A stretch of 64,000 nt of DNA, from the IMG/VR virus record IMGVR_UViG_3300028567_000401, positions 18,995 through 82,994 of that record; one strand, 5' to 3'. Below, one piece after another: positions 1-64,000 of this stretch (positions are counted from its first letter, which is position 1; each line of letters begins with the position of its first letter). The notes under the pieces are model-generated. The model was not told the DNA's origin, did not search any database, and saw nothing but the letters and a program-made list of their open reading frames with translations. The stretch is from a virus (Duplodnaviria > Caudoviricetes). Both the position numbers and the translations under genes were made by a program.

Positions 1-416
1 TTTTCAAAAACTTCAAGAACTTCCTCTCTTGTTAAAATATCTTTCTGGTCAAAAAATGTTCCTGTTGGATTATGTCCACCATGCTGTTGTCTACTAGGTA
101 AAAGGTTATATCTATAGTTATCTTCATTTCTATCTGTAACAGTTTTATATGGATATAATGCATGAATGACCGGATCATCTTCATCAAGATCATCTTCGGG
201 AATAAAAATTGAAACACGAGCATTGGGAATACCATATCCTTCATTAGCAGATATACGCCCAACCACCACGCCATATTCAGAACACCTTCCAGATGAAAAT
301 ATATCCTTTTGAGTAAATTTTAATGAAAGGATTTCCATTAAATCCCAGCTCTGTTGTATTTCAACATTAATTTTTTGATCTCGCCCAATATTTGTATAAA
401 TCCTATGCTTCTGCAT
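1..416 (-). CDS. Virion structural protein, N-terminal part only (runs off window start)
   Basis: Manual translation from ATG at 416 gives MQKHRIYTNIGRDQKINVEIQ...YGVVVGRISANEGYGIPNARVSIFIP..., open to the window edge. It lies directly downstream of the gp6-like gene. Not in the ORF track because it has no stop in the window. Confidence 0.75.
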   Translation of the reverse strand, partial: MQKHRIYTNIGRDQKINVEIQQSWDLMEILSLKFTQKDIFSSGRCSEYGVVVGRISANEGYGIPNARVSIFIPEDDLDEDDPVIHALYPYKTVTDRNEDNYRYNLLPSRQQHGGHNPTGTFFDQKDILTREEVLEVFE

Positions 417-495
417 TATCTAAGCTTAATTTATCTCTCATAACCCCATTTACGGTTTTATATCTATATACTTATTAAGATAAGTAAAAAGAATG

Positions 496-2328
496 TTAAT
501 ATGTAGCTGAAGTAAGATTTTTTGTGCGAATTTTTATATCCGAATTTGGAAATCTTATTTGAAAAATCTGATTTGACTTCATATAAATTGTATTATCAGA
601 TTGTCTGATTTCTTTTGTAAAATCATCCACATATGACTGTGCGACTTCCGAAGATGAGTAACTACCGCCTATTTTATTAAAAACTCGAATATCGACTACA
701 TTAATAACACCAATAACATTACCTATCTCTCTACTCAAATCACCAACCAATAATGGTTCTCCCATTTTTCTTTTACTAATAGCGAAAAAATCTATAATTT
801 TTTGAATAACAGATCTAACTACATCAACTTGATTATCGTTCTTATTAATTACTAAATCAACTTCCAAACCTAAATCGATAACTTCCCCACTTTGAATATC
901 TATATAATCATTTAACATTCTATAATTGGAAAGATAATTCAAAACATTATTTTTTAATGTATTCGAAACAGTATCTATTAATGCACCATTTTCATCATAA
1001 GATAAAAGTTTAATTTTAACTTTATTATCTTCTTCCATTACATTAACTTTCGCTGGCGCGCCATATGCTGCCGGCATAGTTTCAATTATAGATTTATAAT
1101 CATTAAGTGTTACAGCTCTGTTTTGGGCCGAAAAATTATATGCTATCATATTTCTAATTTCTTCAATCGTAGGTATATCTGCACCGCCAACAGCTGGAGT
1201 TACATTTGTTACTCGTATTGATTGTGATACTTGAGAATTTATACTTGAATTGGGTCCATTTACAACATATTCGTAAGCATCCATTGTTGATATAACATTT
1301 ATACCAATATTTGAATCTTTGCCGCCACCAATACGATATTTAATAAATAATGTGGTATTTGTTTTAAGAATTTCACCTAAAGCTATATTATTCAAATACG
1401 ATGTCAAATTAACTTGCATATTACCATTCATGTAATTATCAATATTTTCCATCAGATTTATATTACCTGAACCAAATGTTAATGAAAAATAGCCTTCTGG
1501 TGTATATTCAGTTACAAATTTTTTAGTTACACTCACCCAATTTCCTGCTTTAAAATTATGACTATCTGATGCGGCTGTTGGATCCTCAATAAAAACTTTA
1601 TCATCCATTAATGTTTTTACTTCATACCATTTATTAATCGTAGATCTAAATTCATCAGATGTTGGATTTGAACCATAACTAGTTCCTTCTTTATGTATAA
1701 CTGACGTTACTCCTAAGACATTTCTTTCAGGTAAATAAATTTTCAAAAACGGTTTTTGATCTAATTCATTAATAACTTTTCTATATATTCTTGATACTCC
1801 ACTAACTACGGGTTCTCTTTTCGTTATAGTATATGATATTAATTTATTATTTGCATCAAAATTTGGTATTTTTAATCTATTTGAATCTCCTCTACTATTA
1901 AATGGACTAGAAAAATCAATATCTTCTACAGTTTCAAAAATTTGTCCGCCGCCCGATACTTGAGAACCCGCTCTTAATATACCTTCATATCTCTCATCAT
2001 CTTTATCTCCCCTGACAGGAACATTTATACTAAAATCGCATAAAGCAACAGATGGCCTATATCCTGGTAATCTAAGTCCATATGTTTTTGCAATATGAAA
2101 TAAAGACTGTCTCTGTTGAGCAAAATCTAACATTGTTTCTTGCCATACTCTATCAATATGAAAATGTAAATTATCGGCAATAGCAGCATTTATATCCAGT
2201 AAAACCGAATAAATTGATGCGTCATTAAAATTAGATATTAAATCTGGATAATATTGTTTAGTTAATTTTACCAGTTCTTCTCTTAAACTAGCAAAATCTC
2301 TTACTGCATATGAAATTTTTTTTGACAT
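496..2328 (-). CDS. Baseplate wedge subunit (T4 gp6 / baseplate J-like)
   Basis: N-terminal RDFASLREEL...QETMLDFAQQRQSLFHIAKTYG and C-terminal GGADIPTIEEIRNM...AQNRAVTLNDY motifs; adjacent to the gp25-like gene. Confidence 0.85.
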   Translation of the reverse strand: MSKKISYAVRDFASLREELVKLTKQYYPDLISNFNDASIYSVLLDINAAIADNLHFHIDRVWQETMLDFAQQRQSLFHIAKTYGLRLPGYRPSVALCDFSINVPVRGDKDDERYEGILRAGSQVSGGGQIFETVEDIDFSSPFNSRGDSNRLKIPNFDANNKLISYTITKREPVVSGVSRIYRKVINELDQKPFLKIYLPERNVLGVTSVIHKEGTSYGSNPTSDEFRSTINKWYEVKTLMDDKVFIEDPTAASDSHNFKAGNWVSVTKKFVTEYTPEGYFSLTFGSGNINLMENIDNYMNGNMQVNLTSYLNNIALGEILKTNTTLFIKYRIGGGKDSNIGINVISTMDAYEYVVNGPNSSINSQVSQSIRVTNVTPAVGGADIPTIEEIRNMIAYNFSAQNRAVTLNDYKSIIETMPAAYGAPAKVNVMEEDNKVKIKLLSYDENGALIDTVSNTLKNNVLNYLSNYRMLNDYIDIQSGEVIDLGLEVDLVINKNDNQVDVVRSVIQKIIDFFAISKRKMGEPLLVGDLSREIGNVIGVINVVDIRVFNKIGGSYSSSEVAQSYVDDFTKEIRQSDNTIYMKSNQIFQIRFPNSDIKIRTKNLTSATY

Positions 2329-2346
2329 ATATTTTATTTTTTTCCA

Positions 2347-2799
2347 TTATATGTTTATAATTACAAAATCTGAAGTTGAAAATGTTCCATTATTAACTGT
2401 ATAGCTTAATTTAACTCGTGCTGTATATGGTTTTGTTGTTCCATCACCAATTCTAAATAATCTTGAATCTTCTTCTTCACTAGGTGTTGGAGGAGTTTCA
2501 GGATCGTTTTCTGCCGACATTATTTCTATAGAATTTATATCCAAATTTGGAATATATTTTCTTACGCCTTCTCGTATTTCATCTTCTATATGATTATGTG
2601 AAACTGCATCATTCATTTCAAAAATATATTCATATAATCTAGTTCCAAAATCTGGTAAAAAATATCTACTACCCTTTCTACATAATAATAAATGTATAAG
2701 ATCAGCTCTTACTTCTCTTTCGGGTGTTGCAGTCATTCTTAAATAATTTCCAATTGCACTATCCCTAAATGGATAATCTATACCATATGTTATACTCAT
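2347..2799 (-). CDS. Baseplate wedge protein, gp25/GPW-like
   Basis: ADLIHLLLCRKGSRYFLPDFGTRLYEYIFE matches the gp25 signature L.T..GER...P.FG..L...lFE. Confidence 0.88.
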   Translation of the reverse strand: MSITYGIDYPFRDSAIGNYLRMTATPEREVRADLIHLLLCRKGSRYFLPDFGTRLYEYIFEMNDAVSHNHIEDEIREGVRKYIPNLDINSIEIMSAENDPETPPTPSEEEDSRLFRIGDGTTKPYTARVKLSYTVNNGTFSTSDFVIINI

Positions 2800-2928
2800 T
2801 TCTTATATAATAGATATATTGTATAAATATTATAGAATAAAAAAATCGCAATAATTACTTATTGTGATTCAATTTTATAAATGAAGTGCCGTAAAACCGT
2901 TCATAAAAATCTACAAAAAATATTTCGT

Positions 2929-2974
2929 TTTACAAAAATGTTCTTGTTTTTGTAAATAATTATATGTATATTTG
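2929..2974 (+). promoter_or_regulatory. Bacteroidota sigma70-type promoter (TTG-N20-TATATTTG) overlapped by a 10-bp inverted repeat
   Basis: TTG at 2944-2946 and TATATTTG at 2967-2974; TTTACAAAAA (2929-2938) / TTTTTGTAAA (2947-2956). Confidence 0.6.
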
Positions 2975-3023
2975 CACTGTAAAAATTGACAAATTATAAA
3001 TAGGTAGTTCACACTTAGAAATC

Positions 3024-3278
3024 ATGAAATATTTTACTTGGCAAGAAGAAGAAGCGTGGAATGACGGTTATAACGACAGGAAACGTGGAAGAAGACGCGA
3101 TTATTCTCGCGACTGGTATTCTGATGAAGATGTTGACCAAGCATATCTTGACGGTTATCGCCAAGCCGATCGGGAAGAGCGTAGAAGACAAGAATGGGAG
3201 GAATTAGAACGATACGAGGAGGAAAGGGAGGAGCGAAGAAGGTATGTTCAGCAAAATGAACAAGAGGAATGTTTTTAA
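3024..3278 (+). CDS. Small highly charged protein, RMF-like motif (AWNDGY...AYLDGYRQA)
   Basis: 84-aa ORF with its own promoter, opposite to its neighbours; motif pattern resembles ribosome modulation factor. Confidence 0.6.
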   Translation: MKYFTWQEEEAWNDGYNDRKRGRRRDYSRDWYSDEDVDQAYLDGYRQADREERRRQEWEELERYEEEREERRRYVQQNEQEECF

Positions 3279-3287
3279 ACAAATGTT

Positions 3288-3497
3288 TTAGATTAATGTT
3301 ATTATGCCTGTAATTATAAAATATATTACCACCACTATAATTAATCCAATAGCCAATCTAATAGCCCCATCTTTAGCTATTTCTTTTACATTTGTAAATG
3401 GACTAAATTTATATATTGCACTATTTTTAACTATAATTGTATAAATATATACGCCAATACAGTATAGTAATAAAAAAATTAAAATATGAATTGCCAT
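3288..3497 (-). CDS. Small membrane protein with two hydrophobic segments
   Basis: 69 aa with two TM-like stretches; GTATATTAT motif upstream (3518-3526). Confidence 0.6.
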   Translation of the reverse strand: MAIHILIFLLLYCIGVYIYTIIVKNSAIYKFSPFTNVKEIAKDGAIRLAIGLIIVVVIYFIITGIITLI

Positions 3498-3562
3498 TTT
3501 ATTATAATTTAATTAATATAATATACTAAAAAAAAATTAAAAAACAAAATATTTATCAACAT

Positions 3563-6142
3563 TTAACCGCATTTAGAATTACCACAAGACATGCAAGTTA
3601 AGCACCCCTCTTTAAATTCTAAATGTTCACCACCACATTCAGGACATGTACCTTTACCTTTTTCACCGTCCTTAATGTATTTTTTAATAACACGAGCAAC
3701 ACCATTTTTCCATGTATTTATATGATCTTCTCTAAAACTTAATGAATTAACTAAATGATACACATAAGTCAACGGCATGCGTTGTCTTAAAACACCCGAC
3801 ACAAGTTTAGCATAATTCCAAAATTCAGGATTAAATGCCTGATTTAAACCAGTATGAACTTGTCTATCACCATTACTATCCACATATTCAATATCATATC
3901 GTTTTTTTCGGACTTTTATAAGTTTATTATTACTATCATATTCTTCTATTTCAAAAGTGTTTTTAACGACATCACATTCTTTAATTGAACTTGGTAAATA
4001 TGCAAGCCCATTTTCAAGTTTACCTGTAAAAATTTCATAAGGTCTATTGTCTCGTAAACCCACAACGGCAATCCACTTTTCAAGATTATTCTGAAAACGA
4101 TGCACATCAGCTTTCAATCTTTTAGGTCGTTTTGGCACATGTATTTCACCTTGCGTATTATCTTTCTTTTCTGCTGTTATTAAAACACCGCTTCGTGAAC
4201 CGTCTCGATATACTGTACATCCTTTGCATCCACTTTCCCACGCTGTTTCATAAACTTTTGCAACCAATTCTTCTGTAATATCAGTTGGAAGATTAACGGT
4301 CACCGAAATCGAATGATCAACATGTTTCTGTATGCGACCCTGCATTTCAACTTTCTTAACCCAATCCACATCATTAGCGGTTGCTTTATAATATGGTGAT
4401 GTCATAATAATTTTATTTAATTCTTCATCTGACATCGTTTTGATATGTTCTATATCATATCCATTTATTTCGAGCCAATTTTCAAACTTGTGATGAAAAA
4501 CTAGATATTCAGTCCATGCCAGACCCTCATCGTCAACGAAATCAATACGAACATCCTTTTCTTGTGGATTAATTTTACGCCTACGTTTGTAGAAAACTTC
4601 AAATGCTGGCTCAATACCTGATGTTGTCTGAGTCATAATAGAAACACTGCCCGTTGGCGCAATGGTAAGAAGAGCAATATTTCTACGGCCATTTCTTTTC
4701 ATTGCTTCGTATAAAGTCGAGTTCTTTTCTTTAATTCTTAAAATGAATGGATTATTTTCTTCACGTTTCCAATCATATATTGGGAAAGAACCGCGTTCTT
4801 TTGCCATTATCGTTGAAGATTCATAGGCACACATTTTTAGTGTTTCATGAACCATTTCACTAAACTTTGTTGCTTCTTCAGTACCATAAATTAAGTTTAA
4901 CGCAGCCAACATATCACCTTCACCAGTAACACCCAGTCCCGTTCTTCGTCCCATTCGTGTTTTTTCTTTAATTCTTTCCCATAGGCGACGCTCACATATT
5001 TTAAGAAAATCATCTTCAGGGTCAGAATCTATTTTTTCCAATATTGCATCAATTTTTTCAAGCTCAAGATCTATGATATCATCCATATATCTTTGAGCTT
5101 TCATAACATCACTTTTAAATAAATCCCAATCAAAATATGCGTCTTCGACAAATGAATTGTTTTTATAAAACGGATTTACTACATATCCATATAGATTAAG
5201 TGCAAGCAATCTACAGCTATCATCGGCACAAAGAGGGATTTCACCGCACGGGTTGGTTGATATTGTCTCGAAACCCAAATCATCATAACAATCAGGTACA
5301 CTTTCACGAATTATATGATCCCAAAACAATATTCCTGGTTCTGCTGACTTCCATGCGTTGTGAATAATTTTTTTCCAAAGTTTTTGTGCATCAACTTCTT
5401 TTGTATATTTTGCTTCACCTTTTATTGGAAATTGTTGTTTGTACATTTTTCCATTCATTGCCGATTCCATAAAATCGTCATGGAGTTTAACAGAAATATT
5501 TGCACCTGTTACTTTTCCTTGTGATAATTTCGCATCAATAAAACTTTCAGAATCTGGATGTCGTATTGATATACTTTCCATTAATGCTCCTCGTCTTCCA
5601 TCTTGAGCAACTTCTTTCGTAGTTGACGAAAATCTTTCCATAAATGGAACAACTCCCGTTGATGTTATTGCACTATTTTTTACAGGGCTACCTGCTGGGC
5701 GAATAAATGATAAATCAACACCCACTCCACCCCTACGTTTTTCCAGTTGGGCAATTTCTTGATCAAGTTTTAAAATTCCGCCATAACTGTCAGAGTCGCC
5801 TTCATTTCCGATTACAAAGCAATTACTGAGTGATACAACTTGAAATTCATTACCAATGCCTGACATTGGAGATCCTTGTGGTACAATCCTATTAAATCCT
5901 TTTAATGTTTCATATATTTCTTCTTCCGTTAAAGGATTTGGATAATTTGATTCAATTCTAGCTAGTTCTTTAGCTATTCTACGATGCATATCATCTGGCG
6001 TTAATTCATAATAATCTTGATTATCCTTTAAACAATATTTTTTAATCCATACATCAGTTGCTAATTTATCATTATTAAAATAAGTTAATGTTGATTTATA
6101 TACATCTTCTTTAGTATATTTTGTGTAATTTTCTGTTTCCAT
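3563..6142 (-). CDS. nrdJ: Class II (adenosylcobalamin-dependent) ribonucleotide reductase
   Basis: SLSNCFV, TNPCGEIPL, IAPTGSVS, SISVTVNLP, KGCTVYRDGSR; C-terminal CPECG...CMSCG zinc-binding tail; no small subunit gene seen. Confidence 0.92.
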   Translation of the reverse strand: METENYTKYTKEDVYKSTLTYFNNDKLATDVWIKKYCLKDNQDYYELTPDDMHRRIAKELARIESNYPNPLTEEEIYETLKGFNRIVPQGSPMSGIGNEFQVVSLSNCFVIGNEGDSDSYGGILKLDQEIAQLEKRRGGVGVDLSFIRPAGSPVKNSAITSTGVVPFMERFSSTTKEVAQDGRRGALMESISIRHPDSESFIDAKLSQGKVTGANISVKLHDDFMESAMNGKMYKQQFPIKGEAKYTKEVDAQKLWKKIIHNAWKSAEPGILFWDHIIRESVPDCYDDLGFETISTNPCGEIPLCADDSCRLLALNLYGYVVNPFYKNNSFVEDAYFDWDLFKSDVMKAQRYMDDIIDLELEKIDAILEKIDSDPEDDFLKICERRLWERIKEKTRMGRRTGLGVTGEGDMLAALNLIYGTEEATKFSEMVHETLKMCAYESSTIMAKERGSFPIYDWKREENNPFILRIKEKNSTLYEAMKRNGRRNIALLTIAPTGSVSIMTQTTSGIEPAFEVFYKRRRKINPQEKDVRIDFVDDEGLAWTEYLVFHHKFENWLEINGYDIEHIKTMSDEELNKIIMTSPYYKATANDVDWVKKVEMQGRIQKHVDHSISVTVNLPTDITEELVAKVYETAWESGCKGCTVYRDGSRSGVLITAEKKDNTQGEIHVPKRPKRLKADVHRFQNNLEKWIAVVGLRDNRPYEIFTGKLENGLAYLPSSIKECDVVKNTFEIEEYDSNNKLIKVRKKRYDIEYVDSNGDRQVHTGLNQAFNPEFWNYAKLVSGVLRQRMPLTYVYHLVNSLSFREDHINTWKNGVARVIKKYIKDGEKGKGTCPECGGEHLEFKEGCLTCMSCGNSKCG

Positions 6143-6163
6143 ATATTATTTGTTTTAATAATA

Positions 6164-8839
6164 TTATGCATTTTTAGATGCTTGAACTTTTTGTTTTCTC
6201 ATTTTATATACTTCTGAAGCCCTATTAATGCTAGTTGCGTTTTTAGATGTTAAAATGATATTATCGTTTTTTATATCTATAGTTTCTAAATTAATATTTG
6301 AAATGCTTTGATTAGTTTGCTCTAAATTTTGAAGTTGATTTAATGTTTCTTCTTTTTCTGTTATTGTCTTGCATATAGCAGCTTCTATTTCTAATTGTGT
6401 GTCTTTATGTTCTTCTTTTTTAGATTTAATTTCATTTCTTATCTTACTTTCTCTTTCTAATCTTTCTCTATAAACATCAGCTGCATGTTGTTTTCTATAT
6501 AAAGATCTTTCTTCTTCATGCCCTAATAACGTATTTTGTGATTCTGTATCAAATTTAAGATATTCATTATCAAATATACAATTCTGAAATACTACTCCAT
6601 CTTTTCCAATACGGCTCTTAAGTAATGTAATATTTGCCAAATTATTTTCTTTTTGAGATAAACTTTTTGCAATTGAAATAACAACATGCCCCACTTGTGC
6701 CTTTTTAATTGATCCACCCATTTGATCCGTTGTTACTATATCAGAATTTATACTCTCACGATTACCTTGAGTAGCTGTCCATACTGCTATATTAAATTCA
6801 TCACCCATACCTTCCAGACTTCTCATAATTGTGCCCTCACCTTTCCATTCTTCACCTTCAATTGTTCTTTCCATAGAAATACAATCAACGTAATCTAATA
6901 CCAACATATCAATTTTTACATTTTGTGATTCTAGTTTTCTTAACCTATTTCTTATATCTGAAATTGAAACTCCAAAAGGTGGTAATTTTAATATTAAAAG
7001 ACGATTTTTACGATCTTTTGTAATTTTTTCTACTAATGATATAACATCATCTTGTTTAGACAATTGATCATCACTTGAAATTTCCGTCCATATCGTATAA
7101 TGTTTTTTGCGAATTTCTTTTATATTGTCTTCAAACACTACATGTAAAACTGTAGCACCATAATTATATGCCGAATTAGCAAATTTTGTTAGTATTGTTG
7201 TATTATGAGTTAAAACATAATCTCTAGTAACATAAAGCTGGTCTTCATTTGAAACTTTTATACATAGTGCCTCTTCATCATGTGAGTATTTTATTGATTT
7301 AACATATTTTTGCTTAAAATATCTAGCCTTTGTTCGATAACTATTAATTTTATTTAATAATCTAAATGGTATTATATTATTATCAAATGAAAATGTTAAA
7401 ATATATGATAATTTTCTGTTTTTCTGAGTTTTAGTATTTATTTTTATTATTCCTCCTAATGATAAAACTATTTCACGAATATTTTCAGATAAATCTTTTG
7501 ATATTGTGGAAATTTGAAGAGTTCCATTTTTATTTATATGACCATCAATATCCATTAATCCTTGCAATACTGATAATCTAACATCAATTGAATTGTATAT
7601 ATATTCTTTTGGTATAAATTTATTATTCGATATTTTATCTAATAAATTATATATTTTTAATTTTTCTATTATGGATTTTAACGATAATTTATGTGTTATT
7701 TGAACATCACTTTTATAATGTTGATTAAAAGATATTTGTTCGTCTAAATGTTTTATATTTTCAAATATTTCATCATCTTTTATCGATACATTTATGTCTG
7801 AACTATATGATAAACACTTATTACTCAATATTATACCAAGAAGATAAGGATCAATTAGCACCATATGATTTTCAAATTGTATTGGCTTAACAATAGGTAA
7901 TTTATAATTATATCGGCTGCCCTTCTTAATATCTGACATCATATCAGATGTGCTAACTATTTTATAACTATAATTTGGATTTTTATCATTAGTATTATTT
8001 ACTCTCCTATTCAATGTGCTAACAACCCAAAGATGATCTAACCCGCAATTAACAAATGTTTTATCAGTGAATTCAACTTTATATATTGGTTTAACTCCTT
8101 GTGGATAAACACCAAGAACATATTGTTTTTTTCCATCAGAACCAATAATTTCATCACCTATTTTTAGCTCACCATTTTTTACCCATCCTTTTGGAGTAAG
8201 TACCGGCTCAGATATTGGTAACTCTTTTCCAATGCCTGTTGGTGCCAATACTATACCTAATTCACCTTTACTAATACCACCTTTAAGAAGAGCATCAAGA
8301 CCATCAATTCCTGTTGGATATGGTATTCTAGCCTCTTTTTGTAAAGATTCTAAAATATTATCAGTAATGTCTTCTATATCTTCTGTTGATATTCCGGTTT
8401 GTAATGCCTTAGTTATGATATTTTCAATCCTATCATATTCTTCAAATGCACCATTACGAATAATTTCTTCTGATTCTTTTAGAGCCTTTTTAACAACCTG
8501 TTGTCTACAAAACTTAAGTGATGTATCTTTAATATATTTATCATCTTCTAAATAATACTCTTTAATAGATTTTAATGTATCCAGATGAACTTTAAGATTA
8601 ACACTATCAGTATTTTCTACAAGTATTTTTTGCTGTAATGTATCATAATTTGGAATTACTTTATATAAATCATATAATTCCTTAATATTTGTCATGAGAT
8701 ACCTAAAATATGGACCATCAAAATATTTACTATCTATGACATCAATAATTGTTATTGCAAATTTTTTATCTTCTATAATGGTTTTTAGTAATCCTTGTTG
8801 AAATGAAATACCTAATTGGCCAAAATTTTTATCACTCAT
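6164..8839 (-). CDS. dnaB: Replicative DNA helicase (DnaB/gp41-like) with an intein in the P-loop
   Basis: Extein join APTGIGK|TT; LVLDYVD, WTATQGNR, GGSIKKAQ and LLKSRIG motifs. Confidence 0.9.
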   Translation of the reverse strand: MSDKNFGQLGISFQQGLLKTIIEDKKFAITIIDVIDSKYFDGPYFRYLMTNIKELYDLYKVIPNYDTLQQKILVENTDSVNLKVHLDTLKSIKEYYLEDDKYIKDTSLKFCRQQVVKKALKESEEIIRNGAFEEYDRIENIITKALQTGISTEDIEDITDNILESLQKEARIPYPTGIDGLDALLKGGISKGELGIVLAPTGIGKELPISEPVLTPKGWVKNGELKIGDEIIGSDGKKQYVLGVYPQGVKPIYKVEFTDKTFVNCGLDHLWVVSTLNRRVNNTNDKNPNYSYKIVSTSDMMSDIKKGSRYNYKLPIVKPIQFENHMVLIDPYLLGIILSNKCLSYSSDINVSIKDDEIFENIKHLDEQISFNQHYKSDVQITHKLSLKSIIEKLKIYNLLDKISNNKFIPKEYIYNSIDVRLSVLQGLMDIDGHINKNGTLQISTISKDLSENIREIVLSLGGIIKINTKTQKNRKLSYILTFSFDNNIIPFRLLNKINSYRTKARYFKQKYVKSIKYSHDEEALCIKVSNEDQLYVTRDYVLTHNTTILTKFANSAYNYGATVLHVVFEDNIKEIRKKHYTIWTEISSDDQLSKQDDVISLVEKITKDRKNRLLILKLPPFGVSISDIRNRLRKLESQNVKIDMLVLDYVDCISMERTIEGEEWKGEGTIMRSLEGMGDEFNIAVWTATQGNRESINSDIVTTDQMGGSIKKAQVGHVVISIAKSLSQKENNLANITLLKSRIGKDGVVFQNCIFDNEYLKFDTESQNTLLGHEEERSLYRKQHAADVYRERLERESKIRNEIKSKKEEHKDTQLEIEAAICKTITEKEETLNQLQNLEQTNQSISNINLETIDIKNDNIILTSKNATSINRASEVYKMRKQKVQASKNA
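7202..8224 (-). mobile_element. 341-aa class 3 intein with a LAGLIDADG-type homing endonuclease
   Basis: Starts ELPISEPVLTP and ends VLTHN before Thr. Block B CGLDHLW, block F ALCIKV, block G THN; endonuclease motifs PYLLGIILSNK and LQGLMDIDG. Confidence 0.9.
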
Positions 8840-8864
8840 ACCTACCTATTCCTTCAATTTTAAT

Positions 8865-9311
8865 TTATCCTAGTTCATATTCTAGATATGTTTTGGTTAA
8901 ATTTTTAGCAGAAAGTACATCACTCAATTCTGCTAAAATTTTTCTTACTTTAGGTCTAATGTCTACCGCATATCTCACTTTTGGATGAAATATGTGTGCT
9001 GGAAATATTCTAGAAATAAATACTTCTTCATTATGTTTTATTTGTAATAAAAAATACTCTTCTTTAATTTCAATTGATTCATTTTCGTCAAATAAATCAA
9101 AGTAATAGTCCTCATTTTCACACATATATTCAATTGTCTTTGTCTTTAATTCTTTTGAAATTTCATCACATATATTTGTTACACAATAATATAAATCTAA
9201 AGAATTTTTCGACTCTGGATTATAATTCATTACGTTAAAAAATCTTTGTATAACAATATTTTTTTCTAACGTTAATATAAATTCGAATTTAGTGATTTCT
9301 TGATTTTGCAT
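8865..9311 (-). CDS. Hypothetical protein in the replication operon
   Basis: 148-aa ORF tightly packed between the exonuclease and helicase genes. Confidence 0.75.
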   Translation of the reverse strand: MQNQEITKFEFILTLEKNIVIQRFFNVMNYNPESKNSLDLYYCVTNICDEISKELKTKTIEYMCENEDYYFDLFDENESIEIKEEYFLLQIKHNEEVFISRIFPAHIFHPKVRYAVDIRPKVRKILAELSDVLSAKNLTKTYLEYELG

Positions 9312-9316
9312 AATTA

Positions 9317-10330
9317 TTATTTTTTAAAGTTTATATATCGTCTATTTTTTTCTTTTCGAGTTAATCTAAGAAATGGATTTAAAAATTTTATCCAAGCATC
9401 ATCTGATTTCGGAAGTACATTAAATATACCATCATCTATCATCATTTTCATGGTATTTTTATATGATCTTCCTTCAGGATCTAATGTTTCATTTATCAAT
9501 TTAATTATATCTTCCTTAGCCTCTTCAGTTAAAATTGGATTTTCTAGATTTACTATTTTATTATTAATTTCATAAAATTCTTCACCAAAAACACCGTACC
9601 TTGTTACTCCTGTTAATAAGTTTTGTATAAGTTTATTATCTTTATCTTGTTCAAAAAGAAAATTGGCTTTATGTTTAATGTAATCAAGAGTAAGTGGTTG
9701 TGTTAATATTTCAGGAAAAAGAACCTTAAGTTTTTTAACACCTAAATTTCGTATTCCTGCTATATCATCTGAATGATCACCACACAACATTTTAACTAAT
9801 TTGATATTTTCAATAAGAAATTCTTCATAATTATACAAAAAAACATCTTTTGGCTTATAAAGTTTTTTGTGTGAAGGATTATATAAATGTGTATCTTTAG
9901 AAACAAGTTGCGTTAAATCACCATCTGATGAAAATATAATCTTTTTTTCATTTGGAGAATTTTGTACATAATATGCTATACAATCATCAGTTTCACAATA
10001 CATATATTCTCCTTGCCTGACATATACTTCTTCAAGATATTGTTTTATTCTATTTCTTTGGTAATTATATGAACTAATTTCTGATTCGGTCTTTAATCTC
10101 GATTTTCTATTTTCTTTATAACGACTATATATTTTTTTTCTTAATAATGATCCGTCTTCACCATCCCAAAATACACAAATTTTATCAAGATGATAATTTT
10201 CAAACAATATTCGAAGTGCATTTAAAAAATGGTATATACCACCAATATGCTCACCTTTATAAAAATAATTTTTTACACCATAAAACCCAATAGTGAGCAA
10301 ATTATCACCATCAACAACCAAAGTTGTCAT
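9317..10330 (-). CDS. 5'-3' exonuclease / flap endonuclease (T4 RNase H-like)
   Basis: LVVDGDNL, FWDG, ETDDCIA, SSDGDLTQL, GDHSDDIAGI...G.K motifs. Confidence 0.9.
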   Translation of the reverse strand: MTTLVVDGDNLLTIGFYGVKNYFYKGEHIGGIYHFLNALRILFENYHLDKICVFWDGEDGSLLRKKIYSRYKENRKSRLKTESEISSYNYQRNRIKQYLEEVYVRQGEYMYCETDDCIAYYVQNSPNEKKIIFSSDGDLTQLVSKDTHLYNPSHKKLYKPKDVFLYNYEEFLIENIKLVKMLCGDHSDDIAGIRNLGVKKLKVLFPEILTQPLTLDYIKHKANFLFEQDKDNKLIQNLLTGVTRYGVFGEEFYEINNKIVNLENPILTEEAKEDIIKLINETLDPEGRSYKNTMKMMIDDGIFNVLPKSDDAWIKFLNPFLRLTRKEKNRRYINFKK

Positions 10331-10349
10331 TATATCCCAATTTTTATTA

Positions 10350-11369
10350 TTACAATTCTTCTAGGATTTCTTTGCCAATTTCGGCATCGGCTATTTCATC
10401 TACAGACACACCTAATCCAGCACTAATATATTGAGCATATTTTTTCTTATATTCATCTAATGAAGATTTTTTATCAGCATCTGTTCTACATTTCATAAAA
10501 TCATGTGCAGTAATCATAATTTTACCATCTGCGTATCCTAATCCATTTATATGATTTTTAAGCACACTAACTTTTGTAATTGTCGCTATTTTTATAGTTC
10601 TTCCATTCTTAGTTATTGGAACTTTATAAATTCCGGCATTTTTTTCATTACCAAATAAGTAAACCAAGGTTGAATTTAACCAAATGGCTTCACCACCTTT
10701 AGCCTTAATTTTTGGCTGTCCATATATATTTTCTGGTAATTCTACCCAAGGTTGATTACATATAATCAATGTATTAGTATACTTTTCTTCTGATCTTCTA
10801 GATCCTGTAATTCTTTGATTTAATCCCATTCCTATTTTATCGGCTAAGACCGCGGCATTATGTTGCTTCCCACCCTTACCATCATATGTCATTTTACAAG
10901 GTATTGATCCAACAGAATCCCAGAAAAAACATATATCTTTATTTATTTCTCCCTTTATTTGTATATCTAATAATTCATTAATAAAATCAGTAACTTGTTC
11001 AATCCATTTAAAATCATTATTAAAAATAAAATTACCATAATAACTTATATTTCCGGTTGTTGAATCTATTTCTTCCTCATATTCTAATCCCATTAATTTT
11101 GCATGAGAAAAATCCCATTTTTGTTCTGTAACTATAAAAACCGGTAAAATATCTTTTCTTAAACAATCTATTGCTGTTTTAATTAATGCTGTTGTTTTTC
11201 CTGTATCTGAATGTCCAAGAAACATATTTATATGTCCCATAGCGGGTCCTGGAAGTCCCGTAGCATCTAAAAATGCATCACCCAAATCAAAAAATCTTTG
11301 AGGTTTATATGATGCAGTTGATGAATATTTTTTTAAAACTGCCGAAAAATCATTTTTCTTTATTGCCAT
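10350..11369 (-). CDS. recA: RecA/UvsX-like recombinase
   Basis: Walker A GHSDTGKTT, FFWDSVGS, IICNQ, KAKGGEA. Confidence 0.85.
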   Translation of the reverse strand: MAIKKNDFSAVLKKYSSTASYKPQRFFDLGDAFLDATGLPGPAMGHINMFLGHSDTGKTTALIKTAIDCLRKDILPVFIVTEQKWDFSHAKLMGLEYEEEIDSTTGNISYYGNFIFNNDFKWIEQVTDFINELLDIQIKGEINKDICFFWDSVGSIPCKMTYDGKGGKQHNAAVLADKIGMGLNQRITGSRRSEEKYTNTLIICNQPWVELPENIYGQPKIKAKGGEAIWLNSTLVYLFGNEKNAGIYKVPITKNGRTIKIATITKVSVLKNHINGLGYADGKIMITAHDFMKCRTDADKKSSLDEYKKKYAQYISAGLGVSVDEIADAEIGKEILEEL

Positions 11370-11522
11370 TTTATATATTTTATCTTTTATTCCACAAAAT
11401 TAAACAAGTTCCAAATTCTTGAAAAACATCACAAAAGAGGCAGGATCGAGATCAATAGTACCTATCACTTTTCTTGATGCATCTACAAATTGATATACCT
11501 ATCATAATAAAATTTTTAAAAT

Positions 11523-11545
11523 GCCCGTGTCTTTTGGACACGGGC
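11523..11545 (-). terminator. Rho-independent terminator after the ssb gene
   Basis: GCCCGTGTC-N5-GACACGGGC perfect 9-bp stem, followed on the minus strand by ATTTTAAAAATTTT. Confidence 0.75.
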
Positions 11546-11555
11546 TTATTTTATC

Positions 11556-12398
11556 TTAGAATGGAAGATCCTCATCAGAATCTTCTTCTTCTTGTGGGTC
11601 TTCTGATATATATTCAGATTGTTGCGCAACATCATCCATGGCTTCTATTTGCGAACTTGATATCCATTTATTAGTATTTTGATCCCATTTCGGTGTTTCT
11701 CCATTAGCAACAATATCTAAATAATCATCTGACTTTTTTGAATAAACATCGGACCATACTAACGAATCATCGATCCAACTTTTTAGTCGTTCTTCATTAG
11801 TAGATAAAGGACTCGGATCTTCAGGAATAATTGAACTAATCGTTGTATACTCTTTACCACTACCCGATTTAATAATACTTAACGAAAGTGTTAAATCTCT
11901 ACCATTAATGATATCAGTAATATCTCCTCTACTTTTAAATATGGGAAATATTTTGTCTAATACTCCATCACTTTTTGAATTATGTTTAAATCTCCAGAAT
12001 TTAGGACCATCATCCTCATGTTCTCTATCTATAACTTTTACAATATAATACTTACGAGCACGATAATTTTTTGCTAATTCTTTATCGGACTCAATACCTG
12101 TATCCAATAAACTTTGATAAACTTCATTTAATGGTGATCTTTTACCCTCCTGTTTTGGATCATAAAGTTTCATCCATTTTCCATCTACTTGTATTTCATG
12201 GAAATAAACCTCAACAAAAGGTGACGAACCATCTTTAGTCGGTAAAATACGAATTCTTCTTGTTTGATCTGTAACACCTTTTGGTAAAACTGTTGTAAAA
12301 TACTTCTTCATGCGCTCATCTTGTGATGCAAATTTGTTGCCGCTTGCGGCTTTTTTGTTTCTTTCGTACTGTTCTTGTACTGATTCAAATATACCCAT
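11556..12398 (-). CDS. Single-stranded DNA-binding protein (T4 gp32-like)
   Basis: RIRILP...PFVEVYFH, YIVKVIDR...GPKFW, DIINGRDLTL; acidic tail EEEDSDEDLPF. Confidence 0.85.
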   Translation of the reverse strand: MGIFESVQEQYERNKKAASGNKFASQDERMKKYFTTVLPKGVTDQTRRIRILPTKDGSSPFVEVYFHEIQVDGKWMKLYDPKQEGKRSPLNEVYQSLLDTGIESDKELAKNYRARKYYIVKVIDREHEDDGPKFWRFKHNSKSDGVLDKIFPIFKSRGDITDIINGRDLTLSLSIIKSGSGKEYTTISSIIPEDPSPLSTNEERLKSWIDDSLVWSDVYSKKSDDYLDIVANGETPKWDQNTNKWISSSQIEAMDDVAQQSEYISEDPQEEEDSDEDLPF

Positions 12399-12446
12399 AA
12401 TTGTAAAATTTTAATAAAAATGTTAATTAACAATCAAAATATACAT

Positions 12447-12474
12447 AAAAAAAGCCTGATTACCAAACCAGGCT
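12447..12474 (-). terminator. Rho-independent terminator separating the virion genes from ssb
   Basis: Minus strand AGCCTGGTT-TGGT-AATCAGGCT followed by a T run. Confidence 0.7.
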
Positions 12475-12512
12475 CTCCTTTTTTTATAATTTTTCAAAAT
12501 TATTTATCACAA

Positions 12513-13160
12513 TTAAAAGTTATAATCATTCTCAAAGGCTTTTGGATTAAAAGATTTCATAATTTCATACTTACCATAATTTTCAATATCATTTTTAGTT
12601 AATATATATTCATTTTTACCAGAAGCTCTCATTTCTTCCTGTTTATTATTAAAAAATTCACTTGGATTTTGACTAAATGGATACGAATCTAATGACCTCA
12701 ATTCTAGTTTTTCTACTGGCGTTTTTGGCCTAGTTTTTTCAATTTCACTACTTAATTGATCTATTTTTGCTATAACATTATCCATTTCCCCTAATTTTGT
12801 TTCTAATTCTCCTAACTTATTAAAAACATTATCCATTTTTTCAATTACGTCCACTTCTGCTTTTGGTTGAGTATCAAGTTGTTTTTTAATACTTTTAGTC
12901 ATATTAACTAAATCTGTGATATCTATTTCTTCAGTAGTATCATCTAATTCGGCCGCAGAACCAGTTGCAACTTCAGGAGGAGTTTCAGTATCTCCCGTCA
13001 TTTTGGGCATATTCATAGATCCACCTTCTGGAGATAAGTTAGAAATATCTCCTCCGGGTAGCGGTGGAATCGGAGCTTCTTGTTCAATTATATATTTTTC
13101 GGCATATCTGTTTATTGCCCAAAAACGTTTTACTTCTTCATTAATATTTTTCATTTTCAT
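12513..13160 (-). CDS. Hypothetical protein (Pro-rich linker, coiled coil), probably late/virion
   Basis: 215-aa ORF; N-terminal NINEEVKR...IIEQ. Confidence 0.75.
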   Translation of the reverse strand: MKMKNINEEVKRFWAINRYAEKYIIEQEAPIPPLPGGDISNLSPEGGSMNMPKMTGDTETPPEVATGSAAELDDTTEEIDITDLVNMTKSIKKQLDTQPKAEVDVIEKMDNVFNKLGELETKLGEMDNVIAKIDQLSSEIEKTRPKTPVEKLELRSLDSYPFSQNPSEFFNNKQEEMRASGKNEYILTKNDIENYGKYEIMKSFNPKAFENDYNF

Positions 13161-13173
13161 AATTAAAAATTTA

Positions 13174-13401
13174 TTAATCTTGTAATAATAATCTACCGTC
13201 TTCGGTTATATATTTTTTATTAACTCTTTCAATCAATCCATCCATTAACCTCAGGATATGACATTCACCTGTTTCAAGGTCACATATAGTTTCTTCCATA
13301 CCATCATCTGAAATTTTCTTAATAACGGTACTCTTTTTTAAAAAGTCTTCTACGGTACTCTTTTTTAAAAAGTCTTCTAATGTTTTACTTATATTATCCA
13401 T
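13174..13401 (-). CDS. Small hypothetical protein (CDLETGEC motif) with a 9-aa duplication
   Basis: 75-aa ORF preceded by TATTTATA (13415-13422). Confidence 0.7.
   Translation of the reverse strand: MDNISKTLEDFLKKSTVEDFLKKSTVIKKISDDGMEETICDLETGECHILRLMDGLIERVNKKYITEDGRLLLQD
13325..13378. repeat. Perfect 27-nt in-frame tandem duplication
   Basis: ACGGTACTCTTTTTTAAAAAGTCTTCT x2. Confidence 0.95.
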
Positions 13402-13427
13402 CTTTACATTTTTATATAAATATCATA

Positions 13428-16400
13428 TTATTTAGTTAAATTAAAATATACAATATCATCATTAAATAAATCTAATTTTTTCATTAAAGATTTTGATAAA
13501 GCAATACCATATCCTTCAATACTCGGACCAACATTAACTGGTCCAACATATGTTTTTGATGGACCATTTAAAAAATTTACCATTCTAAAATACTTATTAT
13601 TTTTAGGATTTAAAAATTCTGTATTTATATAACCCGCAGAATCTGTTAATATAATAAAACCATCTTTACTACGAGGTATTTTATTTAAATCAAATTTAGT
13701 TTCATATATATAATTAGATTTTAATGAATCATATATATCAGACCATTTTACGTTTCCAGATAATCTAGTTCCAGATGCAATACTCATACTACGATCTGGA
13801 GGAATTTTATATTTAGGCGAATCCATTTCAACAACTCTTGCCCTTAACCAAGTTTTTTTATTATACTCTATTTTCGTAATTTCAGGTTGGTTGCCCGCAC
13901 CATTAAATGGTATTCCATATGGCTCATATCCTCCATGTTTTTCAACCATAGTTTCACCAGGAAGAAGTTTACCATGTAAATCATACGTATTAACACCATT
14001 ATTTGTTATTGTTTGTTGCGTTTTAGTTGTTTCAGTAAGATTATGACCCTCTTTTACTATTCTTACTGCTTCTTTTATCACTTTATCAAATAATGGTCTA
14101 TAACTAGCCATAAATGAATCTTCTGGTTTAGGTAATGCCAATTGAGGTATTCTTGTACCTTTAAACATTGTTTCGATGCCTGTTGACCTAATATTATGAG
14201 TTACTTCAGTAATCCAATATGAACCTCTAAACATCGGAACATTTTTTAAATAAAAATACATAGTTGGCTGTATCATAACATTTCCCATAGATGTTACAGT
14301 ACATTGATATGATGCTTGCCTATATATATTCCACAATCCAATGTCTACTTGAGCAGTACTTGTTCCACCTTCACTGCGTCCTAATTGCTCATACACATAG
14401 AATGATTCTGAAGTATTTCTTATTGTAGATTGATCTAATTCTAATCCTTTAAAAATTGATTGATTTTGATCACCAAAACTTACTTCAAAAGCAACTACTT
14501 TATTTGATTTTGTAAAATCTGTAGATGCAAAAATATCGTCAGAAACAATAATGGGGTTATTATTAGTATCACCAATATCAAACCCATCATTATTAAACAA
14601 ATAATTTTTATTTTTATTTATAATATCTGACATTTCAGGATGTTTAGATGTTGGCCCAATATATTGTAATATTATTTTTGGTGTAGCTTCTTGATAATCC
14701 ACATCTAAAAATGAACCAAACATACTTCTAGCAATATCTCTAGATGGTGTAATTCGTAGAGCACTAGTAGCACTAGTTCCATAAAAATTAACATATGCAG
14801 GTAATGCTCTAATATCAAACCCAGTATCTTGAATTAATAAACTAATTGCGCTATATAAATTAATGCCAGCATTCTCACTTAATCCTAGTCTTATAAATTT
14901 AGATAAATCAATAAAAACTTTTTGTCCAATATCTTTATTAGCCCTATCCAAAAAAAGAAACTCTTCTATTAATAATCGTTGTCCAATAGAATTACCTGCT
15001 ATCCATTTATCATTAAAAGATTTGAAATAATTATATGTTTCTAATTTTAATGTTTGTTCATCATTGTGTCCTCTTAATATTGATGAACTTCGTTCTTCTA
15101 TTACATCACCATTAAGATTATGTTGAATTTTATGTATAAGATATGTTAAATAATTATTTAATCTTTGTGCTGGCGGTTTTACTCCTAGTGTTGATGGTGG
15201 ATTTATTATATTATTATTAACATAATTAATAAATTCATCATGTGATGGATTTTCTCCTTCAGCTCTTAATCCCGCATACATATATATTAATGGTCTAAAC
15301 TGTTTAATATTTTCTTCATTTAATTCAATATTATTAACTCTAAAAAAATCTTGATAATATCCATCCATATCTTCACCTAAATAAAGTTCAATATTACCAA
15401 GATTTGTTAGAATTTGCCCTATATTATATGAATTCAATGAAAAATGTTTAACATTAACACCAGTAAATCCTCCAAATAAATAATCATCATGTTCTCTCGG
15501 ATTTGAAATTGAAAGCTTAATTAGATTATCTTTCATCTGAAGTTGAGCTGTAATATCTGACAATTTATTTAATTGTTTAATTTTTAAACTTTTAAGTAAT
15601 TCTACATTATTTGTTTCATCTGTATTCTCTTTTTTTACTGATACTATAGCATTTAATAAATCTTGAAATCTTGTATATGAAACTTTGTATGGTGTATATG
15701 AAATATTTTCATTTAATTTCTCACTACAAAAATTTAAAAATGCAGATTCAAATACATCTAATATATCTGGTTTAAATGTTGCAATTAAATCAATAATTTT
15801 TTTATAATTTGACGAAATAGAAAATTCATTTTTTATTGTTCTAATATATTCTTTATAATTGGGAAATGAATAACGAGTATAATCAATATTTGTATCACCA
15901 ATAACAAAATCTGTTCCCACACCCCATATAACTCTAAAATTTTCCTGTTCTGCTAATATAAAATCAGTTGCATCCACAGGATTCATTCCATTAGTCGGTA
16001 ACAAAACATATCTTTGATCATTACTATCAAATTTAGATTCATCTATAACCGTTGACCATGTATTTGCTCCAACAGCAACTCCACTACAAGATCTAATCGT
16101 ACCGTTTGATACCGCATTAGAATAACTATTATCTGGTAAATCAATATTGTAAAAACCATATCCATTTACTATTTGATGAAAAATAGTTTCATAATATGGA
16201 TGAAACCCTATATCAGATGTAGTAGATTCACTTATAGATTTACCACCATATAATCCAGTAAATGTAACTCCTTGTTTATTATCAAAAAATAAATTTGATT
16301 CAATTCTATTTATTATACCATTAATAATATCAACGCCATCATTTATATATTTTTTATATCGATGATAAATTGAACCCCATTTTAATATTAAATAATATGG

Positions 16401-19163
16401 AATAAAATGTGTCGAGCCTAGTTCTCTAAACATTGTCGACATGACTGTTGGTGTACCGGGATTTGATTGCCAAGTTTCACTTTTATACACGATAGTATCG
16501 TCAAGATCTTTATATGGTAATGAATTTAAAAGTAAATAAGCTGATCCAGCATATTTTCCTGTAGATTCTAATTTAATAAAATCATTATATAATTGCCAAT
16601 GAAAATATGGTGTATTTAATATATGTTTTTTATGTCCATCAATATCAATTGTATTCATAAACATATTTGATGTAAATCCATCTTTAATCCACATTGCCGA
16701 ATCTATTGGAGATGAAATAAATGCAAATGGAGTATTAACTTGTATCATACCATTTAAATTCAAATCATTCTTATTATAACTTTTATATATTGGCGAATTA
16801 AATGGATATAATTTATTTCTATATTGTTCGGCTTTATAATTTTTTAAAAAGTTATTTACTTTTGTATAATCGCCATTACTACTTTTTGTATTTAAATCAG
16901 TCCTAAAAGATTCCATACTAAAATCATTTGTAAGACCATTTTGTATGTAGCCTGTTGACGGTAATTGATCTAAATAATATTGATATTTATTTGTTATAGT
17001 AGACATTTGTTTAATCAAATCATCATAATTAGAAACTTGTTTTTTTAATGTATTAATAACATCAACATCCCACATAATTTGATTTTCTAAATTAGAATAT
17101 TCAACATCGGCTAATTCATGTATTGCATCTGTACTAAATGGGCTTAACATTGTCGTTACCTTTGCCCTCTCATACATTTCATATAATATATTACTAATTG
17201 ACTTATCAGTATATGGTATTGTATTTAAAACATTACTAAATACACTTGTATCTTTAACAATTATATCAATATCTTCTGAACCATAAACAAAATGAACATT
17301 ATCTGGAGTACCTTCTTTACCCGCAAGATTGTCTTTTATTTTTGTTGATACCATATAAAAATTTTCAACAAATTCTACTTCTGGCCATAAATTACTATCC
17401 CATGATTTTAATTTCATTTCCATTTGTTTACTTCCCGGATAAATGACAACATTTTCTCTGTCGCCATGTGTTCCTAACTTTATTTCAGGCCATGGATAAA
17501 TGGTATCACCACCATCAGTTATAATTGATTGTTCATCCAATATCTTTTTTCTTTGTCTTGCATTTTCAAATGCTCTTTCATGAACATCTTTCATTAATCT
17601 AATATATGTTTCAGCATTTGCAAGAACAATTGCAATAACGTTTCTAATTGTTGGTTTAAATCCAAGTCCTGTGTCCTTAGATCCTTTAATAATTTCATTC
17701 ATCAATGTTTCAATATCAGTTTCTAATTTGTTTCTTTGTTCAATGAAATTTACCAACATTTTATTTATTTCATCTATTATAAAGTGTGTATTAACACCTA
17801 TTTTCCCATCTTGTTCTATATAAAAATCTTTTACATTTTTTACACTTGCACAAGATATTGTTTGAGTTTTATATTTTTTATTTTCTTTATTATTAGACGA
17901 GGCATCAATACCAAATGCAAAATTATTTTCTAACCTTTTTGTATATTCCTTCAAAATTTTCCCAAGAGAATCTAATTGATCTTTTTGATTCGATGAACTT
18001 GCCAAGAAATATTTCCATCGTATTAATTCTTCTTCATTTAAAATAGGATCTAATCTCGTTGCGGGAATCACATTCATAAAAGACGTTTGTGATAAATTAC
18101 TAATATCCCATGCATTAATTTTCTTTATAAATTCTATAATATCATTTTCATATTCTTTTACTGCCGCTAATGTTCTATAATCAACAAATTCGTCAAATAA
18201 CTTTTTTTCCATTATCTTATTAAGTCGTCCAGCCAAAACAATAATTTCTCTAAGTGTTTTTATTGGAAAATCTTTTGGTAGATAACCTTTACTAATATAT
18301 TCTTGATATACCGATTTTAATACTCGATATCCTTTTGTTGTTCTTTTTATTTCTTTCTCATATAATCCAGTAAGTTCATTATATTTTATATCTTCACTTG
18401 TTTCAGAAAAATAAAAATAAGGGGCATTTAATATTGTTTGTAATCCAATATCTGCTAAATATGCATATGTAGATCCCACAAAATTACAATCAATTTCAAA
18501 ATTACCATTTATAGAATCATACCTAGAATTAAATTTAATCAAATGTAATCTATATTTAATTGCTTTACCATAATATCCTTTTACTGTTAAATAAAATATT
18601 GGCCAAGGTATATGAAAAAATGCGGCATATGGAGAATCTTGTGGTGTTTCAAATAATGTTTTTCCTCTAACATCAATAAATCTAATATCAACTCTTGGTA
18701 TAAAATTGGCACCCATAACTTTTATTGATATATTATCAATTCCAAAAGTTTGTGCTGTTGGATCAATACCTTTACCTTCTTTAACTTCCGGAAAATATGT
18801 ATTAATACGACCATAAGTGGCTTCTGGCCCTCCAATATTAGTCAATGTCGTTGTTCGTTGATTATTACTAATAAATGATTCTGTCCATCTTGTGTCATAA
18901 TCGCTACCGTCAGCATTTTTCATAAAATTAATGGTGCCACTAGCTATTGATCTAATAGTACTTTTAAGATCATTTGCTATAAGTGTTGTTCGGGGAATTA
19001 AATCCGCTTCTAAATTAACATACATGACAAGATTCTCTAGCTCAACCATTCGTGGTTTAAGCACACCATTATCTATAACAGTATTTGGATCAATATAAAT
19101 AAGATTATTATGATCAACTTTAATTAATAACTCGTTTGTTGATTTTATATCACTATTCCCCAT
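13428..19163 (-). CDS. Giant baseplate hub protein (gp27/GpD-like), 1911 aa
   Basis: SYQCTVTSMGNVMIQPTMYFYLKNVPMFRGSYWITEVTHNI...TMFKGTR is a hub-fold C-terminal signature; follows the LysM/gp53-like gene. Confidence 0.65.
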   Translation of the reverse strand: MGNSDIKSTNELLIKVDHNNLIYIDPNTVIDNGVLKPRMVELENLVMYVNLEADLIPRTTLIANDLKSTIRSIASGTINFMKNADGSDYDTRWTESFISNNQRTTTLTNIGGPEATYGRINTYFPEVKEGKGIDPTAQTFGIDNISIKVMGANFIPRVDIRFIDVRGKTLFETPQDSPYAAFFHIPWPIFYLTVKGYYGKAIKYRLHLIKFNSRYDSINGNFEIDCNFVGSTYAYLADIGLQTILNAPYFYFSETSEDIKYNELTGLYEKEIKRTTKGYRVLKSVYQEYISKGYLPKDFPIKTLREIIVLAGRLNKIMEKKLFDEFVDYRTLAAVKEYENDIIEFIKKINAWDISNLSQTSFMNVIPATRLDPILNEEELIRWKYFLASSSNQKDQLDSLGKILKEYTKRLENNFAFGIDASSNNKENKKYKTQTISCASVKNVKDFYIEQDGKIGVNTHFIIDEINKMLVNFIEQRNKLETDIETLMNEIIKGSKDTGLGFKPTIRNVIAIVLANAETYIRLMKDVHERAFENARQRKKILDEQSIITDGGDTIYPWPEIKLGTHGDRENVVIYPGSKQMEMKLKSWDSNLWPEVEFVENFYMVSTKIKDNLAGKEGTPDNVHFVYGSEDIDIIVKDTSVFSNVLNTIPYTDKSISNILYEMYERAKVTTMLSPFSTDAIHELADVEYSNLENQIMWDVDVINTLKKQVSNYDDLIKQMSTITNKYQYYLDQLPSTGYIQNGLTNDFSMESFRTDLNTKSSNGDYTKVNNFLKNYKAEQYRNKLYPFNSPIYKSYNKNDLNLNGMIQVNTPFAFISSPIDSAMWIKDGFTSNMFMNTIDIDGHKKHILNTPYFHWQLYNDFIKLESTGKYAGSAYLLLNSLPYKDLDDTIVYKSETWQSNPGTPTVMSTMFRELGSTHFIPYYLILKWGSIYHRYKKYINDGVDIINGIINRIESNLFFDNKQGVTFTGLYGGKSISESTTSDIGFHPYYETIFHQIVNGYGFYNIDLPDNSYSNAVSNGTIRSCSGVAVGANTWSTVIDESKFDSNDQRYVLLPTNGMNPVDATDFILAEQENFRVIWGVGTDFVIGDTNIDYTRYSFPNYKEYIRTIKNEFSISSNYKKIIDLIATFKPDILDVFESAFLNFCSEKLNENISYTPYKVSYTRFQDLLNAIVSVKKENTDETNNVELLKSLKIKQLNKLSDITAQLQMKDNLIKLSISNPREHDDYLFGGFTGVNVKHFSLNSYNIGQILTNLGNIELYLGEDMDGYYQDFFRVNNIELNEENIKQFRPLIYMYAGLRAEGENPSHDEFINYVNNNIINPPSTLGVKPPAQRLNNYLTYLIHKIQHNLNGDVIEERSSSILRGHNDEQTLKLETYNYFKSFNDKWIAGNSIGQRLLIEEFLFLDRANKDIGQKVFIDLSKFIRLGLSENAGINLYSAISLLIQDTGFDIRALPAYVNFYGTSATSALRITPSRDIARSMFGSFLDVDYQEATPKIILQYIGPTSKHPEMSDIINKNKNYLFNNDGFDIGDTNNNPIIVSDDIFASTDFTKSNKVVAFEVSFGDQNQSIFKGLELDQSTIRNTSESFYVYEQLGRSEGGTSTAQVDIGLWNIYRQASYQCTVTSMGNVMIQPTMYFYLKNVPMFRGSYWITEVTHNIRSTGIETMFKGTRIPQLALPKPEDSFMASYRPLFDKVIKEAVRIVKEGHNLTETTKTQQTITNNGVNTYDLHGKLLPGETMVEKHGGYEPYGIPFNGAGNQPEITKIEYNKKTWLRARVVEMDSPKYKIPPDRSMSIASGTRLSGNVKWSDIYDSLKSNYIYETKFDLNKIPRSKDGFIILTDSAGYINTEFLNPKNNKYFRMVNFLNGPSKTYVGPVNVGPSIEGYGIALSKSLMKKLDLFNDDIVYFNLTK

Positions 19164-19476
19164 AATATAATTTATACAATTCTATACTTTTTTTATAATC
19201 TTGTAAAGATGAAATAAGAGGAAACGGTATTCTAAGTAAATAATGGTCTGGCATCATAAATTCGATACCACCAATCGCTGGATTCGCTTGTAATATTAAC
19301 CAGCCAAACAATGGTGAATTATAATATTCTTGTGATAACTTATCCAATCTATCTTTATTACGTCTAAATTGAATATACTTATCAGTAGATTTAATTGGAA
19401 TTTCAATACCAGGAACAATCCTAAACGTTCCTTCACTTTCAAAAAATTGATATCTGTCAAAATATTGATTATTCAT
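19153..19476 (-). CDS. Baseplate LysM / P2 gpX / gp53-like protein
   Basis: DRLDKLSQEYYNSPLFGWLILQANP...LRIP. Confidence 0.8.
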   Translation of the reverse strand: MNNQYFDRYQFFESEGTFRIVPGIEIPIKSTDKYIQFRRNKDRLDKLSQEYYNSPLFGWLILQANPAIGGIEFMMPDHYLLRIPFPLISSLQDYKKSIELYKLYYGE

Positions 19477-22400
19477 TACCTAGCAAAATTTAATGTCATT
19501 ATTGGATTATACATACTTGTTCTTTTTGTCTTTATTAAATCTTGAATTTCATCAGAATCTGTAATAGTATATTCATTTACTTGAAATTGAATACTATTAT
19601 TATTTGATTTTGATGGATAGTGGTTTATACTAAAATTTTTATTTGACGGTGATGACGCTAAAAACGCATCTAATCGTTTGTCCATATTTTTTATCACTTT
19701 ATCACTAAAAATATCTTTTTTTGAATTTCTAAACAAATTCAATATTTTTTCTTTATCAGTTCTTAAAAGAACAGATAAAAACTGTGATAAATCATCAGTT
19801 GACATTGTAGACGAAAAGAAATTATATGTATTATCTAAATCATTATAAAATTTTGGCTGATTTGTTTTAATAAAAGATATTAAATCTCCATATACAAATA
19901 ATTTATCTTTAGAATAACCAGATAAATTACATCCAATATACTCTTGAGTTTTTGATATTATTTTTCCATCATGACCATATTGCATTACATAATTTAATTT
20001 ATCAAAATCCTCAATGACTTTATTTCTTTTCTGTTCAATATTATTCATATATGCTGTCTCAGTTGTAATATTATTAATTTTTTCTTCAATCATTTTTTTA
20101 ATATTAGGTTTCAAAATCTCCTCACAATTAACCGCAACATTTGTCGGCATATCTTTATTTAATTTCATTAAAGTTGTAATATTTTCAGACATTATTTTAT
20201 TCGAAATTACATCTTTAAATTGTTGTGATATTGGGCCAATTTCAATATTTTTCTCGTAATTACCTAATAATTCTATAGTATCTATTCCTGATGGCGTTTG
20301 AACTATGTATTCATTTATTGATCTATAATCAGGATGTAAAATTATACTTGACAATTTATGACCATATAACATTATAGTTGAATTATATGCAGATATTAAA
20401 CTTTCAAAATAATTTGCAGTATCAGAATAAAGTTTATCTATTATTGGATGATATTGAATCATATATGTATCTCCAGTCATTTCAAGTTGTCCGCCATATA
20501 TTTCTTCTTCATATTTATTATCAGCTGTTACACTATCAGAATAATTCGGCTTAACCGAATTTTTTGTTCTATTACTTAAGTTTTCTAAAAATTCTTTTGA
20601 AAATGTTTTTTCATAAAATTTACTTCTATCTTCTGTTGATGTTGATCTTGGATCATATACTTCAGTATTTGCATAAAAATTAGATGAAAGAGCATTTTGT
20701 AATCTTTCAACAGGTCTTTCTAACCCTTGACCGCCGATAAAAGTAATATCCAACTGTACGTCAGCAATCATAGGTTGAACTCCAATTCCTTCAGGATTCA
20801 AATCCCAGATACTATTATCATATGTTATATTAACATTTCTAATAATAACTTTCGAATGATAAAAATCGCCTATTCTTAATACACATATTGGCGGTGGCCC
20901 AAATGTTGTATTCCTAGCATTCATATCACTTCTATCAGATGATCCTTTAATTGGTAATGTATCACCCGGTCTAACACATTGATTCAAAAATGTTAGTCTC
21001 GCATTTAATCCTTCAGGTGTCATTGAATGAAATGATGGATGAAAATATTTTAATTTTTCTTTTAAAGATGAAAATTGTAATGGTGAATCTTCTTCAAGTT
21101 GTCTAAAATAATAACATTCTGTTAATGTTTTCATTATAATTTCTTTCATCTTATCAATTGATGGAGTAATTTTATTTACTGTTGGTGAATCATCGTTAAT
21201 TTCAACTAAATTTCGTACATTTGGTGACGATTCTTCATCTTTCACTACATCTTCCGTATCTGTTTCAGCATCGGTTAATTCATATTTTACACCTATTTGT
21301 GTTTTTCTACAATAAAATGTTGTAGGTGCTACACCATTAAAAATATTTACTATTCTTCCATTCCTAGATAATCTCGTTTGATACGCTACCTTATCTGAGC
21401 ACGACATATTTGTTATATCAATACTTTTCTTAGGCTCAAAAGTCTCACCAACATTTTTCACAGATATGGATAAATTTCCATCTTGCGGATATCCTAAATT
21501 TCTCAATGGAATTATGATAGGTGGTTCATCTGCACTCTCATCTGAATTTGTAATAGGTACTTTCCATTTAAGAAATGTATTAACAACATCATTATATTGA
21601 CTAAGATCTCCACTAAAATAATTAGGAATAATTGCTTCAGGATCTTGATTATAATTTTTACATAATCTAAAAATTAAATCAATTAAAACACTGTAGGTTC
21701 TACGATAAGATAATTTTAAATTATTATTAGCCGAATCTGGCGAGCTCGTACTTGATCCCATACGAATAATAATATTTTTTACTTTTCCCTTATCTAAATT
21801 ATCTTTTAATTTTGAAATACCCTTTAAATATTTTTGATATTCAGATTCTAATGCGTCAAAACCATTTCTAAGCTGCGTCGACGTTGATATTTTAAGTATA
21901 TCAAAATCATCATTACTTGGTTTTTTAATTGAATTAACACCACTTAAAAGCAGATAATCATTTATATGTGAATCGTCCCATGTTGTTGAATTTTTTAATA
22001 ATGTCTCTATTCCATAAGATAATTCATTTATTTGTTCTTCTTTAGAATTAATATGTGTTTCATATTGTTTACCATATGGTTGATTAGTAATTAATGGATT
22101 ACCAAATTCAATTTCAGGTGTGTCATTTTTAAAATATAAATTAGCCATAAATGCCGGATCTTCTACCTTATTTTTTGGCTTTGGTGTACTTTTAACTGAT
22201 TCCACTAAATATAATTTATTCTGAGCTATAGGTTGAGGTTCTCCATTACCATTTAAATAAGCCATAACAGCCTTAACCTCATCGGGTGATAACGTTACAT
22301 ATTTTCTTACCAAACTATAAAAGTCAATATCTTCACAACCAGCAAAAAATGCATTAATGTAATTATCGGCTTCTTGATCAGATATACCTTCAAAATGTTT

Positions 22401-24365
22401 TCGAACAAGAAGATTTAAAATACTTGGATGATCAACAATAACTTTAAATGATACTTGTCCTGTCCTAGTAGTGTTAGTATATGTAAATACGGGCTCAGGT
22501 CTACCTAAAAAATCATTGTCTTTCCATGAAGCATTATTTTGTTCAGATATTTTTAAATCATATGGAGGAAACCACATTATTCTACCACCGTTTGGTCCTC
22601 TTTCACAAACAGGTAAATCCGTATATGTAAAACCAGGTATATTAGATGTTTTCCACGCTAAATTTTCAATTGAAAACATATATTTTTTAGCAAACCATCC
22701 TTGACCGCTTGAAGACATATTTGATGAGCTTGTTCCAAATTCTCCCCTTGCATTTGAATTTGGATATATGTTTAAATTCCATGGTTTTGTTAAAACACTA
22801 CTTTCAAATTTACGATAATTACCTGATTTTTTCATAGTATCAGAATAATTTATATAAGATCTATCTTTTGTCCATACTCTACAATATTCTATACCATTTT
22901 CTTGTTTAGTATATTTATCAAAATATTTAATAGATGAACCTCTAGATAATATAACATCACCTTCTCGAAAAATTCTACTAGTCTGATCTATAACATTAGC
23001 AACATGTGAACGAGCAGCACCGCCATCATCTGGCATTGATTCAAGAATTTCCTGAGTTTTTCCTAAAATTGATTTATCTTCAAAATTATAATTTGTTGAT
23101 ACTGATTCTATATATTGTCCTTGACTTTGTGTTCGTTTATAACTTGTAGTATATCTTCCTTTATCTGATTCCAATCCAACCAATGTTTGTGATCCCGGTA
23201 ATGGATTTTTAGACTTTGTGCTTATCCATGTTAATTTACCAGCAACTCCACCACCATCAATTATATTTTTTTGTCTTTGAAATAAAGTTGCTTGTATTGG
23301 ATCAAACATTTGAACTAAATAATAATTGCTTCGTACTGGCCTGTCATTAAAATCATTCATTGCATAATAAACATCCTCGCCTCTATCATCACCAATATAA
23401 GCAACACTATTTGGAGCTTCAATACCTAATATATTCTTAACACTCTGTGCTGTTTGATCAATAAAATTAAATATTTTTGATGTATTTTGTGATCTTGCTG
23501 TTGTTGTATAATTCGGAGCATATTTTGAATATGACAAGTTGTCAAACAAAAATGATCTTTGTCTTTGTCCCATATATTCAATAAACAAATCAGATGGTTT
23601 TTGCGTTCTTGATCGTCTTCTAATTCCTATTAATGAGCCTAATGCACCAGTAGTATCCTGAACAGTCTTTTTAAATTCACTTATAGTTTTTTCTTCAGAT
23701 TGTTTAGTAATTATAGGATTACGTGGGTTTGATAAATAATCGCCCGGTATTTCTACCCATGGAAATTCTACTCCGGTAATTGTTTGTAAAAAATCAATGC
23801 CTTTACCGGGTAATGTAGATGCAACAGTAATTTTGGTATTAGTTTCTATTAATGGTTCTCTACCTGTTAATATATTAATTGCCGTTGTTGTATTTCCACC
23901 CAATGCATCTACTAATCTCAATCTACCTACAGTAGACGAAATTAAATTTTGTGTTACTCTAGCAAAAAAAGGTCCCTGTGGATTAGTATTTATATTCCAC
24001 GCAGCAAACTTCATTAATTCAGATTCGTCATCATATTCTTTAGAACTCATTATACCAATTAAATTATGAATTCTACCCACAAAATACGGATAAAGATTTA
24101 AATTTGCTCTTCTTGTGAATACATTTAAATTTTCATTTATAAAATACTCTGTTGGTTTAAAAGTATTTACATTTTGTGATTGTGTTAATTCAAATTCTCT
24201 GGTGTCTTCAACAGTTCCAGGATCTATATTTGGAAATACATTTAAATTATGAACACTATAATTAGACGCATTAAATGTTTGAGGTCCATTTGGAACTGTT
24301 AAAGTTTTTGATATAACAAAATCTCTAAAACGTTTACTTGCATTAAAATCTACATAACTTGGCAT
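19476..24365 (-). CDS. Giant baseplate/tube-initiator protein with an OmpA-like domain, 1629 aa
   Basis: Tube-initiator-like segments (WFPPYDLKISE...FLGRPEPVFTY; PPICVLRIGDFYHSKVIIRNVNITYD) and OmpA-like LYFKND...NLKLSYRRTYSV. Confidence 0.6.
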   Translation of the reverse strand: MPSYVDFNASKRFRDFVISKTLTVPNGPQTFNASNYSVHNLNVFPNIDPGTVEDTREFELTQSQNVNTFKPTEYFINENLNVFTRRANLNLYPYFVGRIHNLIGIMSSKEYDDESELMKFAAWNINTNPQGPFFARVTQNLISSTVGRLRLVDALGGNTTTAINILTGREPLIETNTKITVASTLPGKGIDFLQTITGVEFPWVEIPGDYLSNPRNPIITKQSEEKTISEFKKTVQDTTGALGSLIGIRRRSRTQKPSDLFIEYMGQRQRSFLFDNLSYSKYAPNYTTTARSQNTSKIFNFIDQTAQSVKNILGIEAPNSVAYIGDDRGEDVYYAMNDFNDRPVRSNYYLVQMFDPIQATLFQRQKNIIDGGGVAGKLTWISTKSKNPLPGSQTLVGLESDKGRYTTSYKRTQSQGQYIESVSTNYNFEDKSILGKTQEILESMPDDGGAARSHVANVIDQTSRIFREGDVILSRGSSIKYFDKYTKQENGIEYCRVWTKDRSYINYSDTMKKSGNYRKFESSVLTKPWNLNIYPNSNARGEFGTSSSNMSSSGQGWFAKKYMFSIENLAWKTSNIPGFTYTDLPVCERGPNGGRIMWFPPYDLKISEQNNASWKDNDFLGRPEPVFTYTNTTRTGQVSFKVIVDHPSILNLLVRKHFEGISDQEADNYINAFFAGCEDIDFYSLVRKYVTLSPDEVKAVMAYLNGNGEPQPIAQNKLYLVESVKSTPKPKNKVEDPAFMANLYFKNDTPEIEFGNPLITNQPYGKQYETHINSKEEQINELSYGIETLLKNSTTWDDSHINDYLLLSGVNSIKKPSNDDFDILKISTSTQLRNGFDALESEYQKYLKGISKLKDNLDKGKVKNIIIRMGSSTSSPDSANNNLKLSYRRTYSVLIDLIFRLCKNYNQDPEAIIPNYFSGDLSQYNDVVNTFLKWKVPITNSDESADEPPIIIPLRNLGYPQDGNLSISVKNVGETFEPKKSIDITNMSCSDKVAYQTRLSRNGRIVNIFNGVAPTTFYCRKTQIGVKYELTDAETDTEDVVKDEESSPNVRNLVEINDDSPTVNKITPSIDKMKEIIMKTLTECYYFRQLEEDSPLQFSSLKEKLKYFHPSFHSMTPEGLNARLTFLNQCVRPGDTLPIKGSSDRSDMNARNTTFGPPPICVLRIGDFYHSKVIIRNVNITYDNSIWDLNPEGIGVQPMIADVQLDITFIGGQGLERPVERLQNALSSNFYANTEVYDPRSTSTEDRSKFYEKTFSKEFLENLSNRTKNSVKPNYSDSVTADNKYEEEIYGGQLEMTGDTYMIQYHPIIDKLYSDTANYFESLISAYNSTIMLYGHKLSSIILHPDYRSINEYIVQTPSGIDTIELLGNYEKNIEIGPISQQFKDVISNKIMSENITTLMKLNKDMPTNVAVNCEEILKPNIKKMIEEKINNITTETAYMNNIEQKRNKVIEDFDKLNYVMQYGHDGKIISKTQEYIGCNLSGYSKDKLFVYGDLISFIKTNQPKFYNDLDNTYNFFSSTMSTDDLSQFLSVLLRTDKEKILNLFRNSKKDIFSDKVIKNMDKRLDAFLASSPSNKNFSINHYPSKSNNNSIQFQVNEYTITDSDEIQDLIKTKRTSMYNPIMTLNFAR

Positions 24366-24408
24366 TATATTGTTTTAATAATAAATACAAGCCACTTAAA
24401 AATCTATA

Positions 24409-26397
24409 TTAATTTGAATTTGGATTTAAAAAACTATTTGCCCATTCCTCAGCAAATCTTTTATCTGCCATGAATATTTGTGCAATTTTATCTGTAGTAG
24501 AATCCATAGGATTTATGTTAACATTATGTGTAACAATTATCCTTTGTTCTGGTAATGTTTGTGGTGAATTTAAAGATTCATTTCTTCTTGCTGCAACTTC
24601 TAAATTTCTTGCTTCTGTTTCTATATTTGCAGCTTGTTTTGTTTTATTAGAATTTATAATATCGTTTGTTAAATCTCGAATATTATTAACAAAAGAACCA
24701 CCAAAACTATTTTTAATATTTATAAGCCCATCCCAATCTCTTATAGCATTTTGCATAAATTTATCCATTTTATCAATACCAGCAGAGCCTAAATCAGCAA
24801 TAGCATCAGATAGATTACCTATAAATTCACTATCTAACCCTAACGCTTTTTCAATTAAATCTGATGCATTTTTTCCTATTGATACCCTTAACGCTCCTCG
24901 AATAAATGAAACGTCTCTTTCAACATTTTCAAGTGCCATAACTTGTCGTCTAGCAACATCTTCAGGTCTCATCTCTTCAAGTAATTGCCTCTGTTTAATA
25001 AGGGTTTCAATATTTTGTTCACTTAAATCTGATAAAGCAATAGATGTTTCTGTTGGTAACATTTGTAATTGTTGTCTCAAATCTACCGGAATATCAATAA
25101 TCATTTGGCCACCTTCCATTCGAGCTAGATTGATTATAAATTCTCTATCTTTTTCATTTATATTCAATCCTTTTCCTGCCATATCCATTGCTGCCTGTTG
25201 CCTTTCCATAGATGCTATAGCACTTCTAGCTAATTCATTATATTCCATACCTAATATTCTAGCAGCTTCTTTAGCTCTTCTAAGATTAACACCGGTTATT
25301 TCAAATCTTCCCTGTTCATTATTAAATGTTGCAAAAGCTTTTGTAGATTCAATTAAGGCATCTTGTAATCCTTCAAGATCGTTAGTTGCCATATACATTA
25401 ATTTTAATGGATCATTTAATGCTCCAACAGCTCCTCCAATTACTTGTAAATTTGCAACTAATTCTAATGCTTTATCTGGTTCCCATACTTGTTCAGCGAG
25501 TTTAAATACTTCAGACATATTAGTTCTAAATTCTATGGACTTTTGGGCCATTCTTTCTAATGATAAAATACCATTTCTAAAACCATACGCATTTATATTT
25601 CTTAAATTTTCATCTACTATTTTAAGTGTTTCCCTAGCATTTAATCCTATCGATTGTGATCTAATTTGTGAATTCTGAACATAAGTTGACATATCTCGAA
25701 GACCTAGACCTATAAATTCAAAATTTCTACCCATATCGCTAAGTCTTTCCATGCCTCCAATAAATTTACTGGCAAGCGCCATCTCTTTTAATGTATCATC
25801 ATTAATTAATTTAAATTTTCCTGAGTTTGATACTAAATTACCAACACTTTCAGCTAATTCGTTAAATCCTATACCAAGTTTTATAGCCCATGGCGAAGCA
25901 TTCATTATTTCTGTTCTAAATGCTTCAGCCAATTCTCCTGTCATTGCTGATTTTACATTTATTTCATTATAAAGTTTATTTATGTTGGTTAAATATAAAA
26001 TAACTTCATTTTGAACTAGTCCTTTAATTGTATTTAATGTTTGTAATGGTTGTTTAAATACATGAAATAAAGATTCGATTCCTTCTCTAGTTTTTTCAAG
26101 AGTACCAAACTCATCTAATTTTGCGGTTCTAAAATCGTATTGAGCTTCCATAACTCGGCCTAAAAATGTTTGACCACCCATCCGACTACCTCTCACAACA
26201 TCACTATAATATGTTCTTTCTTGTTCCGCGGCCTTTAATAAGTCATAATCTTTACTAGCCTGCGCAAACGCATCATCATAGTCATTTCCGCCAGTATTAT
26301 TAAATCCCAAATCTGAAAGGCGTTGAAGTATAAAATCTATTTTTTTACCTTCTCTAGATCTTATAATCGCCATTGCCGCTTCACTAAATAATGCCAT
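24409..26397 (-). CDS. Tape measure protein
   Basis: Helical, Ala/Leu-rich 662 aa; canonical position after tube and chaperone genes, before the baseplate. Confidence 0.7.
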   Translation of the reverse strand: MALFSEAAMAIIRSREGKKIDFILQRLSDLGFNNTGGNDYDDAFAQASKDYDLLKAAEQERTYYSDVVRGSRMGGQTFLGRVMEAQYDFRTAKLDEFGTLEKTREGIESLFHVFKQPLQTLNTIKGLVQNEVILYLTNINKLYNEINVKSAMTGELAEAFRTEIMNASPWAIKLGIGFNELAESVGNLVSNSGKFKLINDDTLKEMALASKFIGGMERLSDMGRNFEFIGLGLRDMSTYVQNSQIRSQSIGLNARETLKIVDENLRNINAYGFRNGILSLERMAQKSIEFRTNMSEVFKLAEQVWEPDKALELVANLQVIGGAVGALNDPLKLMYMATNDLEGLQDALIESTKAFATFNNEQGRFEITGVNLRRAKEAARILGMEYNELARSAIASMERQQAAMDMAGKGLNINEKDREFIINLARMEGGQMIIDIPVDLRQQLQMLPTETSIALSDLSEQNIETLIKQRQLLEEMRPEDVARRQVMALENVERDVSFIRGALRVSIGKNASDLIEKALGLDSEFIGNLSDAIADLGSAGIDKMDKFMQNAIRDWDGLINIKNSFGGSFVNNIRDLTNDIINSNKTKQAANIETEARNLEVAARRNESLNSPQTLPEQRIIVTHNVNINPMDSTTDKIAQIFMADKRFAEEWANSFLNPNSN

Positions 26398-26418
26398 ATT
26401 ATATAAATAGATATATTA

Positions 26419-26601
26419 TTATTTTTTATTATTTTCTTGTTCCAATATATATGTAATATAATATTTTCTTATATAAATAGGCATAGACAAAATATCGCCA
26501 TATGAAAATCCGCGATTAATTAAAAACAAAATCTCTTTTAATTGACCTTCTTTATACTCCGTAGAAAGGACGAAAAAATTCAACCCCAAATCCAATTTCA
26601 A
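26419..26601 (-). CDS. Tail assembly chaperone C-terminal extension, probably expressed by frameshift
   Basis: No ATG start; overlaps the chaperone 3' end in the +1 frame; GFSYGDILSMPIYIRKYYI resembles gpT/gpE'-type extensions. Confidence 0.7.
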   Translation of the reverse strand: MKLDLGLNFFVLSTEYKEGQLKEILFLINRGFSYGDILSMPIYIRKYYITYILEQENNKK

Positions 26602-27307
26602 CTTGGATTTCTTCTCCTGATGGGGTCATTATTTTTTGTGTTAAATCAATTCCAGGTTTATTTTCTATAACATATTTTCGAAAATTTTGTGAATCTACGA
26701 TTGGCATTTCATGTTCCACAAAATTGTATATTTCCATTGGATCTCTATTACCATTAATTGATTTAATTAACATTTCAAGTCTTTTTGTAACAATAGGCGC
26801 TGTTCCAATTCCATTCCAACTATCTCTAATTTTAAGAAGTTCCTCTTCTTGTTTTTGAGTTAAAAAATTAAATGTTATATTAATTTGACTTTTCTTTAAA
26901 AAATATGGATACTCACCATTATTATCAGCGACTAATTTAAAATCTTTTATTTTAAGACGAGATAAATCAACCACAGCATTAAATTTTTCATTTGTTCTAG
27001 GATCAGTTAATGTTAAATTATATTCAGAACCAAAAGCGGTATTCCTTAAAAAAATTAATATCGCTTGTTTATCTTCTTCTAATATATCTTCAACTTTTAA
27101 ATCTTTATCTAGAATTTTTCTTTTTAAAATTTCTTCAATAATTTTACCATTTGTTGTTATATTTGGCGATGCTAAAATGTTTTCATCAGCTGCCGTTAAA
27201 TATGCAACTCTAAGAGAACTTTTTTTATTAGGATACATAATGCCTCTAGTGGGTAACTCAACTACATCATATGCAATTGTTGAATTAATTTTAAATTCTT
27301 CTAACAT
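26552..27307 (-). CDS. Tail assembly chaperone / gp26-like hub assembly protein
   Basis: VELPTRGIMYP...LTAADENIL...ILIFLRNTAFGSEY; lies between tube and tape measure genes. Confidence 0.75.
   Translation of the reverse strand: MLEEFKINSTIAYDVVELPTRGIMYPNKKSSLRVAYLTAADENILASPNITTNGKIIEEILKRKILDKDLKVEDILEEDKQAILIFLRNTAFGSEYNLTLTDPRTNEKFNAVVDLSRLKIKDFKLVADNNGEYPYFLKKSQINITFNFLTQKQEEELLKIRDSWNGIGTAPIVTKRLEMLIKSINGNRDPMEIYNFVEHEMPIVDSQNFRKYVIENKPGIDLTQKIMTPSGEEIQVEIGFGVEFFRPFYGV
26569..26581 (-). promoter_or_regulatory. Candidate +1 programmed ribosomal frameshift site GAA_UUU_UUU_CGU_C
   Basis: UUU_CGU_C six codons before the chaperone stop; a +1 slip enters the downstream ORF. Confidence 0.6.
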
Positions 27308-27377
27308 GTCTTTTTATTTTAGGATGACAAAATTATTTTAAAATATTTTTTTATAAATCCTTAATATTTAATAAATA

Positions 27378-27866
27378 TTAATATAGCTGAATACAACGAT
27401 CCATTCGTAATGTTACATCAATTGTCGCTAAATCATCTCTTGAATAATCTAAGTCTCCAAAATTAAGCCCTGTCATAAATGTACCTTGTAAAAGCCATTT
27501 TTCAACCACAACGCCAGTCGGATCTAACATTTCAAGTTCAACATCTTTTTTATATCCAGCGGCATATCCCATTCTTCCTGTAACAGATTCGGCATGTAAA
27601 CGCATCCATTCCATAAGTGCTTGTGATGCTGATGGGCCGATAGGATCTTTAAATTGAACTCTTAATTCTTCCCAAACAAATCGACCAGCAACATATGTTG
27701 ATGTATTTAAAAATGGAATTTCAGTAGAACCAATTTTAGCAATTGGCCTCGATGCTGAATAAACATACCATTCATTTATACCTAATGTTGATGGAAATCT
27801 TAAAAGAAATCTATTTTTTCGTTTTGGCTCGTAAGGTACGGGCATTTTCATTAATAAATCTGCCAT
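27378..27866 (-). CDS. Tail tube protein (T4 gp19-like)
   Basis: YEPKRKNRF, GRFVWEELRVQFKDPI, GYKKDVELEMLDPTG..VEKWLLQG. Confidence 0.92.
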   Translation of the reverse strand: MADLLMKMPVPYEPKRKNRFLLRFPSTLGINEWYVYSASRPIAKIGSTEIPFLNTSTYVAGRFVWEELRVQFKDPIGPSASQALMEWMRLHAESVTGRMGYAAGYKKDVELEMLDPTGVVVEKWLLQGTFMTGLNFGDLDYSRDDLATIDVTLRMDRCIQLY

Positions 27867-28070
27867 GTCATATTTATATTTAATTCATTTATTACTTTCT
27901 TATAAATATATCAAAATTAAAAAAATATTTTTTTTTAAATTTTCGTGAAAAATTACCAGTAAATATTGACCCAATAATTAATATTTCAATAAATACTAGT
28001 TGTTAAAAAAAAATATTATATTATATTGACTTTTTCATTTTTTTATTATATTTTGGTACACAGTACCGGC

Positions 28071-28179
28071 CCAGAAATATTGGACCAGAAATATTGGACC
28101 AGAAATATTGGACCAGAAATATTGGACCAGAAATATTGGACCAGAAATATTGGACCAGAAATATTGGACCAGAAATATT
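28071..28179. repeat. Perfect tandem array of the 14-nt unit CCAGAAATATTGGA (7 full copies + 1 partial)
   Basis: Read directly from the sequence; no spacers. Confidence 0.97.
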
Positions 28180-28195
28180 ATAAATAAAGCAAAAT

Positions 28196-28375
28196 ACTAG
28201 AATAAAAGATACTAGAATAAAAGATAATAGAATAAAAAATACTAGAATAAAAGATACTAGAACAAAAGATAATAGAATAAAAAATACTAGAATAAAAAAT
28301 ACTAGAATAAAAGATACTATAATAAAAGATAATAGAATAAAAAATACTAGAATAAAAGATACTAGAATAAAAAAT
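28196..28375. repeat. Tandem array of 12 x 15-nt units A(C/A)TAGAATAAAA(G/A)AT
   Basis: 12 consecutive units with two variable positions and two point variants. Confidence 0.97.
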
Positions 28376-28377
28376 AG

Positions 28378-28482
28378 TTATATAGAAAAATGTTTTTCTA
28401 ATCCATTCTCATCGCTTCACAGACATTTACCATAAGTGGTTTTACTATGTCTCCACGACTGTTATTCAGGGCATTAACTCCC
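28378..28482 (-). ncRNA. TnpB omegaRNA/reRNA-like scaffold at the IS right end
   Basis: GUCGUGGAGACAU...ACCA-CUUA-UGGU...AUGUCUGUGAAGCGAU. AGACAU/AUGUCU and ACCA/UGGU form stems; GUCGU/GCGAU can pair; a terminal UAGAAAAA/UUUUUCUA hairpin follows. Confidence 0.5.
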
Positions 28483-28821
28483 AAAGCGGGTAATCCTATC
28501 CTTATGCTCAACGAGTATCTTAGCTATATTTTCGTCTGACAAAAGTTGAATCATCTTCTTTCTTTCGTCATTAAGCCCGCTACCACATTCTTCCACTACT
28601 TTTGACACAATCCACCCATTAGCAGAACAAAACTCCTGAACTCTTTTCGACTGTGAGATTAAATTCGACCTATTTTCAGATGACGATACTCTCGCATATA
28701 CAGCTACAACTTCTTTTTTTTGCGGTGTATCATCTGGAACAATTATAGTACCACTATTGAACATATTCCATGCAGTCCTATATGTAACTCCTAATTATTT
28801 TGTGTATTTACTTAATTTCAT
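28474..28821 (-). pseudogene. tnpA: IS607 TnpA serine recombinase pseudogene
   Basis: MKLSKYTK*LGVTYRTAW (in-frame TAA at 28795-28797), VYARVSS, EECGSGLNDERK, VEHKDRITRFG, then truncated. Confidence 0.9.
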
Positions 28822-28825
28822 AATG

Positions 28826-28856
28826 CAAAGATAGTATATTTTTCTATATAAGCAAA
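28826..28856 (-). promoter_or_regulatory. Bacteroidota consensus promoter TTTG-N19-TATCTTTG for tnpA (near-leaderless)
   Basis: Exact -33/-7 consensus; ATG 4 nt after the -7 box. Confidence 0.75.
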
Positions 28857-28896
28857 TAATTTACTATAAATCTATATTATGTTTTGAATACTGGAC

Positions 28897-28927
28897 AAAA
28901 AAAAGGTAGGAATCCCTACCTTTTTTT
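28897..28927. terminator. Bidirectional rho-independent terminator after the sheath gene
   Basis: A8-GGTAGG-AATC-CCTACC-T7. Confidence 0.9.
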
Positions 28928-28941
28928 ATTTTCACTAAGTA

Positions 28942-31797
28942 TTAAATATTCTCAAATGATGCGCCAGTTGGTGTAATTATAAATTCGATATCAATAAATT
29001 CTAATGATCTTGTTGGTTTAATATAAATTTTACCTCTAAGAGTATTTTGATCTATATCTTCTGGATCATTTGATACAACAAGACGGAAGTCATAAAGTCC
29101 TCTTTCTTTTTTAATATTTTCAAGTATTGGATTAACAAGTCTTGTAAATTCTGCTCGTACTTGTTCATCATTCTGTTCAAAAAGCAATCTCACAGCCACT
29201 GCGGCAATAAGTTTTCTTGCTCTTAATAATAATCTTCTTACATTGATTCTATCAAGGGCACTTTCTTTTAGTTGGAGTGTTTTATTACCCCAAATAATTG
29301 GACCAGTATCAGCAAACGTCGCAATTGGATTAATCCTTTCTCTATATAAATCATCTCTTTCATCAAGTGTAAGTTTCTTATATGCCTTAATTGCATTAAC
29401 AATACCTCTAGAATATCCAGCTACAGCAAACCAGGGATATGAAACATTATCTGTTAAAGCAATATTTCTTAAAACTTCTCCAGTTGGCGGAATATAAAGT
29501 TGTGTTGAATTTTCATTATCTCTAATTTGTATCCAGGGCCAATATGTGGCTGAATAGTTTGAATCAAGATTTACGGTATCGAGAAGTCCAATAATATCAT
29601 CTACTGTAGTTGCATAACCCGGTGCTGATATTATATACAGTGAATCTGCTCGATCTTTTTCAACCATATCAATAGATTCTTCGGTTAATGATGAATGATC
29701 ATAAAAATTTATTCCGGGTGTTGCAAAAATATTAATGTCAACAGCTTCAGCATTAGCGAATGTTTGTATACCTGTTAAATATGCGTAATAATCTGAATTA
29801 CCAACTGTGTCATTAAAACATCCGCCATTACTAAAATTATTATCATCATATGTAATTTTACCAAATTTATATTCATCACCAAATGTTCTAACATTTCGGT
29901 AAATATCCCATCCATCAAACCCACCCGCTAGAGCAAGTGTGAATTTACGATAGATTTTATCTTTTAATTTATTGTTATCACCGCCAGTTTGTCCTTCTAA
30001 ATCATATGGTGTACAATCAAATTCAAATCCAGTAATTGTTGAGCCAGTTATAGTAGATGCTTGAGATGATAGATGAAATCCTGGTGTTGTTGTTAAAGAT
30101 GCTAGTTGTTCAGGATCTCCTTTATATTTGAATAAACTTAAATCATATCCTGTTTGATTTGATAATCCTAACATAACTTTTCTAAGTTTATCTCCAGAAA
30201 AATCAACAGGTGTTCCATCCCAATTATATCTAACTATATCTCCAGCATTATAATATTTTGTCTTATATTTAATTCCGCCTAATACTGCTCCACCATTAAG
30301 TGAACCAGCTGTAAATCCTCTAAATCCTGCAGGAATTGCATCAACAGGATGATCATTAGACATTTCAAGCATAATATATTTTGATCTAAGTTTATATTGT
30401 CCATCTGTAGTACCAATTCTTAATGCAACGTAGCCAGGTAAATCTGGATTCATTGAACATCTTGAGAATCTTTCAAGTGCAACAATATTATCATCAGTAT
30501 CATAAAAATCACGTACTAAGATATCAAATTCAGCTGTTTCAAGATCGATATTTACTATACTTATTTTAATTTGTGTGTTCGATGCATCACCATCAGAAAT
30601 AGATATAACTCTGAATAAGTCAGCAACAATTCCGCCACGTACTTCAGAGACCACATATGGAGATGCTGATGTTTTCCATTCAGTTAAAAAGTCTTTATTA
30701 ACATTATGTACAACTGGTGTAAGACTTAATCCTCTTATTAATCCACGATCTTTTAATGATCGAACCAAATTTGGATATGATTCAAAGACATAAAGTGGAT
30801 ATTGTTCTTCATTTTTATCAAATACCCCGGTTCCTAATACCTTAGAAATATATTTAGTTGAAGAATCATTTAAAGAACATATAAATGAATGTGTTTGCCC
30901 GCTTTCACCATCTGTTGTAACAGTAATTGTAAATTCGCCAAAAGGATTTGTTAAAATTGTTTCACTATTTAATGTTACTCCAGTTTGGGTAGTTATTTGT
31001 AAATTTAATTTCGAATGAACGTATGAACCTCGTGATCTAAGAGCAGCAACTGCAATTTTATCATATGTTTTTTCTGCAACATCATATGTAAATCTAGTTA
31101 CGTTAAATTCTCCTGAAGATTCGGAATATACGAACAAATATGAATAAATTTCATTGTCATTTTCATTATAAAAATTATTATACCAAGCAAAGTTAGTAAC
31201 ATCTCCAATTGGACCGGTAATTTTTAAAGATGCAGTTAATTCTGATGTGGCAGATGATGGAACAAATCCTATGGTAAACCATTCACCATTAGCATATGAT
31301 TTTTTGATTATATAATTAGTAACTGAAAAACCATCTACTGCAGTTTTACCTGATAATTCAGAATAAAAACTACTTTGTGTCATACCAGTTAATGTGGGTA
31401 TAAAAGAATTATTATCTTCTATTCTATCAGGAACTGATGTTGAATCAAAAACAGGTGCACCTAATGTTACAATACCATAAGTTTTATCAGGTCTATATCC
31501 TGTTAAACCAAGTATTCTTGTCACAAATAATTGATTAGATTCTTGTAAGTATGATTTGGCAAAATAAGGAAGTTCATATGATGGATTTCCATTACCATCT
31601 TTTTTCGGTGATGTTGATCCAAAATATGTACGAAACTCATTAAAATTTGTTATCAGAACAGGTTCAAATGCAGGACCCTTTAATGTTTCACCTACCATAC
31701 CTAATGTTGTTACGCCAACACTTTGCGCTACGAATGTTAAATCTTTCTCAGATGTGTATACACCCGGAGAAACAAAAACTCTATTTGATGTTGCCAT
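28942..31797 (-). CDS. Tail sheath protein (T4 gp18-like)
   Basis: FVSPGVYTSEKD, GETLKGPAFEP, YPWFAVAGYSRG, WGNKTL, RINVRRLL, FEQND, IYIKPTRSLEFI. Confidence 0.95.
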   Translation of the reverse strand: MATSNRVFVSPGVYTSEKDLTFVAQSVGVTTLGMVGETLKGPAFEPVLITNFNEFRTYFGSTSPKKDGNGNPSYELPYFAKSYLQESNQLFVTRILGLTGYRPDKTYGIVTLGAPVFDSTSVPDRIEDNNSFIPTLTGMTQSSFYSELSGKTAVDGFSVTNYIIKKSYANGEWFTIGFVPSSATSELTASLKITGPIGDVTNFAWYNNFYNENDNEIYSYLFVYSESSGEFNVTRFTYDVAEKTYDKIAVAALRSRGSYVHSKLNLQITTQTGVTLNSETILTNPFGEFTITVTTDGESGQTHSFICSLNDSSTKYISKVLGTGVFDKNEEQYPLYVFESYPNLVRSLKDRGLIRGLSLTPVVHNVNKDFLTEWKTSASPYVVSEVRGGIVADLFRVISISDGDASNTQIKISIVNIDLETAEFDILVRDFYDTDDNIVALERFSRCSMNPDLPGYVALRIGTTDGQYKLRSKYIMLEMSNDHPVDAIPAGFRGFTAGSLNGGAVLGGIKYKTKYYNAGDIVRYNWDGTPVDFSGDKLRKVMLGLSNQTGYDLSLFKYKGDPEQLASLTTTPGFHLSSQASTITGSTITGFEFDCTPYDLEGQTGGDNNKLKDKIYRKFTLALAGGFDGWDIYRNVRTFGDEYKFGKITYDDNNFSNGGCFNDTVGNSDYYAYLTGIQTFANAEAVDINIFATPGINFYDHSSLTEESIDMVEKDRADSLYIISAPGYATTVDDIIGLLDTVNLDSNYSATYWPWIQIRDNENSTQLYIPPTGEVLRNIALTDNVSYPWFAVAGYSRGIVNAIKAYKKLTLDERDDLYRERINPIATFADTGPIIWGNKTLQLKESALDRINVRRLLLRARKLIAAVAVRLLFEQNDEQVRAEFTRLVNPILENIKKERGLYDFRLVVSNDPEDIDQNTLRGKIYIKPTRSLEFIDIEFIITPTGASFENI

Positions 31798-31928
31798 TGA
31801 TTATTATTTAGTTAATTTTATTTATTATTGTTATTATCAATAAATATCTTTATTTTCATCAAAGATTTCCATTATAAAAAATTAAAAGATAATAATTTAT
31901 CTTTTTTTATCTATATTTATCTTATGAA

Positions 31929-32114
31929 ATGACGAGGGATTGTAAAAATATTAAAATCAGTCAAAAACATCATGAAATTTTAAAAACCTATTGCGATAAA
32001 ACCGGAATGAGAATGTATCGCGTAATAGAAAAATGGATTGATGAGATTAATAAAGGGAAAAAAGATGATAATATTAAATCAAAGAAAAAAGATATCTATG
32101 GTGAAGATACGTAA
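31929..32114 (+). CDS. Ribbon-helix-helix DNA-binding protein, divergent from the sheath gene
   Basis: KNIKISQKHHEILKTYCDKTGMRMYRVIEKWID fits the RHH strand-helix-G-helix pattern. Confidence 0.7.
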   Translation: MTRDCKNIKISQKHHEILKTYCDKTGMRMYRVIEKWIDEINKGKKDDNIKSKKKDIYGEDT

Positions 32115-32115
32115 A

Positions 32116-33366
32116 TTAAATTAAATAAACAATACCAATATTAGAACCCACTACTGGTTCATATTTATATGTCACATCTTTACCACTCCAAGTAAATCCA
32201 TTATTTTCTTCTTCCACAAGCCCATTTGTTTCAACATATATAATATCTACAATATCATGTTCTACTGTAAAAGTTAATGATGAGCCATCATAAACAAAAT
32301 ATTCATTTTTAATATGAAGTATTCGTCCATAAGAATCCTGAAAAACGCCACCTTTTCCTGCAAAATATAAAACTGTTATATTACTCCCTGGTGCGGGTGG
32401 TGTTACAAACGTAATTCTAGATGTACCATTTATCCAATAATATCCAATATCTTTTTGTTCTACAAGACCATTAATAGCAACGAAAAATAAATAACTAATA
32501 CTTTCTCCAACATTAAATGTTGTTTGTACGCCATTACCAACAAATGTAGCTGTTGTAATATCAATTGATTTACCAGCTATTTTTTTGGCAACATTTTTTT
32601 GTCCCATAAATTCGTGCATTAATATCATTCTAGCTATTGCTGGTTTTACTTCAAATTCTTCAGAATCAATTAAGAATCCTAATAATGTGAAATCATATGT
32701 TTGTAAATAAAATCTACGATTTTCTAAATTATCAATAGGTGAATTATCACTAATATTATTTAAAATAATTGGAATATAGTGTCCTTTTACAACAGTATAA
32801 GATTGTCTAGAAGCAAATTTTTGTAAAACAATTTTATTAAACTTATTAAGATCTCTAAATTTTTGACAAACAAATATAACTTCATATCCGATATCAATGG
32901 GAACTGGTTGTGGTATTTTATATACATCAGCACCATTCATATGACCATCCCAAGTTTTAACAGCAGCATAATGAAAATTTCGCCTATCAGGAATAGTTTT
33001 TTGTATCATAGGGTGGGTACCAGGTTGAACATCTGGTTTTCTTACAACACCAATAAAGGGAACTTTCATATTGCCATCTTCATCTGAAAATGTCCATGTA
33101 TTAGAAATTTCTGACCATCGTTGTATTGTTAATATCTTAGGAATTACTGGAATTTTATTACCATCTGATACTACATTTAAATAAGTATTAACAAATTCTA
33201 ACATTCCTTTATCCAAATCATCATGTAAAATATCATCTGGTAAATACGTATCAGATTTTATTATTTTATCAAGTAATTCCTGTCGTCTTTCTAATCCTTC
33301 TTTAGACGATGGTTCAGTACCAACTTGTCTATAAACATTTATATTATTTTTTTTAGGTAATGACAT
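32116..33366 (-). CDS. Tail completion/sheath terminator-like protein with two C-terminal beta repeat domains
   Basis: IPQPVPIDIGYEV...FYLQTYDFTLLG; two copies of F.G.G....F.V.....V..NGLVE....Y/F.W....P..GSNI.V.Y. Confidence 0.6.
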   Translation of the reverse strand: MSLPKKNNINVYRQVGTEPSSKEGLERRQELLDKIIKSDTYLPDDILHDDLDKGMLEFVNTYLNVVSDGNKIPVIPKILTIQRWSEISNTWTFSDEDGNMKVPFIGVVRKPDVQPGTHPMIQKTIPDRRNFHYAAVKTWDGHMNGADVYKIPQPVPIDIGYEVIFVCQKFRDLNKFNKIVLQKFASRQSYTVVKGHYIPIILNNISDNSPIDNLENRRFYLQTYDFTLLGFLIDSEEFEVKPAIARMILMHEFMGQKNVAKKIAGKSIDITTATFVGNGVQTTFNVGESISYLFFVAINGLVEQKDIGYYWINGTSRITFVTPPAPGSNITVLYFAGKGGVFQDSYGRILHIKNEYFVYDGSSLTFTVEHDIVDIIYVETNGLVEEENNGFTWSGKDVTYKYEPVVGSNIGIVYLI

Positions 33367-33367
33367 A

Positions 33368-33883
33368 TTATATTCCTTTAAATTCGTTTTCTTGTACTGG
33401 TGAACATATTATTGTTCTATATGATGGTTTGTATCCAAAATGATGATGTTTATTATCGGCATTAACTTTACCATCATTAATAACATTATAATATCTAATT
33501 CTTTTTTCACTATCAGCATATCCAATATAATCACCAAATTTTATATCTACTCCCAGATCTTCTAATGTTTTTGTGTAAACAGAAACAATCATATTTCCTG
33601 GTTCAAGGTATCTTAATAAGCCAGTTTTATATGATTTATTTTCAGCTAGAACAACATGTACAAGAGCATTAATTTCAATTGGCGGTTTAAATTTAATTTC
33701 ATCTCTTCCAATTTCACCATATATATCATCAGTATCTGTTATAACCCTATCAACTTGATAAAGAACTATTTTCATATTCAGATCACCATGTAAATATTCC
33801 ATACCCATTTGTATATGTAAATTATAGTCATCTTCAGAAAAGAATTTTGATAATCTTGTTATAGGAAGTCGATTTTCCGCCAT
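33368..33883 (-). CDS. Neck / head-closure protein (gp14-like)
   Basis: DDIYGE...KFKPPIEINALV...LEDLGVDIKFGDYI. Confidence 0.65.
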   Translation of the reverse strand: MAENRLPITRLSKFFSEDDYNLHIQMGMEYLHGDLNMKIVLYQVDRVITDTDDIYGEIGRDEIKFKPPIEINALVHVVLAENKSYKTGLLRYLEPGNMIVSVYTKTLEDLGVDIKFGDYIGYADSEKRIRYYNVINDGKVNADNKHHHFGYKPSYRTIICSPVQENEFKGI

Positions 33884-33959
33884 TATAATATTTCATTATT
33901 ATATAATAAATACTTTATATTTCTTTTCTATTTATGTATATTATAAAATATTAATAAAC

Positions 33960-35705
33960 ATGGCAATACTCGAAATTGAAGCAAGAAACATTCTATCAGG
34001 ATATACCGGTGCCAATAATCAGTTGATAGAATGGAAAATGAAGCTTTTAACAACAAAAAATTTTAAATTAACTCGAACACAATCAGAATACGTTTTAAAA
34101 TATTATCAGACAATACCAAAAGTTGCTAGAAAATATATAAACATTGTTATTTCATTTGGTGAAAGACTTCAAGAAGAAAAATTATTACCAAAACCAGTTG
34201 AAAAAATATGGTGTGAAAAACTTTTATGTGAAACTGATAAAGCATACCATATTTGGGGTAAATTTTTTGATTCCGAGAGGCTTCATGCATTTTGGTTACC
34301 TAAAGGGGCAATTTTAAGGCCAGAAAAGAAATTGGATTATATTATTGATTATTCCAAATATAATGTTCGGCCACCATTTCCACATCAAAAAGTTGCTATA
34401 GAAAAACTTTTAGCAAATGACAGATTTATTTTAGCTGATGATATGGGATTAATGAAAACAGGTTCATCAATTATTGCATCGTTAGAAAGTGGTGCAAAGA
34501 AAATTCTTATTGTGTGCCCCGCATCACTTAAAAGAAATTGGAAAAGAGAAATAGAAATTTATACTAACAAAAGAGTATTAATAGTTGAAGGAAGAAAATG
34601 GGGTTCTACATTTGATTATTATATTATTAATTATGATATATTAAAAAATTATCATGTTATTGATAAAAAAAATGAAAGTTTAAATGATAATTTAATTAAA
34701 AATGAAAATTTTGACTTAGCAATAATTGATGAGTCTCATTATCTTAGTAATATTTCTGCAAATAGAACAAAACTCATGAATGATATTCTTAAAACCATAC
34801 CCAAAGTTTGGTTATTAACTGGTACACCAATAACAAATCATCCAATTAATTATTATAATCTATTAAAAATTGTTGATTCACCTGTGGCTCTGAATTGGCA
34901 ACATTATGTAAAGAGATACTGTAGGGGATATAGAATGAAAATTGGTAATAGAACTATATGGAATACTAGTGGAGCATCTAATCTTGATGAGTTAAGAGAG
35001 AGGACAAAAGATATATTATTACGAAGATTAAAAACAGATATACTTGATTTACCAGAAAAAATCGTATCAACAATTCAATTAGAACTTCAAAGCACATATT
35101 ACAATGAAGAACTAGATGAATTTATGAAAATTACCAAAGAACAGAAAGATCATGAAAGTATTACTATAACTATTAATAGACTTATGAAGGTGAGACAAGT
35201 AATCGCATATGAAAAAATACCATATACTTGTGAATTAATAGATAAAGCATTAGAAATGGACAAAAAAGTTATTGTTTTCAGTAATTTTACAATGCCATTA
35301 GATACGTTATATGAAAAATATCCAAAAAAATCTGTAATTTTTGATGGTAGAATGAACTCAGAGAAAAAAAATCAAGCTGAAATTAAATTTCAGAACGATC
35401 CTAAAATAAAAATAATGTTTGCAAATATTGTAGCCGGCGGATTAGGTTTAAATTTAACCGCTGCCGAAATTGTTATTATGAATGATTTATCTTTTGTACC
35501 ATCACACCATACCCAAGCTGAAGATCGTGCATATAGACATGGACAGATAAAAAATGTTATTGTTTATTATCCATTATTTGAAAATACAATTGAACAAATA
35601 GTTTATAATATTCTTAATAGGAAGAAAAATAATATTGATCAAGTCATGGGTGATGGTGAATATTCTGAAACTTTTGCAAAAGAACTAATTAATCAATTGA
35701 TTTAA
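33960..35705 (+). CDS. SNF2/SWI2-family helicase with a variant Walker A (MGLMKT)
   Basis: LADDMGLMKT, IVCPASLKRNW, IIDESH, LTGTP, GLNLTAA, QAEDRAYRHGQ. Confidence 0.9.
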   Translation: MAILEIEARNILSGYTGANNQLIEWKMKLLTTKNFKLTRTQSEYVLKYYQTIPKVARKYINIVISFGERLQEEKLLPKPVEKIWCEKLLCETDKAYHIWGKFFDSERLHAFWLPKGAILRPEKKLDYIIDYSKYNVRPPFPHQKVAIEKLLANDRFILADDMGLMKTGSSIIASLESGAKKILIVCPASLKRNWKREIEIYTNKRVLIVEGRKWGSTFDYYIINYDILKNYHVIDKKNESLNDNLIKNENFDLAIIDESHYLSNISANRTKLMNDILKTIPKVWLLTGTPITNHPINYYNLLKIVDSPVALNWQHYVKRYCRGYRMKIGNRTIWNTSGASNLDELRERTKDILLRRLKTDILDLPEKIVSTIQLELQSTYYNEELDEFMKITKEQKDHESITITINRLMKVRQVIAYEKIPYTCELIDKALEMDKKVIVFSNFTMPLDTLYEKYPKKSVIFDGRMNSEKKNQAEIKFQNDPKIKIMFANIVAGGLGLNLTAAEIVIMNDLSFVPSHHTQAEDRAYRHGQIKNVIVYYPLFENTIEQIVYNILNRKKNNIDQVMGDGEYSETFAKELINQLI

Positions 35706-36693
35706 GTTCAGATAAAAATTCAGTTAAAATATTCAATAAATTCGGATCATCATATTCTATTAAAGTACATCTAACAATTTTTTCCCCATCATCATCTTCA
35801 AATCCAATGTAATTTGTGGTGACACCTTCTTTAATTAGAAAATGGAATGGAATTCGTTTATTATAACAAATTTTATTAATCTCTATTAATGCGTTTGTTA
35901 TTTCAATATTCTCTATTTTCATTATTTTTATTTTAAATTTTTTATGAATTCTAAATTTATTATTAATTTGACGACATTCAGGATCATTTGAAATAGGTGA
36001 ACATCGAAAAAAGTAAATATATTCGCCATCATCAATTGATATATATTTAACGTTATTTCTATAATGTTCGCTATAATACAAATTAAACCAAAAATAATCT
36101 CCATCTATTTTTGGTTTGCTCAATTTATGTGATTTATGTTGAACGCCATAAATTTTATCTGATAATACAATAAAATCAATCCCCTTATCCATATCTAAAA
36201 TATTGCCTCTATATAAATTGAATTGATATCTAGTTGATTTATTTTTTTGATTGGCATGTAAAGTAAATATTGTGGATAACATTGATATTACACCATAATT
36301 CCATGTAAACTGAGTTATATAAAACAATTCATTAAAAATGAATGAATTAGGATTAAGAATTTTGTCGCGAGAATTAATAAAATAATTTTCAAATAGTTTT
36401 TTAAATTTATTTAGATTGGTTTTATATAAATCAAATGTCAATTTTTCTTGAAATTTATTATTAAAATAATTAATTAATAGGTTAATACATGAATAATTTG
36501 TATTTATTGTGTTTAGCCAAGACCAAATCCATTGGTCTAAAATAAGTTGTAAAATGCCAATGTGACCATTTTTTTCATAATAATCAACGCGATATTTAGA
36601 GTTGTGACCAAAATTATATGACAAAATAACATTTGTTATTATATCTTTTAATATCTTTTTATTTGTAATGATTTGAACTTCATTTATCGTCAT
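35689..36693 (-). CDS. Orphan protein with a PD-(D/E)xK-like nuclease motif
   Basis: LDMDKGIDFIVLSDKIYGVQHK. Confidence 0.45.
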   Translation of the reverse strand: MTINEVQIITNKKILKDIITNVILSYNFGHNSKYRVDYYEKNGHIGILQLILDQWIWSWLNTINTNYSCINLLINYFNNKFQEKLTFDLYKTNLNKFKKLFENYFINSRDKILNPNSFIFNELFYITQFTWNYGVISMLSTIFTLHANQKNKSTRYQFNLYRGNILDMDKGIDFIVLSDKIYGVQHKSHKLSKPKIDGDYFWFNLYYSEHYRNNVKYISIDDGEYIYFFRCSPISNDPECRQINNKFRIHKKFKIKIMKIENIEITNALIEINKICYNKRIPFHFLIKEGVTTNYIGFEDDDGEKIVRCTLIEYDDPNLLNILTEFLSELKSID

Positions 36694-36732
36694 AATAATA
36701 AAATATACGATATTTATTAATAAAAATCAAAT

Positions 36733-37857
36733 ATGTCTGTAACAGTAATAAGCGGAGAAGAACGAGAAAAACTATTTACACAAGTTTTACATCTATTAGG
36801 CTCTCCAGTTCGTGGAATTGAATTAACTGAAGAACAAATGGACTCACTTTTAGAACTTGCAATATCAGAGTATGAACAATATGTTAATGATTGGTTAATT
36901 GAATCGCAATGGACATCATTAGCAAATATTAATGTAGAAACACAATCTTTAGCAAGAGCATTTGTAACTAGGAATCTAGATTATATGACACAATATTCAC
37001 ACGCTTATTCAAAAATAGTGGGATTACAAGCTGGAGGTACATCAGAATTAAAAAAGGATATGTTTTATTTAGTTCCGGGGCAACAAATGTATCAAATTCC
37101 TGCTGGTAGAGAAATAAATGAATTATTATGGTTTACTAGAGCAGAATTAACCGATTCAATTATAGATCCATTTCTTGGTGGATTTGGTGGGCTTGGTGGA
37201 GTTGGATTTGGTGGCGTGGGTGGTTTTGCACAAGTTGGAGTATCAGGATCTTATTTTATGTTGCCGGCATATGATCTTTTATTAAGAATGCAAGATAGAA
37301 ATCTAAAAAATAGATTAATTGGTGGTGAATTAACTTATAGAATCACACATGGTCCAAATGGAACCAAGTGGATACATTTATATAATACACCTGGCGGCAG
37401 ATTTGATTTCGGATCAATTAGAATGAACAATTATGCTGTATGGTACTGGTATTATGATACTGAAATTGTAGATTCTTGTTTAGATAAAAGCAAATATAGT
37501 GATATAGCTAAATTACCATCAGATATTGATACCGAAAAATTAACGTGGTCGACATTAAATGGACCTGCGCAGAATTGGGTAAGAAAATATTTTATATCAT
37601 ATTGTAAAGAAGCATTAGCAAGAATATGGGGTAAATTTTCGGGTGATTTACAAGTACCTGATAGTCAAATCAAATTAGATTATCAAACTTTATTAACAGA
37701 AGCGAAAGATGATAGAATAAAAATGGTTGAAGAATTAATAAATAGATTAGAAAGACTTCGACCGGATAAAATGCTTGAAAGAACCGCAAATGAAGCTAAA
37801 TTTTTAAATGAAAGTATGAAATACAGACCAATGGTTTATCCAATTCAAGTTATTTAA
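36733..37857 (+). CDS. Neck / head-tail adaptor protein (gp13-like)
   Basis: LGSPVRGIELTEEQMD..LELAI; C-terminal WVRKYFISYCKEALARIWGKF. Confidence 0.7.
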   Translation: MSVTVISGEEREKLFTQVLHLLGSPVRGIELTEEQMDSLLELAISEYEQYVNDWLIESQWTSLANINVETQSLARAFVTRNLDYMTQYSHAYSKIVGLQAGGTSELKKDMFYLVPGQQMYQIPAGREINELLWFTRAELTDSIIDPFLGGFGGLGGVGFGGVGGFAQVGVSGSYFMLPAYDLLLRMQDRNLKNRLIGGELTYRITHGPNGTKWIHLYNTPGGRFDFGSIRMNNYAVWYWYYDTEIVDSCLDKSKYSDIAKLPSDIDTEKLTWSTLNGPAQNWVRKYFISYCKEALARIWGKFSGDLQVPDSQIKLDYQTLLTEAKDDRIKMVEELINRLERLRPDKMLERTANEAKFLNESMKYRPMVYPIQVI

Positions 37858-37979
37858 TAATGTCATATTAACATTAAAATTGAAAATTTGAGAAAATTAT
37901 CACCAAAAGAATTTGATTCTATATTCTAAAAAACGCTTTCAAAATTTTTAATCACAAAAATTTTATTTATATTTTAGTA

Positions 37980-40880
37980 TTGAAAACTAATTACGGTTCA
38001 TCTGTAAGTATAATATGTCATAAAATGGAAAAAAAACTTATTTCTCAAGAGATTATTGAATCTTTTCTTAATGGTGCAGACTCCGAAGAATTTATCGTTA
38101 ATATTGAATATGATTATAGAAGAAACATAATCTATAAAATAATACAAGATCCTGTTAAAGGTAAAATTGTAAAACAGGATACTATTATTCCCTTTTTATG
38201 GGTAGGAGATCTAACTGAATTAAATTTTTATCAAAAAAATAAAACCCTTCAAAAAGATAAGATATTAGAGCACGGTATTATAATAGAACCACTTAAAACA
38301 TATGGAAATCAAAGATTAGAAAGAGGTTTAAAATATCTTGTTAAAAGTGTGAAAGGATATACTAATCTGTTAAATTTTTTTAAGCAAGGAGGTATAGATC
38401 CATGGAGTGATAAATACAAGGAATATTTTCAAATTTTATCAATTACTGAACAATATCTTATTCAAAAGAAAAAACGTCTGTTTAAAGGTATTGAAGATTA
38501 TTCAGATATTCATAGATTTATGTTTGATATTGAAACCAGTGGTTTAAATCCTGAAGTTGATAAAATTATTCTTATTGGTGTAAAAGATAATCGTGGATTA
38601 AGGAAATTAATTGATGCCATTGGAAAAGATGGCGAAAAAGGTTGTATTCAAGAATTTTTTAATATCATTAAAGAAACCAAACCTACAATTATTGGTGGGC
38701 ATAATTCAGCATCATTTGACTGGCCATTTATTTTAAAACGTGCCGAGATATTAAAAATGAATATATACGAAATAACTCAAATTATATATCCTGAGCCAAT
38801 TAAAGTTAAAGAAAGAATATTAAAACTCGCAAATGAAATTGAACCATATAATCAATATGTAATTTGGGGATTTAATATAATTGATACATCACATTCTGTT
38901 CGCAGAGCACAAGCAATTAATTCAGATATTAAGTCTTGGGGATTGAAATACATAGTAAAATACCTTGAAAAAGAAAAACCAAATCGAATATATATTGACG
39001 GTTCAAAAATTTCAAAAATATATATAGAAAATGAAAGTTATTATGTTAATCCAAAATCTGGCGGATGGCGTAAAATTGGAGATCCGGGGACAGAAAATCT
39101 TTTAGAAAGATTTCCCGGAAAATATGAAATTTGGTCGGGTAGAAAACTTGTTGAACAATATCTTGATGATGACCTTTACGAAACCATGATAGTAGATGAT
39201 TCATTTTGTCAATCAACATTTTTACTATCAAAATTAGTTCCAACAGCATATGAAAGAATAACCACAATGGGAACGGCAACATTATGGAAATTAATAATGT
39301 TAGCTTGGTCATATGAATATAATCTAGCAATACCTGAGAAAGATGAAAGAAGACCAATTACAGGCGGATTATCTAGATTATTAAAAGTAGGTTACTCTAA
39401 AAATATTGTAAAATTTGACTATACTTCTCTTTATCCATCAATACAATTGGCACATAATGTTTTTCCTGATTGTGATGTTATGGGAGCACAGAAAGCAATG
39501 TTAAAATATTTTCGTAATCTTCGTATAAATTATAAAAGACTTAAAGAAGAAAATGAAAAAATAAATCCTGAATTATCTGAATATTATGATAGAAAACAAC
39601 TTCCACTTAAAATTTTTATTAATGCATATTTTGGATCTTGTTCCGCCCCAAAAGTTTTTCATTGGGGAGATATGAATATTGGTGAAACTATTACATGTAC
39701 TGGCCGACAATATCTTCGTATGACAATTATGTGGTTCATGAAAAAAGGATATGAACCAATTACAATGGATACTGATGGTATTTGTTTTGCGATTCCCAAT
39801 GATGTTAATGAACATCAATATATTGGAAAAGGTAGTAATGAATTAGTTATTAAAGATAAAAAATATAATGGTGTTGAAGCTGATTGCGCAGAGTTTAATG
39901 ATATATTTTTGAGAAATGAAATGGGACTAGATATTGATTATATTGCGCAATCAATGGTTAATATTTCAAGAAAAAATTATATATTAAAAATAACTAAAAA
40001 GGGAAAAGAAAAAATAAAATTAACTGGCAACACTATTAAATCCAAAAAATTACCACAATATATTGTAGAATTTATGAATGATGGCTTTAATTTTTTATTA
40101 AATGGCGATGGTCAATCATTTATAAATTTATATTATTCATATATTGAAAAATTATATAATCATAAAATTCCTTTAGTAAAAATAGCAAATAAAGCTCGTG
40201 TAAAACAAACAATTGAAGATTATAAAAAATATATTAAAAAAGTTACTAAATCAGGTTCACTTATGCCTAGACAAACTCATATGGAACTCATATGGAGAGA
40301 TCAATATCCAGCAACATTAGGAGAAACAATATATTATGTAAATAATGGCAATAAAAAATCATGTGGTGATGTAGAAAAAAACCGTAAAACTGGTGAAATT
40401 GATATTAATTGTTATATGATTAATGAATTTGATATTTTAAATAATCCTGATATGACTGGTGAATATAATGTTGAAAAATACATTGGAAATTTTAATAAAC
40501 GTATTGAACCATTACTTGTTGTATTTAATCCAGAAATAAGAAATGATATTTTAGTTACAAATCCTGAAAATAGACAATATTTAACATCATTACAATGTGA
40601 ACTTGATCGCGGACATCCATTAAAATCTGATGGTCAAGATAAATTAGATGAAATTTTAACTCTTTCTGATATGGAAGTATTGTTTTGGAATCGAATAAAT
40701 ATAGATCCATATTACATGTATGTGGAAGATACTCTTTCGCTTGTTGACCAAGATTGGGTTAATCACAATCGAAAAGTCATGAAAAAAGAAGATAAAGGTA
40801 TTATCAATAATAAAGAAGATGAAATAATTGATAATGATGGTAGAGATTTAGCATATATCACGATACTGAAATTTAAATAA
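37980..40880 (+). CDS. DNA polymerase, family B
   Basis: ExoI FDIETSG, ExoII GHNSASFDWPFI, ExoIII YLDDD; polymerase motifs DYTSLYPSI, KIFINAYFG, MDTDG. True start may be the ATG of MEKKL. Confidence 0.95.
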   Translation: MKTNYGSSVSIICHKMEKKLISQEIIESFLNGADSEEFIVNIEYDYRRNIIYKIIQDPVKGKIVKQDTIIPFLWVGDLTELNFYQKNKTLQKDKILEHGIIIEPLKTYGNQRLERGLKYLVKSVKGYTNLLNFFKQGGIDPWSDKYKEYFQILSITEQYLIQKKKRLFKGIEDYSDIHRFMFDIETSGLNPEVDKIILIGVKDNRGLRKLIDAIGKDGEKGCIQEFFNIIKETKPTIIGGHNSASFDWPFILKRAEILKMNIYEITQIIYPEPIKVKERILKLANEIEPYNQYVIWGFNIIDTSHSVRRAQAINSDIKSWGLKYIVKYLEKEKPNRIYIDGSKISKIYIENESYYVNPKSGGWRKIGDPGTENLLERFPGKYEIWSGRKLVEQYLDDDLYETMIVDDSFCQSTFLLSKLVPTAYERITTMGTATLWKLIMLAWSYEYNLAIPEKDERRPITGGLSRLLKVGYSKNIVKFDYTSLYPSIQLAHNVFPDCDVMGAQKAMLKYFRNLRINYKRLKEENEKINPELSEYYDRKQLPLKIFINAYFGSCSAPKVFHWGDMNIGETITCTGRQYLRMTIMWFMKKGYEPITMDTDGICFAIPNDVNEHQYIGKGSNELVIKDKKYNGVEADCAEFNDIFLRNEMGLDIDYIAQSMVNISRKNYILKITKKGKEKIKLTGNTIKSKKLPQYIVEFMNDGFNFLLNGDGQSFINLYYSYIEKLYNHKIPLVKIANKARVKQTIEDYKKYIKKVTKSGSLMPRQTHMELIWRDQYPATLGETIYYVNNGNKKSCGDVEKNRKTGEIDINCYMINEFDILNNPDMTGEYNVEKYIGNFNKRIEPLLVVFNPEIRNDILVTNPENRQYLTSLQCELDRGHPLKSDGQDKLDEILTLSDMEVLFWNRINIDPYYMYVEDTLSLVDQDWVNHNRKVMKKEDKGIINNKEDEIIDNDGRDLAYITILKFK

Positions 40881-41241
40881 TATGTATATATAGTTTTTCT
40901 CTTATTGGAACAATTAATTTACTTGTATTATTTCCAGACCCATCTTTAAATTGAATTATAAATTTACCTTCAAATTTTCCAGATTGCGATGTTTGTTCTT
41001 CGGTAAATCTATATGTAATATAGTACTCATCGGTTGTCTGATTGTATTTTTTCATTCTTAATGTTAATGAGCATTTTCCACCAAGAATTATGGGAGATCC
41101 GGTTTTAATATCAGTCATTTCAAATGTAATATTTGAATTTTCCAATAAAGTATTATATGTGGATTTATCATTTTTTCCATCATCAATTAATCTCATTTTT
41201 AATATCGGGTCAGTTGCCCCTTGTCTAATATAAAAGTCCAT
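40873..41241 (-). CDS. BppU N-terminal-like (Ig-like) virion protein
   Basis: FYIRQGATDPILKMRL...YRFTEEQTSQSGKFEGKFIIQF. Confidence 0.55.
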   Translation of the reverse strand: MDFYIRQGATDPILKMRLIDDGKNDKSTYNTLLENSNITFEMTDIKTGSPIILGGKCSLTLRMKKYNQTTDEYYITYRFTEEQTSQSGKFEGKFIIQFKDGSGNNTSKLIVPIREKLYIHII

Positions 41242-41271
41242 ATCTTATAAGTTTTATATCATCATTATTAT

Positions 41272-43137
41272 TTATGTTATGGTATAAATTGATGCATTAT
41301 TCCAATCATTATCATATGCACAATATCCACATGATCCTGTTGACCATGTTGCATTATCACGTATTTCTAAAATAAAAGATTTATCTCGATATTGTGTTTC
41401 TATTAGATTGCTAGAAACCCATTCTTGATTTCCAATACATATTGTTTTGTACTTCATGCCATTATTACCAATATAAATTCCTGTTTGTCCATTTAATAAT
41501 GTTGTTGTATCTTTAATTAATCTTATTGATAATCCAAAATTAATTCTTTTAGTAGTTAATGAAAAAATTTCATCCAAGTTATTTAAAACCACAACGTAAT
41601 AAGTATTGTTTATACGAGATATAGAACATGTCCAAAAATATCCAAAATTACGAAAATCTAAAAAGTCACCATCTGTATTCCTTAATCCACCACCTCTCCC
41701 ATTAAATTTACTTAAATTTGTTGCATCTCTATTTGGCGCATTCCAATAAAATAAACCTATTTCTTTTGCCGATCCGCCAGAATTCCCATACATTGAAATA
41801 AGATTATTAAATAAGATATTAAAATCATCAATTGTTGGTACATGGAATCCCGGTGCTGCGATATTTCTATGATTATCTATAACACAACCATTATATAGTA
41901 AACCATATACTACTGGGGGATCTAATCTAAGATTTGGGGTGCATATTTTTTCACATTCTGAAATATCATAATGTTTTTTTGTTCGTGTTAAATACCGATT
42001 ATGAAGGTATACATAATCCATTACATCTTCAAAATATGCTGCATATTTAATGATATAACAAAATATTCCTGCGTGTTGTCCATTTGAACCATTTACGCCG
42101 CCGCCAATAACATGAGTAAATGGTTGATATCCTCTATTCGATAAAATAACATCTTCCCAGTTTTTTATTTTATAGACTAATCTAGCATTATGATATATTT
42201 TTAATGTACCTAATCTTTTATATCGATTATTATTCCATTTGCTATTTAATTTTTCTGTCGTACCCGATATAATTAAATCACCCCATCCACCTTCATTAGA
42301 TAAATCACATTCATCATTATTATCATATATATTATTTTTTTCAAATGTAATTGTTATATTAAAGTCATTTATTGTACCATTAGTACATAAGGCATTTTCC
42401 GTTTTACCAGAATCAACATAATACATAGCTGTATAGCCAGAAACCGAATTACAATATCCTGAATATCTATATGCTACCCATTGAATTTTTCCGTCTGTTG
42501 TAAATCGAAAAGACAATCCATTATCTGCAAAATTTTCTACATCATATTCATCTCTTACGCCTTTAAACCAAAATACGCTTTCAGACCAATTTTCGTCTCC
42601 GTTTTTATTAAAAATAAAATCAAGAGTCCATCCTTTTAATACATTTCTAGCAAGAAAATCATCACAGTTATCAGAACCACCGCCTTCATTAGTGATAAGA
42701 ACTATTGGTACTTTGTTACAAATTTTTTGCACCGGACAACAAATTTCTGTTAAATTACTTAATTGTTCAGCACAACGAATAATATTACTTGTAAATCCAT
42801 CAATTACTTCTTGTTCTGTTAATGGACTAAGTAAAGGATCAATAAATGGTATTATATCTTCATGATATTCAACAATTTGAAAATAATGCGTTTCACCAGT
42901 AATTCCCGTATAAATAAAAATATCATTATTTAAAATAACATTCGAATACATATGGTCTGATGTATCAAAATGTGAACAAAAATTGCTATAAATTAGGTGT
43001 AAAGTTAAACCAGAATATATATATTCAGTATCATTAATAATATTATTATACTCAATTAAATGAATGATATTATAATTACAAATATTATCAGTTATTCCTG
43101 TTAATTCATATATTGGTTCTGCGGTAAATGTTGACAT
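41272..43137 (-). CDS. Virion/receptor-binding protein: LamG-like region plus a circularly permuted Fib_succ_major domain
   Basis: YGLLYN...GFHVPT...GGGLR...YFWTCS...GLSIRLIKD, followed by YKTICIGNQEW...YCAYDND. Confidence 0.65.
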   Translation of the reverse strand: MSTFTAEPIYELTGITDNICNYNIIHLIEYNNIINDTEYIYSGLTLHLIYSNFCSHFDTSDHMYSNVILNNDIFIYTGITGETHYFQIVEYHEDIIPFIDPLLSPLTEQEVIDGFTSNIIRCAEQLSNLTEICCPVQKICNKVPIVLITNEGGGSDNCDDFLARNVLKGWTLDFIFNKNGDENWSESVFWFKGVRDEYDVENFADNGLSFRFTTDGKIQWVAYRYSGYCNSVSGYTAMYYVDSGKTENALCTNGTINDFNITITFEKNNIYDNNDECDLSNEGGWGDLIISGTTEKLNSKWNNNRYKRLGTLKIYHNARLVYKIKNWEDVILSNRGYQPFTHVIGGGVNGSNGQHAGIFCYIIKYAAYFEDVMDYVYLHNRYLTRTKKHYDISECEKICTPNLRLDPPVVYGLLYNGCVIDNHRNIAAPGFHVPTIDDFNILFNNLISMYGNSGGSAKEIGLFYWNAPNRDATNLSKFNGRGGGLRNTDGDFLDFRNFGYFWTCSISRINNTYYVVVLNNLDEIFSLTTKRINFGLSIRLIKDTTTLLNGQTGIYIGNNGMKYKTICIGNQEWVSSNLIETQYRDKSFILEIRDNATWSTGSCGYCAYDNDWNNASIYTIT

Positions 43138-43157
43138 AATTATAAATAGTTTTATTA

Positions 43158-43385
43158 TTATTTACCATTAGTATATTGTGGTACATAATCAATAGTATTA
43201 TCACCTAAAGTATAATCATAATATTCAGAATAATCTAATATAATATCAATTTTACCTAAGATATTATCTACTAGTTCATAATCATAATATTCTGAGAAAT
43301 CTAAGGTAATATCTAACTTTATTGTACCGTGTTTTAAAATATCCTGTGTATTCATATTTAATAAATATCTTATAATATCTTTCAC
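43158..43385 (-). CDS. Small hypothetical protein with an internal duplication
   Basis: LDITLDFSEYYDYEL / IDIILDYSEYYDYTL. Confidence 0.6.
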   Translation of the reverse strand: MKDIIRYLLNMNTQDILKHGTIKLDITLDFSEYYDYELVDNILGKIDIILDYSEYYDYTLGDNTIDYVPQYTNGK

Positions 43386-43416
43386 ATAATTGGATATTTA
43401 TATAAAAACTATTATA

Positions 43417-44184
43417 ATGGATAATTTCGTTAAACAAGTTATTGAAGAAAAATTTGCATCTAAAAAACAACAAAGATATTTTTATGCAAAAGCAAATGAT
43501 AAGTCTTTACCTAAAAAAGAAAGAAAAAAATGGAAAAAATGGTCAGAAGAATTTTCTGATAAAACAGATTTTACTAAATTGCCCGAAAAGGCTGAAGAAC
43601 AATTAAATCCAGAAAATGAAATTGAAGAAATTGTTGACTTTAATGGAAATATAAAATATGGCAACAAACCCGGTAATCTCAATGGATTTATCAGATCTAA
43701 AAAAACATCTGACGAAGTTGTATCTGCAACAATGGGGCAAATGGGAACTTTTGGTATTTTAGGCGGTCCCACAAATGCCAGTAAAACATTAAAATATTGG
43801 GCAGAATCTGATATGAGTAAAGCACTTGGTGCTGATGAAACAATTGCAGATCCAGATACGAATTATAATGACGCTGTGGACACTTTTCAAGACAAATTAG
43901 ATGTTCCTGAAGATGAGGCAAAAGAAAGAGCAAAACAAATGGGATATGATCCTCAATTACCTGATGGAAAAATAAGATTAATTGAAAATCCATTAAATTA
44001 TATTAATGAATATTTAACCAAAAAAACAAAAAGAAGTGAACTTGTAAAAAAAAGTAATAATAATATTGATAAAAAAACTATTAATCCAATAATTAGAAGA
44101 CAGTTGAAATCAATAAAGCAAACATTAAAAAATAATAATTTAAGTCTTCAAGACATAACTGAATATTTAGAAGACGATGAATAG
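43417..44184 (+). CDS. Hypothetical late protein
   Basis: ATG at 43417, in frame with the track ORF, 14 nt after TATTTATA; VIEEKFASKKQQRYFY. Confidence 0.75.
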   Translation: MDNFVKQVIEEKFASKKQQRYFYAKANDKSLPKKERKKWKKWSEEFSDKTDFTKLPEKAEEQLNPENEIEEIVDFNGNIKYGNKPGNLNGFIRSKKTSDEVVSATMGQMGTFGILGGPTNASKTLKYWAESDMSKALGADETIADPDTNYNDAVDTFQDKLDVPEDEAKERAKQMGYDPQLPDGKIRLIENPLNYINEYLTKKTKRSELVKKSNNNIDKKTINPIIRRQLKSIKQTLKNNNLSLQDITEYLEDDE

Positions 44185-44674
44185 TGAATTAAAAGATAGA
44201 GTTTTTAATATTCGGCCCGATATTTTGGACTTTTTAAAAAAACAAAAAGAAATTCCTGGATTAAAAAGAAATAAAAATCTTCTTGAAAAAGGACAAGTAA
44301 CGTATGGCCAATTAAAAAGAATATTACATGATTTAAAAAAAATAAATAAATTTAAAGATCTAGATAAATATAATTATTATGGTGGTGATTTAATGAAAAA
44401 TTGGGGAATAATGATATTAACCAACGAACGAAATTTAATTCGAGATAGAAAAGAATCAGAAAAAATTGCAAATGATATTGCAGGACTAAATGGTATTAGA
44501 AAAAATTCTTTTATTAGGCGACACTCAAAAAATACTTTATCACCGAGAATTTCAGTAAATAATATCGTTAAACCAAAATCTAATTCGGAAAAATTTACTA
44601 ATTCTTCAATGTTTTCAGCTAAATCAATGAAATTATTTGAACAAATAAATAGAATTAAAAAATTAATGCTATAA
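44177..44674 (+). CDS. Hypothetical basic protein
   Basis: 165 aa, overlapping the upstream gene; ends KLFEQINRIKKLML. Confidence 0.75.
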   Translation: MNSELKDRVFNIRPDILDFLKKQKEIPGLKRNKNLLEKGQVTYGQLKRILHDLKKINKFKDLDKYNYYGGDLMKNWGIMILTNERNLIRDRKESEKIANDIAGLNGIRKNSFIRRHSKNTLSPRISVNNIVKPKSNSEKFTNSSMFSAKSMKLFEQINRIKKLML

Positions 44675-45804
44675 TGCCAACAATTTTAGAAACAATAGCA
44701 AATCAACAAAGAACTGAGCATTTATCTCGTAATTATTATGATTATGATAATGAATATTCATCAAGTCATAAAAATGCACTTTCAACCGGCGATGAAAAAG
44801 GTAAGGGTCAAGTTGGTGATACCGGTCCAGTTGGTGGTTTAACAGATATTAATACAAGAACTGATAACTTAGGAAGAAATTATTATGATCCAAATAATCC
44901 ATACGGGCCAACACACTCAAATGCACTTTCAACTGGCGATGAAAAAGGTAAGGGTCAAGTTGGTGATACCGGTCCAGTTGGTGGCTTAACTGATATTAAT
45001 ACAAGAAATGATAATATGAGCCGAAACCTTTATAAACTACTTGATCAATATAGTTCAATACACAAAAACGCTATATCAGATGGTGATGAAAAAGGTAAAG
45101 GACAACTTGGTGATACCGGTCCAGTTGGTGGGTTAACCGATATTAATACAAGAAATGATAATGTGGCTAGGAACATTTATAGTCCATTTGATCAATATAG
45201 TTCAACACACAAAAATGCCATATCAGATGGTGATGAAAAAGGTAAGGGACAAGTTGGTGATACCGGTCCAGTTGGTGGATTAACCGATATTAATACAAGA
45301 AGTGATAATCTAGCTAGAAATCTTTATAATTTATCTGATCAATATAGTTCGACGCATAAAAATGCCATATCAGATGGTGATGAAAAAGGTAAGGGCCAAG
45401 TTGGTGATACCGGTCCAGTTGGTGGGTTAACCGATATTAATACAAGAAATGATAATATGGGTAGAAATTATTATAACCCATTTGATCAATATAGTTCGAC
45501 ACATAAAAATGCTATATCAGATGGTGATGAAAAAGGTAAAGGACAACTTGATGATACCGGTCCAGTTGGTGGATTAACTGATATTAATACTAGAGATGAT
45601 AATTTAGGTAGAAATTATTATCGCCCATTTAATGAATATAGTTCAAGACATAAAAACGCCATATCAGATGGTGATGAAAAAGGTAAAGGACAAATTGATG
45701 ATACGGGGTCGGTTGGTGGTTTAACTGATATTAATACAAGAATTGATAATACAGGTAGAAATAAATTTAAATTAACACACACATATCCAGATTTTGAATA
45801 TTAA
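44674..45804 (+). CDS. Repeat protein: 7 tandem 49-aa units
   Basis: Unit ..RN.Y....YSS.HKNAISDGDEKGKGQ.GDTGPVGGLTDINTR.DN; 16+7x49+17=376 aa. Confidence 0.9.
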   Translation: MPTILETIANQQRTEHLSRNYYDYDNEYSSSHKNALSTGDEKGKGQVGDTGPVGGLTDINTRTDNLGRNYYDPNNPYGPTHSNALSTGDEKGKGQVGDTGPVGGLTDINTRNDNMSRNLYKLLDQYSSIHKNAISDGDEKGKGQLGDTGPVGGLTDINTRNDNVARNIYSPFDQYSSTHKNAISDGDEKGKGQVGDTGPVGGLTDINTRSDNLARNLYNLSDQYSSTHKNAISDGDEKGKGQVGDTGPVGGLTDINTRNDNMGRNYYNPFDQYSSTHKNAISDGDEKGKGQLDDTGPVGGLTDINTRDDNLGRNYYRPFNEYSSRHKNAISDGDEKGKGQIDDTGSVGGLTDINTRIDNTGRNKFKLTHTYPDFEY

Positions 45805-46652
45805 TGATAATATTAACTGAAATAGTGAATGAATTACTGTTAGAACAAGATAGTAAAATAGAAATAATAAGACAATCTATTCTTGAAAAAATTCCTATGT
45901 CTATATATTATAGGGGACCGGCAAATGAAGTTAGAGAGGGTCAAAGAATAGATATTGAACCAGTTGTGTTAGGTAAACATAAACGAACTGGCAATCTTGT
46001 TATTTGGGCATTTGTATTTAAGGGCGTATCAAAAAAGGGGTTACCAGGATGGAAAATGTTTCGTGTTGATAGAATTGTATCTGCAAAGCTTAATTTTAAT
46101 GTCAAAAATTTTGATCTTAATATTTTACCTGGATATCAAAAAGGTAAAGCACCTAATGCTATGAAATCATTAAGTAGTGTTGATATTTTTTCACCATATT
46201 GGTATAAAGAAGGTGAAACCATTGAAACGCCACCAATACCTAAACAGCCAGAAAGTCCAGAAACCGAACCGGTTGATGTTGAAATTCCTCCAGATGAGCG
46301 TCCAATTGAAAAACCATTAAACATATCAAATAAAGAAGTGTTGGATCGAATTAGTAATAATTTAAAATCAAAAATAAAAAAAATTAATGGCCAAGACTTT
46401 ATTACACAAGTTGATTATGATCATGCATTAAAAGATTTATATAATAATAAAGAAAAAGAATTTAAAATTTATCAAAAAGCCATTTCAGGTAATTTAAGAC
46501 CAGGAGAAGGAACAAGGAAAAGATTTACTGATACATCAAAAGCAGAATTAGATAAATTATTAGCAACAAATAATATAAAACTTGAACAACCACCTAATCA
46601 ATTATTAGAAATAAATAAAATGAAAAAAAGATTTAAAAGATTGATTATATAA
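45804..46652 (+). CDS. WYL-domain protein without an HTH, with a Pro-rich linker
   Basis: SIYYRG...QRIDIEPVVLG...LVIWAF...GWKMFRVDRIVSA. Confidence 0.75.
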   Translation: MIILTEIVNELLLEQDSKIEIIRQSILEKIPMSIYYRGPANEVREGQRIDIEPVVLGKHKRTGNLVIWAFVFKGVSKKGLPGWKMFRVDRIVSAKLNFNVKNFDLNILPGYQKGKAPNAMKSLSSVDIFSPYWYKEGETIETPPIPKQPESPETEPVDVEIPPDERPIEKPLNISNKEVLDRISNNLKSKIKKINGQDFITQVDYDHALKDLYNNKEKEFKIYQKAISGNLRPGEGTRKRFTDTSKAELDKLLATNNIKLEQPPNQLLEINKMKKRFKRLII

Positions 46653-46689
46653 TAATTTTTTTATAATTTTATAATAAAGAAATATACAT

Positions 46690-47307
46690 ATGGTACTTAT
46701 AAATAAAAAAATAACTCCACAAGAATTAGCCGAAAATTTAGTTAATTCCAGAAAAATAATTAACAAACTTGATACTGGTAATTACAAAAAAAGAAATATC
46801 AATGAACAATTGATTATTGATAATGATAATATTGATATCGATAATATTGATATCGATAATATTGATATCGATAATACTATTAATCAAAATATACCAAAAA
46901 TTGATACTTCACTAGCTACAATTGATAAAATAACTCAATCAAAATTACCAGATGCAATTAAACAGGCAATGATTGAACATCCAATTCCTCAAATATCATT
47001 AAATGATTCATTAGATATTAGTATAACTGAAAGATCGAAAAAAATAATGGAAAAAGAAGGATTAATCTCTCCAACAAAAAGTAAAATAATATATAATCAA
47101 AAAAATAGTGGATATTCTACATCATTAAATGAATCAAAATTACAAAATCTTATTGAAAATGCTGTTCGAAAAGTTCTTGATGAAAAATTAAATCAAATAT
47201 TATCCGCACAACAATTAAGTAGTATTAATGAAAATCTTGTTTTAAAAGTCGGAGATTCAATCTTTCAAGGAAAAATTACGGCAGTAAAAAAACACCAAAA
47301 ACGGTAA
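46690..47307 (+). CDS. Hypothetical protein with (DNIDI)n repeats
   Basis: 205-aa ORF. Confidence 0.75.
   Translation: MVLINKKITPQELAENLVNSRKIINKLDTGNYKKRNINEQLIIDNDNIDIDNIDIDNIDIDNTINQNIPKIDTSLATIDKITQSKLPDAIKQAMIEHPIPQISLNDSLDISITERSKKIMEKEGLISPTKSKIIYNQKNSGYSTSLNESKLQNLIENAVRKVLDEKLNQILSAQQLSSINENLVLKVGDSIFQGKITAVKKHQKR
46825..46876. repeat. 15-nt in-frame tandem repeat GATAATATTGATATC, about 3.5 copies
   Basis: Read directly from the sequence. Confidence 0.9.
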
Positions 47308-47361
47308 ATAATTTGTTTTTTTAAATTTTTTTATATATATTTTGACATAAGAACATTATTT

Positions 47362-48591
47362 ATGTCAAAAATTAGAATTTTAGCAATTCCGCCAGATACT
47401 CATGGCGTCGGAAAATTCAGAATTACTGGGCCATACACATTTCTTCAAGAAAACTACGGTGATGATTTTCATATTGATTTATTAACAAACATTGAAGATA
47501 AAGATGATATATTTAACAATTATGATATTATTGTTATGCATACCTTTATACATAACAAAGCGTCATCTAGTAAAAATATAAACAGAGTTAAATGGTTAAA
47601 AGAAAAAGGAAAAATCGTAATTATCGATTTTGATGATTATTGGGAACCAGACATAAGACATCCAATGTATTTACAGGCAAAAATTTCTGGAGCCATTATA
47701 ACCAAAATTAATTTATTAAAAGAAGCTAGTTATATTACTGTTACTACGCCAGTCTACCAAGATACTATTATTAAAAAATTCAATTTAAAAAATGTAGTGG
47801 TTTTTCCTAATGCAATTGATGAAACTGAACCACAATTTATTCCATCACCAATTCCATCTGAAAAAATTAGATTTGGATGGTTAGGCGGTAGTTCTCATTT
47901 ATCAGATATTGATCTTATGACATTAGGAATATCAAAAATGTATAATACTTTTATTGATAAGATACAATTTGTATTGTGTGGATTTGATTTAAGAGGTACC
48001 GTTACAGAAATTAATAAAACAACACAAGAAAGAAAAACACGTAATGTTAGACCTGAAGAAACTGTATGGTATAAATATGAACATATATTTACTAATAATT
48101 ATCGTGTTTTAGATAATGATTATATTAACTTCCTTAAATTATATAAAGAACTTGAATATGATGACACAAACAAGCCATATATAAGAAGATGGACAAAAGA
48201 AATAAATAAATATGCAGTAAATTATAATTATTTTGATGTATCATTAGCACCTTTAGTTCCAACTATTTTCAATATTAATAAATCACAACTAAAAGCAATA
48301 GAATCTGGTTTTTTTAAAAAAGCTTTAATTGCCAGTGATGTGAGTCCATATACAATAGACTTGATATCAGCTATAGAATTTAATGGAAAATATAATCCTA
48401 AAGGTAATGCGTTATTAGTAGATCCAAATAAAAATCATAAACAATGGTTTCAACACATGAAACGATTAGTTGAAAATCCAAATATGATTGAAGATTTGGG
48501 TAATAAACTTTACGAAACAGTTAAAGACAAATATTCATTAAAAAAAGTTTGTCAAGATAGATCGGAATTTTTAAAATCAATAATAAAATAA
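47362..48591 (+). CDS. Glycosyltransferase, GT-B fold
   Basis: DFDDYW, FPNAID, RFGWLGGSSH, DVSLAPL...FN..KSQLKAIESG..KKALIASDV.PY. Confidence 0.85.
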   Translation: MSKIRILAIPPDTHGVGKFRITGPYTFLQENYGDDFHIDLLTNIEDKDDIFNNYDIIVMHTFIHNKASSSKNINRVKWLKEKGKIVIIDFDDYWEPDIRHPMYLQAKISGAIITKINLLKEASYITVTTPVYQDTIIKKFNLKNVVVFPNAIDETEPQFIPSPIPSEKIRFGWLGGSSHLSDIDLMTLGISKMYNTFIDKIQFVLCGFDLRGTVTEINKTTQERKTRNVRPEETVWYKYEHIFTNNYRVLDNDYINFLKLYKELEYDDTNKPYIRRWTKEINKYAVNYNYFDVSLAPLVPTIFNINKSQLKAIESGFFKKALIASDVSPYTIDLISAIEFNGKYNPKGNALLVDPNKNHKQWFQHMKRLVENPNMIEDLGNKLYETVKDKYSLKKVCQDRSEFLKSIIK

Positions 48592-48605
48592 TAAAAATAA
48601 AAATT

Positions 48606-48845
48606 ATGTATTATTTAGTAACAATTAATTACGAAATTGAAACAGAAAGAAACACTAAGTTACAAAAAATAAAATATATTATTGAGGCTGAAAGTGTTGA
48701 AGAGGCCGCAATTATTGCAAATAAATATATTGAAGGAGATACTAGATCTGCAGAACTCCTGGGTATCACACATATGCCTATTGAATGTGTTATTGGCCCT
48801 AAAACATATCCGGAATATTATAAAGAAAAAAATATTTTAAAATAA
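48606..48845 (+). CDS. Small protein, DUF4494-like
   Basis: Y.VTINYE......K...YIIEAESVEEA pattern. Confidence 0.4.
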   Translation: MYYLVTINYEIETERNTKLQKIKYIIEAESVEEAAIIANKYIEGDTRSAELLGITHMPIECVIGPKTYPEYYKEKNILK

Positions 48846-48859
48846 AATAATATAAAATC

Positions 48860-49429
48860 ATGTTAACCATACAACAATTAGAACACAATAAAACTAAGTT
48901 CATAGAAACTAATAAGAAGTATAATATTATGACTAAAGAATTATTAGATTTTCTTGGTGATAATTTGTATATTTCGCCAGCATCGACTCGATTAAGCATG
49001 GTTGGTTGTTATCCAGGCGGTTTATTAAATCACATAATAAAAGCATGTAAATATGCCATTAAAGTAAATGAGATTTTACCTGAATTTTTAAAACAACCAA
49101 TTCCAACAATAGTTAAAGTAGTCTTTTTATCACAAATTGGTAAAGTATTTATGTTTTGTATAACAGAAAATGAGTATAATAAAAAACAAGGTATAATGTA
49201 TGATTTTTGTGATGATATTGTAAGACTTAGAATTGGTGAAAGATCGGCATACTATGCTACTAAATATGGTGTACAATTATCTGAAGAAGAATATCAAGCT
49301 ATTTTAAATCATGATAAAGATGAAGATGATAAAATGGCTAAATATTTTTCATCCCCATTAACTTCAATAATAAAATGGGGGTTTGAATTAGCTATCATGG
49401 AGGAAAAAAATGACATCAAAAAGAAATGA
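48860..49429 (+). CDS. HD-domain-like protein with the HD dyad replaced (FLSQIGK)
   Basis: YPGGLLNHIIK...VFLSQIGKV...LSEEEYQAILNHD. Confidence 0.6.
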   Translation: MLTIQQLEHNKTKFIETNKKYNIMTKELLDFLGDNLYISPASTRLSMVGCYPGGLLNHIIKACKYAIKVNEILPEFLKQPIPTIVKVVFLSQIGKVFMFCITENEYNKKQGIMYDFCDDIVRLRIGERSAYYATKYGVQLSEEEYQAILNHDKDEDDKMAKYFSSPLTSIIKWGFELAIMEEKNDIKKK

Positions 49430-50030
49430 TTTAGAAGAATATTTAAAACAATTAGAAGATTTAGATAGAAGATTAAATGACGAAAATAATGATATAAATC
49501 CAAGTGATTATATAATAGAAATTAATAAATTACTTAGTGGATTATCTTCTGATTTAGAATTTGACACTCCCAAAAAAATACTTGCCACCACATTAACTTT
49601 CGTAAATAAGTCAAAAAATCCAGATCCAGCTTTTGCTCATGAAGGTGATAGTGGTTTTGATATAAGAGCAGATTTAGAAAATGAATTATCGATACCAAGT
49701 AGAGAAATTCGTATAATACCAACAGGACTTTATTTTGAAGTAGCAAACGGACTTGAAGTACAAATTAGATCAAGAAGTGGACTAGCTGCAAATAATGGTA
49801 TAATGGTATTAAATTCCCCAGGAACAATTGATTCACATTATCGCGGTGAAATTAAAGTAATTTTAGCCAATTTTGGCCCATCAGATTTTATAGTAAATGC
49901 TGGAGATAGAATTGCTCAAGCAGTTGTTTGTCCTGTTTATGGAGAAGGAAATTTAAATTTTATAAAAGCAGAAAAATTAACGGAAACAAAAAGAAATATT
50001 GATGGTTTTGGATCAACTGGTAAAATTTAA
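49410..50030 (+). CDS. dut: Trimeric dUTPase with an N-terminal extension
   Basis: GDSGFDIRA, RSRSGLA, GTIDSHYRGEIKV, GDRIAQ, R..GFGSTG. Confidence 0.95.
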   Translation: MTSKRNDLEEYLKQLEDLDRRLNDENNDINPSDYIIEINKLLSGLSSDLEFDTPKKILATTLTFVNKSKNPDPAFAHEGDSGFDIRADLENELSIPSREIRIIPTGLYFEVANGLEVQIRSRSGLAANNGIMVLNSPGTIDSHYRGEIKVILANFGPSDFIVNAGDRIAQAVVCPVYGEGNLNFIKAEKLTETKRNIDGFGSTGKI

Positions 50031-50077
50031 TATATTTATAATGTAAAAATAAAGTTTGCCGCAAAAACCAATAAAAT

Positions 50078-50773
50078 TTGCAAAGTATAAATAATAAACC
50101 AAAAACCGTAAAAGATCAAATTCGTCAAATCATCAAAAAACCTAAAGAAAAATTTCTCACATTTTCACAAAAAGAATATTGGGAAATTCTAGAAAAAAAT
50201 CAAATTACATTATGTTTTGGTCCGGCCGGTACAGGTAAATCACATATTTCTATAAAAAAAGCAATAGATTTACTTTATTGTGAAGATAATAAGTATGAAA
50301 AACTTATTATTATAAGATCACCAATAGAATCAAGTAAATCTATTGGATATCTTCCTGGCGATATTGAAGAAAAAATGGCTCCATATATAAATCCTACTTA
50401 TTATTTATTAAATAAAATTATAGGTAAAGAAAGTAGAGAATTAATGGAAAAAGTTAATTTAATTGAAATTATTCCTATTTCATTTTTAAGAGGCCGCAAT
50501 ATTGATAATTCAATAGTAATTGGAGAAGAATTTCAAAATGTTGGTATTGATGAAATGAAACTTGTTCTTACAAGAATTGGATATAATTCAAAATTTTTTC
50601 TTTCTGGTGATATTGAGCAATCAGATTTATTTAAAGATAAAAATAAAATAGGATTATTTGATGCTAAAGAAAGATTACGTGGTATAAAAGATATTGGCTT
50701 TTTTGAATTTAATAAAAATGATATTGTACGTAATCCAATTATTAGTGAAATACTAGAAAGATATAATAATTAA
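50078..50773 (+). CDS. phoH: PhoH-family ATPase
   Basis: GPAGTGKS, GYLPGDIEEK, FLRGRN, LTRIG..SK..LSGDIEQSD, DIVRNP. Confidence 0.92.
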   Translation: MQSINNKPKTVKDQIRQIIKKPKEKFLTFSQKEYWEILEKNQITLCFGPAGTGKSHISIKKAIDLLYCEDNKYEKLIIIRSPIESSKSIGYLPGDIEEKMAPYINPTYYLLNKIIGKESRELMEKVNLIEIIPISFLRGRNIDNSIVIGEEFQNVGIDEMKLVLTRIGYNSKFFLSGDIEQSDLFKDKNKIGLFDAKERLRGIKDIGFFEFNKNDIVRNPIISEILERYNN

Positions 50774-50841
50774 TTTCTTTTAAGATAAATAATTTAAAAA
50801 TATTTACTTATAATAAAAATACTATTATATTTCTTATAATT

Positions 50842-51531
50842 ATGGAAATATATATTAATATTAACGGAGTATTACGTAATTTTATAGAAAAATTTGATTA
50901 TCATTATCGAGAATACTTCTTAGAAACTGATGTTGATGTACTTAACGAGGATATAAAAACATTTGATTATAAAATAACATATCCTATATTTAATGACAAT
51001 CTTTTGAAATATTATAAGTTTCAATCAAAAGATGAATATAATAATTTTTGTTATATAGACTATGCATTAGAATTGTTTGGTCATTCTAGACTTAGTTATC
51101 AAAATGTGATGTTAGATTTAAATGAAATAATTTACGGAAATAAACACATTAATTTCACTTTGATTGGTATTGATGAATTTGGCAAAGCCAAACCATCAAC
51201 ATTATTTTTTTTATCTAAAAATGGGTTTTTAGGGAATAATATTAAATTTATCGATTCTCAAGATATAGAAAAAGAATGGAAAAAATGTGATATATGGATT
51301 ACTGATAATAAAGTGATTATTGATAAATGTCCTAAAAATAAAATGGCGATCAAATTTAATACACCGTATAATGATTATTATAACGGACAAATAGAAATAA
51401 ATAAATTGACAAATATTAAAGAAATATGCTCGCATTCATGGGAAAATACTACTATATCGATGTGGACGAAGTTATTAACCTTTGTCGTGCAGATTATGGG
51501 ACTGAAGAATTTGAAAAAAATCAAGGATTAA
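50842..51531 (+). CDS. HAD / 5'(3')-nucleotidase-like protein lacking the catalytic Asp residues (NINGVL)
   Basis: IYININGVLRNF...CDIWITDN...FNTPYN. Confidence 0.55.
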   Translation: MEIYININGVLRNFIEKFDYHYREYFLETDVDVLNEDIKTFDYKITYPIFNDNLLKYYKFQSKDEYNNFCYIDYALELFGHSRLSYQNVMLDLNEIIYGNKHINFTLIGIDEFGKAKPSTLFFLSKNGFLGNNIKFIDSQDIEKEWKKCDIWITDNKVIIDKCPKNKMAIKFNTPYNDYYNGQIEINKLTNIKEICSHSWENTTISMWTKLLTFVVQIMGLKNLKKIKD

Positions 51532-51740
51532 AAACCGGAGAACACGGTGAAGGCGTTTTAGAATTAAATGTATTTAAATTCGAGCTTTTTAAAGCATGCA
51601 TAGAAAGAATCTTGAATGAATATGAAGAAATTGATGAAAAAATGGTTTCATTTTCAGAATCAGAATCAAGTGTATCTTTTAAAATTGCTATAAATACATT
51701 ATTAAAATATAATTTATTAATTGAATATGATAATGAATAA
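51426..51740 (+). CDS. Hypothetical protein
   Basis: 104-aa acidic ORF; true start probably the second Met (MGKYYYIDVD). Confidence 0.7.
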   Translation: MLAFMGKYYYIDVDEVINLCRADYGTEEFEKNQGLKTGEHGEGVLELNVFKFELFKACIERILNEYEEIDEKMVSFSESESSVSFKIAINTLLKYNLLIEYDNE

Positions 51741-52800
51741 AAAACAAACTACTATTGAGCTTCTAGAAACCATATTAGATAGACTAGAAAAAAGAGAAAA
51801 TATTATATATTTTTTAGTATATGATACTAAAGGAAATGCTAGAGCATCCATAAAACATATTTATGACATGGCATTAGTATTGAAAGAAAACGGATATAAT
51901 GCAAAAATTCTTGTTGAAGATAAAAATTATACTGGTGTTAATGGATGGTTAGATGATTCTTATAATATTCTTCCCGTCATTGCAATTAAAGAAGATGAGG
52001 CAACTATTAATGTTGATGATATTATTATTATTCCTGAACATTATTCAAATATTTTACCTCAATTATCAAATATAAAATGTGGTAAAGTTATGTTAGTACA
52101 ACAAAAAGAATATATATTTGAAACATTACCTATCGGGAGTAAATGGAGTTATTTCGGTTTTGACAGATGTATAACAACAACAGAAAAATCAAAACAATAT
52201 ATTTTAGAATATTTTCCCGAAACATTAGTTTATATTATACCACCATATATTGGTGATAATTTTAGGCCATCTGAAATACCACAAAAACCGTATATCGCAA
52301 TTAGTTGTAGAGATATATTACAACACCGAAAAATTATTTCTGAATTTTATTTAAAATACCCACAATTACGATGGATTACTTTTAAAAATATGGTTCAAAT
52401 GTCATATTTAGAATTTAGTGATGCATTAAAAGAATGTATGGTTTCAGTATGGATTGATGATGAATCCACATTCGGAACATTTCCATTAGAATCAATGAAA
52501 TGTGATGTACCAGTTGTGGGTAAAATACCAACAACAGAGCCTATTTGGATGGGTGAAAATGGATTTTGGACATATGATATTGATAATATTGTTGAACTTC
52601 TTGGTACATATGTTTTAGCTTGGATAGAAGGTATAGATATTACTGACAATATTAGAGAAAAAATGAAACAAACTACTTTATTATATACAAAATCACTACA
52701 TACTGAAGTTACGTTATCAATTTTTAATGCTATTATATCTCAAAGAGTTGAAATAATCAAAAATAATATAGAAAAAGTTAAAATAGAAAATGATAAATGA
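51721..52800 (+). CDS. Glycosyltransferase, GT-B / GT4-like
   Basis: DDIIIIPE; ESTFGTFPLESMKCDVPVVG (E-x7-E motif). Confidence 0.75.
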   Translation: MNMIMNKKQTTIELLETILDRLEKRENIIYFLVYDTKGNARASIKHIYDMALVLKENGYNAKILVEDKNYTGVNGWLDDSYNILPVIAIKEDEATINVDDIIIIPEHYSNILPQLSNIKCGKVMLVQQKEYIFETLPIGSKWSYFGFDRCITTTEKSKQYILEYFPETLVYIIPPYIGDNFRPSEIPQKPYIAISCRDILQHRKIISEFYLKYPQLRWITFKNMVQMSYLEFSDALKECMVSVWIDDESTFGTFPLESMKCDVPVVGKIPTTEPIWMGENGFWTYDIDNIVELLGTYVLAWIEGIDITDNIREKMKQTTLLYTKSLHTEVTLSIFNAIISQRVEIIKNNIEKVKIENDK

Positions 52801-53585
52801 AAAAAATAACAATTATTCTTCCAATTTATAAATTAGACGAAATAGATGATATGATGTTAAAAAACGCATTATTATCTATCGATAGTTTTCATAATGATAT
52901 CAAACTATTAATTGTCTGTCCCAACGATTTAAAGAAAAAAATTAATGGTATAGATTTTGGTCAAAAATTAGAATATAAAATAATTTATAATTCCACAAAA
53001 TGTACCGATTTTACATATCAAATCAATATGGGAATTGACGAATGTGATACAGAATGGTTTTCAATCATGGAAATTGATGATGAATATAAAAAAATATGGT
53101 TAACATCAATGAATGAATACATAAATACCTATAAAGATGTGGATGTCTTTTTACCAATAGTTAAAGATATAAATGTTGAAGGAGATTTTATAAATTTTAC
53201 TAATGAATCTCTATGGGCATATGGATTTTCAGAAAAACAAGGATATTTAGATAATGAGTTACTATTAGAATTTCAAAATTTTCAAACAAGCGGTGGTTTA
53301 TATAGAACTAAAACAATTATAAATCACGGTAAATTTAAAGATAATATTAAATTAACATTTTCTTATGAATTTCTATTAAGATTAACGTATAATGGAGTAA
53401 ATATCATGTCTGTACCTAAAATTGGGTATCAGCATGTTAATTTTAGAGAAAATTCATTATTCTGGAGTTATAAAAATGATCCAGATATGAAATTATCTGA
53501 AGATGAAGTAAAATTTTGGTTAGAAACAGCAAAAAAAGAATATTTTTTTAAAAATAAAAGAGAAATACAATTTACTAAAAATTAA
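52797..53585 (+). CDS. Glycosyltransferase, GT2/GT-A
   Basis: ITIILPIY, QINMGI..CDTEWFSIMEIDDEY, YEFLLR. Confidence 0.8.
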   Translation: MKKITIILPIYKLDEIDDMMLKNALLSIDSFHNDIKLLIVCPNDLKKKINGIDFGQKLEYKIIYNSTKCTDFTYQINMGIDECDTEWFSIMEIDDEYKKIWLTSMNEYINTYKDVDVFLPIVKDINVEGDFINFTNESLWAYGFSEKQGYLDNELLLEFQNFQTSGGLYRTKTIINHGKFKDNIKLTFSYEFLLRLTYNGVNIMSVPKIGYQHVNFRENSLFWSYKNDPDMKLSEDEVKFWLETAKKEYFFKNKREIQFTKN

Positions 53586-54284
53586 ATGCCAAGAACCCGA
53601 ACCCAAAAAATATATTTTGGGGAGGAACAAGAAAAAGCGGTAATTAAGTATATTGAAACTGAAAGCGAAGAAGAAAAGAATAAGATATTCAATGAATATT
53701 TAAAAGAACCTCTCGAAATAATGGTCGAAAGTATAATTCGACGATATAAATTGTATCGAAAAGATTTTGAATTTAATGATTTACATGTAGATACAATGTC
53801 TTTTCTTATTACAAAGATAAATAAATTTGATCAAGCAAAAAATCATCGTTCATATTCTTATTTTGGTACAATTTGTAAGAATTACTTAATGGGATCAATT
53901 CAAAAAGACGCTAAAGATTTTAATAGAACTGTATCATATGAAGATATTTCTGCATCAATTGAAGAAAATTCCGATTTAACATATGTTATTGATACAATAC
54001 CAATAGATTATAAAGAAATTATCAATAAATTACTAACAAAACTTAATGAATTTATAATAACAGAGAAACTTACCGAAAATGAAAAAAAATTAGGGTATGC
54101 ATTAATAGAAATTTTCACAAATTTCAATGAAATTTTTCAAATTGGTGAAGGAAATAAGTTCAATAAGAATTTAATATTACTTGCAATTAGAGAAATGACC
54201 TCTTTATCTACAAAAGAAATACGAGTTTCATTAAAAAAATATAGAAAATTATATAATGAAGTTCGTGATTACTTTATAAACTAG
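53586..54284 (+). CDS. Phage sigma factor (T4 gp55-like late sigma)
   Basis: KINKFDQAKNHRSYSYFGTICKNYL parallels the gp55 region 2 motif NFD......HAYIT.ACFNAF. Confidence 0.65.
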   Translation: MPRTRTQKIYFGEEQEKAVIKYIETESEEEKNKIFNEYLKEPLEIMVESIIRRYKLYRKDFEFNDLHVDTMSFLITKINKFDQAKNHRSYSYFGTICKNYLMGSIQKDAKDFNRTVSYEDISASIEENSDLTYVIDTIPIDYKEIINKLLTKLNEFIITEKLTENEKKLGYALIEIFTNFNEIFQIGEGNKFNKNLILLAIREMTSLSTKEIRVSLKKYRKLYNEVRDYFIN

Positions 54285-54321
54285 AAAAAAAGGTATTTAT
54301 AATAATAACATAACTATAAAA

Positions 54322-54714
54322 ATGAGAAATAAAAGAAAAATAGTCACACTTGATGTCGATTCTGCATTAGCATTAATGCAAGAAATCTATAATGATATTG
54401 TAGAACAAAAAAATAACGCATCTCTTATAATGAAAAAGATGCTTGTGTTTATGAAAGAGGCTGATGATATGAGTTTAATTGGCCCCGTAATCAAAGAACA
54501 ACAAAAAATTCTAAATGAATGTACAGAAAAAAAGATATCATTAGTAAAATTACAAAATGCCATGATAAAACAGGGTAATATGACTACTGGCGGTATAAAT
54601 TCTAATACAAAAATGGTTCTAAATGAAGAAGATCGAAAATTACTTGAAAAATTAATTGAAGATAATGAAGATAAATCATTTGATGATACTAATATTGAAA
54701 CATATAACACATAA
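54322..54714 (+). CDS. Hypothetical helical late protein
   Basis: 130 aa; TATTTATA at 54294-54301. Confidence 0.75.
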   Translation: MRNKRKIVTLDVDSALALMQEIYNDIVEQKNNASLIMKKMLVFMKEADDMSLIGPVIKEQQKILNECTEKKISLVKLQNAMIKQGNMTTGGINSNTKMVLNEEDRKLLEKLIEDNEDKSFDDTNIETYNT

Positions 54715-56597
54715 TGGCAACTACAGATATTCAAAGAAATAAAATTAAATCAATAATTTCAGCAATTAAAGCCATCGATCAAAATCCGAAGGCCACTATT
54801 AGTGATATATCCGATGTTTATAACGATAAACTCGAATCGACAAACGGTATTATAAAAAAAAGTATTACAGATTTTACTTCTAAAGTAAAAGGTAAAACAC
54901 AAAATAGAAAAAACATTTATGAAGAAATTGTTGATCTTGCTGTTACTTTTCTAAATGATGAAACAACGATTAAACGAAATCCTAAAGTAAAAATTTCAGA
55001 AAATACTAAACTTTTTAGATATTCTAAACAAGCAGCCAAGATAACACTACAAGCAACTGCACAAGATATTAATAATGAAACTAAAAGAACACTTTTTGGT
55101 AGCGTTTGTGATCCGCCCATAAATCTTAATGCAACATCACTTACAATATCTCCAAAAGAATTTGACTTTATGGGGTTATTGAAAGTCAATCCCAATTCTA
55201 TTACTGGTAAACTTATGTATGAGAGTCCCGAATCAACAATTAATGGTGGTATAAAGTTTAATAGAGAATTATATAATACATTTGATACAACACCAAATCC
55301 ATATAATTTTAAAAATCAATTTTTTATATCATGGGATTCGGGTCAACAAAAGTTTTTAGTTGAAGGATTAAATAATGAAACTAGATTGGGTATTTTTTTA
55401 AATGATTATTATAGTTCTATTGAATATCCTGATATTGATCATATTTTAAAAACAGCTATACAAATGGTATTGGGTGGTGATGGCGTAGAACCAAAAACAT
55501 TTAAAATTGGTATGAAAAATTTAAATAGACTTCTTACAAAACTATTTTCAATTTGTGGTAAACCATCAACGAGTAAATCACCATTATTAAATACAACAGA
55601 TACAGAATTAAATGAAGATGAGACTGATTTACAAAATTATTTTGATTTTAATGATACTGAAGGCATCGATTTAGATGATGAAGATGCGTGGGATAGAAGA
55701 GTTCTTAGATTTAAAGATTGTGAAAATTTTGAGATACCAATTAATCCCAATTATTCAGAAGATTTTACATATTTTTTAGATAAAAAACCAATAGATGAAA
55801 ATATTGGAAATACATTAGATAAAGCAGCTAAAGAAGCATATGAATCATCAGGTAATGCCGATAATGGTGGTATCGCTTTTGAAGGATTTCAATTATCGTT
55901 AATAACAAATTATATTTTAAAAATACCAAGAGCGATAATTGCAAGTTTATTATCTCCTAAAATTTTTTTTCCAATTGTTGTAATATATAAAATACTTAAG
56001 GGTGGTGCATTATTAGTTACTGATTTAATAAAAATACTTTATAATCTTTTTAATAATTTCATTAGAAAAATATTCTGGAGGTTTATTAAAGAATTTTGGA
56101 AATTAGTGAAAGGTGATCTTTTACATTTTATCCAAAGAATTGCATTTAGAATTTTTATAAATAAACTTAAAAAATTAAAAGTAATAATTCAAATTTTAAT
56201 TAATTTAATAAGGAAAGTTCTTGAATTAAAAATAACAAGTTGTTCAGATATATTTGGAGCTATTTTACAAACAATTACCACAGCACTTAATAGGCCAATT
56301 AATATAAAAATACCATCGTTACTATTACTAATGGCCGATAAATTACCGGGATTTAGTGCTGATAGAGCACACATAGACGCTGTTTCCAGAGCACAAGCAT
56401 ATGGTGTAGATATGGGGCCAATATATGGTGAAGATAATAAGCTTGTTTTAGCCATGAAAGCTATTATTGATGCTATATCTACAGAAGAAGATAATAATTC
56501 TTATGTTATAGGCACAATAAAACCATCAATGATACCTGTAGCACCCGGTGGTGGTACTGCTTTACTTACAGGTAGTATAGTCGGTAAAAAATTTTAA
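54714..56597 (+). CDS. Hypothetical protein, probably structural
   Basis: 627-aa ORF in the same operon as the spike gene. Confidence 0.75.
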   Translation: MATTDIQRNKIKSIISAIKAIDQNPKATISDISDVYNDKLESTNGIIKKSITDFTSKVKGKTQNRKNIYEEIVDLAVTFLNDETTIKRNPKVKISENTKLFRYSKQAAKITLQATAQDINNETKRTLFGSVCDPPINLNATSLTISPKEFDFMGLLKVNPNSITGKLMYESPESTINGGIKFNRELYNTFDTTPNPYNFKNQFFISWDSGQQKFLVEGLNNETRLGIFLNDYYSSIEYPDIDHILKTAIQMVLGGDGVEPKTFKIGMKNLNRLLTKLFSICGKPSTSKSPLLNTTDTELNEDETDLQNYFDFNDTEGIDLDDEDAWDRRVLRFKDCENFEIPINPNYSEDFTYFLDKKPIDENIGNTLDKAAKEAYESSGNADNGGIAFEGFQLSLITNYILKIPRAIIASLLSPKIFFPIVVIYKILKGGALLVTDLIKILYNLFNNFIRKIFWRFIKEFWKLVKGDLLHFIQRIAFRIFINKLKKLKVIIQILINLIRKVLELKITSCSDIFGAILQTITTALNRPINIKIPSLLLLMADKLPGFSADRAHIDAVSRAQAYGVDMGPIYGEDNKLVLAMKAIIDAISTEEDNNSYVIGTIKPSMIPVAPGGGTALLTGSIVGKKF

Positions 56598-56599
56598 TT

Positions 56600-56800
56600 A
56601 TGGATAAAGATAAAATACTTGATATTGTTACAAATGTTAAAAATAGATCAAATAAAGATTTATTTGAATCAAGAGATGAATTATATAATGAATTTGAAAA
56701 AACAAAAGACTTGATAATTAAGCTAACAAAACATTTGGATACTGTTCAAGAATATTATGAAAAAATAAATACTGAAATTGGAAATAGACTGAAAAAATGA
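56600..56800 (+). CDS. Small coiled-coil hypothetical protein
   Basis: 66 aa, overlapping the next gene's start. Confidence 0.65.
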   Translation: MDKDKILDIVTNVKNRSNKDLFESRDELYNEFEKTKDLIIKLTKHLDTVQEYYEKINTEIGNRLKK

Positions 56801-58314
56801 AAATTATTGATGTTGGTATATGTGTCAATAATATTGATCCAAAAGGTATAGGCAGAATTAGATTTCGTCCATATGGTGTATATACAAGTGAACTAGAAAA
56901 TCATGTACAATATGATGAATGGGACGAATTAGATCCATTTATTGCCGCCCCATTTTTACCACTTCATATTAATGTTATTCCACAAATTCAACAATCAGTT
57001 AAACTTCTTGAATATGATACTGAAAATGAATTTCAAAATGTAGAATATGTTAGTGGTCCATTTACTTCACCACATGATATGCAAAATCAAACATTCGCAA
57101 CACAACATAAAGGTACTACATATGGCGGTGTTATAGTAAAGGGAATAAAAGACATACGAACTACTAAAGGAATATTTAATAATTCTGCATCACGTGGAAC
57201 AATTATAGATGAAAGAGATACTGGTCTTCGTGGAAATTATGGATCCGACATTATTTTTAGTGAAAATGGTGTTCAATTAAGAGGCGGATTTTTATTAAGT
57301 AAAGATGGAAAAAATAAAAAATCATTATTGGAATACCCACAACTTGCCAAAAAAATGGGTAGATTAAATTTAAAAAAATTCCCAACAACTTATCAAGCAA
57401 TTAAACAAACTATTGAAACATCAGAAGTTAGTTCTAGCAGATTAAAATATATTATTGAATATGAAATAAATAATTTATCAACCCCAACAGAATTAAGAAT
57501 ATTTGTATATAAAGTTATAGCAGGACAAGGATTTGCCAAAAGATTTGACACTAACACATTTAATGAAAATAGTGATTTTGATCCTACAGATAAACTACAA
57601 GTACAATTAATTAATACTACCAATACTATTACAGATCCAACTTACATTGTTTCAATAAATGGTTCAATAGAATCTGCATATATCGAATTAAGAGAATTAT
57701 TAAATTTAATTGATACTAATAATCTTACTGTTCTAGATCATTTGTATCCAAATGAAGACATCTATCCTTTTTATTTTAGACCGTCATCTGCTTTTAGATT
57801 ATTAAGAGGTGCATCATCGACAGAAATAACCAATAAAACTACTTTTATAAATAAAATTCAATTACGAAATAAAACAAATGGTTTTGGATTAATTTATTCT
57901 AGACAAACAGCTAATGCCCCATTAATCACAAGTAAAAAAGAAGTTATAACTGCAAAAGAAATACCAAATTCAGGAGAACAATCATTTGGTAGTATAATGG
58001 CCGATAAAATATTTATTACAAGTACAAGTCCAAATATAGGTGTTAACATTAAATCAATTAATTTTAATGATTTGAATGAATATGAATTAACACAAGAAGA
58101 TTATGTGGCATCTATAGAGCCAAATACATATGCTATGGTCAGAGGTGATATTTTATATCAATTACTTGTATCAATTAAAAAGTTTCTTGACGGGCATAGA
58201 CATAATATAAATGATCCGCCAGCAAAAGATGGCGATCAAAATTATGTTGAATATAATAGATTAATGCAAACATTAGAAGATGATTTATTAAATAGATCAC
58301 TTCGTATTAATTAA
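56797..58314 (+). CDS. Baseplate central spike (gp5/gpV-like)
   Basis: N-terminal OB-fold G.CVNNIDPKGIGRIR; C-terminal HxH metal-binding tip FLDGHRH. Confidence 0.7.
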   Translation: MKIIDVGICVNNIDPKGIGRIRFRPYGVYTSELENHVQYDEWDELDPFIAAPFLPLHINVIPQIQQSVKLLEYDTENEFQNVEYVSGPFTSPHDMQNQTFATQHKGTTYGGVIVKGIKDIRTTKGIFNNSASRGTIIDERDTGLRGNYGSDIIFSENGVQLRGGFLLSKDGKNKKSLLEYPQLAKKMGRLNLKKFPTTYQAIKQTIETSEVSSSRLKYIIEYEINNLSTPTELRIFVYKVIAGQGFAKRFDTNTFNENSDFDPTDKLQVQLINTTNTITDPTYIVSINGSIESAYIELRELLNLIDTNNLTVLDHLYPNEDIYPFYFRPSSAFRLLRGASSTEITNKTTFINKIQLRNKTNGFGLIYSRQTANAPLITSKKEVITAKEIPNSGEQSFGSIMADKIFITSTSPNIGVNIKSINFNDLNEYELTQEDYVASIEPNTYAMVRGDILYQLLVSIKKFLDGHRHNINDPPAKDGDQNYVEYNRLMQTLEDDLLNRSLRIN

Positions 58315-58337
58315 TGGAATATTTATTGTAAAAACAT

Positions 58338-59729
58338 ATGTCATATTATCGTTCATACTTCAAAAAAAATAACACGATTATCAAATACGTGAATACCAAT
58401 ACCGCAAAAAATCCAAATACTGATATATTTTATGGTCCGGGGTTTTCTAAATTTATATTCCAACTTGATTTAGATAATTTAAGAAAAAAAGTAGCAAGTG
58501 GAGATACTGTTAATGCTGATTTAGTAATTGATAATAATACAAAACATATTTTACACTTAACAAATACTATATTTGGTGATGAAGCACTTTTAGGAAAAGA
58601 TAGAGGAGCGGGAAAAAGAAGAGCAGTATCATTTGATTTACTTTTATTTGTAATTCCCGAAGAATGGGATGAGGGTGTCGGATTTGATTATGAATATGTC
58701 TATGATTATACAACAGGTAATCTTACGTGGGATCTTAGACCAAGTAACTGGTACTATAGAACAACAGAACATTTATGGACTGAAGAAGGTATTTATACAG
58801 GAACACCAGTAACTTTATCAACAATACATTTTGATAATGGAAATGAAGATATTGCTGTAGATATTACTGAATATATTAATCAAGTTTTAAGTGGAACAAC
58901 AGAGCATTATGGACTTGGATTAGCATTTCCGCCCGCGTATGAAACTAATTTTACAACACTTGAAACATATCAATCAGTATCGTTCTTTACAAAATATACA
59001 CAAACTTTTTGGGAGCCCTATTTGGAATCAATTTTTGATGATAGAATTGATGATAATAGAGATGAATTTTATGTTGATATAGGAAATCGTAATTTATATT
59101 TATATGTTAATTATATGGGAAATCCATATAATTTAGATGAATTACCTATCGTGAATATAAAAGACTTTAAAGATCAATACATACAATTCAATCTTAGTGT
59201 TACTCACGTAAAAACTGGTGTATATAAAGTATCATTTGCATTGATTGGATCTGTTTGCGATGATAAACAATTTTTTTATGATGAATGGTGTAATCTTAAA
59301 ATAAAAGGAATCGAGTTAAATTGTGTCACTCAAAAATTTTTACCTAAACCATATAAGGATTTTTACAGTATTGGACAAAATTTAACGGCAATTGATAAAT
59401 ATGCAATACAATTTCATGGCGTATCATCAAATGAAAAAATTAAAAGAGGATCCACACGAAAAATTGTAGCAACATTTAGATCAATAGATAATCCGTTAAA
59501 AACGATTTTATTAGATGAGGTATATTACAGAGTTTATGTTAAAGAAGGAAGGACACAAGTAAATGTATGGGAATGGACTCAAATGGATAAAACAAATGAA
59601 AACTCATTTATGTTAGATACATCATATATGATTCCACGTGAATATTGGATTGAAATTAGAGCTATAATAAATGGTGAAGATACTTATTATAAAAATGAAA
59701 TAAAATTTGAAATAGTTTCAGAAAAATAA
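58338..59729 (+). CDS. Virion structural protein (beta-rich, DNRLRE-like N-terminal half)
   Basis: EEWDEGVG..., FDNGNEDIAVDITEYI..., PYLE; TATTTATT at 58320-58327. Confidence 0.55.
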   Translation: MSYYRSYFKKNNTIIKYVNTNTAKNPNTDIFYGPGFSKFIFQLDLDNLRKKVASGDTVNADLVIDNNTKHILHLTNTIFGDEALLGKDRGAGKRRAVSFDLLLFVIPEEWDEGVGFDYEYVYDYTTGNLTWDLRPSNWYYRTTEHLWTEEGIYTGTPVTLSTIHFDNGNEDIAVDITEYINQVLSGTTEHYGLGLAFPPAYETNFTTLETYQSVSFFTKYTQTFWEPYLESIFDDRIDDNRDEFYVDIGNRNLYLYVNYMGNPYNLDELPIVNIKDFKDQYIQFNLSVTHVKTGVYKVSFALIGSVCDDKQFFYDEWCNLKIKGIELNCVTQKFLPKPYKDFYSIGQNLTAIDKYAIQFHGVSSNEKIKRGSTRKIVATFRSIDNPLKTILLDEVYYRVYVKEGRTQVNVWEWTQMDKTNENSFMLDTSYMIPREYWIEIRAIINGEDTYYKNEIKFEIVSEK

Positions 59730-59765
59730 TCTTTACATAATAAATAAATTTAATCATTTTTATAT

Positions 59766-60077
59766 ATGAAATCAATTTATTTAATACGTGGAAATGATGG
59801 AAAATATAAAATTGGTATCGCTAAAAATCCGCAAAAAAGATTATCACAACTTCAAACAGGTAATTCAGATGAATTAAAAATAATCGATACTTATCATACA
59901 CGCCACGCTAGAAAAATCGAATCAATTTTACATAATTATTATAGTTATGGGAAACAAAGAGGTGAATGGTTTATTTTATCAATAGAAGAAGAAAATCGAT
60001 TTAAACATATGTGTGAAAATATTGAAAAAAGTTTGAATTTATTATGTGACATGGGAAATGAATTTATAAAAATCTAA
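59766..60077 (+). CDS. GIY-YIG nuclease, T5orf172/MUG113-like
   Basis: IYLIR...YKIGIAKNPQKRLSQLQTGN...IESILH...RGEWF. Confidence 0.85.
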   Translation: MKSIYLIRGNDGKYKIGIAKNPQKRLSQLQTGNSDELKIIDTYHTRHARKIESILHNYYSYGKQRGEWFILSIEEENRFKHMCENIEKSLNLLCDMGNEFIKI

Positions 60078-60101
60078 TCCAAATGAAAAAAAATATTATT
60101 A

Positions 60102-60134
60102 CATGATTATTGAGGTTAATACCTAATAATCATG
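60102..60134 (+). promoter_or_regulatory. 14-bp stem-loop sequestering an AUG
   Basis: CATGATTATT-G-AGGT-TAAT-ACCT-AATAATCATG. Confidence 0.55.
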
Positions 60135-60360
60135 AAAATAAAAAAAATTCTTAAAGAAACCACAAATCGTCGCACTTACCACATTTTACAATCAGTAGAT
60201 CAGGACACATATCCTGAAGATTACGGACATATTGTAAAACGTAAAATGGGATTTAAATGGATTCAGACGATATCGGAAATCACGAAAACTTTGGTAACAT
60301 CAAGTTAGAATGTATCGAACATGGAAACATCATCGTAAAACTCAATGGAAATTAAAATAA
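60132..60360 (+). pseudogene. Probable broken small basic protein gene (frameshift plus in-frame stop)
   Basis: Frame A reads MKIKKILKETTNRRTYH...; the +1 frame reads KWDLNGFRRYRKSRKLW*HQVRMYRTWKHHRKTQWKLK*. Confidence 0.35.
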
Positions 60361-61137
60361 GAAAGTGAATAATAGATAAGTTTGTATTTTTTTCATTAAA
60401 TTTTTTATTCTTTTATGTTGTACACTTTCGTTTAAATTTTTATTTGGACGATTTTTACGAATCTCTATTTCTTTTTTATTGGCATATTCATGAGCTTTAT
60501 CATAATTCCATTTTTTATATTTTATTAAATTTCTTTCTGTCCATTTATGACCCAATATTCTATTAAAATCCTGACGTTTAGGAAGAAATACATCATCAAT
60601 CCATATCTCATCTTCTGGAATAAATTTCTTATAACCAGGATAACTATCAATATAATGATGACCACCTTCAATGAAATCTATAAAACCAAGACCTGGATTA
60701 TTTCCTTTAACATATGACCCATTTACAGAACAAACTTTAACCCCATTTCTTTTAGAATCTTTTGCGATTCCTATTATCCTTTTATTTAAATTAGAATGTA
60801 TTTTTTGTTCGGTTAATTCTTTATAATTTTTCTCAATATCGCGATTACTAAGAAAACCATTTTTACTTTTAGCTATTTCATATACCTTATATGCTTTTTC
60901 TTTATCTCTATAAATTATAGATAAAATATTATCATTTGATATTAATCTTATTGGAATAACACCGATTTTACGTTTTTCTAATATACGACCTAGATTTTTA
61001 TTTAAATTAACAATTACTACATCTCGTTTACCTTTAATAATCAATTTAATTAACTTAATATCATTAAGTAATTTATTCTTCTGAATTTCTTCATTATATT
61101 TTTCATTATATCTTTCTAGAAGCGATAAACGGCTCAT
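60352..61137 (-). CDS. Hypothetical late protein; C-terminal half resembles a zincin-like family
   Basis: FIEGGHHY...IPEDEIWID...HKWTER...YDKAHEYA; TATTTATG upstream (61155-61162). Confidence 0.65.
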   Translation of the reverse strand: MSRLSLLERYNEKYNEEIQKNKLLNDIKLIKLIIKGKRDVVIVNLNKNLGRILEKRKIGVIPIRLISNDNILSIIYRDKEKAYKVYEIAKSKNGFLSNRDIEKNYKELTEQKIHSNLNKRIIGIAKDSKRNGVKVCSVNGSYVKGNNPGLGFIDFIEGGHHYIDSYPGYKKFIPEDEIWIDDVFLPKRQDFNRILGHKWTERNLIKYKKWNYDKAHEYANKKEIEIRKNRPNKNLNESVQHKRIKNLMKKIQTYLLFTFLF

Positions 61138-61166
61138 TTTATTTATGTTATATTCATAAATAGTAT

Positions 61167-61610
61167 TTAATCATAAAAAATAATTATAACATCACATTCT
61201 TTTAGCATTTGTAGCGCTTTATCTTGTGATTCAATCCATTTTTCTTTATTTTTTGTTGTACATACAGATTTACAATAAACTTTTTTTATTCCTGAATTGA
61301 TAATTGCTCTAGCACAATCAGCACAAGGTAAACCTGATGTTAAATAAATGGTTGATCCATCAAGAGGTATTCCAACTCTAGCCGCATTATAAATTGCATT
61401 TCGCTCCGCATGCTCAAACCAGAAGTACTTTTCGGGTCTTTCCTGACGTTCTGATTTATTATCATCCAAACCCCTAGGAAAAGAATTATAACCTGTAGAA
61501 CGTATTTCATTATCCTTACCAACGATAACAGCACCTATCTGTGTTGACTGGTCTTTAGATTTGAGTTTAACTTGTTCTGCAATACTTAAAAAATATTTAG
61601 TCCAATCCAT
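61167..61610 (-). CDS. dCMP deaminase
   Basis: STGYN, HAERNAI, PCADCARAII. Confidence 0.93.
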   Translation of the reverse strand: MDWTKYFLSIAEQVKLKSKDQSTQIGAVIVGKDNEIRSTGYNSFPRGLDDNKSERQERPEKYFWFEHAERNAIYNAARVGIPLDGSTIYLTSGLPCADCARAIINSGIKKVYCKSVCTTKNKEKWIESQDKALQMLKECDVIIIFYD

Positions 61611-62080
61611 TATTTTATAAGTTTTTTAATTATTTCTTCTTTCTTTCCAGTTTGTTTTATGCCTTCCATAAATTTTGGTGTATGAACAAAATGATCTGTA
61701 GATATCCAAGTTTGTAAATTAAAATCATCTACAGCAACCCAACATCCGGGTCTATATGTTTCCATATGATTAAGTATTTCTTTAGCCCTTTCTTCTTCGA
61801 CAAGTTGGTGTTGTGCAAAGGGTAATGTTTTTGTAATATCAATGGGTACTTTTATTACACCTTGCCATTCAAAAATATTTTGTAAATCTTTTAATGAATA
61901 ATGTAATTTCCAATCACTAGAAATAATAATATCAGCATTTGTATTCTCAAGAATTTCATTAAGAACATTCACTGCTTTCGCATTAAATCTATATACATAT
62001 CCCCATTCAGTTAATCTTGGATGTATTTCACTTCCTAGACTTAAAACGCCATCAATGTCCAAATAAATAAATTTTTTCAT
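61610..62080 (-). CDS. HAD-superfamily protein (SAK_2-like phosphatase)
   Basis: YLDIDGVL, IIISSDWK, WVAVDD. Confidence 0.8.
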   Translation of the reverse strand: MKKFIYLDIDGVLSLGSEIHPRLTEWGYVYRFNAKAVNVLNEILENTNADIIISSDWKLHYSLKDLQNIFEWQGVIKVPIDITKTLPFAQHQLVEEERAKEILNHMETYRPGCWVAVDDFNLQTWISTDHFVHTPKFMEGIKQTGKKEEIIKKLIK

Positions 62081-62124
62081 TCGAATGGTTTTATGGTTGA
62101 TTTAGAATAATCAATTTCTTTCAT
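62077..62124 (-). CDS. 15-aa leader peptide coupled (ATGA overlap) to the HAD gene
   Basis: MKEIDYSKSTIKPFE*, starting just after the TATATTTG box at 62130-62137. Confidence 0.4.
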   Translation of the reverse strand: MKEIDYSKSTIKPFE

Positions 62125-62171
62125 TTATGCAAATATATGAAAAAAACAAAAAAAACAAATATGGGAAATAT

Positions 62172-62333
62172 TTATTTCGAATTGTTTTTTTTATCATTAG
62201 AAGTATTTCTAATAACAAATATAACGAGTTTAATAAACTCCCATGATATTATTCCAAACATAAATGCAACAAATACATATAACGGTATAAACCAAGGTTC
62301 CGATAATATACTATTTATAGTTCTTATTAACAT
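62172..62333 (-). CDS. Small single-TM membrane protein (53 aa)
   Basis: Manual translation MLIRTINSILSEPWFIPLYVFVAFMFGIISWEFIKLVIFVIRNTSNDKKNNSK; same strand as its neighbours. Confidence 0.55.
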   Translation of the reverse strand: MLIRTINSILSEPWFIPLYVFVAFMFGIISWEFIKLVIFVIRNTSNDKKNNSK

Positions 62334-62436
62334 GGTTCTTTTTTTTTAATAAATATACTAAGAAAACTATTATTTGTAAATGATGTATAAAAAAGGCATG
62401 TTTCATGAATTATCATTATAAACAATTTTATAAAAT

Positions 62437-62468
62437 AAAAAAAGGAGTGAAATTATCCACCCCTTTTT
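62437..62468 (-). terminator. Rho-independent terminator after the major capsid gene
   Basis: Minus strand GGGGTGGA-TAAT-TTCACTCC followed by T7. Confidence 0.8.
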
Positions 62469-62490
62469 TATTAACTGATAGAATATTAGA

Positions 62491-63999
62491 CTATCTTAAT
62501 GTATCAAGATCGAATACTTGTATACCTTTCACATCAATAACACCGAAATATCTGTTATTCACCATCTTCTTCGCGTATCTGGTCATGATACCCTTTACCG
62601 GAGTAAAGTTAAATGGATTATACATAGTTGGTGTTAACTGTAGAGGTACATATGGCGCGTATACATATCCTGCATCAAGCAACGATTTCCCTTTATGACC
62701 AATTAACAGCTTGTTGGGTGGGAAATATGGGTCACGATATACCTGATAACGGCCACCAAGTGTACCAATTCTTTCAATACCCATGTTATATTGATCCTGT
62801 TCAGGTGCTGCGTTGCTTACATGGAAGTACTCAAGGTCATCGAATATTGCTGAAATCTCAGAAGAAACAACAATCCAGTTAGCACCGCCTCTTAGAGTAG
62901 TTTTATGAATTTGAGCAGAAAGCTGGTTAATTTTTGTGATTAATGTCTGGTTCCAGTCTTTTTGTGTATAACCAAGAAATGCCGAGCCAGCATTTCCATA
63001 TTTCCATTCATTATAATCCCAACGGGCTTTCCATGCTGCACCTTTTCTCAAGTCACGAAGAATTTCACGGTCAACTTCAGCAGCAATTTGTTCTGAAAGA
63101 AGAGCAGTTAACTCAGCTTCAGCGTCAATATTGTGAAATGCGCTAACGTCTTGTGCAAGTTCAGGTGACCATGCGGCTCTAAGTTTTCTTTCTGTAACCG
63201 AAACAGTAACAGATGAAAGATCAAATGATACTTCACCAAGTTCTTCTTCAAATTCGAGAGTATCATATGTTCTGTATCTAAGCGTAAAGTCGCTAGCGGT
63301 TAATCCTGAACTAGCTACTGTATATCCAGTAAATCCACCTGTTGGAGAATAAGTATCAACGTCAATAGCAATATAAATTGTGCCGGTTTCATCACAAATA
63401 TCTTGATAATTTCCAAGAGGATGGCTAGAGCTACTTGATTTTTTACCATATTCAACAATACCTTTACCATATTTTTGTGTTACAATATGGAAATTTCTTG
63501 AAACATTTTGAAAAGTAACCACAGCGGATGCTAAGAAATCCTCAGTATCCATAATATTACCATATGCACCGATAAGTTTACCTTGTCCGTCTTTTGTAAA
63601 ACCTGTAAAGGCAACAACAACTTCACTAACAGTTTTACCTGATAAACCATCGGAGGTAGCAATACCATTTTTAAATGTTACTATATTTGTTCCAGTTACT
63701 CCTGATTCGACATATTTACCTTTTGAGTAATCGAAAAGTCCAGTATCAGGAGAGTTGCCAGTACCTCCATCGTTTTCATAGAAACGGTCATAAAGATTAA
63801 TAAATGTGTCAGAATATCCATCACCAGCAGCATTAGCTGTATTTGGCCAACCATAAGGAGCGTAATGTGCTCCGCTATTTCTTTCCTGAATTTTAGGAAC
63901 GAAGAAGAATAATTTACCGATAGGTAAATTCATTGCCTGTACACTAACAATATCATTAGCTAACAGTTTAGAGAATACACGGCGGATGATCGGGAATAC
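62491..63999 (-). CDS. Major capsid protein (T4 gp23-like), 5' end outside the window
   Basis: VFPIIRRVFSKLLANDIVSVQAMNLPIG, RKLRAAWSPELAQDV..FH.IDAEAEL, AGYVYAPYVPL, GIMTRY; frame stays open to the window edge. Confidence 0.96.
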   Translation of the reverse strand, partial: VFPIIRRVFSKLLANDIVSVQAMNLPIGKLFFFVPKIQERNSGAHYAPYGWPNTANAAGDGYSDTFINLYDRFYENDGGTGNSPDTGLFDYSKGKYVESGVTGTNIVTFKNGIATSDGLSGKTVSEVVVAFTGFTKDGQGKLIGAYGNIMDTEDFLASAVVTFQNVSRNFHIVTQKYGKGIVEYGKKSSSSSHPLGNYQDICDETGTIYIAIDVDTYSPTGGFTGYTVASSGLTASDFTLRYRTYDTLEFEEELGEVSFDLSSVTVSVTERKLRAAWSPELAQDVSAFHNIDAEAELTALLSEQIAAEVDREILRDLRKGAAWKARWDYNEWKYGNAGSAFLGYTQKDWNQTLITKINQLSAQIHKTTLRGGANWIVVSSEISAIFDDLEYFHVSNAAPEQDQYNMGIERIGTLGGRYQVYRDPYFPPNKLLIGHKGKSLLDAGYVYAPYVPLQLTPTMYNPFNFTPVKGIMTRYAKKMVNNRYFGVIDVKGIQVFDLDTLR

Positions 64000-64000
64000 A

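Follow-up and report, generated by a model that had tools for sequence, protein, structure and literature searches.

Background

Programmed frameshifting in tail assembly chaperone genes is among the most conserved recoding events in viruses. The conserved shift in the tail chaperone of lambda, gpG/gpGT, is well described (Xu, Hendrix and Duda 2004; reviewed in PMC5009743). Such shifts are almost always described as -1, and T4 has long been quoted as an exception (PMC5009743). For T4, a short and a long chaperone encoded by two genes, gp26 and gp51, have been proposed (Vladimirov, Gautam and Davidson 2022, Virology 566:9, as this proposal is cited in PMC10274946, PMC12846349 and PMC9024508). 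Both proteins belong to Pfam family PF12322; gp26 has 208 aa and gp51 has 249 aa, with about 48 extra C-terminal residues on gp51. Transcription of genes 26 and 51 is divergent, and neither of them is near the tube gene.

A tail chaperone shift that is probably +1 has been inferred for the archaeal myovirus HSTV-2 (PMC5009743). The same relative frame is reached by this shift, by the -2 shift of Mu and by the +1 shifts in the capsid and tail genes of Listeria phage PSA, and the direction of the shift is therefore not fixed among tail chaperones. These three systems use slip sites other than the one described here and comprise single phages or small groups, whereas hundreds of loci are concerned here. 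In PSA, the slip site is reportedly a proline codon adjoining a stop.

Regarding the slip site itself, UUU_Y or UUU_Ynn is documented as prone to +1 shifting in bacteria (PMC5009743). Influenza A PA-X (UCC_UUU_CGU) and the amalgaviruses (UUU_CGN) use a related site.

The locus analysed here lies in the window, i.e. the whole stretch of 64,000 nucleotides of phage DNA that was examined. Based on sequence comparisons, it is likely that one gene of this phage gives rise to both a short and a long chaperone through a +1 ribosomal slip at UUU_UUU_C. The arrangement resembles lambda gpG/gpGT in several respects: the gene is flanked by those for the tube and the tape measure protein (the latter here by position), the extension has no start of its own, the longer product would share the N-terminus, and the frame changes a few codons ahead of the stop. 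It differs from lambda in that the shift is +1 instead of -1 and no X_XXY_YYZ heptamer is present; a stop closes the -1 frame at the site or close by, both in the window and in its relatives. The chaperone domain is also larger (about 245 aa versus about 140) and belongs to another sequence family (PF12322), and the extension is short, with 50-100 aa.

Locus organization and chaperone assignment

The features of the locus, all on the minus strand, are as follows.

28942..31797, minus strand: tail sheath gene (phrog_23, E = 4.9e-64; Pfam Phage_sheath_1 and Phage_sheath_1C)
27378..27866, minus strand: tail tube gene, directly upstream of the chaperone gene (phrog_4542 'tail tube protein', E = 1.3e-24)
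26552..27307, minus strand: short chaperone gene in the 0 frame, open reading frame of 251 aa, PF12322 / phrog_150 family (T4 gp26/gp51), C-terminal end ...GFGVEFFRPFYGV followed by the stop
26584..26587, minus strand: GGGG, 5 nt 5' of the U-run, invariant across the clade loci
26572..26578, minus strand: proposed slip site UUU_UUU_C; the second UUU is 26573-26575, the re-pairing UUC 26572-26574
26570..26572, minus strand: 0-frame A-site codon CGU (Arg); CGN throughout the clade at this position
26552..26571, minus strand: dual-read stretch, (R)PFYGV and stop in the 0 frame, VLSTEYK in the +1 frame; nucleotides near-invariant in the clade
26419..26571, minus strand: +1-frame extension of 50 codons (VLSTEYK...NNKK) plus stop, from the translation and alignment A4
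24409..26397, minus strand: next gene downstream, open reading frame of 662 aa, tape measure protein by position only

The order sheath, tube, PF12322 chaperone gene and 662-aa gene is the same in relatives, where a gene that is annotated as tape measure, or is of that size, occupies the position of the 662-aa gene. The tail tube gene additionally shows a weak match to Pfam Phage_T4_gp19. For the 662-aa gene, no match was found in Pfam, PHROG or NCBIfam, and no significant similarity to the tape measure protein of phage immuto; its designation is by position only.

The 251-aa protein matches Pfam PF12322 (T4_baseplate) with 31.6 bits at a cutoff of 24.5 (residues 28-244) and phrog_150 with E = 3.6e-8 (profile positions 17-233 of 282), and T4 gp26 and gp51 match the same two models. 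Since the gene sits between the tube gene and a gene of tape measure size and belongs to PF12322, its assignment as a tail assembly chaperone is supported. It is the only PF12322 gene in the window, which holds no separate long-form gene. A total of 3112 homologues were found, and the best 120 of these are all about 250 aa long. A DNA-level search of the phage collection with the window gave no match; the window's relatives are detectable at the protein level only.

The fold was assessed with a natural long paralogue, P0209, whose predicted structure has a pLDDT of 91.5. The best three matches among 48,161 chains, which all fall on residues 1-93, were YqbN 3klu (Z 6.1, rmsd 3.3, 80 aligned residues), the uncharacterised 3fgx (Z 5.8) and 2ob9, the chaperone of HK97 (Z 5.5). 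Two of them, 3klu and 2ob9, are tail assembly chaperones; none of the Z values is high enough to be relied on by itself. The modelled N-terminal domain of the natural long form may resemble the solved chaperones of HK97 and YqbN. A Foldseek search of the long-form model against the PDB returned nothing significant.

Reading frames and the extension

[quoted passage not shown] The initial annotation had described this gene end, from GAA TTT TTT CGT onwards, together with an ATG-less extension in the +1 frame and a -1 frame that closes at about 13 codons, and all three were confirmed in the sequence. The stop-to-stop ORF of the extension (26419-26625) is +1 relative to the chaperone gene, (27307-26625) mod 3 being 1. 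Its sole Met comes late, at SMPIY, and there is no ATG ahead of the conserved part. The -1 frame has a TGA just ahead of the site besides the closure 13 codons on. Joining the frames after the second Phe reproduced the 295-aa fusion that had been predicted, with 245 + 50 residues, the junction ...GVEFF|VLSTEYK and the peptide ...GFGVEFFVLSTEYK.

The extension is a conserved helical domain with the motif (S/T)xEY..L..I....GF(S/T)..D(I/V)..MP...R(R/K)(Y/F)Y (alignment A4, 93 sequences). Its variation by codon position (0.79, 0.88, 0.63) is the pattern of coding in the +1 frame. For the dual-read stretch, mean column conservation in the clade by 0-frame codon position is 0.94, 1.00 and 0.89. A profile of the extension matched 1385 proteins among 1.84 billion representatives. 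No match to the extension was found by sequence in Pfam, PHROG or the PDB. When the extension (A4) was modelled together with the tail tube protein (A7), the complex scored 0.00, a value that speaks neither for nor against binding.

A frame change of this kind could also be produced by a sequencing or assembly error, or the locus could be a pseudogene in which a one-base homopolymer indel has split one gene. Homopolymers are indeed error-prone, and one public protein, P0231, reads through in the shifted frame. However, positions 26200-27400 show 0 differences and 0 gaps against contigs of three runs (2016 activated sludge, 2020 wastewater and 2023 digester), one of which may be the window's own source. 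The layout is moreover common to 217 loci, and the 0-frame tail RPFYG(V/I/L) is itself conserved and also present on separate short genes. A one-base error, which the initial annotation had named as a way to overturn its reading, or a pseudogene can therefore be given practically no weight. Among RNA data, a single metatranscriptome contig spans 27230-27400 only and lies outside the slip site, and it therefore bears neither way on transcript editing.

Conservation of the +1 layout

The comparison set consisted of 217 unique related loci in three clades that are 28-45% identical to one another, 66 loci belonging to the window's clade and 151 to clades B and C. The HMM of the extension matched exclusively in the +1 frame in 216 of the 217 loci; the last locus is cut by the contig end 3 nt past the stop. 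Four phages in culture share this layout, namely Flavobacterium phage immuto, Microcystis phage Mel-JY01, Rhodothermus phage RM378 and Bacillus phage HSE3. On this comparison, its recurrence is far beyond chance. The claim of a tail chaperone whose conserved extension is accessible solely through the +1 frame is thus borne out by the PF12322 match, the gene position and the extension HMM, and homologues with a -1 arrangement were absent among the 217 loci.

The Phe-Phe pair is read in both frames, and the position of the frame change is bracketed closely around it. A +1-frame stop lies at most 3 codons from the conserved FF in 66 of the 217 loci, and in about 20 loci of the window's clade a +1-frame TAG stands immediately ahead of the GAR codon. 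On the other side, the 0-frame stop follows only 3-4 codons past FF in relatives such as Mel-JY01 (FFWPK and stop) and RM378 (FFWNKL and stop). Therefore, the shift has to take place within about 6 codons around F-F. The 0-frame tail past FF, RPFYG(V/I/L), is conserved as well and recurs on the separate short genes of a two-gene lineage.

These stops also bear on the idea that the extension is a small separate gene starting at an in-frame TTG. The window has four +1-frame TTG codons upstream (26601, 26595, 26589 and 26583) with an AGGAG 12 nt ahead of the first, and public gene callers often give the ORF as a protein of its own with 50-120 aa. Against this, the +1 ORF contains no ATG, GTG or TTG ahead of the conserved FF in 70 of the 217 relatives, and the +1-frame stop mentioned above lies close to it in 66. 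The conserved FF falls inside the overlap, and in-frame fusions to the chaperone domain occur naturally. Independent initiation at the TTG at 26601, raised at the outset as an objection, is extremely unlikely on these grounds.

The natural fusions account for about 10 of the best 150 profile matches and are proteins of about 300 aa that carry the extension in frame. On the contigs that encode them (relatives L166-L170), a short PF12322 gene of 284-289 aa directly precedes the long gene and ends in ...FFWPGLNE or ...FMWPNVS before its stop. Since the sister lineage keeps a short and a long gene in tandem, both forms appear to be needed. From its sequence and those of its relatives, the window's gene looks as if it genuinely served to make both a short and a long chaperone.

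The proposed slip site

A 0-frame UUU with C or U as the next base was found in all 217 loci and also in LR756508, immuto, Mel-JY01, RM378 and HSE3. All 66 unique loci of the window's clade have TT(T/C)_TTT_CGN. At the 151 loci of clades B and C, the site is UUU_UUU_U(GG/AC) or UUU_CUU_U, and CGN does not occur there. UUU_CGN_C is restricted to the window's clade and Bacillus phage HSE3 (TTC TTT CGT C). As far as these sequences go, the common denominator of the slip site across the family is UUU plus a pyrimidine. A slip of tRNA-Phe from UUU to UUC, as suggested in the initial annotation, fits all variants seen. The expectation that the site and the overlap would be conserved held in part: the +1 overlap is kept in all 217 loci, whereas TTT CGT C is not the conserved signal, given that CGC occurs 44 times at this position and CGT 21 times.

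The remaining Arg codons at the site in the clade are CGA (4) and CGG (3), and the Phe-Arg pair is encoded by TTT CGN in 72 of 72 loci. As a control, another conserved Phe-Arg pair of this gene, 36 codons further upstream, has AGA or AGG as its Arg codon in 60 of 63. Only CGN, and not AGR, allows tRNA-Phe to re-pair, and this codon choice was therefore counted as support for the slip. However, TTT_CGN occurs in frame 10 times across the window's genes and once more within the chaperone gene (TTT_CGA, codon 209). Therefore, TTT_CGN alone is insufficient as a signal. Among the Arg codons of the window's genes, CGT makes up 12% and CGC 2.4%; CGT is here a minor codon and not a rare one.

Under the proposed mechanism, most ribosomes would stop at the TAA at 26552-26554 and release the 251-aa short form. 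In a minority, the P-site tRNA-Phe, paired with the second UUU of GAA_UUU_UUU_CGU_C while a little-used Arg codon, CGN, awaits decoding in the A site, would move by +1 onto UUC, after which GUC would be read. This would add the 50-residue helical domain and yield the 295-aa long form (...GVEFF-VLSTEYK...). The sequences show the frame layout, its conservation, the bracketing of the frame change and the natural in-frame long forms; from these we infer that the shift is ribosomal, how efficient it would be, a presumed pause at CGN and what the extension may bind. By analogy to lambda gpG/gpGT, a type with two products in a fixed ratio, the two forms may act jointly on the downstream-encoded tape measure protein during tail tube assembly, and both may be left out of the finished virion.

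Most loci have a run of U6 or U7 at the site, where polymerase slippage or a -2 shift could lead to this frame as well. Transcriptional slippage sites consist of a long uninterrupted A or T run, usually of 7-9 or more. If the polymerase lost one U in the U6 or U7 run, some mRNAs would encode the long form in one frame, and the protein would be identical to the product of a +1 slip. At least six uninterrupted Ts are present in 189 of the 217 loci. Clades B and C have U7 or U8 in 128 of their 151 loci, and the window has U6 with a C after it. The loci with an interrupted run are at odds with this explanation, since these, about 26 in number, have runs of only 3-4 Ts and keep the extension intact in the +1 frame. 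They comprise 21 loci with TTT_CTT_TGG/TAC, spread over a subclade diverged to about 60% protein identity, as well as TTC_TTT_Y (3 loci), TTT_CTA_TTC (LR756508) and TTC_TTT_CGT (HSE3). Runs of three Ts are not expected to drive polymerase slippage (PMC5009743; also general knowledge). In addition, the alternative route considered in the 2022 paper, as far as it is cited in PMC10274946, is that of two separate genes and not slippage. Slippage of the polymerase is thus an unlikely source of the long form, and the +1 ribosomal slip remains the preferred reading.

The same variants bear on a -2 ribosomal shift as in Mu, in which the P-site tRNA-Phe would go back two bases and one extra Phe would be incorporated. 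A -2 and a +1 shift lead to one frame, U6 and U7 permit perfect re-pairing two bases back, and the Mu tail chaperone provides a precedent (PMC5009743). However, a -2 move would create a mid-codon mismatch in TTC_TTT_Y, TTT_CTT_T and TTT_CTA_T, while a +1 move re-pairs in all of them. A -2 shift is therefore very unlikely.

Possible stimulators

The GGGG element upstream of the U-run contains a Gly codon for which all 67 unique clade loci have GGG, although GGG makes up 4.9% of the Gly codons in the window and the wobble positions adjoining the element vary freely. GGGG is not conserved in clades B and C. Within the clade, it possibly serves as a Shine-Dalgarno-like stimulator. The +1 shift of the prfB type combines a stop in the A site with a Shine-Dalgarno-like element about 3 nt upstream; the present site has no stop codon. 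GGG_G was also considered as a slip site and rejected, as a +1-frame TAG follows directly past it in about 20 loci.

Consensus folding of 67 clade sequences with RNAalifold gave -4.7 kcal/mol only and no stem 3' of the site. Phage tRNAs that could tune decoding were found neither in the window nor in the 83-kb contig.

Resemblance to other UUU sites

The site shares with influenza A PA-X and the amalgaviruses the core UUU_CGN_C, the option for tRNA-Phe to re-pair on UUC, and an A-site codon, CGN, that is little used. As in these viruses, there is no obvious RNA structure as a stimulator, and a shift predicted here to be low-level would add a short C-terminal domain. Unlike PA-X, the E-site codon is TTT or TTC and not UCC, and the ribosome is bacterial. 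The label of a PA-X-type motif given at first was therefore dropped, since the UCC codon is absent and two other large clades lack CGN. Nor did the description as a eukaryotic-virus-type signal hold, as UUU_Y is already listed as +1-prone in bacteria (PMC5009743). The resemblance to PA-X and the amalgaviruses is convergent use of a generally slippery tetranucleotide.

Comparable, too, are the bacterial UUU_Ynn sites of E. coli and of the Yersinia YopN-TyeA fusion (PMC5009743), in which UUU is likewise followed by a pyrimidine and a stop codon is unnecessary. The present site differs from these in being embedded in a dual-read Phe-Phe and in having persisted through deep divergence within a structural module of phages.

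Relation to T4 and annotation of the family

The layout with a short and a long gene is common to T4 and to the window's relatives L166-L170. Unlike in T4, a single gene in the window would yield both forms through a +1 frame change. The end of T4 gp26, ...KEFFELL, carries FF as the window gene does, which suggests an early origin of this motif. The extension and the gp51 tail showed no detectable homology (hhalign probability 0.1%), and an HMM of 10 natural long forms aligns to the gp51 core only and not to its tail. PF28602, the second domain of gp51 relatives, is not listed for the long paralogues. The phrog_150 envelope extends, weakly, to the end of both gp51 and the long forms.

Taken with the site variants, the T4 gp26/gp51 family would also obey the short-and-long rule, by a +1 route at a very simple site, and one family would have arrived at three solutions, namely a frameshift, tandem paralogues and dispersed paralogues. 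A tentative extension of this, to which we give somewhat less than an even chance, is that the +1 shift on a dual-read UUU_YUU_Y is ancestral and family-wide, that the two-gene systems of T4 and of L166/L169 are derived, and that GGGG is a Shine-Dalgarno-like stimulator in the window's clade. If this is true, no +1 recoding family known in phages would be larger or more deeply conserved. It would then also offer a natural system for the study of +1 frameshifting in Bacteroidota and other such hosts, and T4 would cease to be the long-standing exception to the rule of frameshifting in chaperone genes.

The natural site variants U7, UUU_CUU_U and UUU_CGN constitute a ready mutational series for +1 slippage on bacterial ribosomes. 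For genome annotation, the layout matters directly: in hundreds of public phage genomes and metagenome bins, including immuto, Mel-JY01, RM378 and HSE3, the extension is annotated as a separate hypothetical protein or omitted. A rule that joins a PF12322 gene ending in F-F-(W/Y/R)-P at +1 to its extension would mend such annotations.

Layout of the tail module

All genes of the tail part around 26419-31797 of the window lie on the minus strand, in the order sheath, resolvase-like fragment with repeats, tube, 251-aa gene, overlapping ORF, 662-aa gene and much larger virion genes.

Features of the tail module in the window
28942-31797, minus: tail sheath gene
27378-27866, minus: tail tube gene
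26552-27307, minus: 251-aa gene
26419-26625, minus: small overlapping ORF, stop to stop, in the +1 frame relative to the 251-aa gene
24409-26397, minus: 662-aa gene, putative tape measure protein by position alone

The 251-aa gene ends in GGA TTT GGG GTT GAA TTT TTT CGT CCT TTC TAC GGA GTA TAA. The first methionine of the overlapping ORF lies in ...SMPIY, with none before it, and the -1 frame is shut by a TGA just 5' of the site and a second stop 13 codons on. If the two frames are joined behind the second Phe, the product has 295 aa, and EFF meets VLSTEYK at the junction. The initial annotation had described this as a tail chaperone extension reachable only by a +1 frameshift, and every element of that observation was correct when ORFs, frames and junction were re-derived from the window. 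A 1-nt assembly error, named there as a possible refutation, is not borne out, as contigs from three public runs, one of which may be the window's source, are identical over 26200-27400 (0 differences, 0 gaps). All words sampled from the stretch were present in 15 public DNA runs, those three among them, that came from wastewater, activated sludge, digesters and samples labelled soil.

Two other ORFs were recorded in this part. A 96-aa ORF between the sheath and tube genes (28474-28764, minus) carries a serine resolvase N-terminal domain (Pfam Resolvase, E = 1.3e-12; phrog_6620 'transposase') and resembles a mobile-element fragment. A 402-aa ORF on the plus strand (24470-25678), antisense within the 662-aa gene, most likely arose by chance in AT-rich DNA. 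The 83-kb contig of the window has 29% G+C, and no tRNA genes were found in it.

The extension across related phages

Related loci were collected in three sweeps of a viral contig collection and from cultured phages, and removal of duplicates left 217 loci, which fall into three clades. The window belongs to clade A, whose members have 60-93% identity to the window's chaperone; clades B and C have about 28-33%. An HMM built from an alignment of the extension (A4, 93 sequences) was run on the three forward frames around the gene end. It matched in the +1 frame only in 216 of the 217 loci; the contig of the remaining locus ends 3 nt past the stop. The extension was found in the 0 or -1 frame in none of the 217 loci, so that the -1 arrangement considered in the initial annotation does not occur among these homologues. 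Downstream of the 0-frame stop, variation tracks the +1 codon positions, with column conservation of 0.79, 0.88 and 0.63 at positions 1, 2 and 3. The extension has the signature FF-x-L-x-x-(D/E)Y, a hydrophobic helix, G-F-(S/T) and MP-x-x-x-R-(R/K)-(Y/F)-Y, and its profile found 1385 carriers among 1.84 billion representative proteins. A programmed +1 frame change giving a long chaperone form is very probable.

The same +1 layout is seen in two cultured phages, Bacillus phage vB_BceM-HSE3 (HSE3; locus L252, 2489-3416) and Rhodothermus phage RM378 (locus L251, 2498-3377), in whose records the extension figures as a hypothetical protein of its own; the extension of RM378 is highly divergent. P0231, a public clade A protein of 158 aa, also reads into the extension, with the frame change about ten codons 5' of the usual site, and is probably a sequencing error or mutant rather than a natural fusion.

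A frame change or a separate gene

The extension could instead be a separate small gene with its own start, and in the +1 frame the window does have four TTG codons 5' of the extension. Independent initiation at a TTG, raised by the initial annotation, does not hold across the relatives, however, since in 70 of the 217 loci the +1 frame contains none of ATG, GTG and TTG from its upstream stop to the conserved FF, and in 66 loci this stop lies at most 3 codons from FF. Gene callers that treat the ORF as separate are often forced to start within the conserved domain.

The strongest evidence against a separate gene is the existence of natural in-frame fusions. In about ten of the best 150 profile matches, each some 300 aa long, the domain PF12322 is continuous with the extension. 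Their contigs carry a second, short PF12322 gene directly 5' of the long one, in the order sheath, tube, short gene, long gene and 1009-aa gene (L166, 4139-5927; L169 and L170, 4126-5927). The short gene encodes 284-289 aa and ends in ...FFWPGLNE* or ...FMWPNVS*, the same tail as that of the window's 0-frame product, and the long gene encodes 308 aa with the extension in frame. This sister lineage therefore makes both chaperone forms from two genes. The same two units are present in the window's lineage, there as overlapping parts of a single gene.

Probable slip site and mechanism

The position of the frame change is narrowly bounded. In about 20 clade A loci, GTA before GAR places a +1-frame TAG directly 5' of the site, and in many loci of clades B and C a +1-frame stop lies one codon before FF. 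On the other side, the 0-frame stop follows 3-4 codons past FF in Microcystis phage Mel-JY01 (FFWPK*) and RM378 (FFWNKL*). These stops confine the shift to about six codons centred on Phe-Phe. In clade A, GAR TTY TTT CGN CCT TTC TAY GGA is near-invariant in nucleotides.

Slip site variants by clade or phage
Clade A: TTT_TTT_CGN, 65 loci; TTC_TTT_CGC, 1 locus
Clade B: TTT_TTT_TGG, 35 loci; TTT_TTT_TAC, 34 loci; TTT_CTT_TGG, 3 loci; TTC_TTT_T.., 2 loci
Clade C: TTT_TTT_TGG, 56 loci; TTT_CTT_TGG, 16 loci; TTT_CTT_TAC, 2 loci; TTT_TTT_TTC, 2 loci; TTT_TTT_TAC, 1 locus
Uncultured phage LR756508: TTT_CTA_TTC
Bacillus phage HSE3: TTC_TTT_CGT_C
RM378: TTT_TTT_TGG

All of these sites share a UUU in the 0 frame with C or U as the next base, which allows tRNA-Phe to pair anew after moving forward by one base, and the slip from UUU to UUC proposed initially holds. 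On the ribosome, tRNA-Phe on UUU_Y would slip +1 and thereby enter the extension frame; this is the best-supported mechanism and a probable one. Slippage of the RNA polymerase during transcription needs long runs, and about 26 loci have T-runs of only three or four with the extension intact, which argues against it, as does the retention of TTT_CTT_TGG across a subclade diverged to about 60% protein identity; this alternative, with the -2 shift one of the two main rivals, is improbable. A -2 ribosomal shift is less probable still, since it would mismatch in the same interrupted-run variants. Shifts of -1, -2 or +1 are possible in tail chaperones (PMC5009743).

The slip-site Phe-Arg pair uses CGN in 72 of 72 loci (CGC 44, CGT 21, CGA 4, CGG 3), whereas at a conserved control Phe-Arg pair of this gene, 36 codons farther 5', 60 of 63 loci have AGA or AGG, which indicates selection on the first base of the codon after UUU. 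In the window's genes, 65% of Arg codons are AGA, 12% CGT and 2.4% CGC. Since the third base of CGN is free, CGU itself is not required. The initial annotation had called for a check on the conservation of TTT CGT C and of the +1 overlap; the overlap is kept, but CGU is not, as CGN varies and clades B and C differ. The likeness to the PA-X and amalgavirus sites lies in the shared slippery tetranucleotide; the E-site codon UCC of PA-X is absent, and the label of a eukaryotic-virus-type signal is not supported.

With ten in-frame copies in the window's genes, TTT_CGN cannot by itself be a strong signal. One occurrence is a TTT_CGA at codons 209-210 of the 251-aa gene (26678-26683, minus; QNFRKYV), where a +1 slip ends after four codons. 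As relatives almost always have TTT/TTC AGA/AGG at this Phe-Arg pair, the window is an exception here and provides a natural control site. The shift may be weak wherever it takes place, as that of PA-X is; otherwise the surroundings of the site must contribute. One candidate for such a contribution is an invariant GGGG five bases before the U-run (26584-26587, minus), which may stimulate the +1 shift in a Shine-Dalgarno-like manner, as in prfB. Its Gly codon is GGG in 67 of 67 clade A loci, while neighbouring wobble positions are free and GGG makes up 4.9% of the window's Gly codons; clades B and C do not conserve GGGG. No conserved RNA structure was found 3' of the site.

Probable chaperone identity and proposed function of the two forms

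The 251-aa protein matches PF12322 'T4 bacteriophage base plate protein' with 31.6 bits (curated threshold 24.5) and phrog_150 'baseplate hub' over profile positions 17-233 of 282. Its gene has the chaperone position, with the tube gene on one side and a gene of tape-measure size on the other, and the gene order is the same in Flavobacterium phage immuto, Mel-JY01, HSE3 and LR756508. The predicted structure of the natural long form P0209 (pLDDT 91.5, pTM 0.83) contains the extension as a confident helical unit. Foldseek gave no significant match for this model. Its best three among 48,161 solved chains were YqbN 3klu (Z 6.1), 3fgx (Z 5.8) and the HK97 tail assembly chaperone 2ob9 (Z 5.5), all on residues 1-93 and with modest scores, which is only suggestive of a chaperone fold.

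If the two forms work as lambda gpG and gpGT do, numerous short-form and a few long-form molecules may cover the tape measure protein, with another tail component possibly recruited by the extension. T4 gp26 and gp51 have been proposed as the long-missing T4-like tail assembly chaperones, with two genes rather than a frameshift giving the short and long form (Vladimirov, Gautam, Davidson 2022, as cited in PMC10274946, PMC12846349 and PMC9024508). What the window shows is probably the known short/long chaperone system in the gp26/gp51 family, with the long form obtained through a +1 shift at a Phe-Phe pair that both frames read.

Both T4 gp26 (208 aa) and gp51 (249 aa) are strong PF12322 matches. 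Residues 1-201 of gp51 match with E = 3.9e-52 (T4 locus L085, 1803-3229), and the two proteins are therefore paralogues, with about 48 extra residues at the C-terminus of gp51. Since gp26 ends in ...KEFFELL, the Phe-Phe motif is older than the frameshift lineages. Relatives of gp51 carry a second domain, PF28602, in the public annotation.
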